DNA from: Fimbriosthenelais zetlandica
Taxonomy: Eukaryota
Length of the DNA stretch: 64,000 nt
Assembly (NCBI GenBank): GCA_977030845.1
Contig: OZ365115.1
Span: 12,834,001-12,898,000 of the forward strand
Direction: 5' to 3'
Both the position numbers and the translations under genes were made by a program. The notes below the pieces were generated by a model. The model was not told the DNA's origin and did not search any database. It saw only the letters and a list, made by a program, of their open reading frames with translations. This document shows positions 1-64,000 of this stretch, in pieces (positions within the stretch are counted from its first letter, which is position 1; every line of letters starts with the position of its first letter).

Positions 1-597
1 ATATCAAAGATATTTTGGTTGGATTTCAAGATGGCGGCCATAAAAAGATTTTAAACTTCTGTAATGGTTTAATGGAAGAATAGATTTCAAATTCACTACT
101 GTGATTTCATCGATTATCTCCATGTTTTCACACCTTATGTAACCCATCAGACCTCAACGTCTCGTTGTATTCCATTTTATAAATATCTTCTTTTGAAAGG
201 TCTAAGAACTAACTACTATAATTGTTATTTCACTGGAGGGGCAACTCAGAACCAGGGATCTTTTTTTACATAAACAACCATTTCTAAATATTCTCCCTTG
301 AATTCAGGAATATTGTGCCTGTATTTTGTTCTTTCATCTTTCCCAAAAACCTAGAGTGCGCTTTTGTCCGATTCCAAAGTCCCCCTTCTGTGAGGCCATA
401 GTCAATGATGAGACCATGATATACTAAAGCTACGTATCTTATACATTCTTACTTCAGCTCATATACCTATAGCTCCCACGAGAAAGTAATAAGGTGTTAA
501 GTGCCAAAAACGCTGGGAGTGTTAAACATGATTTAGCTTGCACGGGGATGATGGCGACGTCCTTAACAACGGCCTACAGTGAAAGCTAGCAGGCGAG

Positions 598-604
598 TAT
601 ATAA
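598..604 (+). promoter_or_regulatory. TATA box of the small GPI-type gene
   Basis: TATATAA(G) at 598-604, about 80 nt before a canonical donor (CCTAG|GTAAGA, intron starts 683); implies a start site near 628-632. Confidence 0.7.
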
Positions 605-629
605 GCGGGCACTGATGAAGGAGAAAGCA

Positions 630-682
630 GAAACTTTCCATCTACCAAAGCAGTCCAATCACCAATCACAGAAGCAGCCTAG
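630..682 (+). other. Non-coding first exon (5' UTR); 5' end approximate
   Basis: Lies between the TATA box and donor AG|GTAAGA at 682/683. The next acceptor (TTTTGAATTCCAG|G, 948/949) is 27 nt before the ATG at 976. Confidence 0.6.
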
Positions 683-975
683 GTAAGAACATTATATTCC
701 TGCAAGCATTGACCAACTTTCTCATTTGAAAACACTTTTGTTCCAAGTTCAATATCTGTGTTCCAACTGAAACCTTTTCCATTATGCATTAGGCGCATTA
801 TGCTATTATTTGTATATCTATTGAATTCTCACTCATAGCCAGTTGTTAGTTCCATTGCTGTTATAAATAGTTATTATGAATATGTTTTTCTTACTTAATT
901 TAAATCTCAAAGAAAATATTTAAGCCTTTTTTACGTTTTGAATTCCAGGTTCGCACCTTTCTAAAACCTTTCATA

Positions 976-1021
976 ATGAAATTCTTCCTCGCCATCTGCC
1001 TTATCTTCGCCATTGCCTCCG
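976..1021 (+). CDS. Coding exon 1 of a 70-aa secreted, GPI-anchored mucin-like peptide (signal peptide)
   Basis: ATAATG start; translates MKFFLAICLIFAIAS plus 1 nt (basic n-region, hydrophobic h-region); ends at TCCG|GTAAGT (phase 1). Confidence 0.9.
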
Positions 1022-1578
1022 GTAAGTTTGTTTTACTCCTACTTCAGTGTTTCTGCATGCCTGACTAATCATCTGTCAGTCTGTCGAGAAGCCAGACAGT
1101 CAGTCGGCTATAGCCAGACAGTCAGTTCGCCAGAGCCATTTTAATGTTCTTGAACAAACATTTTTCCATCAAGTTTGATTTCTACGTGTAGATATTGTAC
1201 ACAATATGCATACCATATTATGAAATAGGTAAAATAGTTAAGCTTATAAGTGTTTCATGTTTCAACAAACGATTATTTCGAACTATCCGAGTGTATTGAA
1301 GCTTAAATGCGTGCTGGCACCCTACCATCAAGACTAATAAGTTAATACTATTGATATTCATTTAATCCCATATAAATTGTATTCAAGCCCTAAAAGTCCG
1401 ACCTGTTAAAGGGTCGCTGAACACTGAACGCTTATCCACACGGTCACAAAGCCTGGCAAAGTCATTAAGTCAATCCTGTCAGTTCTATAAAACGCAGACA
1501 AAATCTTTCATTTCAAAACTAACCATAAATTCGTAATTCCTATTAATAATTATTATATAAATTTACTCTGTTTTTCAG

Positions 1579-1652
1579 CTGCATTGGGCCTCTCCACACA
1601 AGCCATGGATGAGACAACCATGGACCCCACCACGGCTGCACCCTCAACTACA
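1579..1652 (+). CDS. Coding exon 2 of the 70-aa peptide (end of signal, Thr/Ser-rich core)
   Basis: Acceptor CTCTGTTTTTCAG|; open in the required phase 1: (A)ALGLSTQAMDETTMDPTTAAPSTT; donor ACA|GTAAGT (phase 0); GC-rich relative to the flanking introns. Confidence 0.9.
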
Positions 1653-1835
1653 GTAAGTACACATTATGACATAATCCAAATAACTTTAAATTCATTTAGG
1701 CCTAAGTCAGGCTTTTCATAATAGAAAATAACATGGGGATATTACTTAAATCGAAAGTACATACATCATGTGCACTGTAACATATCCCTCATATTGCTTA
1801 TAAAGTATTTAATGATTATTTTTGTCTATTTTCAG

Positions 1836-1928
1836 ACCGTAGCTGGCCTGGGAGGTGGTGCGTCTGCTGTGAGCGCCTCTATTGGACTGCTCATTCTCAC
1901 CGTCACCGCTGTTTTCCTCCGACACTAG
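1836..1928 (+). CDS. Coding exon 3 of the 70-aa peptide (GPI-attachment-signal-like C-terminus)
   Basis: Acceptor TTTGTCTATTTTCAG|; phase 0: TVAGLGGGASAVSASIGLLILTVTAVFLRH then TAG at 1926-1928. Small-residue run, spacer and terminal hydrophobic stretch. Confidence 0.88.
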   Translation, partial: TVAGLGGGASAVSASIGLLILTVTAVFLRH

Positions 1929-2523
1929 ATGTCGCCACCGACAACTGATCTATCTCAACTATCAACCATCAACATTATTTATTGCCCATCAATGTAAATA
2001 CCATCAACATGATTGTGATTATACTTCATGTTAACTAATTTATATCAGTATTAGTTCCATTCACTGGAAAGTTCAAACTCAAATCATCATTTCTCCACAG
2101 AACCTTTCCATTCAGACCATTCCTTGTCCAACTCTTTCCGTTTCCTTGCGTTGAGTCATTTACAATTCTATCACCAATTAAGTTATTTAAAAACTGAAAT
2201 GTATTTAAGATTTAAATGCAGCCTTTGTGGTTACCATAGAAACTGTGTAAAAGGCACTGAGGGTTTTAGATCCAATATGACGTGCCTTAACGAGGATGGA
2301 GTTTGACTGCCTTGCCATGCTATGTTTAAATTTCATTGTTCTTCTGTTGTTCTAAGCTTGAGTATTGTCAGTGTAGATATCGCTTGAAGTGTACCATTTA
2401 TTTAAAAATTTACACGTCTGTTATGGTTTAATAGAACAATTGATTTCAAATTCACTTCTGGGATTCCTTCTGTTTCAATTGCACATTTAAATGAACAAGT
2501 CTGTGATATGTTTGTTATTAAGT

Positions 2524-2529
2524 AATAAA
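2524..2529 (+). terminator. Candidate polyadenylation signal of the small gene
   Basis: First AATAAA I found downstream of the stop, about 600 nt away; no transcript support available. Confidence 0.3.
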
Positions 2530-2685
2530 TCATTGAAAATAATTTTGTTCTTGGTGTATATATCCTAAATGAATACAAGTATAAGGGATATTGGTCCTGA
2601 CAAGGCTTTTTCAAGGAAATATTATGACAAAACTTTAAACGATAGTTCATAAGTAGCATAATGATTTCTTAAAGAGTTCTAAAGG

Positions 2686-2790
2686 GTGAGTGAATGAGTG
2701 AGTGATTGAGTAATATGGTGAGTGAGTCGGTAAAGAGAGAGTGAGTGACTATAAATGCAACGAATGGATGCATAATTGAGAGTGAGAAAT
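2686..2790 (+). repeat. Degenerate (GAGT)n tetranucleotide repeat
   Basis: Multiple GTGAGTGA/GAGTGA units. Confidence 0.75.
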
Positions 2791-4040
2791 AGCTTCATAA
2801 GAATCATTGATATTCAACAGATGAATTTCTAATTCCTCCATAATATATGACTGATTTCGTGGTAGAAAAAGCACCCCTAAAAAGACTTTCCCACCCCTTC
2901 ATATGGTAAATGGTATGTCCGGCCAACATCAAATTGCTTTTAAGAAAGTAGACACACCATGCAGTAGCTGATTGTAACGGACACGATGCATGGCTCGAGC
3001 AGGACTTGTGTTTTAGGAATTGAGGCTAATTAGCTTTTCTCCGGCAATTTTTACCTCGCTTTGACAATTAGTACGGATGGTAGCGACTGGGCGGGGGTTT
3101 TCCTCTAGCTTAGTATTTATACCACCATTCCAGCTCTGATGGATGTCATTATAATGTTATAATATCCAACATCAAATCTATAACAATTTTCCCAATTAAT
3201 TAATGGTTTTTCAATTAACTAATGCCTTGCAGTTAACAAAGCTGAAAGTAGCAATAAAAGAGAGAGATTAAGGAAAATTGATTTCCCATCCAAATTCATC
3301 TGCCTTATTTAAATGGTTACATGGTCTGAACAATGCTTAAGATGACTTAAACAAAGGTTGCTGATAACAAAAACTATTTTATCATGGTTACTTTCCTTTC
3401 TCTTTGGTTAGAATGAGATCACAGTTTCCGGATTATCGGTATTATAAATTGTATTCCCAAGCCACTTTTATCAGTTAATGAATATTGAATCTACTGTAAC
3501 AGATCTCAAAAGATAACTTTGGCAGTTTGTTGGAAAGTGCAAAGAAGATCTTTGATGGTCGTTTTAATTAAACAATGCCAACAAAGGTGTGAAAGTTGCT
3601 TCAGCTCGTTCAATGTTTTAAAAAGAATACTTTGTCTTTGTACTACAAATGATCAAACTTGCTGTCTCTTTGATTTCAATTTCGCAATTAAATTGAAGCC
3701 ATTTGTAATTAGAAATCGTAGCAATTGTCATGCAGAGGAGTAGATCATCCTTTTCTAAAAGACAATTAAAATGGTCTTTCTCCTTGAAAATTCTCCATGT
3801 AATATATTTCACGACCCAGGAGAACAATATTTTATTGATGTAAATTTTGATTATCAAGGCCTTATGAGAAACCATATTTGGAAAGTGCACAATAACACAT
3901 TATAAGAAATCCTTTGTTGCTACAAGATTTGTATAGGGAATAATTATTACTAACAATGTGTATACATGTATGTGGTGTTCAAACTGAAAGAGTAATACAA
4001 GCTTTAAAATAAGATTTAAAATGTATGTTGATTTTGAAGA

Positions 4041-4085
4041 AAGAGGGAGGGAGGGAGAGAGGAGAATGGAGAGAGAGAGAGAGAG
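4041..4085 (+). repeat. Purine tract ending in a (GA)n microsatellite
   Basis: GGA/GA units followed by an uninterrupted GAGAGA run. Confidence 0.85.
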
Positions 4086-5032
4086 TGTATTTTGATGCGT
4101 GGAAGGGTCCCCCAACAAGGAATTAAAAGTCGTCGTACGTATTCCCGATGTGGTCCCCTTCTCGAGCCTATACAGAAGCTGAACCCTGATAATAGAAACT
4201 AACAGGTCCATAGAGTCAGCAGGAGGCCACTCTAACAGCCATGTAACCCGCCTAATGTAGAAAGCATATTGGGGCAAAACCCTGAAGAAATTAAATCCGA
4301 ACATTGTCTTTCAACATAATGTTCAATATGTATTGAGATATCCTGTTAGAATACAACTCACCAACATTTCTCTCACGAGTTAAATTTTTCATATAACATT
4401 AGAATGATGCCAAAGCGAAAAAGAAAACGATGTTTCATTTTAACTTGGCAGTCGGACAAAAGGTTCGACGTAATTGATCGTGCAATCAAGAAAAAATGTA
4501 ATTATATCCAACTCTCTCTGATTAAGGTCGCTTCAAACGAGGAAATGGGTTAATGTATTTCAGGTCTTTCATCCTCCAGGAACTCACAATTCTGTTTTCT
4601 GTGTTCTTGTTCATGAAACAAGGACGAGCCATTTATACTCAGCCACGGTATGAAACAAAACCAAATTGCCAGCTCAGCTCATTTCAAATACCATGATAAG
4701 CTCTAGACCGGGCCTGTAAATGGAATTTGAGATATAATCAGAGCAGATGTTTGCATGACAACGCATCTGATAATTTCATCTCATCTGCCACATTTTCCTC
4801 TCGGATCAAAGTCATGTGTATGTATGAGGAGAATGGAACTGTCACCTTATCCCCACTCTCCACATCTGTGTCTGTCACATTTTGTTTGTATGCAAACAAT
4901 TAGCTCAATGACATCCCTCGAGTATCGACCAAACTTCCTAAGATCCACTTTAAAGCCGGGGGAGGGGATAGTATTATGTAGGGTTTTATAAACAAAACCA
5001 CTTTAATTATTTATCCAGAAATACAATATTGT

Positions 5033-5063
5033 CACTTTGAAATTTAATTTAAATTTCAAAGTG
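5033..5063. repeat. Perfect 14-bp inverted repeat with a 3-nt loop
   Basis: CACTTTGAAATTTA-ATT-TAAATTTCAAAGTG. Confidence 0.9.
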
Positions 5064-5280
5064 CCATTTATTAATTTTGGAGCGAAGCATGAACCGTCTA
5101 CCAAAAATCTCCCAATCTTTGAGAGAACCAAAGAAAGGAATGTTTAAAGTTCACGCTAATGGTAGGACACATTAGAACCCTTATTACGAGCCCACCTCAG
5201 CATCAAACATGACTTAAAGATGTGCACTTTTAGAGTCTTTTAGCAGACTGTATTTAGGAAGTCTCGCCCATTTCCTAAGA

Positions 5281-5406
5281 GCCACGTGACTTGACGTGAC
5301 ATGGCCTGCGCTCTCCGCTCAATGAACCCCAGGCTGAACGGAAGTAACAAATAGGAACATTTCACAACTTCCGGTCTGGCTGAAAGCTCACCCTGGCAAC
5401 GGAAAT
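5281..5406. promoter_or_regulatory. CpG-enriched, TATA-less promoter-like motif cluster
   Basis: GCCACGTGAC E-box (5281), TGACGTGAC (5292), ETS-type sites CGGAAGT (5339), ACTTCCGG (5367) and CGGAAAT (5400). Confidence 0.45.
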
Positions 5407-5692
5407 GGCAGGAGAAGCCCCCCTTTGGTGACTTTTATTGCCCTTCACCTCCTCCGGGGTAATATTAGCCCTATGACAATTATAACATCATATATACCGC
5501 TAAATCACACACATGCGCCAGTGTATTGTATACTTCCAGCCTTTTCTCACTTGGTACAACCTGTGCCTATCAATACGAAAAAAAATCAGGCCAAATGTAA
5601 TCCAGAACATAGTATTTGGTAAAGTCTGGCTTTTGTCAATAACAATATTGGTTTTAATTACAAGCACGTTTCATGTTAAAAAAATACTTATT

Positions 5693-5832
5693 AGAGAGGG
5701 TGGCGGGTACCCACGCCTGAAGGCGTGTGAATCCCCTCCTTTTAGAGATTACAAGAGTGTTTTTAACGTTCCTATATAATATCCGTTTCTAAAGTTGTGG
5801 AACCTCCCATTTGAAAATCCTGGGTCAACTCT
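5693..5832. mobile_element. Short dispersed MITE-like element, copy 1 (decayed)
   Basis: GGTGGCGGGTACCCA left end, CCCCTCCTTTTAGAGAT core and AAAATCCTGGGTCAACTCT right end resemble the copies at 36940 and 39125. Confidence 0.35.
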
Positions 5833-6899
5833 TTGAAGGGAAAATAACTACCTATAAATTCATACACCCAGTTCCATAATTATTCTCTTTTCCAGAGCGT
5901 TTCTTGAAGCCTTGACTTGGGTCGATGACGAGGCCCCCTGTTGAGGGTAATGAAAAGCAAGATGTGTAATTTGTGCACATCCGGCTCTCCCAAGCTTCAA
6001 CTTTTTGATTCAGCAAGACACAAAACAAGTGAGCCAGAAACAAAGCTTTCCTGAGGCAGGCACAAGAAAGTGTCGCCTAAAATTGAATTGTCATTGAGAG
6101 GAGATGACATTTGGTGTGTGTGACGTCATTATGACGTCGGATGCCTGGGGGGGTGGGGGGGAGGTCACCACAGCTTATTTCACAGTATTTAATACATTGA
6201 CAGCTGTCCTGGTCCCCACTCCATGCAATTACAAAACACGGACCAGCCCAGGGCTCCCACAAGACTCTTCACCTTGCTACTTCCGCCGGAATTAGCACCG
6301 ATTCAAAGTCTGCCTTTTCTTGATTAAACTATTGCATCTGGTGAAGAAAACTCTTGAATTGGAGTTAAAAATGGCCTTGGCGTGGCAACATGCCCGGGTG
6401 AATGGCGGCAATGTGGGCCAATTGTGGCTTTTTGTTGTGAAATGGTGTTTTCACCTTTGGAAAAAGGAAAAATTTTGATTGGTCTGACTTGTTAAACTGC
6501 TTTTGATTACTGGGTTCGCCAACTGGGGCGCTCTTGAGAATTTGACAAATGAACAATTCATGGTGATGAGCCAGCATGTTTTCTGCTCCCCCTCCACCCC
6601 GGACTTTTTCAAACGTCAGTGCATTATAGTTCCCCAGTTCTTATCACTTCTGCATAGGTTGTTGGAGAAGATTGTATTGAATGAACTTAGATTATTGCTG
6701 CAGAGATACATCAGGAGCCCCTTATCAGTAGGCCAGCACTGTAATCAGAAGTTACTCACCAATAACTATAACCCTACCTGCTGCAATACTTCGTGAAAAT
6801 ATCAGTTCAGGTTCAATCTGTATAAACATATCCAAGTTTGCTAACCCTTTTGTCAGTTTGTCTTATTCAAGACTGCTTTCCTTGAATTCCTTTAGGCAT

Positions 6900-7750
6900 A
6901 GGCTTAGTTGATTCTGTGATGCAGGGATGCTCCCCCTTGCTGTCTTGGGATACAATTGTTAAATATCGCCATTTTTTCCATGAAGGTCATAATTTGAAAG
7001 TAATTAAAAGTCCTTCAGACGACATCCTGCCTATCGCCATGCAAAAAATACGTAAATTGACCCAGAAAAACTTTATTGAAAGGACTGGCTTAAACGACAA
7101 CCATTTCAGTGGTTGGAATGCCTTCAAGAATAAAGCGTAGGAGAAGCTCATGGTTGTAGAGGAAAAGGAGGAGCAGTTATGAGCATTTGGGGAGGTGAGA
7201 TAAGCCAGTGAAAGGAGTCCCCTGACTCCAGCCTACCATTGGTTGGATTTTCATTAACATTTAGCAACAGAAAGCCGACTTCTGTTCACCTTATCTGCCG
7301 CAGCCTCAGAGGAACGAAGGACATGAAGTGGTGAGTTCTCATGGCCTCACTTCACTCCATTCCCCAATCCAACTGAAAGACAACCTATTTTCTCTCAATT
7401 CCTTTCTTTGGCTTTATCTTTGCTAGCACCTGTTTCAAGTTCCATGCCAAAACTCTTCGTCTTACACTTTGTTCTTTTGATATTACAAACTTGTACAGTT
7501 ATACTTCCATTCCCGACCCACTTCCTGCATACATGGCCATCCTTCCATTCTTTTCACATTGCTTCCATTCCCTCCTGCATGCAATAACTTTTTTCTTGCC
7601 TTCAAGTAATGACAGCATGTCTCTTCTTTGTGATTCATAGGAATACCTCACAACACCTCTGTTCATTTCCACAAAACAATCACTAAATTCATGTCAAAAG
7701 AGTTAAAATAGTGAGCATTCCCTTGTTAAAACCAGCTGTTCCTGATTGCA
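6900..7750 (-). mobile_element. Highly decayed Ty3/Gypsy-like LTR retrotransposon remnant (gag Zn-knuckle, protease, RT start)
   Basis: Collinear on the minus strand with stops and frameshifts: LFCG (gag LVCG-like), CEKNGRMAMYAGSG with CCHC-knuckle spacing (~7520-7558), GMELETGAS (7422-7445, like the protease motif MELDTGAS), then W..TIV..K-GSI (RT WAxPIVxVxKxDGSxR-like) near 6920-6965. No LTRs identified. Confidence 0.5.
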
Positions 7751-10201
7751 TAGCTGCACACTTGGCAACCTTTGTGCTCATGTGTGATTGTTCTCGTATA
7801 ATATTATGCATCAGTGTACACAGCTATGAATACATCAATACATATAAAGTTGTCCGTTTGACCCTGTCATTGGGGGAGTTTTTGCCGAGTCACAACACAA
7901 CCAAGTCTAATGACATTTACTCCTACCAACGACAACAGTGGCTCTGTGAAGCGTCCACTCAAGGCCCTCCTACTGGTCCTGCTACCCATACCAAATAGCT
8001 GCTGGACATTCTTCCCAAGTTCAGGGGACTGTTACAAAAAGATGCTCCTACAAGGAGCCGAAAGTTCGCAATTAAGTCCTTTAAAACAGTAGGTGGTGGT
8101 CCAAGGCCTACTTAAATTTGTGACAAAACAGTTGCATGTATATCAGTTACCATGATTTCAGCCATGATTTTCACACTTAAAGATAGGGAGATGGCATGCA
8201 TGGTGCTTTGGCCCCAAGTTAAAGGAACTTAAATTCAGAAAAAAAACTTTTGAGATGGTCCCTTAGGAAGAAGTGAATCTTCTATAAGGAAGAAGTGAAA
8301 GAGGCTTAAGTCAGTTGTATGGTCAAAGCAGCTCAGTCAATGTCAGGACGTGTTTAGGATCAAAGGTTACAACTTGGGATCATGTCATGTACAGATAACT
8401 TTTTGCTTGGGTAAGTTGGCAAGTAAAAGTTGAACTGAGTTTTGAACCATTTGTTTTTGAAAGGCTTGTAATTGCATTCACAAGGTCTCGAATAGGACTT
8501 TAAAGCTTCGAATGTGAGTTTGAGAATTAAGACAGGAGATGGAAGTCACCAGGCTCCTGGACACCCTCTAGAGACCCAGCTGATTGCTGATTCTAGGGGA
8601 ATATCCTGGTCTAATATTCTTCCAATAGCATTTTTTAAGAAACAAGCCCTGGGTCCTAGTGCTAGACAAAAACAGCCCCCCCCCCCACCCCCCAACCAGC
8701 CTGGTATAATATTTACACAGCACGCCGCCAGGGGAGCTAGCTGCTGTAAGAGTCAGTATAGACAGAAACAGGGGCCAGGGTCAGGGGGTGGGGAGACGGG
8801 GGTGGGCAGTGAAAGGACTGGATCCAAAGGTATGTAAAGTGGGAAAATATTGACATGGGCGAATGTAGAGACAGCTAGGTGTTGACTTTGGAGAGAGGTT
8901 CTCGGACTGTTTTGCTTGGAAGAAAAAGAAGACGAAGAAGAAAGCCAGGGCACTTGGGGTTAGAGATGTGAAGGAGTCTGTAGCTTTAAGGAAAATATAT
9001 AGAGAGAACATCAAGGGGGAATATATTAGCTGGGGGAGTTATTATACTCTGTAAGGTAAGAATCAGCTATACTTCTGTGAGCACAGTTTCTGGTTTGGCT
9101 CTGGAGGGCATGACTGAGTTCACGATCCAAAGTAGATTCCAGACAAAATGATAGATATATAATAAAGAGACTTACATCTTAATAGCAACTGCCACAAAGG
9201 CATTAATTAAAGTAACATTAGTTTAGGAAATCATTAAAGCATTTGCAGTGGTATATTCAATTGAGATATTTCAAAACAACTTTTAACGTATCCATATAAC
9301 TCCCACAAAGACATTCATTATACAGTTAGCCTAAAACAGATATTAACACGTCATTAAAGTCAGCAGTTGTCTATTCATTTGAATTAGGTCCATTTCAGAA
9401 CAGCTTTTAACTTATCCACCAGGGCCAGGCATGCAATCCTGGGGCGAAAATAAAAGAAGTGTAGAGTTGCGGGTGTTCATGAATACTAGATGTGCCCTGG
9501 AGGTATCTGTTCCTCGCCGTCACCTCTCCTACCATCTCACACTCTCTCCCTGTCACACTCAAACTTTCAACGATGCAAAGGCAATCACTGAGGTAGAGAA
9601 TGCAACCCCTAACCCAGTGGGCATTTGGTATATCGTCTAATGTGACAAAATATCACTATTTTGGGAGTTAATTATGTTTATTGCACCTCAGATATGAGGT
9701 CGGCCCGTGACGTCATCATGACATTTTTTGTGACGTAGCTTACGCCAGGATACACTGACAAGGGCCCTAAGGTAAGAGGACATGAAGCTTTCCTTCAGAA
9801 GGAAAAAACTTTACCAAACTCCCATGCATGAAACATGGCTTGGTAACTGACTCTTCTGACTTCATTTCCATGGTTTGGTGTGATGAAAATTCCTCCTGAC
9901 AGGAACTCGAATTTGTTGTGGATAGGGATTCGGGGAAACAGGTATTTTCCAGTCAATCATATAAAGCCCTGGTAGTGCTTCAAATCAGCACATAAATCAG
10001 GTTAGTGGCAATGATGGCGCAGGACTACTATAAGGCCTGGGCTTACTGAGGCAGTTATTCCGTAGGTTTCCATTGGATTGACCCCAAACTTATATCAAAT
10101 CAGCTTGACTTATATAATAGTCAAGCTATTATAATGGCTCTAATGACCAAACAAATATGGCCTTCTGTGCCTCATAGAAGTCGAGTCATTTCAATTTTAC
10201 C

Positions 10202-10241
10202 TAGAAGTCGTGTTAGAAGTCTGCCGTGTTAGAAGTCTGCC
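10202..10241 (+). repeat. Short tandem duplication (GTGTTAGAAGTCTGCC x2 plus a partial copy)
   Basis: TAGAAGTC-GTGTTAGAAGTCTGCC-GTGTTAGAAGTCTGCC. Confidence 0.85.
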
Positions 10242-13200
10242 ATCATGCATTTCCATGCATGTATTTATGAGGTATAGGTCATTCCTAATACTTTTTTGCT
10301 CCAACACCCGAAATGTTTTACACGCACATCACATAATATTTGTATGACCCCTTTTATCATGGCCCAGTGGACGTGGGATTTTATCCTATACAAAATCGAC
10401 CTGGTGTAATAGAAGCTTTATGAGAATGAATTTGGTGTACAGAGCAAAGGTGAAGATGGCTAATGGTGGTCTATAGGATGTGACAGCTCTTCTCACTCCT
10501 CTCTTCACATGTACATAGAGTCACACCGCCAGCTGTCAGTACCAATCTTATAGTCACCACACCTCACATACAGCTATCATTACTCCCACCCTGCTCCCAG
10601 CCCCTATCATTATATATATAGCCGTGGATATTATTGTAAGGCCAAGAAAAAATAAATCCATTTTGGTTCGATTGTGGCTTATCGCCGCAGCAATGTCCAA
10701 CGAGGATTAGGAAACAATATATTTCCATGGCGTGCTCTTCTCGAAAGGCAGTTATGGCTCTTTGACATGACCTTTACGGGAGTGGGCGAAATGACTGGTA
10801 TTTTACATGCCTCTCACTACAGACAGTGGATGATGCAAATGGCCTTCCTTCTAAATTTTCTTGTATTGTTTGACACACCTCTCATCATTGCGGCATTTAC
10901 ATACCCATGACCATAAAGATGTTATTGAGAAAACAAAGGAAACAAAGGATTAGTCTCTGTAGCCTGAGCACCCCAGGAGCTGCTCGTATTGCATCTATAG
11001 ACTGACACCAATGGTTTGGTAATGAGTGGGCCATATCAGCACCTGTCCTTGACAATATACGTTGTACACATGTATATATATCAGACCTGAAATGGGACAA
11101 CGATGACCAAGAAAGGTGTGCCACTTGATACTTGATAACATCCTGGCGTTTTAACAATTAATTAGATCTATTGTGGTGGTGTCATGGTGTTAGCCAGCTT
11201 GGTCACTTCATTTCTCAAGGGTTCTGCGTGACTTTTCGGGGAGTGAACTTTCGCCCCTTCAACCTCCACCTAGGTGATAACCCTCAGCAAATGACTTCGC
11301 TCCCATTAGTGAGCTGTTCAAATTAATGCTCTGTGCTTATTAAATGCCATACTTTCGATCCATTGTACAACTACAACTTTAGCTATCATCCATTGACTTT
11401 GTATCTATTACAGACAGTTTGTTGTACTTTTCATTTGTCCTACATTGCCTACACTTATTGTGTTTCCCAAGTTCTAACTCTATGACGTTCACAGCACTGT
11501 ATTAAATGACAATAAAACCGTCACCTCTAAGTGAGCATCAATGGGTTTGTCCATCGCTTCATCACGCTATTCTGTCTTCAGGAATCATCTGAATAATAGA
11601 TCATGAACAAATGCGTGATCCATGGCTGATGAGTCAAGACACACAGCAGCAGATATGTTCCTAAAATAGTAACAAGGCATTGACGACTTGATGTCACTAT
11701 GCTTAGTGCATGATATCATTGAATCATACCATACAAAAAGCACTTCAATTCATTGTGAAGAGTAACACTTATTGTTGCCATTATAGGATTATGGAAAAGG
11801 TAGGCTAAATAATTTCAAAGGACTATCTAAATCACCTAGATAAAGTATTAGAAAAAATGAAAGTTGGCCTACATTAATTTGACTGAAAATGAAAGAAACT
11901 GTCTAAAAAGCAAGGAAGCTTCGGTTATGTAAAGCACATCAACACAACATTCCCTGTAAGTCCTACGATACTCGCAATCCCGGTGGTCCAACTTTGAATA
12001 AAGGGATTGATTTAATTTGTTCAAGTAAAAAATTGCTGGAGACATTGGGAGGTACTTTTCTACGCCATTGTAACCAGAGAGAGCTAGAGGAACAACACAT
12101 TCTCTTTCCCTCGATAAATCAATAGGTAGGAAAAGCACTTTACTTGTCTCAGTTGCCGTGGGTTCCGGCTTCTAATGTCTTCTGAAGTGTGGGTTGGGAA
12201 GAGAAATGTTCAAACAAAAGTATGTCCTGTGGGTTAATAGTTAAACTCAAGGTAAAATACAAGGGCTATTCAATGGCCCCTTTTATAATTTGAACGGTGA
12301 AATCAACTTTTTGAGTTGTTGGGACTCTTGTTAGATCGGTTTAGTCCGATAGAGGGCGTTGTTACTGAGGTTTACATTTGTTAGATTCCGCTATTAGATT
12401 CAGCAGAAGTGTCCAGAGGCAGTCATAATGCAGTCAAAATATGCAGCAAAATCATTCGGTTGTACCTCTCTCTCATTCAATTAAAATCTCAAACGATATC
12501 TTGAAAGATGGGAAAGGAGGAGAAAGGAAGAGAAGGGGGAGGAGGAATAGGAGTGGGAAATGTCAATATTCGTCCGGGAATCAATGCCTTCCACTGTCTA
12601 AGGGATGCTAATTAGACGATGATTGTCAACTCAAGGCTTTGTCATCTCTATTGAACTAGACCAGTGTGCGTGTCTCCTGCCATAAGTTGTCAGATACTTC
12701 ACATTGAGTAAGAAACCTACAGCTACAATTGAAGCAATTCCAGGGAAAATTATGGGATTGTTTCAGAGGGAAAGTATGTGATTGTTTCAAACTTCTCAGT
12801 ATAATAGAGTATCTAAAAGGAGACGACTACATTAGCAGCTTTGACGACGAAAAGATTTTTCGTAGTCCCGGGAAAGTGTTTTTGTGCATACTTCAAACCT
12901 GTGCCAGATTATGCCTTGCTCCTTCCCCAGGGCACATTTAGCGCAAAATAATATATCAGCGAGTTCATCAGCTTACAATATTTCATTTGCAATTAAGGAC
13001 AAGTTTGCCATGTGACGAATTTCAATTGAGGTTTCATTAAGAGGACCCGGGATGGTGATGGTTGGTATTTAATGTAAATGGAATCCACAGCTGTAATGAA
13101 GGAAAATGACAAAAACTGGCGCTAATACCTCACTGAATACACCCCATCTATCATGGAGACATATTTAAAGTGGTTTCACTGGAGACTTAATGGAGAGTTT

Positions 13201-14735
13201 TTGTTGAAATGGATAGCCATGTAAAAAGCCCATACCATCCATCCTGCTATTCCCCTCATTAAATTAGAGTGATTATTTGCATAGATAGGGTTCACTCTGA
13301 TTGGGACATAATGGCCAAACGTTCCATCCGTCCATTCTACACTATTAACAGGAAGTATTTCTCAACATTCTAACTTTCAAAATATTTTTCTAAATGAAAC
13401 AAATAAAGTATCAACTTCCATTATTACAAATCCCAAAATGACCTTTTCTTACACATGACTTTTGCAGCCATGTCTGTTTTTACATTGCTCTTTTTCCACC
13501 TATTGCCTCGGGGATTAATGTCAAAATCATTGCCCAAATCTTACAAGTTTTTAAGGTGTGTGGATGATTTTGGGTTGTGTTGTATTTTGTGCTATTCCAT
13601 GCCTGGTGATAATTTTAACATTGGTGATTGCTCCCCTCCTCCAACTCCTTATCACCCTGCCATGCTCCACCTCTCACAGTCTCATTCACATTCCTCCCAG
13701 CCCTCTCAGTCCACTTACCATTCAGTCCAACCCCACTCCATTCAGACATTCCCTACTGACTTTTAAAAAACCACTATAAGAGGGCTGTATGGACTTTTAA
13801 TGGGTGGCGGCCATGGTAATCCGTGCTCACGTTATGCGCCAGACACCACCACAAGCCTTGGTTGACTGGCCAGCATCTAAGCCACATCATCGTTCCCAGT
13901 CACTTCCATTTTCGCCCCACTCTCCATTTTGTTTAGCGTTTTTCCTTTGGATCCAACTTTCATTCAGGAATCTTTCGACATTTTCCCACCAAATTCCAAT
14001 TCAATTTGAGTCCCCTTCCCCTCTTTTTAAATCTCCATTTCTTTCCTTCCTGTTCTGTCATTCTCCTTCAATTTCATTCAAAATCTTCAACCAAGTCGGC
14101 TTTTATTTCACTTAGCTCATCTGGTTTTCTTCCCGAGGGAGCTCCTCCACATTTTGGACTCTCTTCCATAGTTTTTTTTACGTATCACGTCTAATTTATT
14201 TTCCATTCTCTCTTCAACACCGTGGAAAACTATTTTCCACTGATATAAGCCAATCAATATAATGTTTAAGGCATTGTATGGAGAAGTATTTTCAAGTAAA
14301 ATTTGCTAATCAATATTTAAGGCAGTGTATGCTATTCTGGATGGAGAGAAACAACCTTTGGGCATGTAGTCGTGGATGAATTAACCTACATCGATCAGGT
14401 AAAATGGAAGGCAGAGGCATTCTTGTTTACACAGCACAGAGTTTTTACCAGAAAGTATTCCTTTGACATTGACAAGTAGGCTTGCAATAAAGATGAGGCG
14501 AGAGGACCGAACGCCAGTAAATTAACCAGAGGCAATAGCCACAAAAAACAAGCCCCACATGCCGTTAACATTTCCATTAGACTTGATATCAGGGAACATC
14601 ATGCGCTATACAGGAAGCATTATTAAGCTTCACAACGAGGCTTGGATGAGCTGGGCAGGGAAGCTTCAAATTCCCCTATTGTCGCCCATCGTGTTGTGCT
14701 CAGTCAAGCAGTAAGACTGCTGATTGGTGGAGCTG

Positions 14736-14785
14736 GGGTCACGTGTGTTGGGTCACGTGATGTGGGCAAGGTTATCTCAAGGTCA
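14736..14785. promoter_or_regulatory. Enhancer-like cluster: tandem GGGTCACGTG x2 plus TCAAGGTCA
   Basis: GGGTCACGTG at 14736 and 14750 (E-box overlapping a nuclear-receptor half-site), NR5A/ERR-type TCAAGGTCA at 14777, reverse CCAAT at ~14722. Confidence 0.35.
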
Positions 14786-15246
14786 CAGTGAATGTTGGGA
14801 GGAGGATAGCGATAGTGAGGTGATTATCTGAGCCGGGGGAAGACTGCAGTGACATCTACAATGGTTAGTGGGGACGAATGTTGACTGATATCCAGCTACT
14901 TTATGAAGCAAATCTTGAATAATACCACATTATATAGTCACTTCTAGATTATTCTCCAATGCTGTGAATATTATATTGTAGTCAGGATTGACGTTTTGGG
15001 TTGTCATTGGTGGGTTATGGGTACATTCCATGGCCGAGGTTCACCTTGATTGGGACCATCTTTGGGTTCAGCCCAAGACAAAGCCTCAGGCTATAACATA
15101 TATTGGAAACTTTGCTAAATTTACTGCTGATTTAGCAGAATCCCCCTAACACAGTTCCATCTAAAAAGCCATTTACAGCATACTACATGCAATAAAGGGG
15201 ATTAACCTCATTCAAACCTGGCCTGGGGGAATGCTGGAAGGTTGTG

Positions 15247-15350
15247 GTTGCCATGGTAACACCAACAATTACTTTATCTAGGAGGGTCAGCTGACCGGAT
15301 GTGACCTACGTGACCACAGTAACGCAAACAATGCAGTCGAAAATGGCGAC
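15247..15350 (+). promoter_or_regulatory. Candidate promoter: RFX X-box, palindrome, ETS and YY1/Kozak sites
   Basis: GTTGCCATGGTAAC (15247-15260) matches the RFX X-box consensus; GGTCAGCTGACC palindrome at 15285; CCGGATGT; AAAATGGCGAC at 15340 with ATG 15343 (MATEEKGANSSK). Confidence 0.5.
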
Positions 15351-16109
15351 AGAGGAAAAGGGCGCCAACAGCTCCAAGGGTGGTAGATTGTTGAGAGGTT
15401 GATTTAGGCATCCTCTTCTGCTGAAAGTGTCTTGAGGCCATCCATTGGGGTTATGCATATTTATTGAGTTGTCAAGAAAATATGACAGATTATTCATCTT
15501 TGTAGTTTTCTTTTCATATTACATGGGCAGTTAATATTTACTATAGTGGTTGAATGGTACTTGTGGTCTCGTGGATGTGGGGTATAACAGTAATTTAACT
15601 TTCTCAATTAGTAAACGGAAATTCGTCTAATTATCTTCATTTCAACGGAAGTGGAGACTCTCCTTGGTGAGGATTCGTTCCCTGTATCATTTTACTCTCA
15701 TTCTGTTAAGACATAGGTAAATAGATCTACAGTGTAGAAAGTGAATAAATAAATACTCTGTTTTCGTTCCTCTCTTTAGTATAAGACCGCTAAATAAGCC
15801 TGATTTCTGATGTGGAAATTACTCGCTTGTGTGTTAAAATTGAAAATCATAAGCCGTCTTTAAATTTCTACTGGAGATGGATGAAAAAATGACCTCTTTT
15901 TTGCGGAAGGAAATCCATTTAAACCTTCAATTTAGCGCCAAGTGAGGGGACAAGGCCTCGAGGAGGGAATTCCCTCTGCATTTGCTAACGTCAATCAAGG
16001 ATTTTCCCAAGTTAACTCATCCATGAAATGGGTCTGCTGTGAAAAATAAATGAAGGGGGTTAAGTTTTGTACGGGCGTAATGAAGTGTGGGGGTTTTGAC
16101 TGGGACCGC

Positions 16110-16360
16110 CTTGTTGATATCTTTTGCCTGACACATTTCTTGGTGCGGTCTATCATTCCTGACCAAGAGGCAATCAAAACAGCACAGGAAGAATGATAAA
16201 ATACTGCAGTGACACATGAGGAAATAAGATTGGTTTCCTGCCACTTCACTTAATGAACAGCTAGCTGTATATGTGTGATATATGGTCGACACATATATAG
16301 GCCCAACTTTGTGATCTTCCGACCAGCTGCAGAGCTGCACATGATCATTTCCTATTGTTG
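16110..16360 (+). mobile_element. Decayed LINE (CR1/L2-like) apurinic endonuclease fragment
   Basis: Ordered motifs DIFCLT (16116), IPDQE, LAVYV (~16261) and IYRP (16293) match the EN pattern DIxCLTETW..IxDxE..GGGVAVYV..xYRPP; stops and deletions present. Confidence 0.5.
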
Positions 16361-18382
16361 TCAATTCCTCTAGCAATTGCTTCTAGAGTGTGGATATTAG
16401 GTTATATCCCATAAGCACAATTTGCCAGCTTATTTTAGCTCGTATTTAAAACCTTAAAGATATTTCATTGTGCAGAGTTTGATTCTGATGAAAAGGTGGC
16501 TGTATACTTTAATAAGCAATTAATATAATGCCTATTTTATTGATACCATCATGTTGATTATTGGAAAATCTGAACAACTTTCCTAGCATCAATATGGATC
16601 TAGGTTCAACCGTTGAGTCATTATATATAAAAGCATCCATATTAAATGTCTTGTTTATCATGAACAGCCTCTAAATTTAGCATCCACCATGTGAATTTTG
16701 TTTTTACACGCATATATTTTGCCCAATGTACAAGGGGGCCATCACTTTTGCGGTTGATTGTAGACAAGCTCCACTTGCAAGAATCACTGCAAGAATCACA
16801 AGGCAATGATCTCTGGTGGGTTCCCAAGTAGTGTACCAACTGATTAGAAATATCCACTATATTTTCATGTCTTGCAATTCTAGCAATTGTTCATAACCGT
16901 GTCATCCAATATCTCCCCATACAAGAGGGCAGGGGCTACATTTAAATTTGAGTTGCCTACATGGACTGGGGGAGGGGGGTCCACATTTTGTCGAGGGAGA
17001 TCTCAATAGTTAGATGCGCTAAGAAGAATTACGTGGGAAATCCAGAGAGGAGTCTAAGACCATGCCTCCCGTCCTAATACAAAATGATGGATATGATGTG
17101 GTATTGCTTCAGAAAGTCTGCCCAGGAGTGATTCCCACCCGGAAGATGTTTTTGATAATGTATTGAATGGCTTGAGGGATAATGAGTAGAAAAGAGCAAT
17201 TAAATCCCAATTAACAGCTCCTCAGATTGGGCTAACGTCTTAACAACTTAAATCTAGTATCACTCCTGAGGACAAGGTAATGTTAAATCATAATTTGTTT
17301 ACGCCTCAAGTAAAGAATGTCTCACACCTTTCTTAGGCAAATGTTGATGAAAATATGCCATATCCCGAGGACAAAAATGGACACGGGTACTTCATATTGG
17401 GTAAAGAAAACAAATGGGAAATCTACCAACATATACGGCAGGTTTACATATTAAAGCTTCCCACCACAAGTTCACCTGCGCCATCTGTTCCCATTGGCAA
17501 ACCACAATAACCTTAAAATAGGGTATCTGGCCGCAGCCAAGCCATTTCCTGTGTCCATTTGCACCTATTCTACTCCCTATATCCTGCCCTGCTTTTTCGC
17601 AGCTCTCATCGCAATCTTGCCAGCGGAAATATTCCCCATGGGCAGACGGTGACTACACATGACCTTTGACCTTGTCTCTCAACCAGAAGTCAGGAGAGCA
17701 ATGTGCAATAATTGTCATTTCCGATCGTCTTTCCTGGCACCATATAGAATCAGAAGCGCAACCATTTTTGTTTTGCATTACATAAACCTCCTAACTTTGC
17801 TTCTAGGAAAAGAATGATGGTTTGAAATAACTATTTCATGATGTTAACACCTTATATTATTAGGAACAAGGTGATACATGTCGCCAGGTCCTGTTGCTAG
17901 GAGTTGTCTCCTTGGAGGTGTTAGCAATATAGTCCAACACCAATATCAGCACTGTGGCGTATAGGCTTAAGAAATGTAAAGGGAGGGAAGATAGACATGG
18001 CGAAGGCCCTGTTGGCGTACTGGGGGAGACATGAAGTTGCTGAATCATCTAACAAGGCCTGAGCAGAAGCTCACAAGGCGAGCTGCTATGGTGATCTAAA
18101 GAAGAGCTTACACCCCTACTTACGCTGATTGCTGTTCCTCCAGCCCCTCTTTCCCCCCTCATCCTTCCTTCTTTCATCTCTCAACCTGCACCACTTCTGC
18201 CAATAATGAAGGATGTATTGACCTCTGCTCCCGGGGTCTGCTGCTGTAAGATGGGGGAGGTATTGGGTGAGGACAGGAGGTGAGGTATAATAGGAGGGCT
18301 AAACCAAGAGGATGTGCCCCGTCCCCTTCCAGATTTAGTCGAGTGCAGACATCCAGTCATCTCCAGATTGGAACTTGGCCCC

Positions 18383-18640
18383 TGTAGACTGGGACTAGTA
18401 TTCTTTAAATTGGGTCTCGTCCAGTATGGACTAAAAATATAACAATCCATCCAATATACTGGGTTTAGCCCATTTAAAATGGATTCAGTCCACTGCAGAT
18501 TGTGTTATTGGGCCTCGTCCTCTGGAGACATGCACTCATCTGCATGCAGAGAGTACCTTGACCTGTGCAGACAGGGTCGAGTCGCCTTTAAATTGGGTCT
18601 TGTCCCTTGCAGATTGAGTCTAGTGCTTGAATAAATCTTC
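18383..18640 (+). repeat. Decayed ~40-bp minisatellite
   Basis: Best copies 18383-18422 and 18566-18605 (TGYAGAC.GG...AGT...CTTTAAATTGGGTCTYGTCC), with partial copies near 18453, 18490 and 18606. Confidence 0.55.
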
Positions 18641-21600
18641 GGATCTAGTCACTGCCTTGTTCACAGTGGACAGGGCACATATCGTAAGAAGAATTCATAT
18701 ATGCATTATCAATAATTTGGACTTTCGTGTATGACCATATATGGCAATGCTCCATGTTTTATTCTACCATTGTCTCATAGAAGCTTGTTCTCAAAAACTC
18801 ACTCGGTTATGGCATCATCAAAGGGAATACTCATGCATCACGTCCTCTGGAGTATCTGCATCAAACAGAGTGATCCGCCTGAGGCAGGCTTTCACCAGCC
18901 CCCTCTCCCAGCATCCGTCACGTGAGGAGATACCACGTGATGTAGGTGCATTGTTCTAATCGCTAAAGTAGCACTTAATGAAGGTAGGTGTACGTAGGTG
19001 GCGGAGTGGGCACAGAGAAAAAAGAGGAAAGAGGAAAATGCTTAAACAAAACCCTCAAGATACTCCATCTTCTTTACTCAGCTGATTTGGATAGATGGGA
19101 AGAGGTGTTCTTGGAAATACTCAAGAACCCAGGATGCGTAATGGACATATGTGAAGTTGGTATCTGAAAGAAGATGCTGCTTAAAAGGATTTCTGTGTTG
19201 GGAACCTTAGAACGGTGTAGAGTGTCAACTCAATAATAATGTAGTTTTATGCATGCAATCATTTCAATCTGTTTTGTAGCTTGTGCATGTCAGGATATCA
19301 TTTCTCGATATTGAATAGAGTGCATGACTTGGCAGTCCTAATGTATAAGATCACTATTCAGACGAGATGCTCAAACATCATCTCGTTTTTTGAAAAGTTG
19401 GCAAAGCAGCCTTCTCCATCAATGGTTGGGTGAAGCCTTTGAGATGAAATAGTACAGATCAGAGGCTATACTAGACTGCCCTCTCGTTTTCTATGCCGAA
19501 ACCATTGCAGCAGCTCCCCCTGGCTACTACAGACCTGGAATCCACTTCTTACTTTCACCGATTCACCTCTGGATCTCGTTCCATCTCGCAGTCTCTCGTC
19601 CCTCACGGGAACATGGTCACGTGACCTGTGGTGCCAATCTGAGCAGCCGTTTTGGCAGAGCCTCGGTAATCCTCTCAGAGACAAGATCAAACAATCTATC
19701 CTGGTCCCCTACCAGACTGCTGATTTGTCTGTACAGGGTCCCGGGCACAAGTCACTCCTGGTTCCCTATTCCCTCTCTGAATCATATGCATGCTTGCCTT
19801 TAGTTCAGAGGGGCAGTATATATCCAATGTAGCTACGCATCTTTGTCTTAAAGGGACCCACTCATCAAACTCTTCCTTGTTCTAAGAGTCAGGATTTTAG
19901 TTCGTCTTTGTACCGGGCGCTGTTCGACAGCACAGTATAGTGAGTGTAAATTTGACAGCCATGTAACCTGCGGTTCCCAACTGTGGTCCCATCAAAGGTC
20001 CTGTCTAAAATGAGAGTCAATATGCTTGTGGGTATTGCTAATGTCTACATGCGGCATTTGGGAAGAGGTTCATATAAAATACACACTTGCAACAACCTTA
20101 AATCTCGCAAGACATTTTACCTCAAGACAGGCAAAACAGTCCCACAAGAAAATGTGAGTCTTGCAGTTGAAAGGATGCAGTGAAACTGAAAGCAAACAAA
20201 CGGCAAGTGCCATATCTGCCACAGAAAATCCATCTGCAAGGGTTAGGCCAACCACTCACAAGGCATAAATTTGGATTTCCAGTTGGCGCTACCCCATCAG
20301 TGACAATGAGCTGACACCCTGCTATGTCTGCTACAGACAGTCGACATGCACACTTCATACATTCTGATTAATCCTGTTCTCCCTCCAACTTACAGTGACC
20401 CCTGACCATCCCCCAGTATTGCCCTGGTAACCTCGCCTATCACAGTCCATAAGAATTCCTGGATGACATTCTCTACCCTTGTTCACCCTGGTTTATATTA
20501 GACCAGATACAAACCTGGGATTGACTCGGACGTGTATTGAAAGATAAACTTCTCGTGTAAAATATGTCAGTGGCGGTGCATGAGTTATAGTGGAACTTTG
20601 ACCCTATCATCTGGTTTAATATTGCTTCTGACGCGTATGATACAGATGAACCAGGCGCTTGTATGTGAGAAATAAGTCTTGACATTTAACAGGACATCGT
20701 CCCAATGCCCAACAGCAGACCAATAAAAGTCCACATGCGCGACCTAATCCAATGACAGGCGTGAAGCACCAATCAACAGAGGAGCAATGGCGGGAATAGA
20801 AACCAACATTGGATGACCCCGAAACCTTGTTAGCCTGTCGCTGGAATATCCGTGTTCCATTGCCACTACATCTGTGAATGATCTGCTTCTTCCTCTGATG
20901 GCTTGTGCAGATATTCTGGAATGCCTTTGCAACTTCCAGGGGGAGCGGGGGCACACCTCTGTTTGGAATGAAGGGTTGTACAGTTGGACCTTCAGGGACC
21001 AGCCATTCAGGACCAAAAGTCTGTTCTGCTCAGCGTCTGGTCCCTCCCTAAGGGTCCATTCTTCGCCCTTGAACTCTTCTGTACAATTTTCCCGATCCTA
21101 ACATGCTTACAACATGTTCACAGACATGTCATGAATTCTTTTGATGAAAACAAACAGAGCCAGACGGGCAAAGGTGTGGTATTGTGGGGAGAAGTAGTCT
21201 GTTAATAGTGACCCCGGAAACCAGGCTCTACCCAAAGGGCAGGTTGCCCTCTGGCCGTGGAAGTAGTAGGTTGTCTATTGGTTTTGGGGTTTCTAAATGG
21301 AGTGATGTCTCTTGGGGGTATAGCCTGTCCACTTGTCAATACAAAAAGGCTATGCCACCCCATGGGGGAACTTTAGTGTCAAGGATTGGCAAATGTATTT
21401 TGATAATATCAGCAATTCATTTTGGTTTCATTCGGGACCTCCCTGGAAAATCCACCTGTATCCTGAGAATACACGGTAGGTTTTGGTCATAATTTGACTG
21501 TCTGAATAAGTAGAAAAGTTACGATCACCAGTGCAATCATCCCTGACATTGAATCTTTAAGGTAGAGCGAACCTCATGCCAAACTGTTGAATAGAAAAGT

Positions 21601-24577
21601 CTGTTGGAAGGAAGCCATCCCTTACGTTGATTACTAAGGGGAGTGAATGAGAAGAGGCAAGTCTGTCTCCTGCCCAGCCCTCCAGCATAAACCCCCTGAA
21701 CAAGCTGGTGCCCCTCTGTGATCATGGACCATACATTGCCCCCGATACCCCATACAACACCTCTTTATACAGGCTCACCAAGTGTTTCCATGGCATTACC
21801 ATGGTGAATTATATGAAGCAGGCATGAGTTAGCAGTGAAGGGGAGAAGGTTGCTCGGCTTGCCCCGCATCCATGTATAGAAACCTTAATGTTGTTAGGTT
21901 TGCCGCTCAGCAGTGTTGCCTCTTCATGACTGTGAGGTCTCGGCGAAAAGCCATGATGAAATTGGTGAAGAGCGCGTCTCGTTTTCTCCCCTTTTCAGGT
22001 GGAGAGGGGTAGGGTAAAGAGGAAGGTCGTGAATGACCTGGACCAGCTTCAGGGCTGAGGGTGGATGGTTGTATGACAAGACAAGTGATGGGGAGGACAC
22101 GGTAACAGCAGGCCCTTCATAATGGTCCACAACAAGCTAAGCTTTTATGAAAATGGCCGTGTCTTGCAATAATTTTATAATGAACGTTCCACCACTGGTG
22201 CGATTTCCTTATGACACACGTGCAATAAGTACCCGCAAATGTGTCCCAGAGCACCACCGGAGGATGGCCTTTATGTCTTTAACACCTTCCAGCACAATTT
22301 ATGACTTTTATTGCTATTTAGGGCCTAATATTTATGCAAACTGTGTCGCACGTTTGTCGCAAGCACAGCTTTTACTATCACGAAGGCTCGTAGGAAAGAA
22401 ACTCAACCCCACGATGGCCACTTGCATAGTAGGCTACGAAACTCATAGTAAAATGACCTCAGCGTATTGCATGGATTCTCATCCAGTGTCGAAAGTAATA
22501 TTCATAAAAACATAAGGAAACTCGCACTAGGAGATAAGTTTCATATTACAATTTCAAATCTCCCCTCAACATTATTATCTGGCTGTTATTCGTTTTTACA
22601 ATCAGCGCCATTTATTATCTGCAATTCGTTTAATAATATAATAAATATGGATGATAAAATAGTTCAATGTTTTCTTTGATTAATCTGGGAGTTAGGGACG
22701 AAGCATCAATGCAATTTTACATATTATTCCATTAAGGTAATCCGCTGTAGTAAATTGGATGGTGCATTTTCATCTCTATAAAACCTACCTCTGTAATTTA
22801 ATATAAACTTTGGGCGGGATCCTGAACAACATTACCGATGTGAGTAATGATTTTTGTAGAGTGTACAATGCAGAGTCCTCTTACTACATTTTATTCTCAT
22901 TTTACTTTTTTCATCTGACAATCCATCATACGGGAATGGATCCACATACATCAGATTTTAATGAGTGTAAAGTAGATAATGTATTAAAAAGCAAACAGCA
23001 AGAAGGAATAAGCTTTTACAGAAAGGTTGAAAGGCCATAAAACAATGCTTTTTATTACAACAAGCCACAGGGTGAAATAAAAGCCATCCACTTACATATA
23101 AATCTCCACCCATTTAAAATCTGCCGGCTTGGCATTTATCTAAAAAGCCAAAACCTTATACCATATCGGGTCTTCACATCCTATATCATTGCCCACTCGT
23201 CTAAAATAAAACCTGAAAGCCTATACTTGTATTGTTTTAAAACTTAACATCCATCAACTTTTTAACACTTTCTCAGATACTGAGCAGAATAAATCTTTTA
23301 ATCAGAATCCTGTCAGCTTGGCTTCACCCTAAAAAGCCTTGCAAGTAAAACCATCTGACGTGTGTCCTTCAACATGTATCCATACCATGAACTGAAGCTG
23401 ATGTTTTAATGTCTGACACTACATATCAATCGCCTTTTTATTCCAGAACACTGAGTGAACTGCCTTGATCAGTAAAAACTAGCAACCCTTGTGTACTTTC
23501 AACCAAAGCTTTTGCTTTTGTTGCTGGGACGGCAGCAGCTCCAGCGTCTGCTGCCAGCTAGATGCTGCCAACGCCCCCTCCCGGCTCTCCATGGAGACGC
23601 CATGTGTTGATACCCTACTACTGATAGAGACGAGCTTCCCTCAGTGTTTTGCTGGTGCGGTCCGTGAAACAAGTGACAGACTGGCGGTGGATGGCTTAGC
23701 AGGCCCTGAGTCTATCACACGTGGTGAGCTACCCAACCAAAGCTTAACCAGAAGTCAGGGCCGCAAGGCTCATCATATAGAGCTTCTCTCTCTCTACATC
23801 ATCTCCAACTGCCACTCACTGAGCAGCTCCTCCTCACTGCAGCTCCGAGCAGCTGAATGAAGCTCAAAGAAAGCTTTAACTGAGAATCGGTAGTGATCCG
23901 GTGTCACGGTGAAGGCATTCATAGTGGCTACACACAGGTGCTTACCCACGAGTTTTGGTGAGTATCTGGACCTGGGCCAAGAGTAGCAGACTTTGACTGA
24001 TCCATCATTCATGGATCAAGCTACAGAGAGAGGACTGAAAAAACAGGATTCAGAGGACAAGATCTGAAAGTTGATTCACCAGGGAATCTTTAAGGCATCA
24101 GGGTCCAGTTACATTGTAGTCACTGAGCTGTGCACTGAGGCAAAACAACAATACAAGTATTTGGTATGTACTGCACATGTATGTACATAAAAAGAAGCTG
24201 CTTCATCTATTAAATCTGTCCATCTTGCACATATAGATTACTCAAATCTTCTTTGTTTCATCCAGCACTGCATAAAAACTCTCAGTGGAAAGTATAACAC
24301 CCAAAGCACAAGTGTCCAATTTGGCTCTCACATCTCCCTTAAGCATCAGAGCGCAACACTAAAAGCCTACCCATATTGGCTTATCTTCTACATAGACTCC
24401 ATCAGTCTCACTCCACCATCCTTCCTTTTACCATATCATCTCTGTTAGTCAGGGAAGGACGCAATCTTAAAGGACATATAAGCCTAGCTACTTAAAGGGA
24501 AATGTATCTCTTGCCATATCCATGCACTTGAGCATTACTGTCGTATAGGACTAACTATACTGTTTCATATATCTGTA

Positions 24578-24659
24578 ATGGACTTGGTGGAACCTCCCAG
24601 GGCTCAGCGTCAGTCATTACTCAGTCGAATCTTCACCCAGAGGAAGCCCGCCAGTCAAG
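24578..24659 (+). other. Candidate first coding exon of an unidentified spliced gene
   Basis: ATG 24578, open as MDLVEPPRAQRQSLLSRIFTQRKPASQ plus 1 nt, donor CAAG|GTAATT; locally GC-rich; TATAAG at 24477. No homology recognised. Confidence 0.3.
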
Positions 24660-25849
24660 GTAATTCTCATCGTTATTAAAGGCTTATGTGGTCTCAAGTG
24701 TTATACCTGCAATTAGTTGATTTCATTTGCGTGGGATTACGACCACCACTACGGTGTATTAATCCATCTTTTTTTTTGTGTAACAAGTAAATTAAACTGG
24801 GGAGAACGTTCATTTAGCAATTGCTCTGGCTGATATGAACCTTGTAAGATAACTTTCTGTGTAATTCAGCGATCAATAGTCATATCGACTTTCACATGCA
24901 TTAAAGACTTTTTAAGTTGGATTATATTTTTGGAAATGGACATCAAATTGACATCATCTCGGCTTAATAATAAGGTGTGTGGGTGGGATATGATGGCAAT
25001 TACAATGATGTTTCTTAGCAGTTCTAAATCTTTCACTCGTGTTACATAGCAATTAAAAAGACCGCAAAAAGATCAACTTAACATCAATCAAGTCACGGGC
25101 AATGTTCAAACATTCCAAGAAGTATCTTTCTTATAGTCTATACATTTTGCAGGCTATCGCACTTTAAGTGTAATATTAGATTTCACACACCATATACGAC
25201 GTGATCAATTGGGAATGGGAGAAGCACTCTCTTATAGCAGTTAATTGGATTTTTATCTCCAATAATAGGATATTATTAAGATAGAATAACTATCTCAGTG
25301 TCGGATCCCGAGCTTTAGAATTATCCACAGTTTCAATTACTATAAATCAAGTTCAAGAGAGCAGGGGTCTGTTTCAGCGTAAAAAAGTCCCATAGACTTA
25401 GTATTGCTAATTATTGTTCTGAAACAGGCCACAGTTGACATAACCAATAAACTATAATTATTGCAAAATTTACACATCAGATTCTACTTTAAGAAGTAGC
25501 CTACACCTTGGCAATTATGAACCTCAAGATCATCAAATAAACATGGAAAAATAAAGGTATAATCTATAAGTCTATGAGAATTATCTGTTTTATCAAAGGT
25601 AGTTCAATCCTTGATTGGATTATATTTCATAAATGCCTATTGCATGCTATGCATGGGGTTTGTAATGTATCATGATGGAGGGTTTCTACTCTCATAATAA
25701 AAATATGAATATTCATGTTGGTTGGGCAATTTATAAACAATGATAGCACTGTGTATATAAGGAGGAGTAGGTTGAGCATCTCTCCACCACCCCTCATCTC
25801 AGCCCCTCACTTTAATCCAGTGGATGAGAACACATCTTACCCCCTGCCC

Positions 25850-25980
25850 ATCAATAATAAGTGCCTACAGACACCCCAACCCCCAGCCCGGAGAGACGCG
25901 AGGCCCCGGCCCGTCCCTTACTATCAATAAGTCATCCCTTACACGCCCAGCGTATCAATAACCAATAATCAGTGATTGGC
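25850..25980. promoter_or_regulatory. Cluster of ATCAATA (Onecut/Cut-like) and CCAAT motifs
   Basis: ATCAATA at 25850, 25923 and 25954; ACCAAT at 25961; GATTGG at 25974; GC-rich surroundings; TATATAAG about 100 nt upstream. Confidence 0.3.
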
Positions 25981-28900
25981 TCAAGGGGGTTCATAATGAC
26001 TCAGTCAATAGAGGGTGGGGCAAGGCTGGCATGCAGTAGTCCGACTGATGGCTCCTTTATGTCATTCAGACAGTCTTCAATATGAGTAGATAGAGAGATG
26101 GTGCAGTGTACTGTACTTAAATAGGATCAATTAAGTTGAAGGCTTCTCTTGAGATTGGCATGACCTTTTGCCATATTGCATTTCGCTGCATGGGTGCCTT
26201 AAGTTCAATAAATCAAGGATGATTGCACCAAAGGGAACTGATTAAAACAGTAGAAGCAGCCTAGGGTCAAATCAAGCTCTGAATTGGTGGGAAAATAAGT
26301 GGGAATAGCTCCCGATTGATGTCACTCGAAAAGGGAAGTAGATCCATCTCCAGACTAGACCAATCATTTTTCTGTGAATATGTCAGTCTAGACCAGTCAC
26401 TTGTTCAATCTGCTTGGTGTAAGCACCAAAAATACCTCCCAATTCCATCAGAGACTTTTGCATCTCGGACATAATGAAATATAGACATTATCTCTCTTTT
26501 GCTGAAATGAATCCTCAAGTGGGCCTGGCCCCTTGATCACCAAAACCCACTTTATTGTAATCAGTTTTGACATTATGGAGGGGCAAACTCCATTATGCCA
26601 GCATTATTTTGTTATGTATTATGTATTTATCGTCACTATCACCATGAGATATGGACCTTTTACCTCTCTTATCAACACAATTTATACCTTGATAGGTGAC
26701 ATTAATCACTTATTGCCCTGACAGGGAACCTTTTGCAAGTTGAGCTATTATTGTTTGCACAGGGCCAGCTGCAGAAGGTGTGTGAATGATTTATATCAAA
26801 TATTGCGAGCAACACCTAAACAAACCCTGGCAGCGCACACTTGAGCAACTCCTCGAAGTGTCACAAGGGGGCGATAATGAAAGAGAGATTGGAGGCTGAT
26901 TAGATTAGGCTTATCTCTGTATCATCTTTCATTCAGTAACAAGGCTAGGATGATATTAATGGTGACTTGCTGGTTTGCTGACATGTCTCTCAGAGTGAGC
27001 CACTCCCCCGCGTCTTGTCAGCTCAAGAAATGAGCTGCTCATATCAACTACTGAATAAATGATGAAAGTATTTCCCTCCTAAAAACCGGTAGTTATTCTC
27101 CTATAAAACTGCCATATTAGGGTGGCCAGCAAGCAACTCAATACATGACATAAAGAAAGGGATGTAATAATAATAGGTATGTCTCAAAAATATAACAAAC
27201 ACTTCATGCATGTTGGCCTATACATTGTTTGATTAAGATTTATCTTTGTAAAGCAGACAGGTCCGATAAAATGCTACAAGGTTCTCACAGTGGGGGGCGT
27301 TTTACATGCATCTCACCACACGCTGTGGGAGACATGGTTAGCAATTCACTTGCCTCTCACTGGAGATATGGGTTGATTAATCTAGTTAGCAGCTCTGTCC
27401 ATACATCAAATGTAGCAAAGCTGATGCACATAAGTATTGATAATTCGGATCAAGGTATGTGCTACTCCCACAAGCAAGTTCAGAGCCATGAATAGCATGT
27501 TCAGTCCAAATGAAGGGAACAAGGTCAAGTAAGCATTAGCTGAGCTGATCGATCAAGAAAAGTATTTCCAGGGTCATTAAAAGAAATCATTAGAATTGAT
27601 TTTCTAGCATGTTTCAGAACACAATTTGAGACATTTCCCGAGCTTATCTCGCCTTCTGTTTCTGCATGACCATTCAATGAGTGGGCATTATGGAACCAGT
27701 TTAGGCTATAAATGGTAAACACGAAAAGAAGATGTATAACAATGGCGATCTATACAGTGTCAAGTGATGTAGCTGGGGATTTTAAAACCAGGACATACTT
27801 TGAGAACCTCCATGTTCTGTTGCCTGCAATGTCCTTCAGCTGTCGTTTCATCGATCCACCGACACAGAAACGTAAACCTAGTTCTTGCGCGGTCCACCGC
27901 TGTTAACAAAATCACACGCTCCCCCCTGTCCTTCCCTGTTAGCTAGTGCAGGACATCGTTAACAAGGCACATCTGTTAATGAACAGGATAACACTGCCAC
28001 TCACTGAAGTGTGTGGCAGGAAAAATGTCATCTCAAGAATGTGAGAGGGTTTTTAACGGTGGAAGTGGGTAGAAGTATGGGATGACAGCAAATCCTAATT
28101 GGATGTAGTTTTGAGGTATTCAACAGACAGCTGTCGGCAGGTGAAAATTGCTTCATGGGTCTTACTTATCCTTTGTTGAAGTTGTTATGTAAAGAATTTG
28201 AAGTAAAAGTTGATCAAAGTCATACTGTGATCGATCCTGAAGAGAGTTGCACCATGTTCTTTGGGGGAAAAGTATATGGAATGAGGGGAAAAGGCTGAAA
28301 CGCATTATTTACTGTAGACATTTTGCATATGGAATGAGGGAGAGTGGGAGTTATGACAGCCTAAAATTTCCTATTCCCACTGAACAATCAGGAAACACAC
28401 ATTCGGAAGACAATGTCCTGCTCTTCTCGAAAGACAGCAAAATTGTTCCTTTAAATGCAGGCATGTAGTGAGAAACATGACTAGACTTTGATATCTCTAT
28501 TCTGTATCTATTTTCAGAGTGCATGGCCATAGTGAAAATACCACCCTCCGTACGGTCCAATCAATTGAATTCTTGCAGCATATTTAGCCTGGAAAATCTA
28601 TATTCCGAGAATATCGCCCTTTAGTGCCCGGGTGAAAATTGACTTTTAAACTGCTTCTTTTTTGGGACTCGTGAGAAGACCGAGTGGGCCAAATTATGGG
28701 TGAAGTGCACCAATACTGCTAAAGTTACGAGGGCATGTACTCAAGTACTCAGACCAGGGAAGGGCTAAGATGAACATGGAGATCATGGGATGTGAAGCAT
28801 GAACGTAAGGGCCCCTTAAAGCGGCTCTATTACCGTCCAGAGTACGATCAACTACTCTTAATATACTTGGACTCGGAAATTGTCGTGATCTAAGCGCTGT

Positions 28901-30559
28901 GATTCCCAGATAATCCCACCAACTCACGACCAAATGTGCAACTTGGAACTTCTCTGAACAAAATAGACATAAAAGTTTGAAGTACCATTCACATATAAGT
29001 GATGCTGTCGCTTTAATAACAGGCGGATACTTTCACACTGTCCCACTGGTAGTTTATATTCAGCCCAGTATTATATTTTTCAAACATTTGATACCAATAT
29101 AATAGAACTGACTTCAGCCGCACAAAAGCCAGGAAATAAAACATTCCAAGTGTAGTGCTTTTTACCTTATACCGCATCGTAAACTATAGCTGTGAGTTTG
29201 GCAAGCCAGACGTCAAAACATTTTACAATTCCACACGCCGCACATCACCCATGTCATTTAAATAACACTATTCCCGGAGCCGAGCTAAACTATCCATACA
29301 CGTATATCCATTGAATACCCACTTTTTTCTCCGTTACATCTTCCGTTGTCTAACCAGTTTTTGGTCATGTTTTTCCCATGTATGGCATTTAAGCTCGGGA
29401 TTGTTTGCCCCGTTTACAGCGGATTGACTTTGCCCGTTTTTGTCGCCCTTGACTTGCTGCTGAATATGGTCTTTAACTGTGTAGAATATTTGGCTTGGAC
29501 TTCAAAGGCTTGTATAGGATAGTGATGGTGTAGGCAGGCTAGCAGGGCCCTGTCAATACAATCAGTGCACCCCTGTTGTATATAGTTATTCTGCACTTAT
29601 GTCCGCGTCACTAAAATACCCAAAGTACGTTTTACTGACATTTTCAGTTGATTTAAACGGTTCACCAGTAGCATTTGGCTTCATTGGGCATCTAATACCA
29701 AGTTCTAAGATGACATTTAATGAATGAAAGCATATATGTCCAGTTTATCGCCATGCTATCCATGTCAAGAACAAACTATATATCGTGCATGTATACATGC
29801 ATGTACAAGTTCATTTAACAAATTATTGTTTTATATCCTTGACATAAAACAGCACCCTATATCTGCAATCTAAATCCGCATTAAAGTAAAATTGATGACA
29901 GAAAAAAACATTTCCCTGACATGCAATATATTTAACAAGCCATCTGCTTTCCCCAGATTCAATAACGTCAGCCCAGTCTCTACTTCGTAACAGTATTATA
30001 CAAGAATTCACCTCTTCAGCCCCTCCTTGTATTCTCATATAATTATTATACTCTCAGAGGATGGCTATCGCTTACATAATCCTTCACCATAACCACTTTA
30101 CCGAGGAGAAAAGAAGACAGACATTGATATCATAAAGCTCCTATAGAATATAAAAACTTAAACGTCAGATCAGACACTAACCCGCGTTCTTCGATCGGAA
30201 ACCTCAGTGAAAAAAGATCGATATAACTTCAGGAACACCCTGATGGATGCAGTATTTTCTCATCAGTATTTTTCTAGTGGAAATTGGAAAAAGGTACTTT
30301 CTGTACAGTATGTTGTCAAGCAGATTATTAATACATATTGTAATATCCGGTATGGGGCGATGTACTAATGGATCTATTCAATGATATGATATAATTTAGA
30401 GTCTTCACCTGTTCACTTGTTCATGGTGTAATGGTATATCATGCGGGATGGATGACAAAATGTCAGGACAAGAGGACGGCTCTATTTGTTGTCATATACA
30501 GAGGTGGGGGAGGTGAAGGCAGGGCGGACGGGACCGATTGGAGAGGCAGAGATGGGATT

Positions 30560-30740
30560 ATTCACTTACATAATCACTCACTTTCTCACTCACTTATGTA
30601 TTCCCTCACTCACATATTCATTCGCAACTACTGACTTATCCGCTCCCTCTCTCACTCACTCACTCGCTCCCTCACTCACCCCACCACTCACACCTAAACT
30701 ACTCAGCCTCTACTCATTCACTGTCTCACTCACCCACCCA
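30560..30740 (+). repeat. Degenerate (TCAC)n tetranucleotide repeat
   Basis: Many CTCACTCAC units; reverse complement of the repeat type at 2686. Confidence 0.8.
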
Positions 30741-32052
30741 CTGATATATCCCGCTATTCACCTTATTAAATCAGTAGACATAATCCATTGTAAAGTTAGA
30801 GCGGTTGACTTCTTGTTTCACAGCGAAGTTTTCTCTGTAGAAAAGGGAATTATTCCTACATATGAGGCAGTGGGATTAGCCAGGAGAATCTGTATATCTT
30901 TATGTATCAGAGCGGTGTTGGATTAGTATAATCCTTGTCCAGATCCTTGTTATCCCTGGCCATGCTACTCTCTGATCCTGGGGACTGATCCCACCATCCT
31001 ACTACTGGCACTCTCTTACCATAAAGAAGGAAATCCAAGCTCAGACTGTCTCCCACCCACCATTACATTGTATTTCTTTCTCAAGAATTATGTTTTGACT
31101 GTAGTAAAAAAAAGTTACTGTAGAAAAGAGAGGAAAAAGGGGAAGGTAGAAAAATGTGCTTTGCTCATCTGTAACCTCGTACCAACGTATTATGCGAATA
31201 TAGTGCTCTTAAACATCCTTGAAAGCAGCAATTTTTCAAGAAACGCACCATGGCAACAGAATAGGCTGCTTTTTACAAAAGGGCAGCCATATACATGCCT
31301 CTTACCAAAGATAGTGGAAGACATGGCTGGCTATTTGCATGCCTCTCACGATAGACCGTGGGATACATGGCTGGCCTTTGATACCGCAGTTAGCAGCACT
31401 GGGTGGAGACGGCCAATGGTCCATCCACAAAACTTTTTGTTATTATATCCGCAGGGATCTGATAACTAAAATAAGATAAATCAGGTCTACCATTATGCTG
31501 AAACCAGCAACTTCCTTCTAATCCCCGCAGCCATCTTGGTTCTTTGCCTGATTACCAGCTGTATATCATTGCGCTCCCCCATCGCCATCTGACCCGGCCG
31601 TATATATGTACATGCTGCCGCCAGGAAAAGTAGTACCGACTGGAGAAAAGTAGTGCCGGCAGCCGTGGGCCAGGCAGCTCCAGCATGGCATATTAATGGG
31701 CACATATTCATATATGGCTCGATAAAGTTTCATGGCCGGAGGGGAAATATCATTGATCCCCATCATAGCCCCATACATAGCTGAGGAAATGCAGGAATTA
31801 ATCTGATTTAATGATACCTTAATGAGACGAAACTGGTACCTCTTAAAGGATTTATTCTCACTCGAAATGTTATCATTGGTCTGGTCTAAGAGCAAATAGC
31901 ATGTGTGTCTTTAACACTTTTCTAATGTCTAATATACTATTGTATTCGCGGCTGATTAAATCTAGAGCATACATTTCTATGAAGATCTATATCTTAGGGT
32001 AAAATGTCAATACTGAATCAACTATAGAAGGAATTTATTTTTCTTTATCTAG

Positions 32053-32125
32053 ATTAATCCCTGTCGCTGGATACTCGCTTCTTCACTCACTCTGTACATC
32101 CGTCAGGATCGTGGTAAACATTTAG
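32053..32125 (+). other. Candidate orphan internal exon (73 nt)
   Basis: Acceptor TTTATTTTTCTTTATCTAG| and donor TAG|GTGAGT; open only in phase 0 to 1 (INPCRWILASSLTLYIRQDRGKHL), otherwise non-coding. Confidence 0.35.
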
Positions 32126-35100
32126 GTGAGTAATTAATTATTTTTGGTGAGTTATGTCATAGATCTTGCCTGCACTGAACCAGCATATAAATGGCACATA
32201 AGCTGCCAAAGCCTCGCGCTGCGGTGTAAATTCCTAATGAAATATTTACTGAGCAAGAAGTCTCTCAAGGGACGTGCTCCTTAAATGCACAACCATGAAT
32301 GTGAGCGAATATATGGGCGCAGCACCTGCTGCAGACCAAGAGATCATTTATCAGTCTGAAGTGGTTGAATTTGAACAGCGTTTACTAAGCATCCTACTAA
32401 GTTAAAATATGTAGAAACATAAAACCTGTTGTGCATTATATATCAGGATGTATCATGTTCCCTTGGATACAAAGGTGGTGTTAAATCACTGCGTACTGCA
32501 AGTATATTTTTTTTGTGTTATACACTTTAATTTGAAGCCGAGAAATATCAAGAATAATAATATGACAAAGTAATAAAGTTTCCAATGCCAGCCAGTCACT
32601 TAGTGCAGATAGCAGCATACAACCTGTGTAGGAGAGCGCATCATGGAAATCTTTCACCAATCTTTCTGCAACACCCTTCATCTCCTATCAACAACTTTAT
32701 AACTAGGCCTTGATATAAGTTGTTGCACTAACCATGAATTCGTCTTTGAAATACAAATAAGGGCTTCAAATACACCTTCATTTCTGCTCCTTCCATTCCG
32801 TGATGGTAACAACTCTTGGTCGCAGAAGCCATTACTGGTTATAATTAAAGCATGCGTATTTATGATACAGATACTACGGAATTAGTATGATTGGTCTTGG
32901 AAAACCTAATTAGCTTTAATATCTGAATTCACCAGACACGCTAATAATTTAGGGAATGGATTTTAATGCATGAAGCATATTCACAGCATAAACTTGATTC
33001 AGCAATTGTTTAGGTCTAATTCAGTGGCGTGTTTAGTTCCATGTTATGCTAAAGTCTATGTCTCGCGTTTAAATTGGCTCTGTCGCAAATCTGCTCCCCA
33101 TACAAAGAATGTATGTGATATTTATTTAATATTTGTTCCATTGCACTTTTCGGCAGCACATTAGTGTGTGACTGGAACTTGGTCAGATTAAAGCAATGAT
33201 TCGTCAATCTCCTAGCCAATGCCCAATCTAGAATATATATGGGACATACATTGTAAATCTAGGTGAAACTGAGTGATTTTCTATGTGAATTTCAAGGCGC
33301 CTCTTAGATCAGTGAGAGACAATGCTGTTATAAGTCTCCACAATGTCACCACCAACAATAACTTAATGCGGCACATACTGCATGATAATATTATATGAAG
33401 CATCGTCAACTAATAAAAAATCACCAATGAGGTGTAGGTGGTAGGAATATGGACTATCATAAGGTCCTTCCTGGGCATACATTATGCGACAAGAGTCCCG
33501 CCAGACATAGAGAAACGATAAAGTATTCTCCGGAACATCCCATACCACCCACCACTTCCCTGTCTGCAATAATCAGCACACGCAAAATACCTATTCCCAC
33601 TCGTGTTCCCCGAGTGCCACTGATTGGCGCTCTCACTCGGCTCTCAAGTCCACATAAATGATTGATTAATAGGCTAGATATTGAGATGGCTAGGTTACTC
33701 TTAGAATATTGGATTCTGTCACTAGGCCCCTTAATTGATAATGATTGATTCATTTAGGTTTTCTTCCTGAGCTTTGGTGTTTATGTATCTCTATGCAGCA
33801 GCAGGCTGAAAAGTCAATTGGAAGCAAGAAGGATACGTTATTATTGATCTATGGAGGCATAAAGGAAGATTGTAATTTCCTATTGAAAGCCCCAGAACAC
33901 ATCCACATTTCACCTTGAAATGGAGGAGAATGAAATGTATTATTTTACCTCTTTAAAAGTCAGACATATACCAAACTGCGCGAACAACTTTTGATGACCT
34001 TACAGACCCTGGCAACATTTGCCACAATGTTTTTTCCAATCATCCCAAAAGCAATACTTTACCATTTTAATATCGTTTGACTAGAGCCAGGGACAAACTG
34101 AAGGAACCAGCCTTTGCGGACCAAACTTTCCATAATCTTCCTCCCTATAGAACTTACTTAGATTGGTATTCTGGATTATATAAAAGCAAGAACAGGCACT
34201 GCTTTCTCAGTACTTAAGAGGGCAGCTGGTATAGACTTAACAGAGTTTGCAAATGCTCTGGAGTTTGGACACTTGAGGACCCACTGTGTCTGAGGACAGA
34301 GAAAAGCTTCCAGCAGTCGGAGAAGTGAAGTCACAAGTTGGTGACTGATTGATTACACATCGACTTTGCTGGCGTGAAGAGGAAAAAGATCCAAACCAAT
34401 GTGCAGATTGGTCTGCTTCATTTCTAACCATACATACATGCAGTGCGGATCCCACTCCCCAACCAGCCCCTAACTCATTCCGACAGTGCCGTAATCGAGC
34501 TGCCTCTTCTCCGCTAAATTTCTAATTTGAATAAATATTGCTGTTTCTGCTCCACCTATGATTGATGGTGGTTGACCTCGGAGGGTGCCAAGGCCTTCAC
34601 AGTCCGGGGATTTTTACAATTCAGATGGGTCTCACTACCCTCGACATGTATGTCCTTTAGATGAATATAAATGTGACATGGTATGAAGGGGTTGTGGGTA
34701 TTTGAAATGGAGACCTTATAGCTTGTGCTCAGCCTCAAATAAAGTGATCATTCAGGAAATGTCCACTCAGATCTGAGGCTTCAGATACATACATATCATT
34801 ATGTCCAATGCATTTCCTTCTTTATATACCTATATCCGGAGAAACATTTGGGTAAAGATAATTATAACAATTTCTGCGATATTGTGTGGAAATTCGCTTT
34901 TAAAATTGGAAATAGGCCAATACTCAAGTTGTTCGATGTCAGAGAATTAGGAAAAGAGCTGTTCTGAGCTTCTAACTAGTCTCCCTTACACAAAGCTTAC
35001 ACCTCTTTACACTTACACATCTTTAATATTTAATGAGATTAGGCCTAAGTCCTGGGTTCCTTCAAACTTTTACTGTATAGCCGATACTTAACTTCAAACA

Positions 35101-35770
35101 GTCCTGCAGACAATTGACAATCCTTATTTACAACAAACTTTACTCACAGTTCCTGTGTTATATACGATCACATCGAAAGCTAAAAAAAACATCAGTGCTA
35201 TCACAGTGCAGTGCTCCTCTTCAGCGTCTTGCCAAGAACCACCCAAAGTCCCCACTAGAAGAGAGCAATCCCTGATAATAAAGGTCACAATAGCTTCGTC
35301 TCTTCCCCCTTGTTCCCAAAGGAAGGAAATGTAGATACTGTCTGAGAGACTGAATCTAGTTGAAGCTCGTGGAAGTTGAACTTGACCTCCTGGAAAATTA
35401 GCTTCAACTTTGTGACAGAGATAGGAAGATGTAGTAGATGTCTGGACAAGGGGGCATTTAGAGGGGAGCATAACCCTGGTATACTAAAACAACACAATGG
35501 GCTTTATTTACCTATAGTTGTCTATCGTCCCTCAAGTCCCTTGGGCATTGATCATAAACCTTCACCGACTGATTATATCCATTCTCCAAGTACGTACCCT
35601 TTCTTTAGTGCGCCCTATAACATCGCCTCCAGGTCTCAAACAAAAAGTCTCAAACTGTTAAAGTTTATATAAACTTTTAAGGATGCCCAGGTCCCCAATT
35701 TCATATTTTCTTTCAACTTCAGAACTCGGCAAAAGCACCATATCTCATAGTGTTATGACAGACTTGCAGC

Positions 35771-36060
35771 TTAACTCTCAGACAGATAAAGAGGAACTTT
35801 TGTCTGGAAAGAAAAACAGCCCCAAATGAAATGAAAACAGCTCAGTGTTGCAACAATGCAATTGCAAAACCAGAGTCTTAGTGGTCCCACGGGGCCGGGG
35901 CACAGAGAGAAGCATGGCTTATAGACACCATACACTGGCAGCTGGGCCTGTTTATAACAAGGTAATCTGCTCCTGCCCACTGGCTTCTGTTTCCTCACAC
36001 TGGGCGCTATTGTGAAGGAGTCTGAGAAGGCTATTATTTATACAAAGTCCCTCCACCATC
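35771..36060 (-). mobile_element. Decayed LINE endonuclease fragment
   Basis: GGGTLY (GGG at 36049-36057), then after a frameshift YGVYKP and FIWGCF within ORF 35771..35998; order and spacing fit GGGVxxY..GVYRPP..IxGDFN. Confidence 0.45.
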
Positions 36061-36939
36061 TACAACTCCCTATAGGCCAGAGCAACTCTCAAATGCTTGG
36101 ATAGAAGCTGCAGAAGTCCCCGAGCAATTCCCACCAAGATTACGCTGAACTGTGGGGGTCAGCTGGTCTTAGGCTACAGACAAAGAGTTTCCCATCTGAC
36201 AACTTATCTGGTATTTTCCTTCAATCATCCCGGTGAAATTTGTGAGGAGCAAAGCCAAGTTGTATTGGACTTATTCATGAAAGGGGAGTTGGAGTCGGTC
36301 TTTCAGGTTCAACATTTTAACCTTCTTAGTAGAAGACGAACTGATAAAGTTTTATATTTGAAAGTGATGAGACAAAAGCTCTTAGATCAGTACTCTGTTA
36401 CCCTTTGAACACTTCAATCATGGAATCAAACTAGGATAGAATTCATCTATTGTAAAAGGTGAGAGATTCAGGGAGAGATTCCTGCCAGACTCACTGTGCT
36501 TACTTTTATATTCTTAAAGAGGCATGCGCAATGGGTCTCAATTCTACAGTCAGATATGGTTATATTGTTACATTTATAAAAGTAATTAAAGGACATAAAT
36601 GTCCTTATTTCGCAAATTTGTTATCAATTATCCATGGGACGACGAGTGTCATTAAAAAAATGACCCCTGATGATCTACACTAGACACTTACACAGGTACT
36701 GCATCATACATACATGACCCAAAAGACGCCCAGGGCAAGACCAAAACAAGAATTCATCCATCACAACTGACACTGAAGTAGAATATGACAAAACGGGGTA
36801 CAACCGATACAAATGACCCATATCATGGTCAAAATTGCTTACTCAGTGGGAAATATAGTTGTCTAGTATTATAGTCATGCACTTCTAAGTTAAAATTCAC
36901 TGTTTTTTACAAGACAGATCCATTTGATAGTTAGGCCAT

Positions 36940-37093
36940 AAGTGGTGGACCCATTTTGAATCCAGGGTATGAGAACCCTTCTCCCCTTTCAGAGATATTT
37001 TTGTCGCATAAGACCTGACCCGCGACCCCGTTCACAGGACTAATATTCATGATTGACCCCCATCCCCTTCATACAATCCTGGATCCGCCACTG
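36940..37093. mobile_element. Short MITE-like element, best copy
   Basis: Right end ATCCTGGATCCGCCACTG (reverse complement CAGTGGCGGATCCAGG) versus left end AAGTGGTGGACCCA (11/14 match); core CCCCTTTCAGAGAT shared with the 5693 and 39125 copies. Confidence 0.5.
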
Positions 37094-39124
37094 GCAGTAG
37101 ACATGGAAATGTCATTACAATAATTGAATATACACTATTCCATACTGTATTCTAATATGGCAAATCTTCCTACTAATACACCCATTGAACCTGTTGAGCT
37201 CATATATCTTTAATTCATTTTTTTCTTAAAGAATGCAGTTACTATATTAAGATCACGTCTAAAGTCTCCTACGCCCGACTCGAATTTTATACAGGAGTAT
37301 ATTGAGTTGGTATAAGTAAGTTAGATAGTATACAAGCTATAGTGAATCCATCCACCCACTTTCATACAATAGATTGAGTTCTGCAGCTAGTCGAACCACA
37401 CCCCAAAGCCCCCTTCTTATTTATTTTCTTCCCATTCTCAAGTCTTCGGGGATATAGTCATAAGACCCTCTGTCTTAGATTGCCACTGACTGACTTTGAG
37501 GGTTTAGATATTATTTCTTAGATGTAGTGCTGTATTGCCTGTGAGTGGAATAGATTTCCATGCACTCACCAAGCTAAATGATCTAGCTGTACAATACTGT
37601 ATTGTTAGGTGCACATTAAGAAAGAGGAGGAATGAATAATATATTCTATACTGACAATGGCGTGTCTCATCTAATGAAATATAAGCAATGAGTCTCGATT
37701 TACCTGATGCGCTATTATATAGGCCTACATTAATTTGTATCCAAATACCCTTTTGTTCTTGGAGGCAAAATCTCCATACTTTTTGTCAAACAATTTACAT
37801 CCAGTAAACACAAGTATTGCAACATCGTCTCAAACATATTTTGTCTAGTGGGTGCAAGTAAGCTAAGCACTTATTTTCCAAGGTCTAAATGAGCTAATAA
37901 TGCATTTTGAGTATGTAAAACACCATAAGCTGCACAAAGCATTTGCATGACATCCAACGAAAAAAACTTTCCCAAGTAATCCTTGGATTTGCTTGAGCTT
38001 TTTCCCAATGCATGTTACATGGATGGATGGAGTTCAACTGCCACTCTGGCTGCACATCTCCAGATTATTTCCACCATAAATCAGGTGACCCTGAGGGACC
38101 ACCTGCACCAACGGAAAGGGCCGGAAGGTTATTGTTAGGTGGAGGGGTGGTGAATAAAGAAGGCATCAACCGGTGGATTACTTGGTGGTATGGCAGAGAG
38201 AAGAAACCACTCTCCGGGATTCAATCTATGGTCTAGTCCGCTCTAAAGGCTATACAGTGGTAGATTCTAGTACTTTACCAGTACTTTAGATATGAATCTA
38301 TAGGAGCTGAAACTCCATCGGTCCCCCTGTGATATCGCTTAGTCCCAACCTGGGAAAGGTTTCAGAGCTATTTAAAATTAAAATGGCAAGGATAAGTTTC
38401 CGTGGAAAGTGTCTGGTATTATAGATTGCAGCCAAAACTTCAGTGTACAGCATTGAATAGGCTAAGATGATTTGTAAATCAGATAATAATCGGTAAAAAA
38501 TGACTGATAGGATCTTTTCCATACACTCATTGAAGTGGCTCTCATATGCTTCTCAATGCTCCTGATTCACAATGTCAAACTTCAACTGCAGCAGCAGAAA
38601 TCTTCAGTGGGGAAGCGATTATAATTATATTAGTTTTCATATGGAAACACTGCCCTAGACTAAGAAAACATTGTCATTTATGTCAAAATCTACAGAACTC
38701 GATAATTGAAATATCTCGATCGAAAAGGTTAGCCAATGTTATTTGTTTCGCCGGTGTTCCGTTCGTGGTCTTCAGTTTTCATTTTAATCAGTTTTCTATT
38801 TTAGTTTTAATCTTGCAGCAAGATGAAGATAATGCGTTGAACTTTCTTGCCAATAAGTTTCAAGGCCATTGGTTTTATTTTTGTGAATGATCATTCAAAA
38901 TCTTAATCTTGGTTTTATCGTCTTGAACTGGATGACTTTCTCAAAAGTTTAAGGTCAAGTAAGGACGCCTGAGTTAAATTCTTTCATCAATTATCCGCTG
39001 CATAAAGTATTCATAGATCAATATTCAAGGCAATTTCCCACACCAGCTTTGGACTAATCCATCACTCAACTTTCCTGTCAGTAAAATCTGTAATGTCATT
39101 CCGAAAGATTGCTATAGTTAGAAC

Positions 39125-39255
39125 GTGGGCTCGAGGGTTAGGACACCCTTTTCAGAGATGATTTTACATTTTACATTATTTTCTTCGTCACAAAGCTGGC
39201 CCCTACACCCTCCCCTGGCTCATATTCAGAGGACCCAGTCCTGGACCAGCCCAGG
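39125..39255. mobile_element. Short MITE-like element, copy 3 (decayed)
   Basis: CCCTTTTCAGAGATGATTTT core and GTCCTGGACCAGCCCAG right end resemble the 36940 copy. Confidence 0.4.
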
Positions 39256-40061
39256 CTGATTGGTGTGAACTAATACAGAACCCAGAAATATACTTATCAA
39301 CTGTATTAGATAATAACTCATGGACATATTATTATGTAATTCTTAATTGCACAAGGCAACACAACAACACGATGTAACACATCCATTTAAAGTTGCCCTG
39401 GCTAGTTTAGTGCTGTATTAGATCAGTCATTATTGCATCTATCTATGCATCTATCTATTCATGTATCTATGTCACTGCCTTTGTTTCCCCATGCGGAGGT
39501 TCCAACAATTTAGGTCGAGTTATCAATCGATTTATCTCTCCAAGTTGCCAAGCTTCAGTGCAATGATCATTAATCATGTTATATATCTATCAGTGGATCC
39601 CTCAGTAGAGTTTTACCAATTTCACTGATGTATCACTAATATCATCTGTGTCAAATATTCATCACATTATGTAAACTCATGCCATGAAACTATGAATTTC
39701 CATAAATATTGTGTCTATTTGAAAGCATCATCTCAGAGTTTAAAGCGACTATCGCAGAATTTTCCTTATTAGTTCATATTATTTCACTTTGGCAAAACAT
39801 TGGTAAGCTCTTATTCTCAAAACAGTCAACGCCCAAAAGTGAATCTCCACATCTCAGATTGATATCGATATCCTCGATATAATTAAAAGTTACCTCTCAG
39901 TACCCAACAGTGATAGAGCAGCTTTAAGAATAAGGTACCCACATACATCCATCAACCGAAAAAAAACCCAGCTCACTATTCATGCTCAGAATCCATCCTA
40001 CATGTAATTATGATTATTTAACTGTGGACTGGTAGATGGAATGGACCAGAAGATGGATGGT

Positions 40062-40080
40062 GGGGGGGGGGGGGGGAGGG
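40062..40080 (+). repeat. G15 homopolymer (G-quadruplex-capable)
   Basis: 15 consecutive G then AGGG; a C15 run occurs at 50231-50245 and a C-rich run at 8676-8693. Confidence 0.9.
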
Positions 40081-40419
40081 ATGTTTTTTTCTGTGGTTAG
40101 AGCATAGTGATTGAGGAGGAGCGATATTCCTCCAAATAGAGGCCATCCATTGACACGTGAGTGACATTGTGGGGTGTGGTGGTACCAGATGTGTGTCGAT
40201 CCATTACTCTATACCACACTGACACCTGGTGGCCAATGGTTGATGGCCAAGATGTTAATCAAAGGGTGGATATTAACACGTTTATGTATCACTAATGGGA
40301 AACTAATGGGAGATATCCATCATTGCGGGTGTTGTATCCACGGGCATTGTATAATCCCATAAACACAAACACTGATCTGAACGAGAGGAGCATGCAGAAA
40401 GTGCCAGAATAATTATAAA

Positions 40420-41360
40420 TACATTCTTACCTGAATTGACTGCCAAATTGTGCCAAGAACGAAGCAGGATTCCTCTGAACCATCCTGTTATTCTACGCCC
40501 CTGGATCCCAGCCATCTTTTGACCTTTCTTAAAAGTTTCCTACAAAAGAAAGACAAATCTCCTCAGAGTATTTTCAGTCAAAACTTGAAAATCCACTTTT
40601 TGTTCACTTGTCTGGGTTCCCGAGACGGTTTTATCAAGTTCCCAGAGAGGTCCTTTTCTTCCAGAATGAACCCAGGTGTGGGGACCCTGTGAGCAACCAA
40701 CCCAGATGACCAGCTGGGCCCCACCTGGGGAATTCTCACTGGAAATACTGTCATGTAAACATCTCATTGCCAGAGTAGCCAAGCAGTTAAAAGGTCAGCT
40801 TGAACAGCCCTGACCAACTTAAGCTGTCATATTGGTGTTGCCCAAGAACACTACATTATGCAAACAGGTTTACACTTGGGTGTCACTTGTCTGAAACCCA
40901 TTTTATGACATTTCCTAGGAGGTAACTCCTAAAAGATGAAACATGGGTGATGCTCGACACGAAGGCAACAACATTCACCAGGATCTAATTTATGATATGG
41001 GTTCAAATATCGCCGAATAAACTGGAAACCAATTTTGCCCCCACCCCCAACACACTTTCAAAGATATTTCTATTCTACTGAGGTCAAGGAAGATGCATTC
41101 GAAACCCATTTTAGAGTATCCCTTTGAAGAGAAACTCTCGGGTATAAAGAGATCAGAACTAAAGAATCCAAAATTGGACCCTGGTTGTTGGTGTTTAGCC
41201 AAAATGGTTCAGCGAGTGTTCGGCACATTCCTTGCCTTTGGTGGTGAACTGTCTGACACTTGTAGAGATCTAGTTGCAGTGAGTGAGAAACGCCAGATGT
41301 TTGCACGCAATACTTGGCAACCCTCCACCACAACCCTCATGTTGGCGGAAATGTTTGAGG
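40420..41360 (-). mobile_element. Decayed LINE (CR1/L2-like) reverse transcriptase remnant
   Basis: Collinear degenerate RT motifs: TFP..WRVAK..SG (FP..WKxAKVxPxFKxG), N*IS (NYRPIS), LAKH..NFGF (QFGF), CIFLDLS (FLDLSKAFD), FRSYL (40919-40933), GCSQG..GPLW (GVPQGSxLGPLL), VLTENT (LFADDT position) and WHNLAVNSGK (WxxNxLxLNxxK). Confidence 0.65.
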
Positions 41361-41580
41361 CTTTCAATTAGCCTCAGTAAGGAGATACTGAAGGTTAGCC
41401 CGAGAGCTCTACAGAAAACATGACACAAGGATACACTATAATATATTTCACACCCTTATTCCAGTAGTGGAGATTTACTTACATAAATACAACATGCATC
41501 ATAATGTAGTAATACGGTAAGTATAATACTTGTTTCAAATGAAAAGAAACAATGCTTCCAGGTTCAATAATGTTCAGTTT

Positions 41581-41949
41581 ACAATGTAGTATAGGTAAAG
41601 TAACCAATAACCCAGGAGATAACAATGTAGTATTGACAAAGTGACCAATAACCCAGGGAAAGACAATGTAGTATAGGCAAAGTGGCCAAGAGCCCAGGGA
41701 AAGACAATGTAGTATAGGCAAAGTAGCCAATAGCCCAGGGGATGACAATGTAATATAGGCAAAGTGACCAATAACCCAGGGAAAGACAATGTAGTATAGG
41801 CAAAGTGGCCAAGAGCCCAGGGGATGAAAATGCAGTATAGGCAAAGTGGCCAATAGCCCAGGGGAAGGCAATGTAGTATAGGCAAAGTGGCCAATAGCCC
41901 AGGGGATGGCAATGTAGTATAGTCAAAATGGCCAATAGTCCAGGGGTTT
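41581..41949 (+). repeat. Minisatellite, 9 x 41 bp
   Basis: Consensus ACAATGTAGTATAGGCAAAGTGGCCAATAGCCCAGGGGATG; nine head-to-tail units of exactly 41 bp. Confidence 0.97.
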
Positions 41950-43288
41950 TACAATAAGAATTAATGAAGTATAAGCAAGGTGTTGTAGATTTCCATCCTA
42001 TAATAGAAATTATCACCACTAAATTCTATTCTTCATGAATGCCAGCTTGGCCTATCAATTGCCTGTAAGACATGTTGCCTGATGAAGACAAAGAAAGCAG
42101 CTCAGTGGACATGCGGCTGTAGAACTGTCTTGAGAAAGGATCTGCTTCCAGTTCACGGAAATGAAAGAGATGGGCTTTATCTAATCAGTTTGTTAGTTTG
42201 ATGTGGGTAAAACATCACATCTTGTAGCAGAACACGAGAAGAAAACAGCCCACTACCCTGCTCTCCTCGACAGGCAGACAATGACTCTTTTACATCTCAC
42301 TGTAGACAGTGTCAGACCTTTGATAACTCAGTTAGGAGCCTTCTTCTAATCAGTAGTAAACATAACCAAACAAGACAAGACAAGCCAACCTAATTCTATA
42401 ACTGATGTTTATGTAGTCAGGAATGAAACAAAACATGTTTTCTTCCTTGTTTTGGCTACCTATAGACACAATGCTAGCAGTCTCATTACATTGTTAGAAT
42501 CTTATTACTTAGGGCAAACAGAGTCCTAATAGAAGAACCGAGAGGTGGGGTTCAGAGGGTAGATAGGATTATGCTGATTCCATCCAGGGTCTGACACCAA
42601 ACAGATATAGATATATGTGACCAGCTGATGCTCTGTTTAGCTGATGTCACTGTGTACAAGAAGGATAAATAAATACACTGGTGGTCTGCCCCCTCCAAGC
42701 TGACACCTGATGCCAACTTGTACTGAACATACTTCATTATAGCAACTATAGTATGTCCTACTGCACTCATGTATCGATGTTGCTCAATGATATTAAACAA
42801 TAATATTCTGTTATCAGTTTGATTTGAATCTTTGTCGAATATAAGTACATCAAAACCGAAATTGAAGTTGCAATTTCGATTTTGAAGTCTTTCGCAATTC
42901 CAGTTGTCAGACATTAAGCTTTAAGTCAACTGAGCAGGGATAGTTTGACCATTAACCCAGCAAAAGCCAGCAGGGGGGTTAAACCTCTAATTGAAATGAC
43001 CTATAATCTCCATTTCCACCGAGTTGTTCAGGGACTGATTGACGAATTAACGTCAAGAAAAAGTCACTGGGAACTTTCGATATTAGATTGAATTTCCTGC
43101 TGGGGGGATGACCAGAGCTCTAGGCTTATAATCGCTAGAAATATCCATGAAAATCAACGTTTTTACTACTATTCTTCACACAAACATTCACTTTATAATG
43201 GGCAAAGGCCAGCCGCTAAGCTCATGTTTTACCTTCAGGATGTACTATTTACAGGTAATGGGAAGGTGGTGTTGAGACTTGGCAAGCA

Positions 43289-43546
43289 GTGGAGAGCACA
43301 TTTAAAGTCAGTCAGGAAATGAGTCTGTCTACACGCTCATGGAGGCCCATCCATCCTACCCTGATTGTTGTGGACCTAAATGTCAACTCAGGGCGACTCT
43401 CCTTACTCTCTTATCACATTCAAAAAGAAAACAGTTTGTCTGCGGTCACACAAGATCAATTTACTCTCACGAAGGATCAAATCGTCCAAAATGATAGGTT
43501 TCAAATTACTGCTTCCACGACTCCACAATATCTGCTACAACTATGA
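43289..43546 (+). mobile_element. Possible LINE endonuclease fragment
   Basis: ORF 43289..43546 has PTLIVVDLNV (IIxGDxN-like) and TLTKDQIV (TxxxxQID-like); only two weak motifs. Confidence 0.25.
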
Positions 43547-46500
43547 TAGCAAAACGACATACATAACCGTATCTACCTTCTTACAATACTTTCAAACACC
43601 AATAATGTTTGATCCACCCTCATGAATCATCAACCCATGTTTATATGTACGTATGTATTATAGCATTCACATGAGTCTCAAGGCAGTTACCTTTGGAACT
43701 TTGGAACTTACTCATGCAGGAACTCAAACAAACACATGCAATGCTCGACAGATGAGTCCTTGAGTTAACAAAGGCTTTGTGTAGTTAGAAAGGTAAAAGA
43801 AGTCTTTTAAAAGTTCAATTAACTGCATTACTATGCCGAAAGGGACGTGGGAGGTGAAATCAATGGCTGAAGGAAAGCTAGACACTAAATATTTCATCAG
43901 GGAAAAGAGGTGGCTGTAGCTAGAGAGGGAAATTGGCAATTAGAGAAAAGGAAAACACCGTTACCTGAAGTTAACTACAGACATGGGCAAATCCAGTTAA
44001 TACTTTATTCATCTGACTGTCAGGATGACGAGAAACTAACTCACTAATAAGTCACTAGGGAGTTGAAATCTCCAAACTTCTCGCAAATCTGAGGAAGAAA
44101 TACTTTGGTATTAGATGGTTTTTTCCACAGATTTCAAAATTATGTTCTTCCATGTTCAGTGACGAATTTGAGATCAAGCCTTAATCATTAAATATTTTGG
44201 TCTGAGGCTGGTAATTAAGTATCAGTGCAAGTAGTGACGCATTGGTCAGTGGAGGATAAATGGATACAGGGAAAGAGTGAAGATCTTTTTCGATCTTCGC
44301 TGGCGCCTCCTTGAACGCCATCGAGGATTTTTTCTAACCAGAACGCTGTGTGGTTCCAGACTTCTATCACCTAACAGCCCACTCACTGCATCTGACCCAC
44401 AGCCACAGGAATCTTCTAGGCATTTCTCCAAAGTCACTGTGCTTTTAATAGAGAAAATAAGGTTCAGCACATATGAAAATGGACTATTCAATTATTCCAA
44501 TATAGGCCTACTATATCATGGGTAAATTTCTGGAAATAGATGCAGCAGACTCTGAAAAGTATAACTCTATAAGGTCAAGTCAAATTTAACCTTTCTCTTA
44601 AAGTGGGAGGTTGCATAAATTTACATCTATAACCATCTTTAGTCATTTGTAATGCAGGAGGCATGTACCCAGGCTTATCAAAGTTTTTCACGTTAGCGTA
44701 TACCTCAGAACAAGTCCCTGGATGTGCCACTGATGTGAGGGAGCATTTGAAACCAAGACATTTGAGTATGAAATTGTATACTCTTGCCAAGTGAAGAGTA
44801 TATATATTCTTCGATATCTTCATCTCCTTTTATATCTCTTTATATCCTACAACCCATCCCCTGAACCCCTCTGTGTCTCTCTATTCCCCTATATCCACAC
44901 AGTCCCAGTTTAATGCTAAATGTAATATAACATACGTTCCCTTTTGCATTGATCAATACAGAGGATCTAAAGCTATACGCAGCAATGCGAGATCCCCAAG
45001 CTTTGTTTTAAATCTAGTCTACATATACAAATAGTATCAAATCAGATGTATTTGTTATATCCGGGAATGGAGAAGCTAAATACTTGTGGCATATTGTAAT
45101 CTATATATGGCTACAGTATAGTCTATGATTGTAATTTGTTTAAAAGCTATGGGGCGAGCTCCAAAAGCCTAATTGTATTGAATTCATAGTTGGTAACAAC
45201 ACTGTTTTGGCAGAACATGGTGTACTCATTTCACAAGAGCCGGTGTTTCTATTTGAAATAGATACGTCACCCCCTCTGGGGCATATACAGTTACTGATTG
45301 TTTTGGGAGATTCTGAAGATTAGGATCAAAATCGGTGTGGAATATCATGCAGCTTCACTAAAACACTCCGAATTAATTTGCTTAAAACTTTGTCATCACA
45401 TCTGGAGTCACCAAAAAAGTTATCGATGGATACCATTTCATGATGCCTGGGAAAAATGTAACCAAAATGTGGCCAGGGAAAAAATGTTTAAAATCCAAAA
45501 TATGTCTGGGACAACATTGGTCTCATTATTATGGATAGTTACAATGGTTTATCCCGGACATTCTGGAATGACCAACATTGTATGTATCCAGTCCATACAG
45601 ATCTTATTTACGCTGGTTATATATTATAGAGAGAGATGGCTTCTATCACGCCATGAAGTCATCTCATCCCTAACAAAACATCCAGCTTATGGTATTCCTG
45701 ATAGACCTACGGCATACATCATAAGGCCAGGACAAAAACTGTTTCCTATCCTGCCTCTGACTATAAATTGTCAAGACCCTTTGTGATATTTTTGGAATTG
45801 CTGGAAAAACTACACAGGAATTGATATATTCTTTGATGTCTTCACATCAAAATATCTTTGCGAGGGCTTACAAGTGTGATTTGTACGAGCCCTCGTAGAA
45901 ATAAAATGATGAGATCATACAAGAGCTTCATGAGTTTCACACACAAGAGTTTCGCAATTCCAATGGATACAATTAAACCTCCCATGTGTGACGAAACTTA
46001 TGTGAAACTGCTGCATATTTTTTATAAATGATATATTGTTAGATGTATAGAAACAATTTATCTATTATTCGGCCTCAAGTGATAAGCAGCCTAACAAAGG
46101 ATTATTGGTGACCATGTGATTTCCACATTATCCATATTCTCTCCATATGCTCATGTGACCTCTGGTGACCCCTCTTATGGTCCATGGGTTATTGCATATT
46201 TACATGCATTACGTCAAGAGCGCTGGAGTTCTGTCATTATCATGGAGGGAACCAGGTTTTTTTGCTGGGACACCTTTGTTTGTGACCTTTTACATTGAAC
46301 TGAGTACCAATGATTCAGTGATGTAATTTGAACCGTTCGCTTTGAATGATTTGCTGTTGAAAGTTTCAATTTGCATTTGAAAACAAAACAGAATGAAATA
46401 CATAATACAACATGGATATGATATGTTAGGCGGCTCAAATTATGATCGAGATAGCCTTTTGTTATTTGTAATGTAATATATGAACATCATGTGGGTACTT

Positions 46501-49500
46501 CCCATTAAGCTATATGGTGTGTGGGTGATCTCATATAAAGCACATACTATGAACGATCTACCGGCACATGGACTCCATTTCCCATATCATCAGGACATTA
46601 GGGTAATTCCCCATCAATGAGACAAATGCTAGTGGAAAAATTGCATTGAATAAAACCTTTTTCCGTAAGTTCTATGAAAAAATAACCAAAACTAAACCAA
46701 ACACGATGTACTAACAACCTGAACCCACATTTTTTTAAATGGTTTTAAAGGACCCCTCCTGGTTCACGAGTGGTAGGTCGAGAGTGTGTGGACTCATCGA
46801 AGGAACCTATACAATGGAACGCAGCAGGTTGGCGGTAACCGGAGGGCAAATGGGCAAAACTGCAAGGGTTGGGGCCCAATACAGGGACTGGTCCTTCCCA
46901 GCAAGTGGGTCCAATCTGCAGGGGAAATGGACCCAATCCTCTTGGTGTAGATGGACGCCTTATAAGTGGTTTTATCATGAAGCAATAAAACTAGCAGCAG
47001 AGAGCTGGATTGGCTTATAGCCATGTGAGGTAAACAATAGTGACGCTTATATTGGCGTCAGGCATCAGGTTGATCCCCCATCCATCACCCTACATGTTGG
47101 TTCTCTATACGAGATGACGCCTCCACAGTATTATCCTTAATTCTATAACTTCACTATATATATCTCAAAGTCATTCCGCATTGAAATTAACCAGAATCAA
47201 TGAAATTTAACCTGATCCATAGCTTTTTCTTTCAATTAATTTGAGATAGTGAAACCACATTATTATTGTGTGATAGAATAAATAAATGTCACTATGAATG
47301 ATTGTGTGACTTAAGTGTTTACCTTATTTGGTTTCCCAGCGGTCTTGTATTGATGATGCATGAGGGAAGATTCTCAATTGTTTATGACATCGGATCCTGT
47401 GGAGAAGAAAATTAAAATGTTTAAAAACTCTTCTTCATTTATATGTTTTCCCCGGTCCAACTAAAAATTGCTGAAAGCAATCACATAATATTATTAGATC
47501 AAACAAAAAATGTATTTGTTGCATTGGACTGAACAATAATGAACTGCATTCGATACAACGAGAAATAAGTTTAAGTATGACATCAGCAGTTTTTCCATCA
47601 CCTGGCTTATTGTATATTGGAATAATAAGTATCATGAACAAGGCAAGTTGTAATTGGCTTATTTCGCCCACCACTGGGCAGATGCTATAGTTGATTATTT
47701 TGTTACTTTCGCTACATGGTTTATTGGAAGCAGGACAGACAAGCCTGATATATTACTTCAGTATCAGTGAGCCAAACAAGTCCATGTTTGATCAACAAGG
47801 CCGTCTCTGCCCGACCATCTTCCACTCCAGCCCTACCTCCAGTTTCCGTAGAAATCATCCCCGTGGCCATCCATCAAACAGAGAAATATAATTACATGCC
47901 CAGCCAACTACACCCAGAACAAATATCTCACAATGACTGGTGGGACCTGTTACATAAAAATACCTACCATGGACAGACTTGGTTATTACCCCGCCAAGAA
48001 TTCTTAGTCATTACTGATACATGAAACAGGCATAGAGTCTGTCTATATGAATATTTTTAGAACGCCAAATAATATAATTCCCTTTATAATTATATTTAAT
48101 CCATAAAATATATTCACTGCGAATATAATTACAGGGTGGGACTGTAATATTTACAGGACCATGATATGGGTCCATCGATTCAGTTCTGTAAAATCAGAAT
48201 AATATGAAGTACATGACCCCTTGTAAATTTCATATGACCTGCTGCAGCAGTACATAGACAAATAATGCAGATCATAGCCTTCTACAAAAGCTAGAGAACT
48301 CCTTTCACTCTTATATGCCAAATTTACAATGAAGATTTTCGGAAGGTCTCTTATTATGAAACAGGCTCTGATTTGGGTGAAACTCATATGTTTGCACTGA
48401 CAACTGCGTCCACTTTGTCATCATTATCTATGACGGTAGAACAAAGATCTTAAACTGCTTCTATTCTCTCTCAGACAGTCCTTGCCTCTTAGTTTAGGTC
48501 TGAGGTAAATCTGCCTCTACCACGGAGACAGCATGCACGGGGTATTTTGCCCCAGAACTGGTGTTAGTTTGTCGTGATTGCATTTGGAACGTAAACATGT
48601 GAATGGAAATTGAGTAAATATGGCCACAGGCCCGAATGTCATGAACCCAAACCCACGCCATTGAAGTACTCCGGGAGAAAATGTATCTCTATTTGCTCAG
48701 TGCCATTGTTTCATTAAGTGTAAATAGGTGTTTTGTATTGTTTTGTTCAAAATTATGCATAAGGTTATTTTATACTTTAAAAATGTGACCATTGCAGTTT
48801 GAATTTCGCGAGTTGCTCAAGCTCTGTAAGACGAACTCCGTTCTCCGTTATTCAAATAGAATTCCATTGCAACTTTAGTTTGGGTGAGTAGGAATATCCA
48901 TTTAAATGTGAACACAGAATATTTGCCAACAGAAATGACGAGAGCTACGAGGAGGGAATCCATTTAATATCAGTTTACTCTGAATCAATTCTCATTCATT
49001 TTTAGCTAACATAATTCATTCTCATAAAATCAAGCCTTTCTCTAATTTCATTAAAGCCCTGCTGTGGTTGCCTTGTTAATCAAAATCCAGCAAGAAACCA
49101 TTCGCAAATGGCGTCGTCTTAAAAATTCTGGAGGGAAATCATGATGAATCTTAACAACGGGGGCGTGGAGCAAGGCCATATTTGACTTAATGCACAGGCT
49201 GTGGACTAATGGCGGGGTTTTTCCAGGAACAATTTAATAATGGGTAAAGATTGGGAAGCACGGATTTAATAATCTGGGGAGGTTTTGTAGGAACAATATA
49301 ATAATGTGCAAGGATGGGCCATTGGCAGTATCTGAAATGATGTAATCATTCAGAATATTGAACTTACTCTGCTTACTCGGCTTACTCTCCTGAACTACTA
49401 ATACATAGTCAAGTGGATCCAGGAGTAAATCAATATTTTATTCAATTCAGGACTATTTCATGTCTCTAGTCAAATGGAAGATTTGATCATTCATAGTCTG

Positions 49501-52500
49501 AGCATTTGCTATTTCATTTCACAATGTTCCGGAGGTAGTGAATGATTTTTGGTCCGTGAAACATTTTGACTGTGAGCATCGACTGCTGTAACTTTAGGGC
49601 TAGTTATCGTGATGATGTTACCAATGGATATTCCCATGAAAAACTCTTTACACTGTTACGGATATTTGTCATAAATATCCTTAAAAATTAAAAAAAAATG
49701 TACCAAATCTGATTTGAAACCCAATGGAATATGACAGCAATTTTAGAAGGAATTCAGGGACCCTTTAAGAATACTTTAAATATTTGAGGACAATGAACAA
49801 TACTACAATGAACACGATTGTCGTAATTCTACTATAGAAAAAGGTTGTGATCAAATTTACATAGTCGACAACACTGGTATCAGAACAGAAAACAGTGTAT
49901 CTTCGGAGATTTGGAAACAGGTGTGTTGGACAAAGCCTACCATAGAGAAGGCAGCTGGAGGTGGTTTCCACTTATATAATGCAAAGGTGAAAAGGTCATT
50001 TAGGAGCTTACAAATCATTACCATGAGCATTAATGGACCAGATCAGACCAACATGACAAGGTCATTTTAGGGAGTAACCCTTAAATATAGCAGCCAAACG
50101 CAAATGGACTTTTCATACGATTAACATTGACGCAATCCAGCGAGCAGTCCAGACCGCTTTTGTGCAGTGAACACATGCTAAGCCAGTGTGCGTTACACAT
50201 GTGTCATAAACCTCAATTCTAACACCCCTGCCCCCCCCCCCCCCCTATAAAATGATCAATATCAGCTAACTTAAATATAGCAGGAAGCAATGACATTTTC
50301 CACAACCCACCAAGCAGTTTCAACCCATCTTCATGCAGTGAACAGTTCGTATAACAACGTCTATCATACACAACATTCACAAAACCTAGATTGTTTACAT
50401 CTCATGCCGAAATCAATACACAATGAAGTACTAGTTAGGAGTCAAAATAACCTATTGTCTGTTTGACTACTATATTGGGCGTCTCCATAGTTTGGACTCT
50501 GAGCTCAATTAACTTGCACCTGAATTTTGCCTATTAAAAATGAATCTATTGATTTCAATGGGCTTGCACCAATGCGGATGAAAGTGTATTCAAATACTTT
50601 TCCCTGTTACTCCAAGCCTGAACGACCATGGGAAAACTCGGCTGAGAAATTCATCCACTATCAAGTTAATGCAAAGATCTTTCAAGTTTTAAAAACATAC
50701 AAGTTATTGATTTTTGATATTTCATCTTCGAGGAATTAAAAAGCATCCTTAGAAGCTACTGGTAGATAAAATATGTTGAAAGGATTATCAAGGAAACAAG
50801 GAAGTGGAAAAGAGAACTTAGACTGGGATTTGCCCATCAAAGCTTGGTTATATTATATTATTTATGTTAACTGGAGTGAGCTTTAATTTATTGAAAAGGT
50901 CCATGCTGTAACACATCACCATAATATGTAATGAATTGAAACCAGGTCACATGTGGAAAATGATGATGAATAGATAACTCTAAGTGCGTAGCCATCAAAC
51001 TCCAACCACTCAAAAGCAAACCAAGTTAATATTGATGAGCCGAAACCATGATTGATTATATTTGATATAAAATAACACAATTGATTAGCAAACCATTTTC
51101 TGCCCATTTTTTCCCATGAAGGCTGATTGAAATCCAATGTTAAAGTTGTTGAGTCATAGTAAGGGTCTACCAACAACAGGAATGTGCCGGAGGTGGAGAA
51201 TGGATGGTAGGAACGAGTTAAAAACCGGAGGAAAAGCTAAACTCTTTGTGGTTTGGAAAGGCTGGAGGAGCAGCGGCAGCTGTGGGAAGGGTGGTAGTGG
51301 TATTGTGTTAAATCATATTGATTATCATCAATCAATACAATGTTTTTTGACAGGATATTGATTATTCTAGCAGTGCCGAAGTTGCCACTAGCTTTCTGAG
51401 AATTAAAGGCATAGCTTTTATGCTTGTAAGCACAGCTATAATGACAATAGCTAATGGTTTCAACTGGCAGCTGGTGGCAATCTTTAAAATCTTGAGTATT
51501 ATTGAAACTATTGGAATGTGTGAGCCATGACATATGAGGAACTGCAGGGAAATTTAAAGAAATAGTTGAACAGAACAGTTAAAGAAACCCAAAACCGGGA
51601 ACAGAGGGTTTGAAAGAAAACCTGGGCAAGAATGGATTGTACATTGTCCTGGAAGGTTTTTTTGTGGGAACATAAAGCCTACTTTACTTCGCATGAACCT
51701 CGACCTAAACCTATTCCCCATCTGTTTCCTTCCTTCCCACTCCTCCACGGCCATATCCCCGACACCAATTGGTCACTTTTATGCCCTAGTAAGTCCCATA
51801 TAAAATGCACATCTCCTAAATTGGTGCTTAATTCTTACCATGTTGATAGGGGAGGGAATGACAATAGCTGGCTGAGAACAGGGTCCGGATAACGACCTCT
51901 ATAAGTCACTCTAATGTTCCAGCCATTCGCTTGTTATTACCTTACTTTGAGCAGCTCCCCACCAGCTCACAGTCACCGCTCCGACCACCACCAACCGCTT
52001 CCCATTACAAGCACCGCCACTTGATTAAATTGTTTAATTGATCCTCTATGTGATGGAATTCACCTTATTAGAGGTGTTTTAGTGGTGAGCTTTCTTATAA
52101 GTTATCTCTGCAGCCTTGTATTGGTTGCTGTAATGAAGTTAGCACCAGGCTGGGGGAGCCATGCCGCGGAAGCAAATGAAGCAGAAGGACAAAGGAGCAG
52201 AGAGGGAATGGGCGGTGGCTGGAAAACACAGAGCAAGATTTAGATTAGAGGAGAAGGAGATGAAGGGATAACGACTTATTAACATCATTGATTAAGTCTG
52301 CAGCAACTTGATTTGTAGGTGTGTTAATATTAATGATATTGTTTGTCATCCAGACGACGTGAATATCTGTCGAAACTTCGCGTTGAGTGAAAGATGTTTC
52401 AGCAAAAGAGCATGCTTACAAAGAGCAATGCATACAAAGCATTCATTTCAGGACACAATTGCTTTTGACTTGACCTATTCTATCCTGGTAAATCTTGTTC

Positions 52501-55500
52501 AGAGAATTTGACTACGTTTTCCGTTAAGAAATATACATAGTTAATATAGATTAACACCACATCTTGCTTCAGATTCCTCAATCTGGTTGGAGACAGAGAA
52601 GCTTGCGTGCGCTTTAAATGTAACAGGTGCTAAACTGGGAGAAAACATTGCAGAAAATTAAGATTTAATAACTCTTTCATTTCCTGTGCCTCTGTATTTT
52701 TGCACTGCCCTTTTCCACACCCAGCTTTGGCCCATGAATTGCTGGTGAGGTATTTGCATGGGAATGGCCCATGAATATTGGACTCTTCCTTCTAAGCTCC
52801 TATTCGCTGCCGGGCTAGGGTGACAATACATTAACAATTGTATGCAGTGCAATGACAGAGCAGCTTCCTCATTTGTATTATTCCTATTCATAACATATCT
52901 TTATAATGCGCAAAGTTACTTTGAAAAGGGATATGCTCTTCTGCATGACAAAAAAGGACAAGCCGTGCCATAGATGTTGAAAGAAAAGAGCACAAGTCTG
53001 TTATGTATAATGGGACAATGATAATATGGTGCTAGGCAGAATTTTATGAATTGTCATGTGCATAACATCTAATACCACATTGTTTGAATGATTGTTCTTA
53101 TATACGGGTACTTTCACCATCACAGAATCAATCATCAATCATCGAATATGCGAAAATCCAATTTTAATTTCAGACCTGTACATCTGCCATACAAAATTGT
53201 TATATTTAATCAGCACAGATTTGAAGAACATGAGCTCACAATTTTTGAAAATATTCCATTACAAGAAAGGTATTAAAGTGAAAGCCTGCTTACACGAGGC
53301 GCGAGAAAAGTCACTGTCCGCGACAACATTGTGGGAATATTTAATCATCATCTTCCCACCGGGTTGGAATCAGATAGCTCCATTTACAAAACAAGCTTTG
53401 CCCAGGTTGATGAATTTAAGTCAGGACTCCGCGGTGGAAATGTGCGTCTGTAAATTGCTTTCCTTTCCTACTGTCGAATCAAAGTCTTCTTACAACGCCT
53501 TCTCAATATCTTTATCTGCCTCTTTCTCATCCCCCCTGGCTCTCACACTCTCTCTCGCCCTCTCCCCCCACCTCTCTCTCCTCATGTTTCTTTCCTATTT
53601 TTCTTACTCACTGGTATAATGCAAGATAAATATTTGATTAAGGATATGCATTTTATCATATAAAACCTGAGAAAAAGAATATCGGGCCAGGATCGGCATT
53701 ATTGCTTCAGATGAAAGAATAAATTGCGGCGTCATTAATATGAAAAAGTATAAGAAATATTAGAGGATCCCATTACTTAAAGGGTCCTCTGTTAAAGGGA
53801 GCATTCCTTTGACACTAACGTTACTATACCCCCACCTACCCATCTTTCCACTTTCAACCCACCCACCCGTCCAACCATCCTGCAACACCCACTCCCACCC
53901 ATCCAACATTGACAGACATTCATATTGGAATGGGAAATTTAATCAGATTAATTCTGAATAGCAATATATAGCCGAATAGACGAATCCTATGTCAAAGCGA
54001 CCCTGCCTTCCACCATCTCTCCTTCCCAGTTCCCATGGATCCTTGAATCCTGCGGTTTCAGATGCAGCGAAGAATTAATGATCAGTCCCTCTTACCTGCC
54101 TGAAAACCATTCAGATACTTTTCTGGAACTATTGATAGGAGTCACAAATAATCCATAGTATAAAGATACATTTTAAAAGTAATAGGATAACCAATCAGTT
54201 GTAAATTGTGATCCATTTGCGACTAGGGGCCAATGGTATTTCTAGCACAACATTAGGATTAGATGCTGAGATAGACTATATAATTATATTGACATCTTGA
54301 AGCGAAAAACAACACCTTATCATAAAAATTATTGGGCCTATGGTCAATAATTCATATTGATCTTCTTAGACCGACATCTAAGTACTAGAGATTATATATA
54401 TGTTATTAACCCCTTATATTCCCCGCAGGAAATCATTTAAAATCTAATCATCTAAGAGTTATCCTATAAAATAGAGATGGAATCCATCTGAAGAGTTGAT
54501 GAGTTGGCACATCCAAAAATATCCCTCATTTCTCCAGCTTAGCTTAAGCTCTAGACAGAGGAAATGGGAGGGTGTTTCATTAGTACAAGTCAATAATGAA
54601 ATGGCGAAGTTTGCGAAAAATGGTATTATTTCATAAACTTGGGAAAATTTAGATTACCCTTACAATTAATATGTCATGATTTGCTCGTCACATAAGAAGT
54701 CTTATTGCAATATCTTCTATAATGAAATCCATTTTATCACTTATTGCAAATTACTTGTCACTATGGTTCACTTCAGTAGAACTACTTTGATGTATGTATT
54801 CTTACTATAAAATGACAAGGGGTGTAGATCCGATCTGGTCTTAAAGACATAACGAAATCCTTAATTGTTAATCCCGCAACAACGCTTAAACTGTTTGACT
54901 GCTTCTTTATAAGCAGTTTTATATACTTAATTGTAATGATGGTTTCCATGCACATCAAATACGAATTGATTTGCACAATTTTCAGGTCTTTTACATAAAT
55001 TCCTTCTCTATACATTTTAATGTATAAAGCTACTTCTGTTCATGACAATGTGACATGAGGTCACTTTCATAAAAAGGTCACAGAGATTTAGCTCTTTATA
55101 TCTGACCAACCTGGCATGAACCCACATTAAACTCTAAGTACGGACACTCTCACGCCCATCCACGTGACCACCATGTGACCTCCTCCCTAATAGCGCTTTC
55201 AAACAAAGGTGAAACAATCCTTTAACTTAGAATATTCAATATTCTGATTTCATCCTGTATACCTGAAGACCTGTGTTTCCAGTTCGGACATATTGAGGAT
55301 TTTAAGCACTCTAAAGCCAAAACAAGGGTTATTCCCAGGATTTGCCTTGCCCTTGATATGTATGTAGGCCTATGTCTTGTGTTTTTTAGCTGCATTGAAT
55401 CAATCTTTCATAATTTGACTATGGCTGCAGCCCAGATGAGAGACCAAACCTATAGAGAAGAGCTCTTAGCCATATTAACTCAGATATAGGCCGATGGAAA

Positions 55501-55791
55501 TAGTTTTTATACTACATATTACTGATCTCAGACATGTCTTGTGCCCTTTGTTCTCAAGGAAGCTAATAAGAGAGAGAACAATGCCTGAGATAATGGAACG
55601 AAGCCATTTCACCAGTTATTCATTTAGCTTTTATTTGTACTCATACTTAAAAAGATTATTGCAAATGTCAGCTCCCACTGAGGTAGAGATTTTCCCCTCA
55701 CACAGGTCAAGGTTATATAAACTTTCTCCTGACTCTGCTTATCAATATTTCCAGCTGTTATCTTAATATTAAACATTTCTCATGTTTCAAG

Positions 55792-55833
55792 ATTTCAAGT
55801 TAGAAAACCACCGTCCAAGTCTACCCTGCAGGA
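55792..55833 (+). other. Candidate short symmetric exon (42 nt, or 30 nt from 55804)
   Basis: Donor CAGGA|GTAAGT. From 55792, phase 1-1 reads DFKLENHRPSLPCR; from 55804, phase 0-0 reads KTTVQVYPAG. Confidence 0.25.
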
Positions 55834-56960
55834 GTAAGTGGAAATAATTAGGCCTATGTTCCAGAAAGTGAATCATCGAACAGAAGATTATATGAAAAAA
55901 GAATAGGATGCAACAAATAATCATCATGCCACTTGATTAATTCATTCAGTGCATTGAAAAGCCACATATTCCCGGTCCCGGTGGCTGCCATAATGCCTGC
56001 AATGGAAGATGTGCTCCAGTGTAACGGAACCATCTTTCGCATGAAGATCTTTGTAAAGCTATGCAATCCATTTAATTACATTTGTCATTAAGACTTAATT
56101 AACACCCTCTTGACGGTTGAGCCACACCAGGGAAGTGGGTCAGGTTTCTTTTCAACTGGAATTCTATTCAATAAAGTGTCCTATTCAATTACACATAGCA
56201 CAGGCATTCATTAAATGGTTTGAAAAAGTCACATTTACCAGGTGGTAACGTAGGTTGGCATTCAATTTACACTTTGAATGTTTCCATTCCCACATTGAAG
56301 GATGTGTATGAAAGGATCGCCAGCTGGGTTCGATACACGTTAAGACACGTAAAGTAAGAGTGATGACATTAATGGGAATACCATTCAACAAAATCCTTAA
56401 ACAGAACTCCATCCATCCATCCATCCACTGTCCCAAATAATGAGTAATCGAGTAAACAGAATGAGTAATAATATGAACTCTACCACTCTTATTGTTGGCC
56501 ATACATATTCGCTGATAGGTTGAATGGCCCGTTAGATCTGCGATCACCTATGGCCTATACCTAACATAGAATCAGGGGTAAATTCTAACACTTCACACCG
56601 ATCAGCAATAGTGAAGCGATGCAAGTTCTCTTCCCTGTTACTGAAAAATTACCATATCAGCTTTCAATGATCTGTATATTCTTTATCTATGTCTATGTGA
56701 CCACAATCTCGATATATCTGTTGTCAAAAAAGTGAACATAAAAACCTTCCATGAGGCTCATTGCATATCATTAAAGTCCCAAATGAAAAAATGTTAGTAA
56801 AATGTAATTAAGGAGGGATTGGTGGGACTCATTTGGATGCATCAGGTGTGAGGTAATTAGAGTAAATCTTGGAGGGGGCTGGTGAGTTATGGAGACACAT
56901 TCATGTTTTATCCTCCTCCCACATGAATACTCAACTCTCTCTCTCTTATTTCATTTCCAG

Positions 56961-57011
56961 AACAAGAATTTCCAGACGTTGATCATTGCCAAATCACGCC
57001 CAGGAGCACAT
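56961..57011 (+). other. Candidate symmetric internal exon (51 nt)
   Basis: Long pyrimidine tract CTCTCTCTCTCTTATTTCATTTCCAG| and donor CAT|GTGAGT; open in phase 0 (NKNFQTLIIAKSRPGAH) and phase 1 (EQEFPDVDHCQITPRST). Confidence 0.4.
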
Positions 57012-59604
57012 GTGAGTCATTCATCTTCAGGATTTATTGTATTAGACTATGTCTGATATATAGGTTATTCGGTTTGTTGGGACATAAATAGGGTTGTAGA
57101 CTGGAATTACTAATGAGTTTCTAGATTATTCGATGACTTGCTGATGTAAGAGGACATGCAAATGAGTTTGAAACAGATTGAAACAGATCATATAGTTTGA
57201 AACTCCCATACAGACTTGGCATTGCTAATGGCTGCTCTGAAACGGGCCCCAGTTGAAGCAGTTTTGTTGAAAGGTTTTTGTCCGCATAACCAGGTCATTG
57301 ACTTAGATATTTGATATTCAAAGCAGTGAGACAGAAGAGATATCCTCGACGAAAGCATATGGACTGTACAATTGCCATGAATCATTGCTTTTATGTCTGA
57401 AAGTGAGAAATGAGTGCAAGGAAAATAAACACTCCTCAAGTAATACCATACAATAATGCCTGAGCCCTTTGTTCTGCATGTATCTGCAAAGTGAAACCTC
57501 TGGGCAAGATCCAGTTCAAATGGTGTTAATTTGAAGCTTAAATTGAAGAATCTTCATTATCTTTTCTTTTCATCAAAATGAAACTTTAATTGGTATGTTA
57601 TTACAGTTATTACAAGCTGGAGTATCAGATGTACCAAAGAGTTAATTAAAGTTACCAAGCTCAATTACCAGCCAGAAATTCATTACGATTCCGGAGCTTT
57701 GTTATTTACTTCATGTATAATATGTACTGATCGACTTCTTAGCATTTGCAAAATTATTGTAATTTGGAGGAAGATCCAATCTGGGATTCTGTAGGTCAGG
57801 ATTCCTTCCCTTTAGAAATATTTTGCCGCTCAGAATTGTTGGGACCACAATGCTGGACCAACGAGTTTTCCTTTTGGCACTTAACAGAAGTTCCATCCCT
57901 AATTCTGGTCAGAAAAAGGGAAAGTTAATGTAGGGGTGGATGGACATTATTGTGGGCCACCATGATCATTACTCGGGGCGGTACCACGTCCTCCACCTCA
58001 CCCGTCACTCACTAGGTGGCGTGTCCAGGATTCATTAGGACAGACAACTGGTAATCACCCTCAATGGTGGCTATGGCATTCACGGTAATTTGAGTTGGCT
58101 AGTTCCATGCAGAGACTGGTACCAAGAATCTGGGTCTCCATTTGCTAAATTCTGCCTTTTTATATGATATTTTAACACAATCTGATTATCATTCAATTTC
58201 TGTAAAAAGGACATCCCAAAACCTTACATGTTTCATACATTTTAAAGCAATGTCTACAACTTTCAATTGGTGAAAGATGATACATGATGGCTTACCTACT
58301 TAGCCTACAGTACATTGCACATGTTAACAGCTTCAAAGCTCCCTGATTGAGCGTGAAACAGGAACATGGTAATCCACTAAAATAAAAGGAAAGAAAGACC
58401 AAAGCCGAAGTATTAAAGACAGAAGTAACGTACAACCTCAGTGCATTAATAATTATATTACCTTGTAAGAGCCGGGTAACTATGAGAAATGAACCCCATC
58501 TCTCAGCCAAAATACACACCTATTCATGACGCATGTTGGAAGAACATCTAAGGTCCTTCTCCCTGGGACATCTCTCTCCTCAAACAACCTTATCTTTGAG
58601 GTCTTGGTTACATGGACTTAGAAGACAAACAGAACCATATCGGAGAGCTGTAGGCATTTTTTCATCTATTTCCCTTTGTCAAAGGCCCCCCTTACTCCTT
58701 CCTTTTACTTCTTTACTACCGTACTTTGATGTAGGTAGAGGAGCAGGGAGGGTCTCAGGTAGCCTCCAGTAACGCCTGGCAGTCTACTTCAGATGTCTCT
58801 TGTTTACAACACTTGTCCTGACCCTATCATTTATCATTTTTAAGGTTTTTTTGCTTCATTCCAATTAACAATTCACTATCATATTATTTGATTTAGCGAA
58901 TAGCAGTACTGTGTATTCTTCACTTAAAGTCCACAACATTAACATGACATGTTGTAGATAGCTTAAATTAGTTGTCCATCATGATTCGTGATAGCTGTGT
59001 ACGACAATAAAGGACTAATACATTGCCAAGGAGGATTAGCATAGTACCATATGGGAATGTTGGTTCAAGCAAAACAATGGAAAGAAACCAATGGCATATA
59101 GCACCTGGGGTATGGTCCCAGGTATACATAATTCATTCGCATGTCCAAACCACTAATTTGTTCCATGCTGGAAACTGGCATGGATATATAAAAAATATAT
59201 ATTGTCTACTGACAAATTGGCTTAGGTCTATGTCAGCTCAAGTGAGTGAGGAATGCCAATAAGTGTCTTAGATCACACATTATGAAATGTGTTTTTATTA
59301 TTTGGATGACGGCCAGTGATTTGGATGACAGCATCAAATGACAGCATTCTTGTTGGCAAACAGCATCAGTTATGAGGTGATATATACTACTGATGATATG
59401 TCCTTGTTACTTGTCTCAGACAGTCTGGCTATTTCTCATATATCCTATTGAGGAGGGAATGAGGAGTGTGAGTGGTGGTATGGTTGGTATGTGGCTGCCT
59501 CCTCCAAATTACAATAAAGCCAGGAGCCCTGTCAAACCGATGGTATCAGTCTGTGACAGGTTCATTGTTAACATATCAACAACAATGGGAGAAAGAATGG
59601 GATG

Positions 59605-59874
59605 AAATCTGGTTGTCAGCTGGGCTGCATGATCTGGGACAAGCGTGGGACCATGGAGAAGTGGTTATCATGGTTGACCTAAAGAAAGAAGAGGTCAAAA
59701 CTGGCTGTCAATTAGGCTGAGCTGAGACAAAGGAGATGATGCAAACTATGGCAATCAGCTGCAGTTGAGCTGACCTCGTAGAACAAGAATGGAACCAAAA
59801 CTGGTTGACAACTGCATGGCCTTAGCGCTGATCCGAAACCAAAATGAGACCAAAACTGGTTATCAGCTGGGCTG
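59605..59874 (+). repeat. Decayed ~50-bp array with a conserved ~23-bp core
   Basis: Core AAAACTGGTTRTCAGCTGGGCTG-like at about 59605, 59657, 59697, 59743, 59797 and 59852, separated by variable sequence. Confidence 0.65.
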
Positions 59875-62109
59875 TTCTGGGAGAAAAAGCAGGTGGAGCA
59901 TTGTCAAGAAGCAGTAATGACAAGCCAGTTGAACTGACAGCTGTCAGAGATTACACAAGTCTTCTCCTTCATCTCCTTCTCTTCCTACCTCCCCCCACTC
60001 TCGCTCTAAGACTATCACATACCAGGCCAAAAAAACACACTCTACAAGCTATAATATCTCATAAGATTCTGGCGGCTGGCTGATCCAGCAAAAGCGATTG
60101 AGTAGACACTTCCAAGGCACTTAGTGGAGGATAATGGGAAATCTTGAAATTCAATTTTTAGGAATTTGAGGCATGGATTTAAGGGAACAATGTTTGGTTG
60201 GCTGTAATCATGTCACCAGTGGTCTCGGTGGCGTTACTGAATCTATTACTTTTCAACCCATTCGAGCTTATGACATTGTGTTGCCGTGACATACAGTGCC
60301 TAGGTATTGCATAAATTTGTATCTTATGCTGTTTCGTTTTTGAGATAGTTTGGGAAATCTGCTGCATGGTGAAAAAATTCCATTAAGCCGAGTTATTGCC
60401 TCGAAATTTCGATAACACGGATGTTTTTTTTGTGGGGGGATACTGATTTTACCGAAGCCTGAGAATTGGAATAGAAAACGTATTTTTACTTCATATTTCT
60501 TGACGGATTTCTATAATATAAACTTTCATCCAAGCTGGGGAATTTCAGGTCTAAGTAAAGACAGTGATATTTAATATTACTTTTATATTACTTTAATATT
60601 ACTTTTGGTAAACGTGATATGCTGAATCCCTCCCTGAAGACAATGATGATGTAGAAATTTATACATTTTCAAAAGCGTGTGCACCGCAGGACGTTAAAAT
60701 AAACTGCATCATGTTTCATTTATTGCAATAATACGCCTACCTGACATTTAAATAGATTGTTGGGCATGGGACAATCAAGATGAAACACTGAAAGTGGGCT
60801 GGATCCTGAGTAGGCTCGGTTTTAATCCATACTCGTTAGAAACCCAGGGCGAGAAGGAAAAGGGAAAGAAAAAGGAAAGAAAAAAATAGAGGAAAAACCA
60901 CTTCCCCTTCAAAATAATCTTTGATCCGGCCCGTATAGTTACCCTTGATCAAATGAGATGAAATAACTTGTTATGTGAGAAATTATGTCAATATAATGTC
61001 CTCATGCCAATGACAGTTGTTCATTGCGGCGAGTAGCTCATTAGAGACAGTAATAGAAATTGATGAGCAACTCCTGGCTTTCTTTACAATATTAAAATAT
61101 AGTTCTGAGTGTATGGAGAGAGTCAATACTCTGTATAGGCCATGACAGACTATGGAAAGTCTCTATTGATTAATAGAAGAGGTAATGAGATTTGTCTCTA
61201 GCCAGTCTGTCTATGGCTAATTTTCTCCAGCATCCAAAGCGCCTGCAATCTTTTATCACATCGCATCGTTCATCAATTAGGCTCAACCTGAATAGATGGG
61301 CCACATGCCATAAATTGTAACCGTCACTGACAGACACTGGCCCACTCACCATTGTTCTTAACTTCTCTTTCATTATCCCATTTTTCCACAGGGGTATTTA
61401 GTCACTTAATCAACCTTAATAGCGATGGTTCTATTCTCAGTTGCTCCACAAGATTTGGCCCCCAGATTATAGAAGTGATTTTTTCTAAAAGGGTCTGAAG
61501 AGAAAGTTAAAAATTGTAATTAAAATGAAACGATTGTACAAATATATTGAATGGCTTGTCATCAAGCTTTGGTTTCCATGCTTCTTTGCTGTATGCTCTT
61601 TGGGTTAGCAACAAAATTAGTGTAAAGATTCCCCTTTCAGCTCTGCTCGTAAACATCACTGGCTGACGACTGTGTTGTATCTATATTGTCAAACAGGCTC
61701 CATCCAGCCATAACCTTAGCCCAGCAGTTCTGGGAAGGAGTGGTGGATATGAAACTCTTGTCAGCACAATGATAATACCCAATATTCCACCATCTCCACC
61801 CACACCTGCTGTCACTCACTGTAATCTAGAAATAACCAGTGAACCTTGGTCCAGAGACCATGGATAATGAGTCTTCTATCTTACCCATCAAGCCTCTACA
61901 TTAATTAGCGTTCCAATGGAGATGTATAATACTAGCCTTATGACAATAGACCCCGGAGCCAGCCTGAAGGGCCCCAGTCCTCACATAAACCCCTCTTCTC
62001 CTGGGATTTTTCTATTATCAATAGATTACTATGAGGACCATCGTCAACACTGTATCCTATTGTGTAATTGTCTCTATTATGTCACTGATTCTGATTGAAT
62101 GCGTAGGTC

Positions 62110-62422
62110 ACCTGGGTGATTCCACCTCAGATCACCCAAAAAAAACGCATTTTTAAACCCCACCCCATTTGATTTCTATGAAATTTGGTATAGGGGTATT
62201 TCATAGCCAGAAAAGCCTAAATCTCAAATTTCAGCTTGATCGGACTAGCGGTTTTCGAGATATCGCGATTTACTTTTTTCGCTTTTTCACGAAAATGGGC
62301 AGGTCGACCAAATTTAAAATTGGCTTTTCTCAGCAACCACTGGTCCAATTTCAAAAAACAAGGTATTTCTGGAAAGGGGAAATCACAAGGAATCCAAATC
62401 AGGCATTGGTTTTTGCATTTTT
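62110..62422. mobile_element. Interspersed non-autonomous repeat (unclassified), contiguous with the terminal repeat complex
   Basis: ATGAAATTTGGTA..AAATTTCAGC..GATCGGA..CGGTTTTCGAGAT pattern typical of invertebrate non-coding repeats; loosely similar segments near 57700-57930 and 45290-45520. Family not identified. Confidence 0.45.
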
Positions 62423-63090
62423 GCATTTTAAAGGCCAATGACCTTTTGACCTATATTTTGACCTTGAAATTCACATTAAAGAACACGCCCGATTTCAATG
62501 ACACAAATAAAAAAAATGTAGCCCTATGTGTCAACTTCAACATATAAAAAAACTGGAGGGGTTTTCTTTTTCATAATTGAGAAAATCAGGATAGTATAAA
62601 GCACTACCTTTCAATCCATGGTAACTTCTGTGTATGATTAAGCCTATGTTTGCACTGCAGTAAAGCTAGTTCTCAGACAGTGGAAGGAAATACTAGTAGC
62701 TTCAATTTCAGTGTCACGGCTCTACAAATAATTGACTTATGCAGGCACAGTGCCTTACTAGGGCACCAGACAGGCACATTTAATTCCGCACAGCTGTAAG
62801 CCATGTAGGCATATATTTTTCACCTTGATAGACGCCTCTGTTCCCATTTACAACTGAGGCAGCTTTCTCTAAAGAGTCATGGCTCTACAAATAATTAACT
62901 TAAGCCTTACTAGGGCACCAGCCAGACACATCTAATTCCGCATTTTAAAGGCTAATGACCTTTTGACCTATATTTTGCCCTTGAAATTGACATTAAAGAA
63001 CATCCCGACCTCAATGACACGATTACAAAAAATGTAGCCCTATGTGTCAACTACAACATATAAAGAAACTGGAGGGGTTTTCTTTTTCAT
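62423..63090 (+). repeat. Direct repeat pair of ~151 bp (62423-62574 and 62940-63090)
   Basis: Both start GCATTTTAAAGGCYAATGACCTTTTGACCTATATTTTG and end ACTGGAGGGGTTTTCTTTTTCAT. Confidence 0.92.
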
Positions 63091-64000
63091 TTAGATTTTT
63101 TCTACATCACACAAATTGATGTAGAAGTCGACATACCTTACCATTTTCTTTAGACATATCTAAGATCCATTCATTGTACACTGCCTGTATGTACGTAACA
63201 TTTATATACACAGTATACAAGTTGATGTACTACTCAAAGAAATATTGTCAATCACAAGTACAAAAAGTCATTGAAAACTTCACAACTGTCTCATTTTCAA
63301 ACAGGGTCAATATTGTTATTTACTCCTTGTCCACAGGCCAATTCAAGTGGTGGTTAGAGATTCTGGCCAGGTCATTTTGAGAAATGCTGTACAGTTTCTT
63401 GTTGAAGATGATTTCAAGAATGGAGTGCTTATCACACAGTGTACATCTGAATCAGGAATCCAACAATGATCATCTTTGGATAGCCAATAGAAGGTATTGG
63501 CTGATCTATGAGGGTGCATGAACTTTATCCTTTAGTCACCAAACAGATTCTGAGACCAGACCAATCCATGGGAGGTTAGAAACAGAGGCGTCTATCAAGG
63601 TGAAAAATATGTGCCTACATGGCCTGGTGCCTTAGTAAGGCACTGTGCCTGCATAAGTCAATTATTTGTAAAGCCATGACTCTTTAGAGAAAGCTGCCTC
63701 AGTTGTAAATGAGGCGTCTACCAATGTGACAAGTATGTGCCTACATGGCTTACAGCTGTGCGGAATTAAATATGCCTGTCTGGTGCCCTAGTAAGGCACT
63801 GTGCCTGCATAAGTCAATTATTTGTAGAGCCATGACAATGAAATTGAAGCTACTAGTATTTCCTTCCACTGTCTGAGAACTAGCTTTACTGCAGTGCAAA
63901 CATAGGCTTAATCTTACACAGAAGTTACCATGGATTGAAAGGTAGTGCTTTATACTATCCTGATTTTCTCAATTATGAAAAAGAAAACCCCTCCAGTTTT
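62549..64000. mobile_element. Young foldback-like inverted repeat (arms 62549-62815 and 63734-64000); probably continues past the window end
   Basis: The reverse complement of 63734-64000 matches 62549-62815 with about 5 mismatches by eye. Further modules (62816-62920) reappear inverted and reordered at 63581-63713. Confidence 0.85.

What the first reader, a model, noticed from the sequence alone, without database searches (positions are those of the whole stretch)
598..1928. Hidden 70-aa spliced gene: a CD24/CD52-style minimal GPI-anchored glycopeptide in an invertebrate-type genome
Seen in sequence: TATA box, non-coding exon and three phase-compatible coding exons with canonical GT-AG give MKFFLAICLIFAIASAALG-LSTQAMDETTMDPTTAAPSTTTVAGLG-GGASAVSASIGLLILTVTAVFLRH. 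The ORF track misses it. Established: an N-terminal signal peptide plus small residues, spacer and terminal hydrophobic tail with no cytoplasmic domain is the GPI-anchor signature, and mammalian CD24 and CD52 are tiny glycan-carrying peptides of this design. Inference: after cleavage (about G19/L20; omega about G46-G48) only about 28 aa remain, with 10 Ser/Thr, no Cys and no N-glycan sequon. That would be an O-glycan display stub on the cell surface. A TATA promoter suggests strong cell-type-specific expression. It may be an unannotated, fast-evolving surface-marker family; I infer architectural convergence, not homology to CD24.
Basis: partly seen in the sequence, partly recalled or inferred. 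Interest (0 to 1): 0.72.

Follow-up and report, generated by a model that had tools for sequence, protein, structure and literature searches.

The report
Tiny GPI-type mucin-like gene family

Summary

Comparative evidence shows it is a real coding gene:
- It is the last of six tandem copies.
- Exons are 96-98% identical, against 77-83% for the introns.
- 12 of 15 variable coding sites are synonymous third positions (dN/dS 0.105).
- The mature peptide is identical in all six copies.

A tail-exon profile finds 31 intact members in six subfamilies on five chromosomes, all with the same exon plan and shared promoter motifs.

The architecture fits a signal peptide, a 29-aa acidic Thr/Pro-rich stub and a GPI-attachment signal. 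The small-residue triplet at the predicted attachment site (the omega site) is the best-conserved part, and the terminal hydrophobic stretch keeps only its hydrophobicity. Anchoring, glycosylation and expression could not be tested, because no RNA runs were listed.

No homologue exists among 1.84 billion representative proteins. The design is convergent with CD24/CD52, Echinococcus apomucins and plant AG-peptides.

"Fast-evolving" is not supported.

Unexpectedly, 22 members lie head-to-head with beta-tubulin genes, 20 of them in a roughly 20-fold amplified alpha/beta-tubulin cassette.

The parts
1..190 (+). End of the 3'UTR of the upstream paralogue (array copy 5). Positions 45-111 repeat 2404-2470 of this gene at 82% identity.
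490..629 (+). Proximal promoter block, the most conserved part of the repeat unit (JC distance 0.022 among the six copies). It holds TTTAGCTT at 532-539, an X-box-like GTCCTTAACAAC at 559-570, GAAAGC at 581-586 and TATATAA at 598-604.
   Evidence: The TTTAGCTT, GAAAGC and TATA-like elements are shared by the five divergent subfamilies aligned (A-E; alignment A1).
630..682 (+). Non-coding exon 1. The start is inferred as about 30 nt after the TATA box; the donor is AG|GTAAGA at 682/683.
   Evidence: The donor is kept at the same distance from the TATA box in all subfamilies. The TSS is not measured.
949..1021 (+). Exon 2: 27 nt of 5'UTR plus the ATG at 976. It encodes the signal-peptide n- and h-regions (15 codons plus 1 nt, phase 1).
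1579..1652 (+). Exon 3: the signal-peptide c-region (predicted cleavage ALG|L) and the acidic Thr/Pro-rich core. It ends in phase 0.
1836..1928 (+). Coding part of exon 4: TVAGLGG-G(omega)-AS, the spacer AVSAS, the hydrophobic tail IGLLILTVTAVFL, then RH and the stop codon.
1929..2545 (+). 3'UTR with conserved blocks at 1929-2060, 2108-2166 and 2222-2300, and AATAAA at 2524-2529.

Best explanation
Window 598-2545 is a functional gene, the last of a six-copy tandem array and one of a 31-member lineage-restricted family. It encodes a 70-aa precursor. The likely processing is as follows. A cleavable signal peptide (residues 1-19, cut after A-L-G) takes the precursor into the ER. GPI transamidase cuts at the invariant small-residue triplet G48-A49-S50 and replaces the marginally hydrophobic 22-residue tail with a GPI lipid. 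The remaining 29-aa peptide has 8 Thr, 2 Ser, 2 Pro and 3 Asp/Glu, and no Cys or basic residue. It is decorated with mucin-type O-glycans and displayed, or later shed, as a dense, negatively charged glycan stub on the apical surface of a specialised cell type. Six copies encoding an identical mature peptide behind a near-identical TATA promoter argue for amplification to raise dosage of an abundant product. Shown: the gene model, purifying selection, the family and its conserved architecture. Inferred: signal cleavage, GPI addition, O-glycosylation, abundance and cell type.
For: Gene model and coding constraint:
- Searches give exons at 96-98% identity against introns at 77-83%, 12 of 15 changes synonymous in this frame only, dN/dS 0.105, and the mature segment invariant.

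Family:
- The tail-exon profile finds 31 loci and nothing else.
- The pattern gives 29 hits against 0 for the reversed control.
- All reconstructed ORFs are intact, 67-78 aa.

Signal peptide:
- The n-region is MK and the h-region is 12 aa.
- Positions -3 and -1 are always [A/V]-x-[G/S/C] at the same aligned position in all six subfamilies, although the signal region is only 51% identical.

GPI signal:
- [G/C]-[A/V]-S is the only triplet that stays canonical for omega and omega+2 in every subfamily. S at omega+2 is invariant.
- The omega region is the best-conserved segment (84% identity, dN/dS 0.11).
- The terminal hydrophobic stretch keeps only its hydrophobicity (32% identity).
- The tail has an apparent insertion energy of about 0 kcal/mol, and only 0-2 polar residues follow it. 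Subfamilies B and C have no terminal Arg or Lys (B ends in His, C in Leu).
- It meets the published FT-GPI features: hydrophobic helices at both ends only, and the C-terminal helix no more than 4 residues from the end (PMC9876418).
- Both Cys residues gained in the C10 subfamily fall exactly on the two predicted processing sites.

Other support:
- The GPI transamidase subunit PIG-T is encoded in the genome.
- There is no folded domain: AF2 gives two terminal helices and a coil.
- The analogous Echinococcus apomucins show the same pattern of conserved signal and GPI tail with a less conserved Thr-rich core, and they are the most abundant transcripts of their tissue (PMC3510090).
Against: - There is no expression or splice-junction evidence. 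No RNA or DNA run was listed, and the exact proteins are absent from a 15-billion-protein collection.
- No trained predictor (SignalP, NetGPI, NetOGlyc) could be run. The hydrophobicity scale was entered from memory.
- GPI signals are usually poorly conserved, so 84% identity around the omega site hints at an additional role for that segment.
- The run ASAVSASIGLLILTVTAVFL (20 aa) could still span a membrane as a small-residue-rich helix.
- Constraint is weaker in the C10 subfamily (dN/dS 0.57 on few changes).
Confidence: 0.58

Rival explanations
1. It is a type I single-pass membrane microprotein. The signal peptide is cleaved, but the C-terminal segment (about residues 46-68) stays as a small-residue-rich transmembrane helix with a 2-residue cytoplasmic end. 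The conserved GLGGGASAVSAS would act as a helix-packing or oligomerisation motif.
For: The omega region is unusually conserved for a GPI signal (84% identity, dN/dS 0.11). It is rich in Gly, Ala and Ser spaced as in small-xxx-small packing motifs. A 19-20 aa window reaches an apparent insertion energy of about 0. AF2 draws one continuous helix over 43-69.
Against: The strictly hydrophobic run is only 13-15 aa and is interrupted by Thr or Ser. The membrane-embedded part is the least conserved segment (32% identity), which is unlike a specific packing helix. Subfamilies B and C have no Arg or Lys after the helix, and one C10 copy ends directly after it. An insertion energy near 0 is marginal, as reported for efficient GPI signals (own knowledge).
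Confidence: 0.2
2. It is a shed or secreted apomucin. The GPI signal is used only transiently, or the anchor is cleaved, and the glycopeptide is a bulk building block of mucus, cuticle or tube matrix rather than a cell-surface marker. This is a variant of the best explanation that differs in the final destination.
For: Six copies amplified with an identical product and a strong TATA promoter suggest a bulk product. The Echinococcus laminated-layer apomucins, with an acidic N-terminus, Thr-rich core and shared GPI signal, are proposed as extracellular gel backbones and are the most abundant transcripts of the germinal layer (PMC3510090).
Against: A 29-aa peptide without Cys or repeats cannot polymerise into a gel by itself. 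No expression data exist.
Confidence: 0.12
3. It is a two-pass hairpin membrane microprotein. The N-terminal hydrophobic segment is an uncleaved signal anchor and the C-terminal one a second helix, as in tiny ER/Golgi proteins such as Kish and Yos1, which fool architecture-based GPI predictors.
For: The FT-GPI paper reports exactly this false-positive class for 72-76-aa proteins (PMC9876418). AF2 shows two helices and a loop. The C10 subfamily gained two Cys at the luminal ends of both helices, which could form a disulfide.
Against: The N-terminal h-region is only 12 aa and is followed by a conserved (-3,-1) small-residue site in all six subfamilies. The loop is acidic and Thr/Pro-rich like a mucin stub. 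Both helices are poorly conserved in sequence (51% and 32% identity). There is no similarity to Kish, Yos1 or any other family.
Confidence: 0.06
4. It is not a functional protein gene: a transcribed or untranscribed repeat whose ORF is kept only because the duplications are recent.
For: There is no RNA evidence, and the proteins are absent from protein collections.
Against: Introns have diverged by 21-28% while coding sequence, UTRs and promoter have diverged by 2-9%. Substitutions show a synonymous bias specific to this frame. Subfamilies with saturated dS (>1) still keep the ORF, splice sites, exon phases and promoter motifs. All 31 ORFs are intact.
Confidence: 0.04

Closest known systems
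Mammalian CD52 and CD24 (minimal GPI-anchored glycopeptides)
   Same: They are tiny precursors made of a signal peptide, a very short Ser/Thr-rich mature peptide and a GPI signal. The peptide serves mainly as a glycan carrier: the CD52 mature peptide is 12 aa (PMC11982460), and CD24 is a small mucin-like GPI protein (PMC7379889).
   Different: There is no sequence similarity. In mammals these are single-copy genes, whereas here there is a 31-member family with tandem arrays. The peptide here is acidic, with no N-glycan sequon in this copy. CD52 carries one N-glycan. The four-exon plan with a non-coding first exon is also different.
Echinococcus laminated-layer apomucins (EGC00317 group)
   Same: This is the closest match in design and also comes from a lophotrochozoan. 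It has a signal peptide, an acidic N-terminal part, a non-repetitive Thr-rich core (11 T + 3 S) and a predicted GPI signal that is almost identical among family members. The signal and C-terminus are much better conserved than the core, at >95% against about 63% (PMC3510090).
   Different: The cestode proteins are proposed as extracellular gel components of a parasite-specific structure. Their cores are reported with interspersed basic residues, whereas here there are none.
Plant arabinogalactan peptides (AG-peptides)
   Same: Precursors are 50-90 aa, made of a signal peptide, a core of about 10-15 aa rich in Pro/Ala/Ser/Thr and a GPI signal. They form large families (43 genes in rice). This protein would pass their computational filter of >=35% PAST: 44% for the whole precursor and 55% for the mature part (PMC11941891).
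   Different: The glycosylation chemistry is that of another kingdom (Hyp-arabinogalactan). There are no Ala-Pro, Ser-Pro or Thr-Pro dipeptide repeats typical of AGPs, and no homology.
Trypanosoma cruzi small surface mucins (TcSMUG/TcMUC) (own knowledge; the family is discussed in PMC6544316)
   Same: They form a large multigene family of short, Thr-rich, GPI-anchored O-glycan carriers with conserved signal and GPI-signal ends and variable cores, arranged in tandem.
   Different: They belong to a protist parasite and have longer cores. They acquire sialic acid by trans-sialidase. There is no homology.

Membership tests
GPI-anchored protein (generic C-terminal attachment signal) | N-terminal cleavable ER signal peptide | tested here: met
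   This was tested by rule only. The n-region is MK and the h-region is 12 aa. Positions -3 and -1 are [A/V]-x-[G/S/C], conserved at one aligned position in all six subfamilies. SignalP was not available.
GPI-anchored protein (generic C-terminal attachment signal) | Small residues at omega and omega+2, a short polar or flexible spacer, then a hydrophobic stretch running to within a few residues of the C-terminus, with no cytoplasmic domain | tested here: met
   The triplet is G48-A49-S50 (C-A-S in the C10 subfamily, G-V-S in C21). The spacer is AVSAS, followed by a 13-15-aa hydrophobic run and 0-2 polar residues at the end. The signal after omega is 22 aa long. It also meets the FT-GPI feature rule (PMC9876418).
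GPI-anchored protein (generic C-terminal attachment signal) | Positive call by a trained predictor (NetGPI, PredGPI, big-PI) | not testable with these tools
   No such predictor is offered, and the scripting machine has no network.
GPI-anchored protein (generic C-terminal attachment signal) | Biochemical proof: PI-PLC release or a lipid moiety | not testable with these tools
   This needs an experiment.
Mucin-type O-glycoprotein | A secretory-pathway segment rich in Thr/Ser with neighbouring Pro, and no folded domain | tested here: met
   The mature 29 aa holds 8 Thr, 2 Ser and 2 Pro (55% PAST). AF2 gives a coil at 28-42.
Mucin-type O-glycoprotein | Actual O-GalNAc glycosylation | not testable with these tools
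   This needs lectin or mass-spectrometry data.
CD24 / CD52 (as homologous families) | Detectable sequence homology to the vertebrate proteins | tested here: not met
   The word-indexed search gave no hit at E<=1. phmmer against 1.84 billion representatives gave only one repeat artefact.
Plant AG-peptides | 50-90 aa, signal peptide, >=35% PAST and a GPI signal | tested here: met
   The precursor is 70 aa with 44% PAST. This is an architectural filter only (PMC11941891).
Plant AG-peptides | Ala-Hyp, Ser-Hyp or Thr-Hyp dipeptide glycomodules and plant origin | tested here: not met
   The mature peptide has only one A-P and one D-P, the genome is animal, and there is no homology.
Echinococcus apomucin family | Sequence homology of the shared signal and GPI-signal ends | not tested
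   The sequences are given only in a figure of PMC3510090 and are not held as text. Database searches gave no hit.

The most novel reading that the evidence does not exclude
The family is a cilia- or flagella-associated surface coat: GPI-anchored mini-mucins made by the same cells that use the amplified axonemal-type tubulin genes. Twenty-two of the 31 genes lie head-to-head, about 0.9 kb apart, with beta-tubulin genes. Twenty of them are a constant third member of a roughly 20-fold amplified alpha/beta-tubulin cassette, and all kept intact ORFs. The four subfamilies not linked to tubulin, including this array, carry an X-box-like (RFX-type) motif about 40 nt upstream of the TATA box at the same aligned place. 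If true, an animal would have co-amplified structural ciliary genes together with a dedicated ciliary-membrane glycocalyx peptide.
Probability: 0.15. Interest if true: 0.75.

Novelty: new variant of a known kind. Interest (0 to 1): 0.5.

Why it matters
Genes this small, with coding exons of 15-30 codons, escape ORF-based and much homology-based annotation. Here a family of 31 of them was invisible to a 15-billion-protein collection. It adds an independent animal example of the "peptide as glycan stub on a GPI anchor" design. That design was known before from a few mammalian markers, cestode apomucins, trypanosome mucins and plant AG-peptides, which suggests it is a recurrent solution and may be widespread among unannotated invertebrate genes. 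The family gives clean material for studying what constrains a GPI-attachment signal, because the omega region is far more conserved than the rest. Its embedding in an amplified alpha/beta-tubulin cassette offers a directly testable hypothesis about co-regulated surface-coat and cytoskeleton genes in ciliated cells or sperm.

Tried and rejected
- Sequencing runs: none was listed, either for the 2-kb gene or for the terminal exon alone.
- Exact look-ups of the window protein and eight paralogue proteins in the assembly and protein collections found nothing.
- Homology searches were blank: the word-indexed search and phmmer against 1.84 billion representatives. The single hit, E 4.5e-4 to a 2097-aa protein, is a weak 34-aa match summed over 13 repeats and was rejected.
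- Full-text searches for the tail motifs and for annelid GPI mucin-like genes gave nothing relevant. A search for tubulin arrays in annelids gave nothing either.
- Pfam scans of 20 ORFs flanking the array gave no hits, so the neighbours of the C25 array remain unidentified.
- AF2 on the single sequence does not discriminate between the GPI, TM and hairpin readings.
- My first omega-site heuristic depended on an arbitrary hydropathy threshold. I replaced it with the family covariation argument.
- No full-consensus RFX X-box was found in any promoter. Only relaxed matches were found, so RFX control stays a lead.
- No hidden alternative exon was seen.
Full report
**1. The observation**

- TATATAA lies at 598-604.
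- A short first exon ends AG|GTAAGA at 682/683.
- Exon 2 is 949-1021. The ATG is at 976, the first AUG of the predicted mRNA, with A at -3. The exon ends in phase 1 at G|GTAAGT.
- Exon 3 is 1579-1652 and ends in phase 0.
- Exon 4 runs from 1836 to the TAG ending at 1928. An AATAAA lies at 2524.

**2. It is a real coding gene**

A direct repeat between 45-111 and 2404-2470 suggested that the window opens in the 3'UTR of an upstream copy. A search of the whole genome confirmed this. The window is G000:C25:12834001-12898000, and the gene is the last of six tandem units, 3.1-5.6 kb each, at C25:12.815-12.836 Mb. All six units carry all four exons.

In a six-way alignment the regions differ sharply:

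| Region | Identity among the six copies |
|---|---|
| TATA/exon 1 block | 97% |
| Coding exons | 96-98% |
| First 270 nt of the 3'UTR | 93% |
| Introns | 77-83%, with up to about 40% indel columns |

Every GT and AG is kept. A sliding conservation profile draws the gene model by itself. It shows a sharp block from about 490 to 690 (proximal promoter plus exon 1), then exons 2, 3 and 4 with the 3'UTR. No intronic block reaches exon level, so no hidden extra exon is indicated.

Of 15 variable CDS sites, 12 are third positions. dN/dS is 0.105, and the binomial P for the third-position excess is 2.9e-4. The three amino-acid changes lie in the signal peptide (F/L, S/P) and the terminal tail (I/L). 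The 29-aa mature segment is identical in all six copies although it holds seven synonymous differences. GC3 of the CDS is 0.60, against 0.32 GC in its introns.

**3. A 31-member family**

The last exon also gave weaker matches elsewhere in the genome.
- A degenerate pattern for "AG + T-V-A-G-L-G-G" hits 29 sites, against 0 for the reversed control.
- A profile of six divergent tail exons (A2) finds exactly 31 loci and nothing more distant.

The 31 loci fall into six subfamilies:

| Subfamily | Location | Copies | Length | Notes |
|---|---|---|---|---|
| A | C25 array | 6 | 70 aa | contains this gene |
| B | C13 | 1 | 71 aa | |
| C | C21 | 1 | 70 aa | |
| D | C25, 33.25 and 34.04 Mb | 2 | 72 aa | |
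| E | C10, 10.27-10.93 Mb | 20 | 75-78 aa | NTT sequon |
| F | C27 | 1 | 67 aa | NDT sequon |

I read or reconstructed all of them. Every one has the same plan:
- a TATA-like box;
- a non-coding exon ending AG|GTRAG about 80 nt downstream of the box;
- a signal exon in phase 1;
- an acidic Thr/Pro-rich exon;
- a tail exon.

All 31 ORFs are intact. One C10 copy has a GTAACT donor and an Arg in its signal, and it may be decaying.

Promoter motifs are shared by the five divergent subfamilies aligned (A-E): TTTAGCTT at about -70 and GAAAGC at about -18 of the TATA box. Between subfamilies dS is saturated (1.1-1.6), so the family is old.

**4. What the protein looks like and how it evolves**

The segments evolve at different rates between subfamilies:

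| Segment | aa identity | dN/dS |
|---|---|---|
| Signal region | 51% | 0.31 |
| Mature core | 57% | 0.21 |
| TVAGLGGGASAVSAS region | 84% | 0.11 |
| Terminal hydrophobic stretch | 32% | 0.51 |

The terminal stretch keeps only its hydrophobicity.

Despite the low identity of the signal region, positions -3 and -1 at one aligned place are always [A/V]-x-[G/S/C]. This supports signal-peptidase cleavage after residue 19.

Only one triplet stays canonical for a GPI omega and omega+2 site in all subfamilies. It is G48-A49-S50, which becomes C-A-S in E and G-V-S in C. The Ser is an invariant column. A49 is the second-best omega candidate.

After the omega site come a 5-aa spacer, a 13-15-aa hydrophobic run and 0-2 polar residues. 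Subfamilies B and C have no terminal Arg or Lys (B ends in His, C in Leu). The best 19-aa window has an apparent insertion energy of -0.6 to +1.2 kcal/mol, which is marginal (the scale was entered from memory).

This meets the published feature rule of FT-GPI: hydrophobic helices at both ends only, with the C-terminal one within 4 residues of the end (PMC9876418). The two Cys residues that arose in subfamily E fall exactly on the -1 position of the signal-peptidase site and on the omega position. At both positions Cys is one of the few residues tolerated, which I read as support for the two-cut processing model.

The mature peptide of this copy, L20-G48, has 8 Thr, 2 Ser, 2 Pro and 3 Asp/Glu. 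It has no Cys, no basic residue and no N-glycan sequon. AF2 gives only two terminal helices and a low-confidence coil. PIG-T of the GPI transamidase is encoded in the genome.

**5. Mechanism proposed**

The proposed steps are ER entry, signal cleavage, GPI transamidation at G48, mucin-type O-glycosylation of the Thr/Ser stub, and display as a dense anionic glycan layer. PI-PLC-type shedding may follow.

Six copies with an identical product argue for amplification to raise dosage of an abundant product. So does a promoter block that is the most conserved part of the unit (JC 0.022, against 0.21-0.28 for the introns).

These steps are inferred; none could be measured. No sequencing run was listed.

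**6. Rivals**

- A type I TM microprotein. The conserved small-residue run would be a packing motif. Against it stand the short and poorly conserved hydrophobic core and the missing positive flank.
- A shed bulk apomucin. This differs from the best explanation only in the peptide's final destination.
- A two-helix hairpin of the Kish/Yos1 type, a false-positive class named in PMC9876418. Against it stand the 12-aa h-region and the conserved cleavage motif.
- A non-functional repeat. Against it stand frame-specific constraint and 31 intact ORFs across saturated dS.

**7. Comparison with what is known**

No homologue was found by the word-indexed search or by phmmer against 1.84 billion representatives. 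The one hit there is a repeat artefact. No paper contains the tail motifs.

By architecture the family belongs with the minimal GPI glycopeptides:
- CD52 (12-aa mature peptide; PMC11982460) and CD24 (PMC7379889).
- Plant AG-peptides. These are 50-90-aa precursors with at least 35% PAST, and rice has 43 genes (PMC11941891). This protein has 44% PAST.
- T. cruzi small mucins.
- Most closely, the Echinococcus laminated-layer apomucins. They have an acidic N-terminus, a non-repetitive Thr-rich core and a GPI signal almost identical among members. Their signal and C-terminus are much better conserved than the core, and they are the most abundant transcripts of their tissue (PMC3510090).

I therefore file it as an independent, convergent instance of a known kind, not as a member of any named family. 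"Fast-evolving" is not supported.

**8. Unexpected context**

Between the C10 copies lie beta- and alpha-tubulin genes. In 19 of 20 cases the mini-gene is head-to-head with a beta-tubulin. The beta-tubulin ATG and the mini-gene TATA box are about 0.9 kb apart, and each gene has its own TATA box. The mini-gene is also tail-to-tail, 1.5-2.9 kb away, with an alpha-tubulin. The amplified cassette is therefore alpha-tubulin, beta-tubulin and the mini-gene.

Both subfamily D genes are also head-to-head with beta-tubulins. The beta-tubulin ends in EEEGEFDEEEEGEEA, an axoneme-type EGEF tail (own knowledge). Its best solved relatives include an axonemal-type beta-tubulin (TUBB4B).

The subfamilies not linked to tubulin (A, B, C, F) carry an X-box-like element about 40 nt upstream of the TATA box at the same aligned place. 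In this gene it is at window 559-570, and in F it reads GTCGCCACAGGAAC. No promoter has a full-consensus X-box. Relaxed matches number 5, against 1.45 expected in shuffles.

Together these are two weak, independent hints of expression in ciliated or flagellated cells. I give that reading a probability of about 0.15.

**9. Verdict**

The gene and family are real, and the architecture reading is well supported by family covariation. GPI anchoring, glycosylation and expression are untested. Interest is moderate: it is an unannotated 31-gene orphan family of a known design with an unusual genomic partnership with tubulin genes.

Noticed in passing
G000:C10:10257000-10932000 (loci L030-L032, L034-L055): This is a roughly 20-fold amplified cassette of alpha-tubulin, beta-tubulin and the subfamily-E mini-gene, present in both orientations. 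The beta-tubulin and the mini-gene lie head-to-head about 0.9 kb apart. The mini-gene and the alpha-tubulin lie tail-to-tail 1.5-2.9 kb apart.
   Followed up: partly
whole genome G000: At least 49 loci encode beta-tubulin C-terminal exons at 95% or higher amino-acid identity (C10, C13, C25, C27, C19, C1, C37, C38). Several have in-frame stops. Many alpha-tubulin genes are interleaved. This is an unusually large tubulin gene complement.
   Followed up: no
window 383-2545 and the five upstream copies (C25:12815400-12834200): Within the array, the proximal promoter, UTRs and synonymous sites diverge 3- to 10-fold more slowly than introns (JC 0.02-0.09 against 0.21-0.28). The sequence upstream of position 490 is unalignable. 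Possible causes are exon-limited homogenisation or selection on the whole mRNA; this is unexplained.
   Followed up: partly
L027:5740-6170 and L027:4203-4228 (C13 paralogue): Intron 3 of the C13 family member holds a minisatellite of about 46 nt with about 8-9 units. A G run of about 26 nt lies just upstream of its promoter.
   Followed up: no
window 41581-41946: There is a tandem repeat with a 41-nt unit and 8.9 copies at 87% identity, with higher-order 82/123-nt periodicity. It overlaps three spurious minus-strand ORFs.
   Followed up: no
L013:1154-3628 (-) = C25:12805154-12807628: An 824-codon open frame lies about 9 kb upstream of the array. It is Ser/Pro-rich and low in complexity, with no Pfam match. 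It is possibly a large exon of a disordered nuclear protein.
   Followed up: no
L039 (C10:10354700-10357700): One C10 family member has a GTAACT donor after exon 3 and an Arg inside its signal h-region. It is possibly a decaying copy.
   Followed up: no
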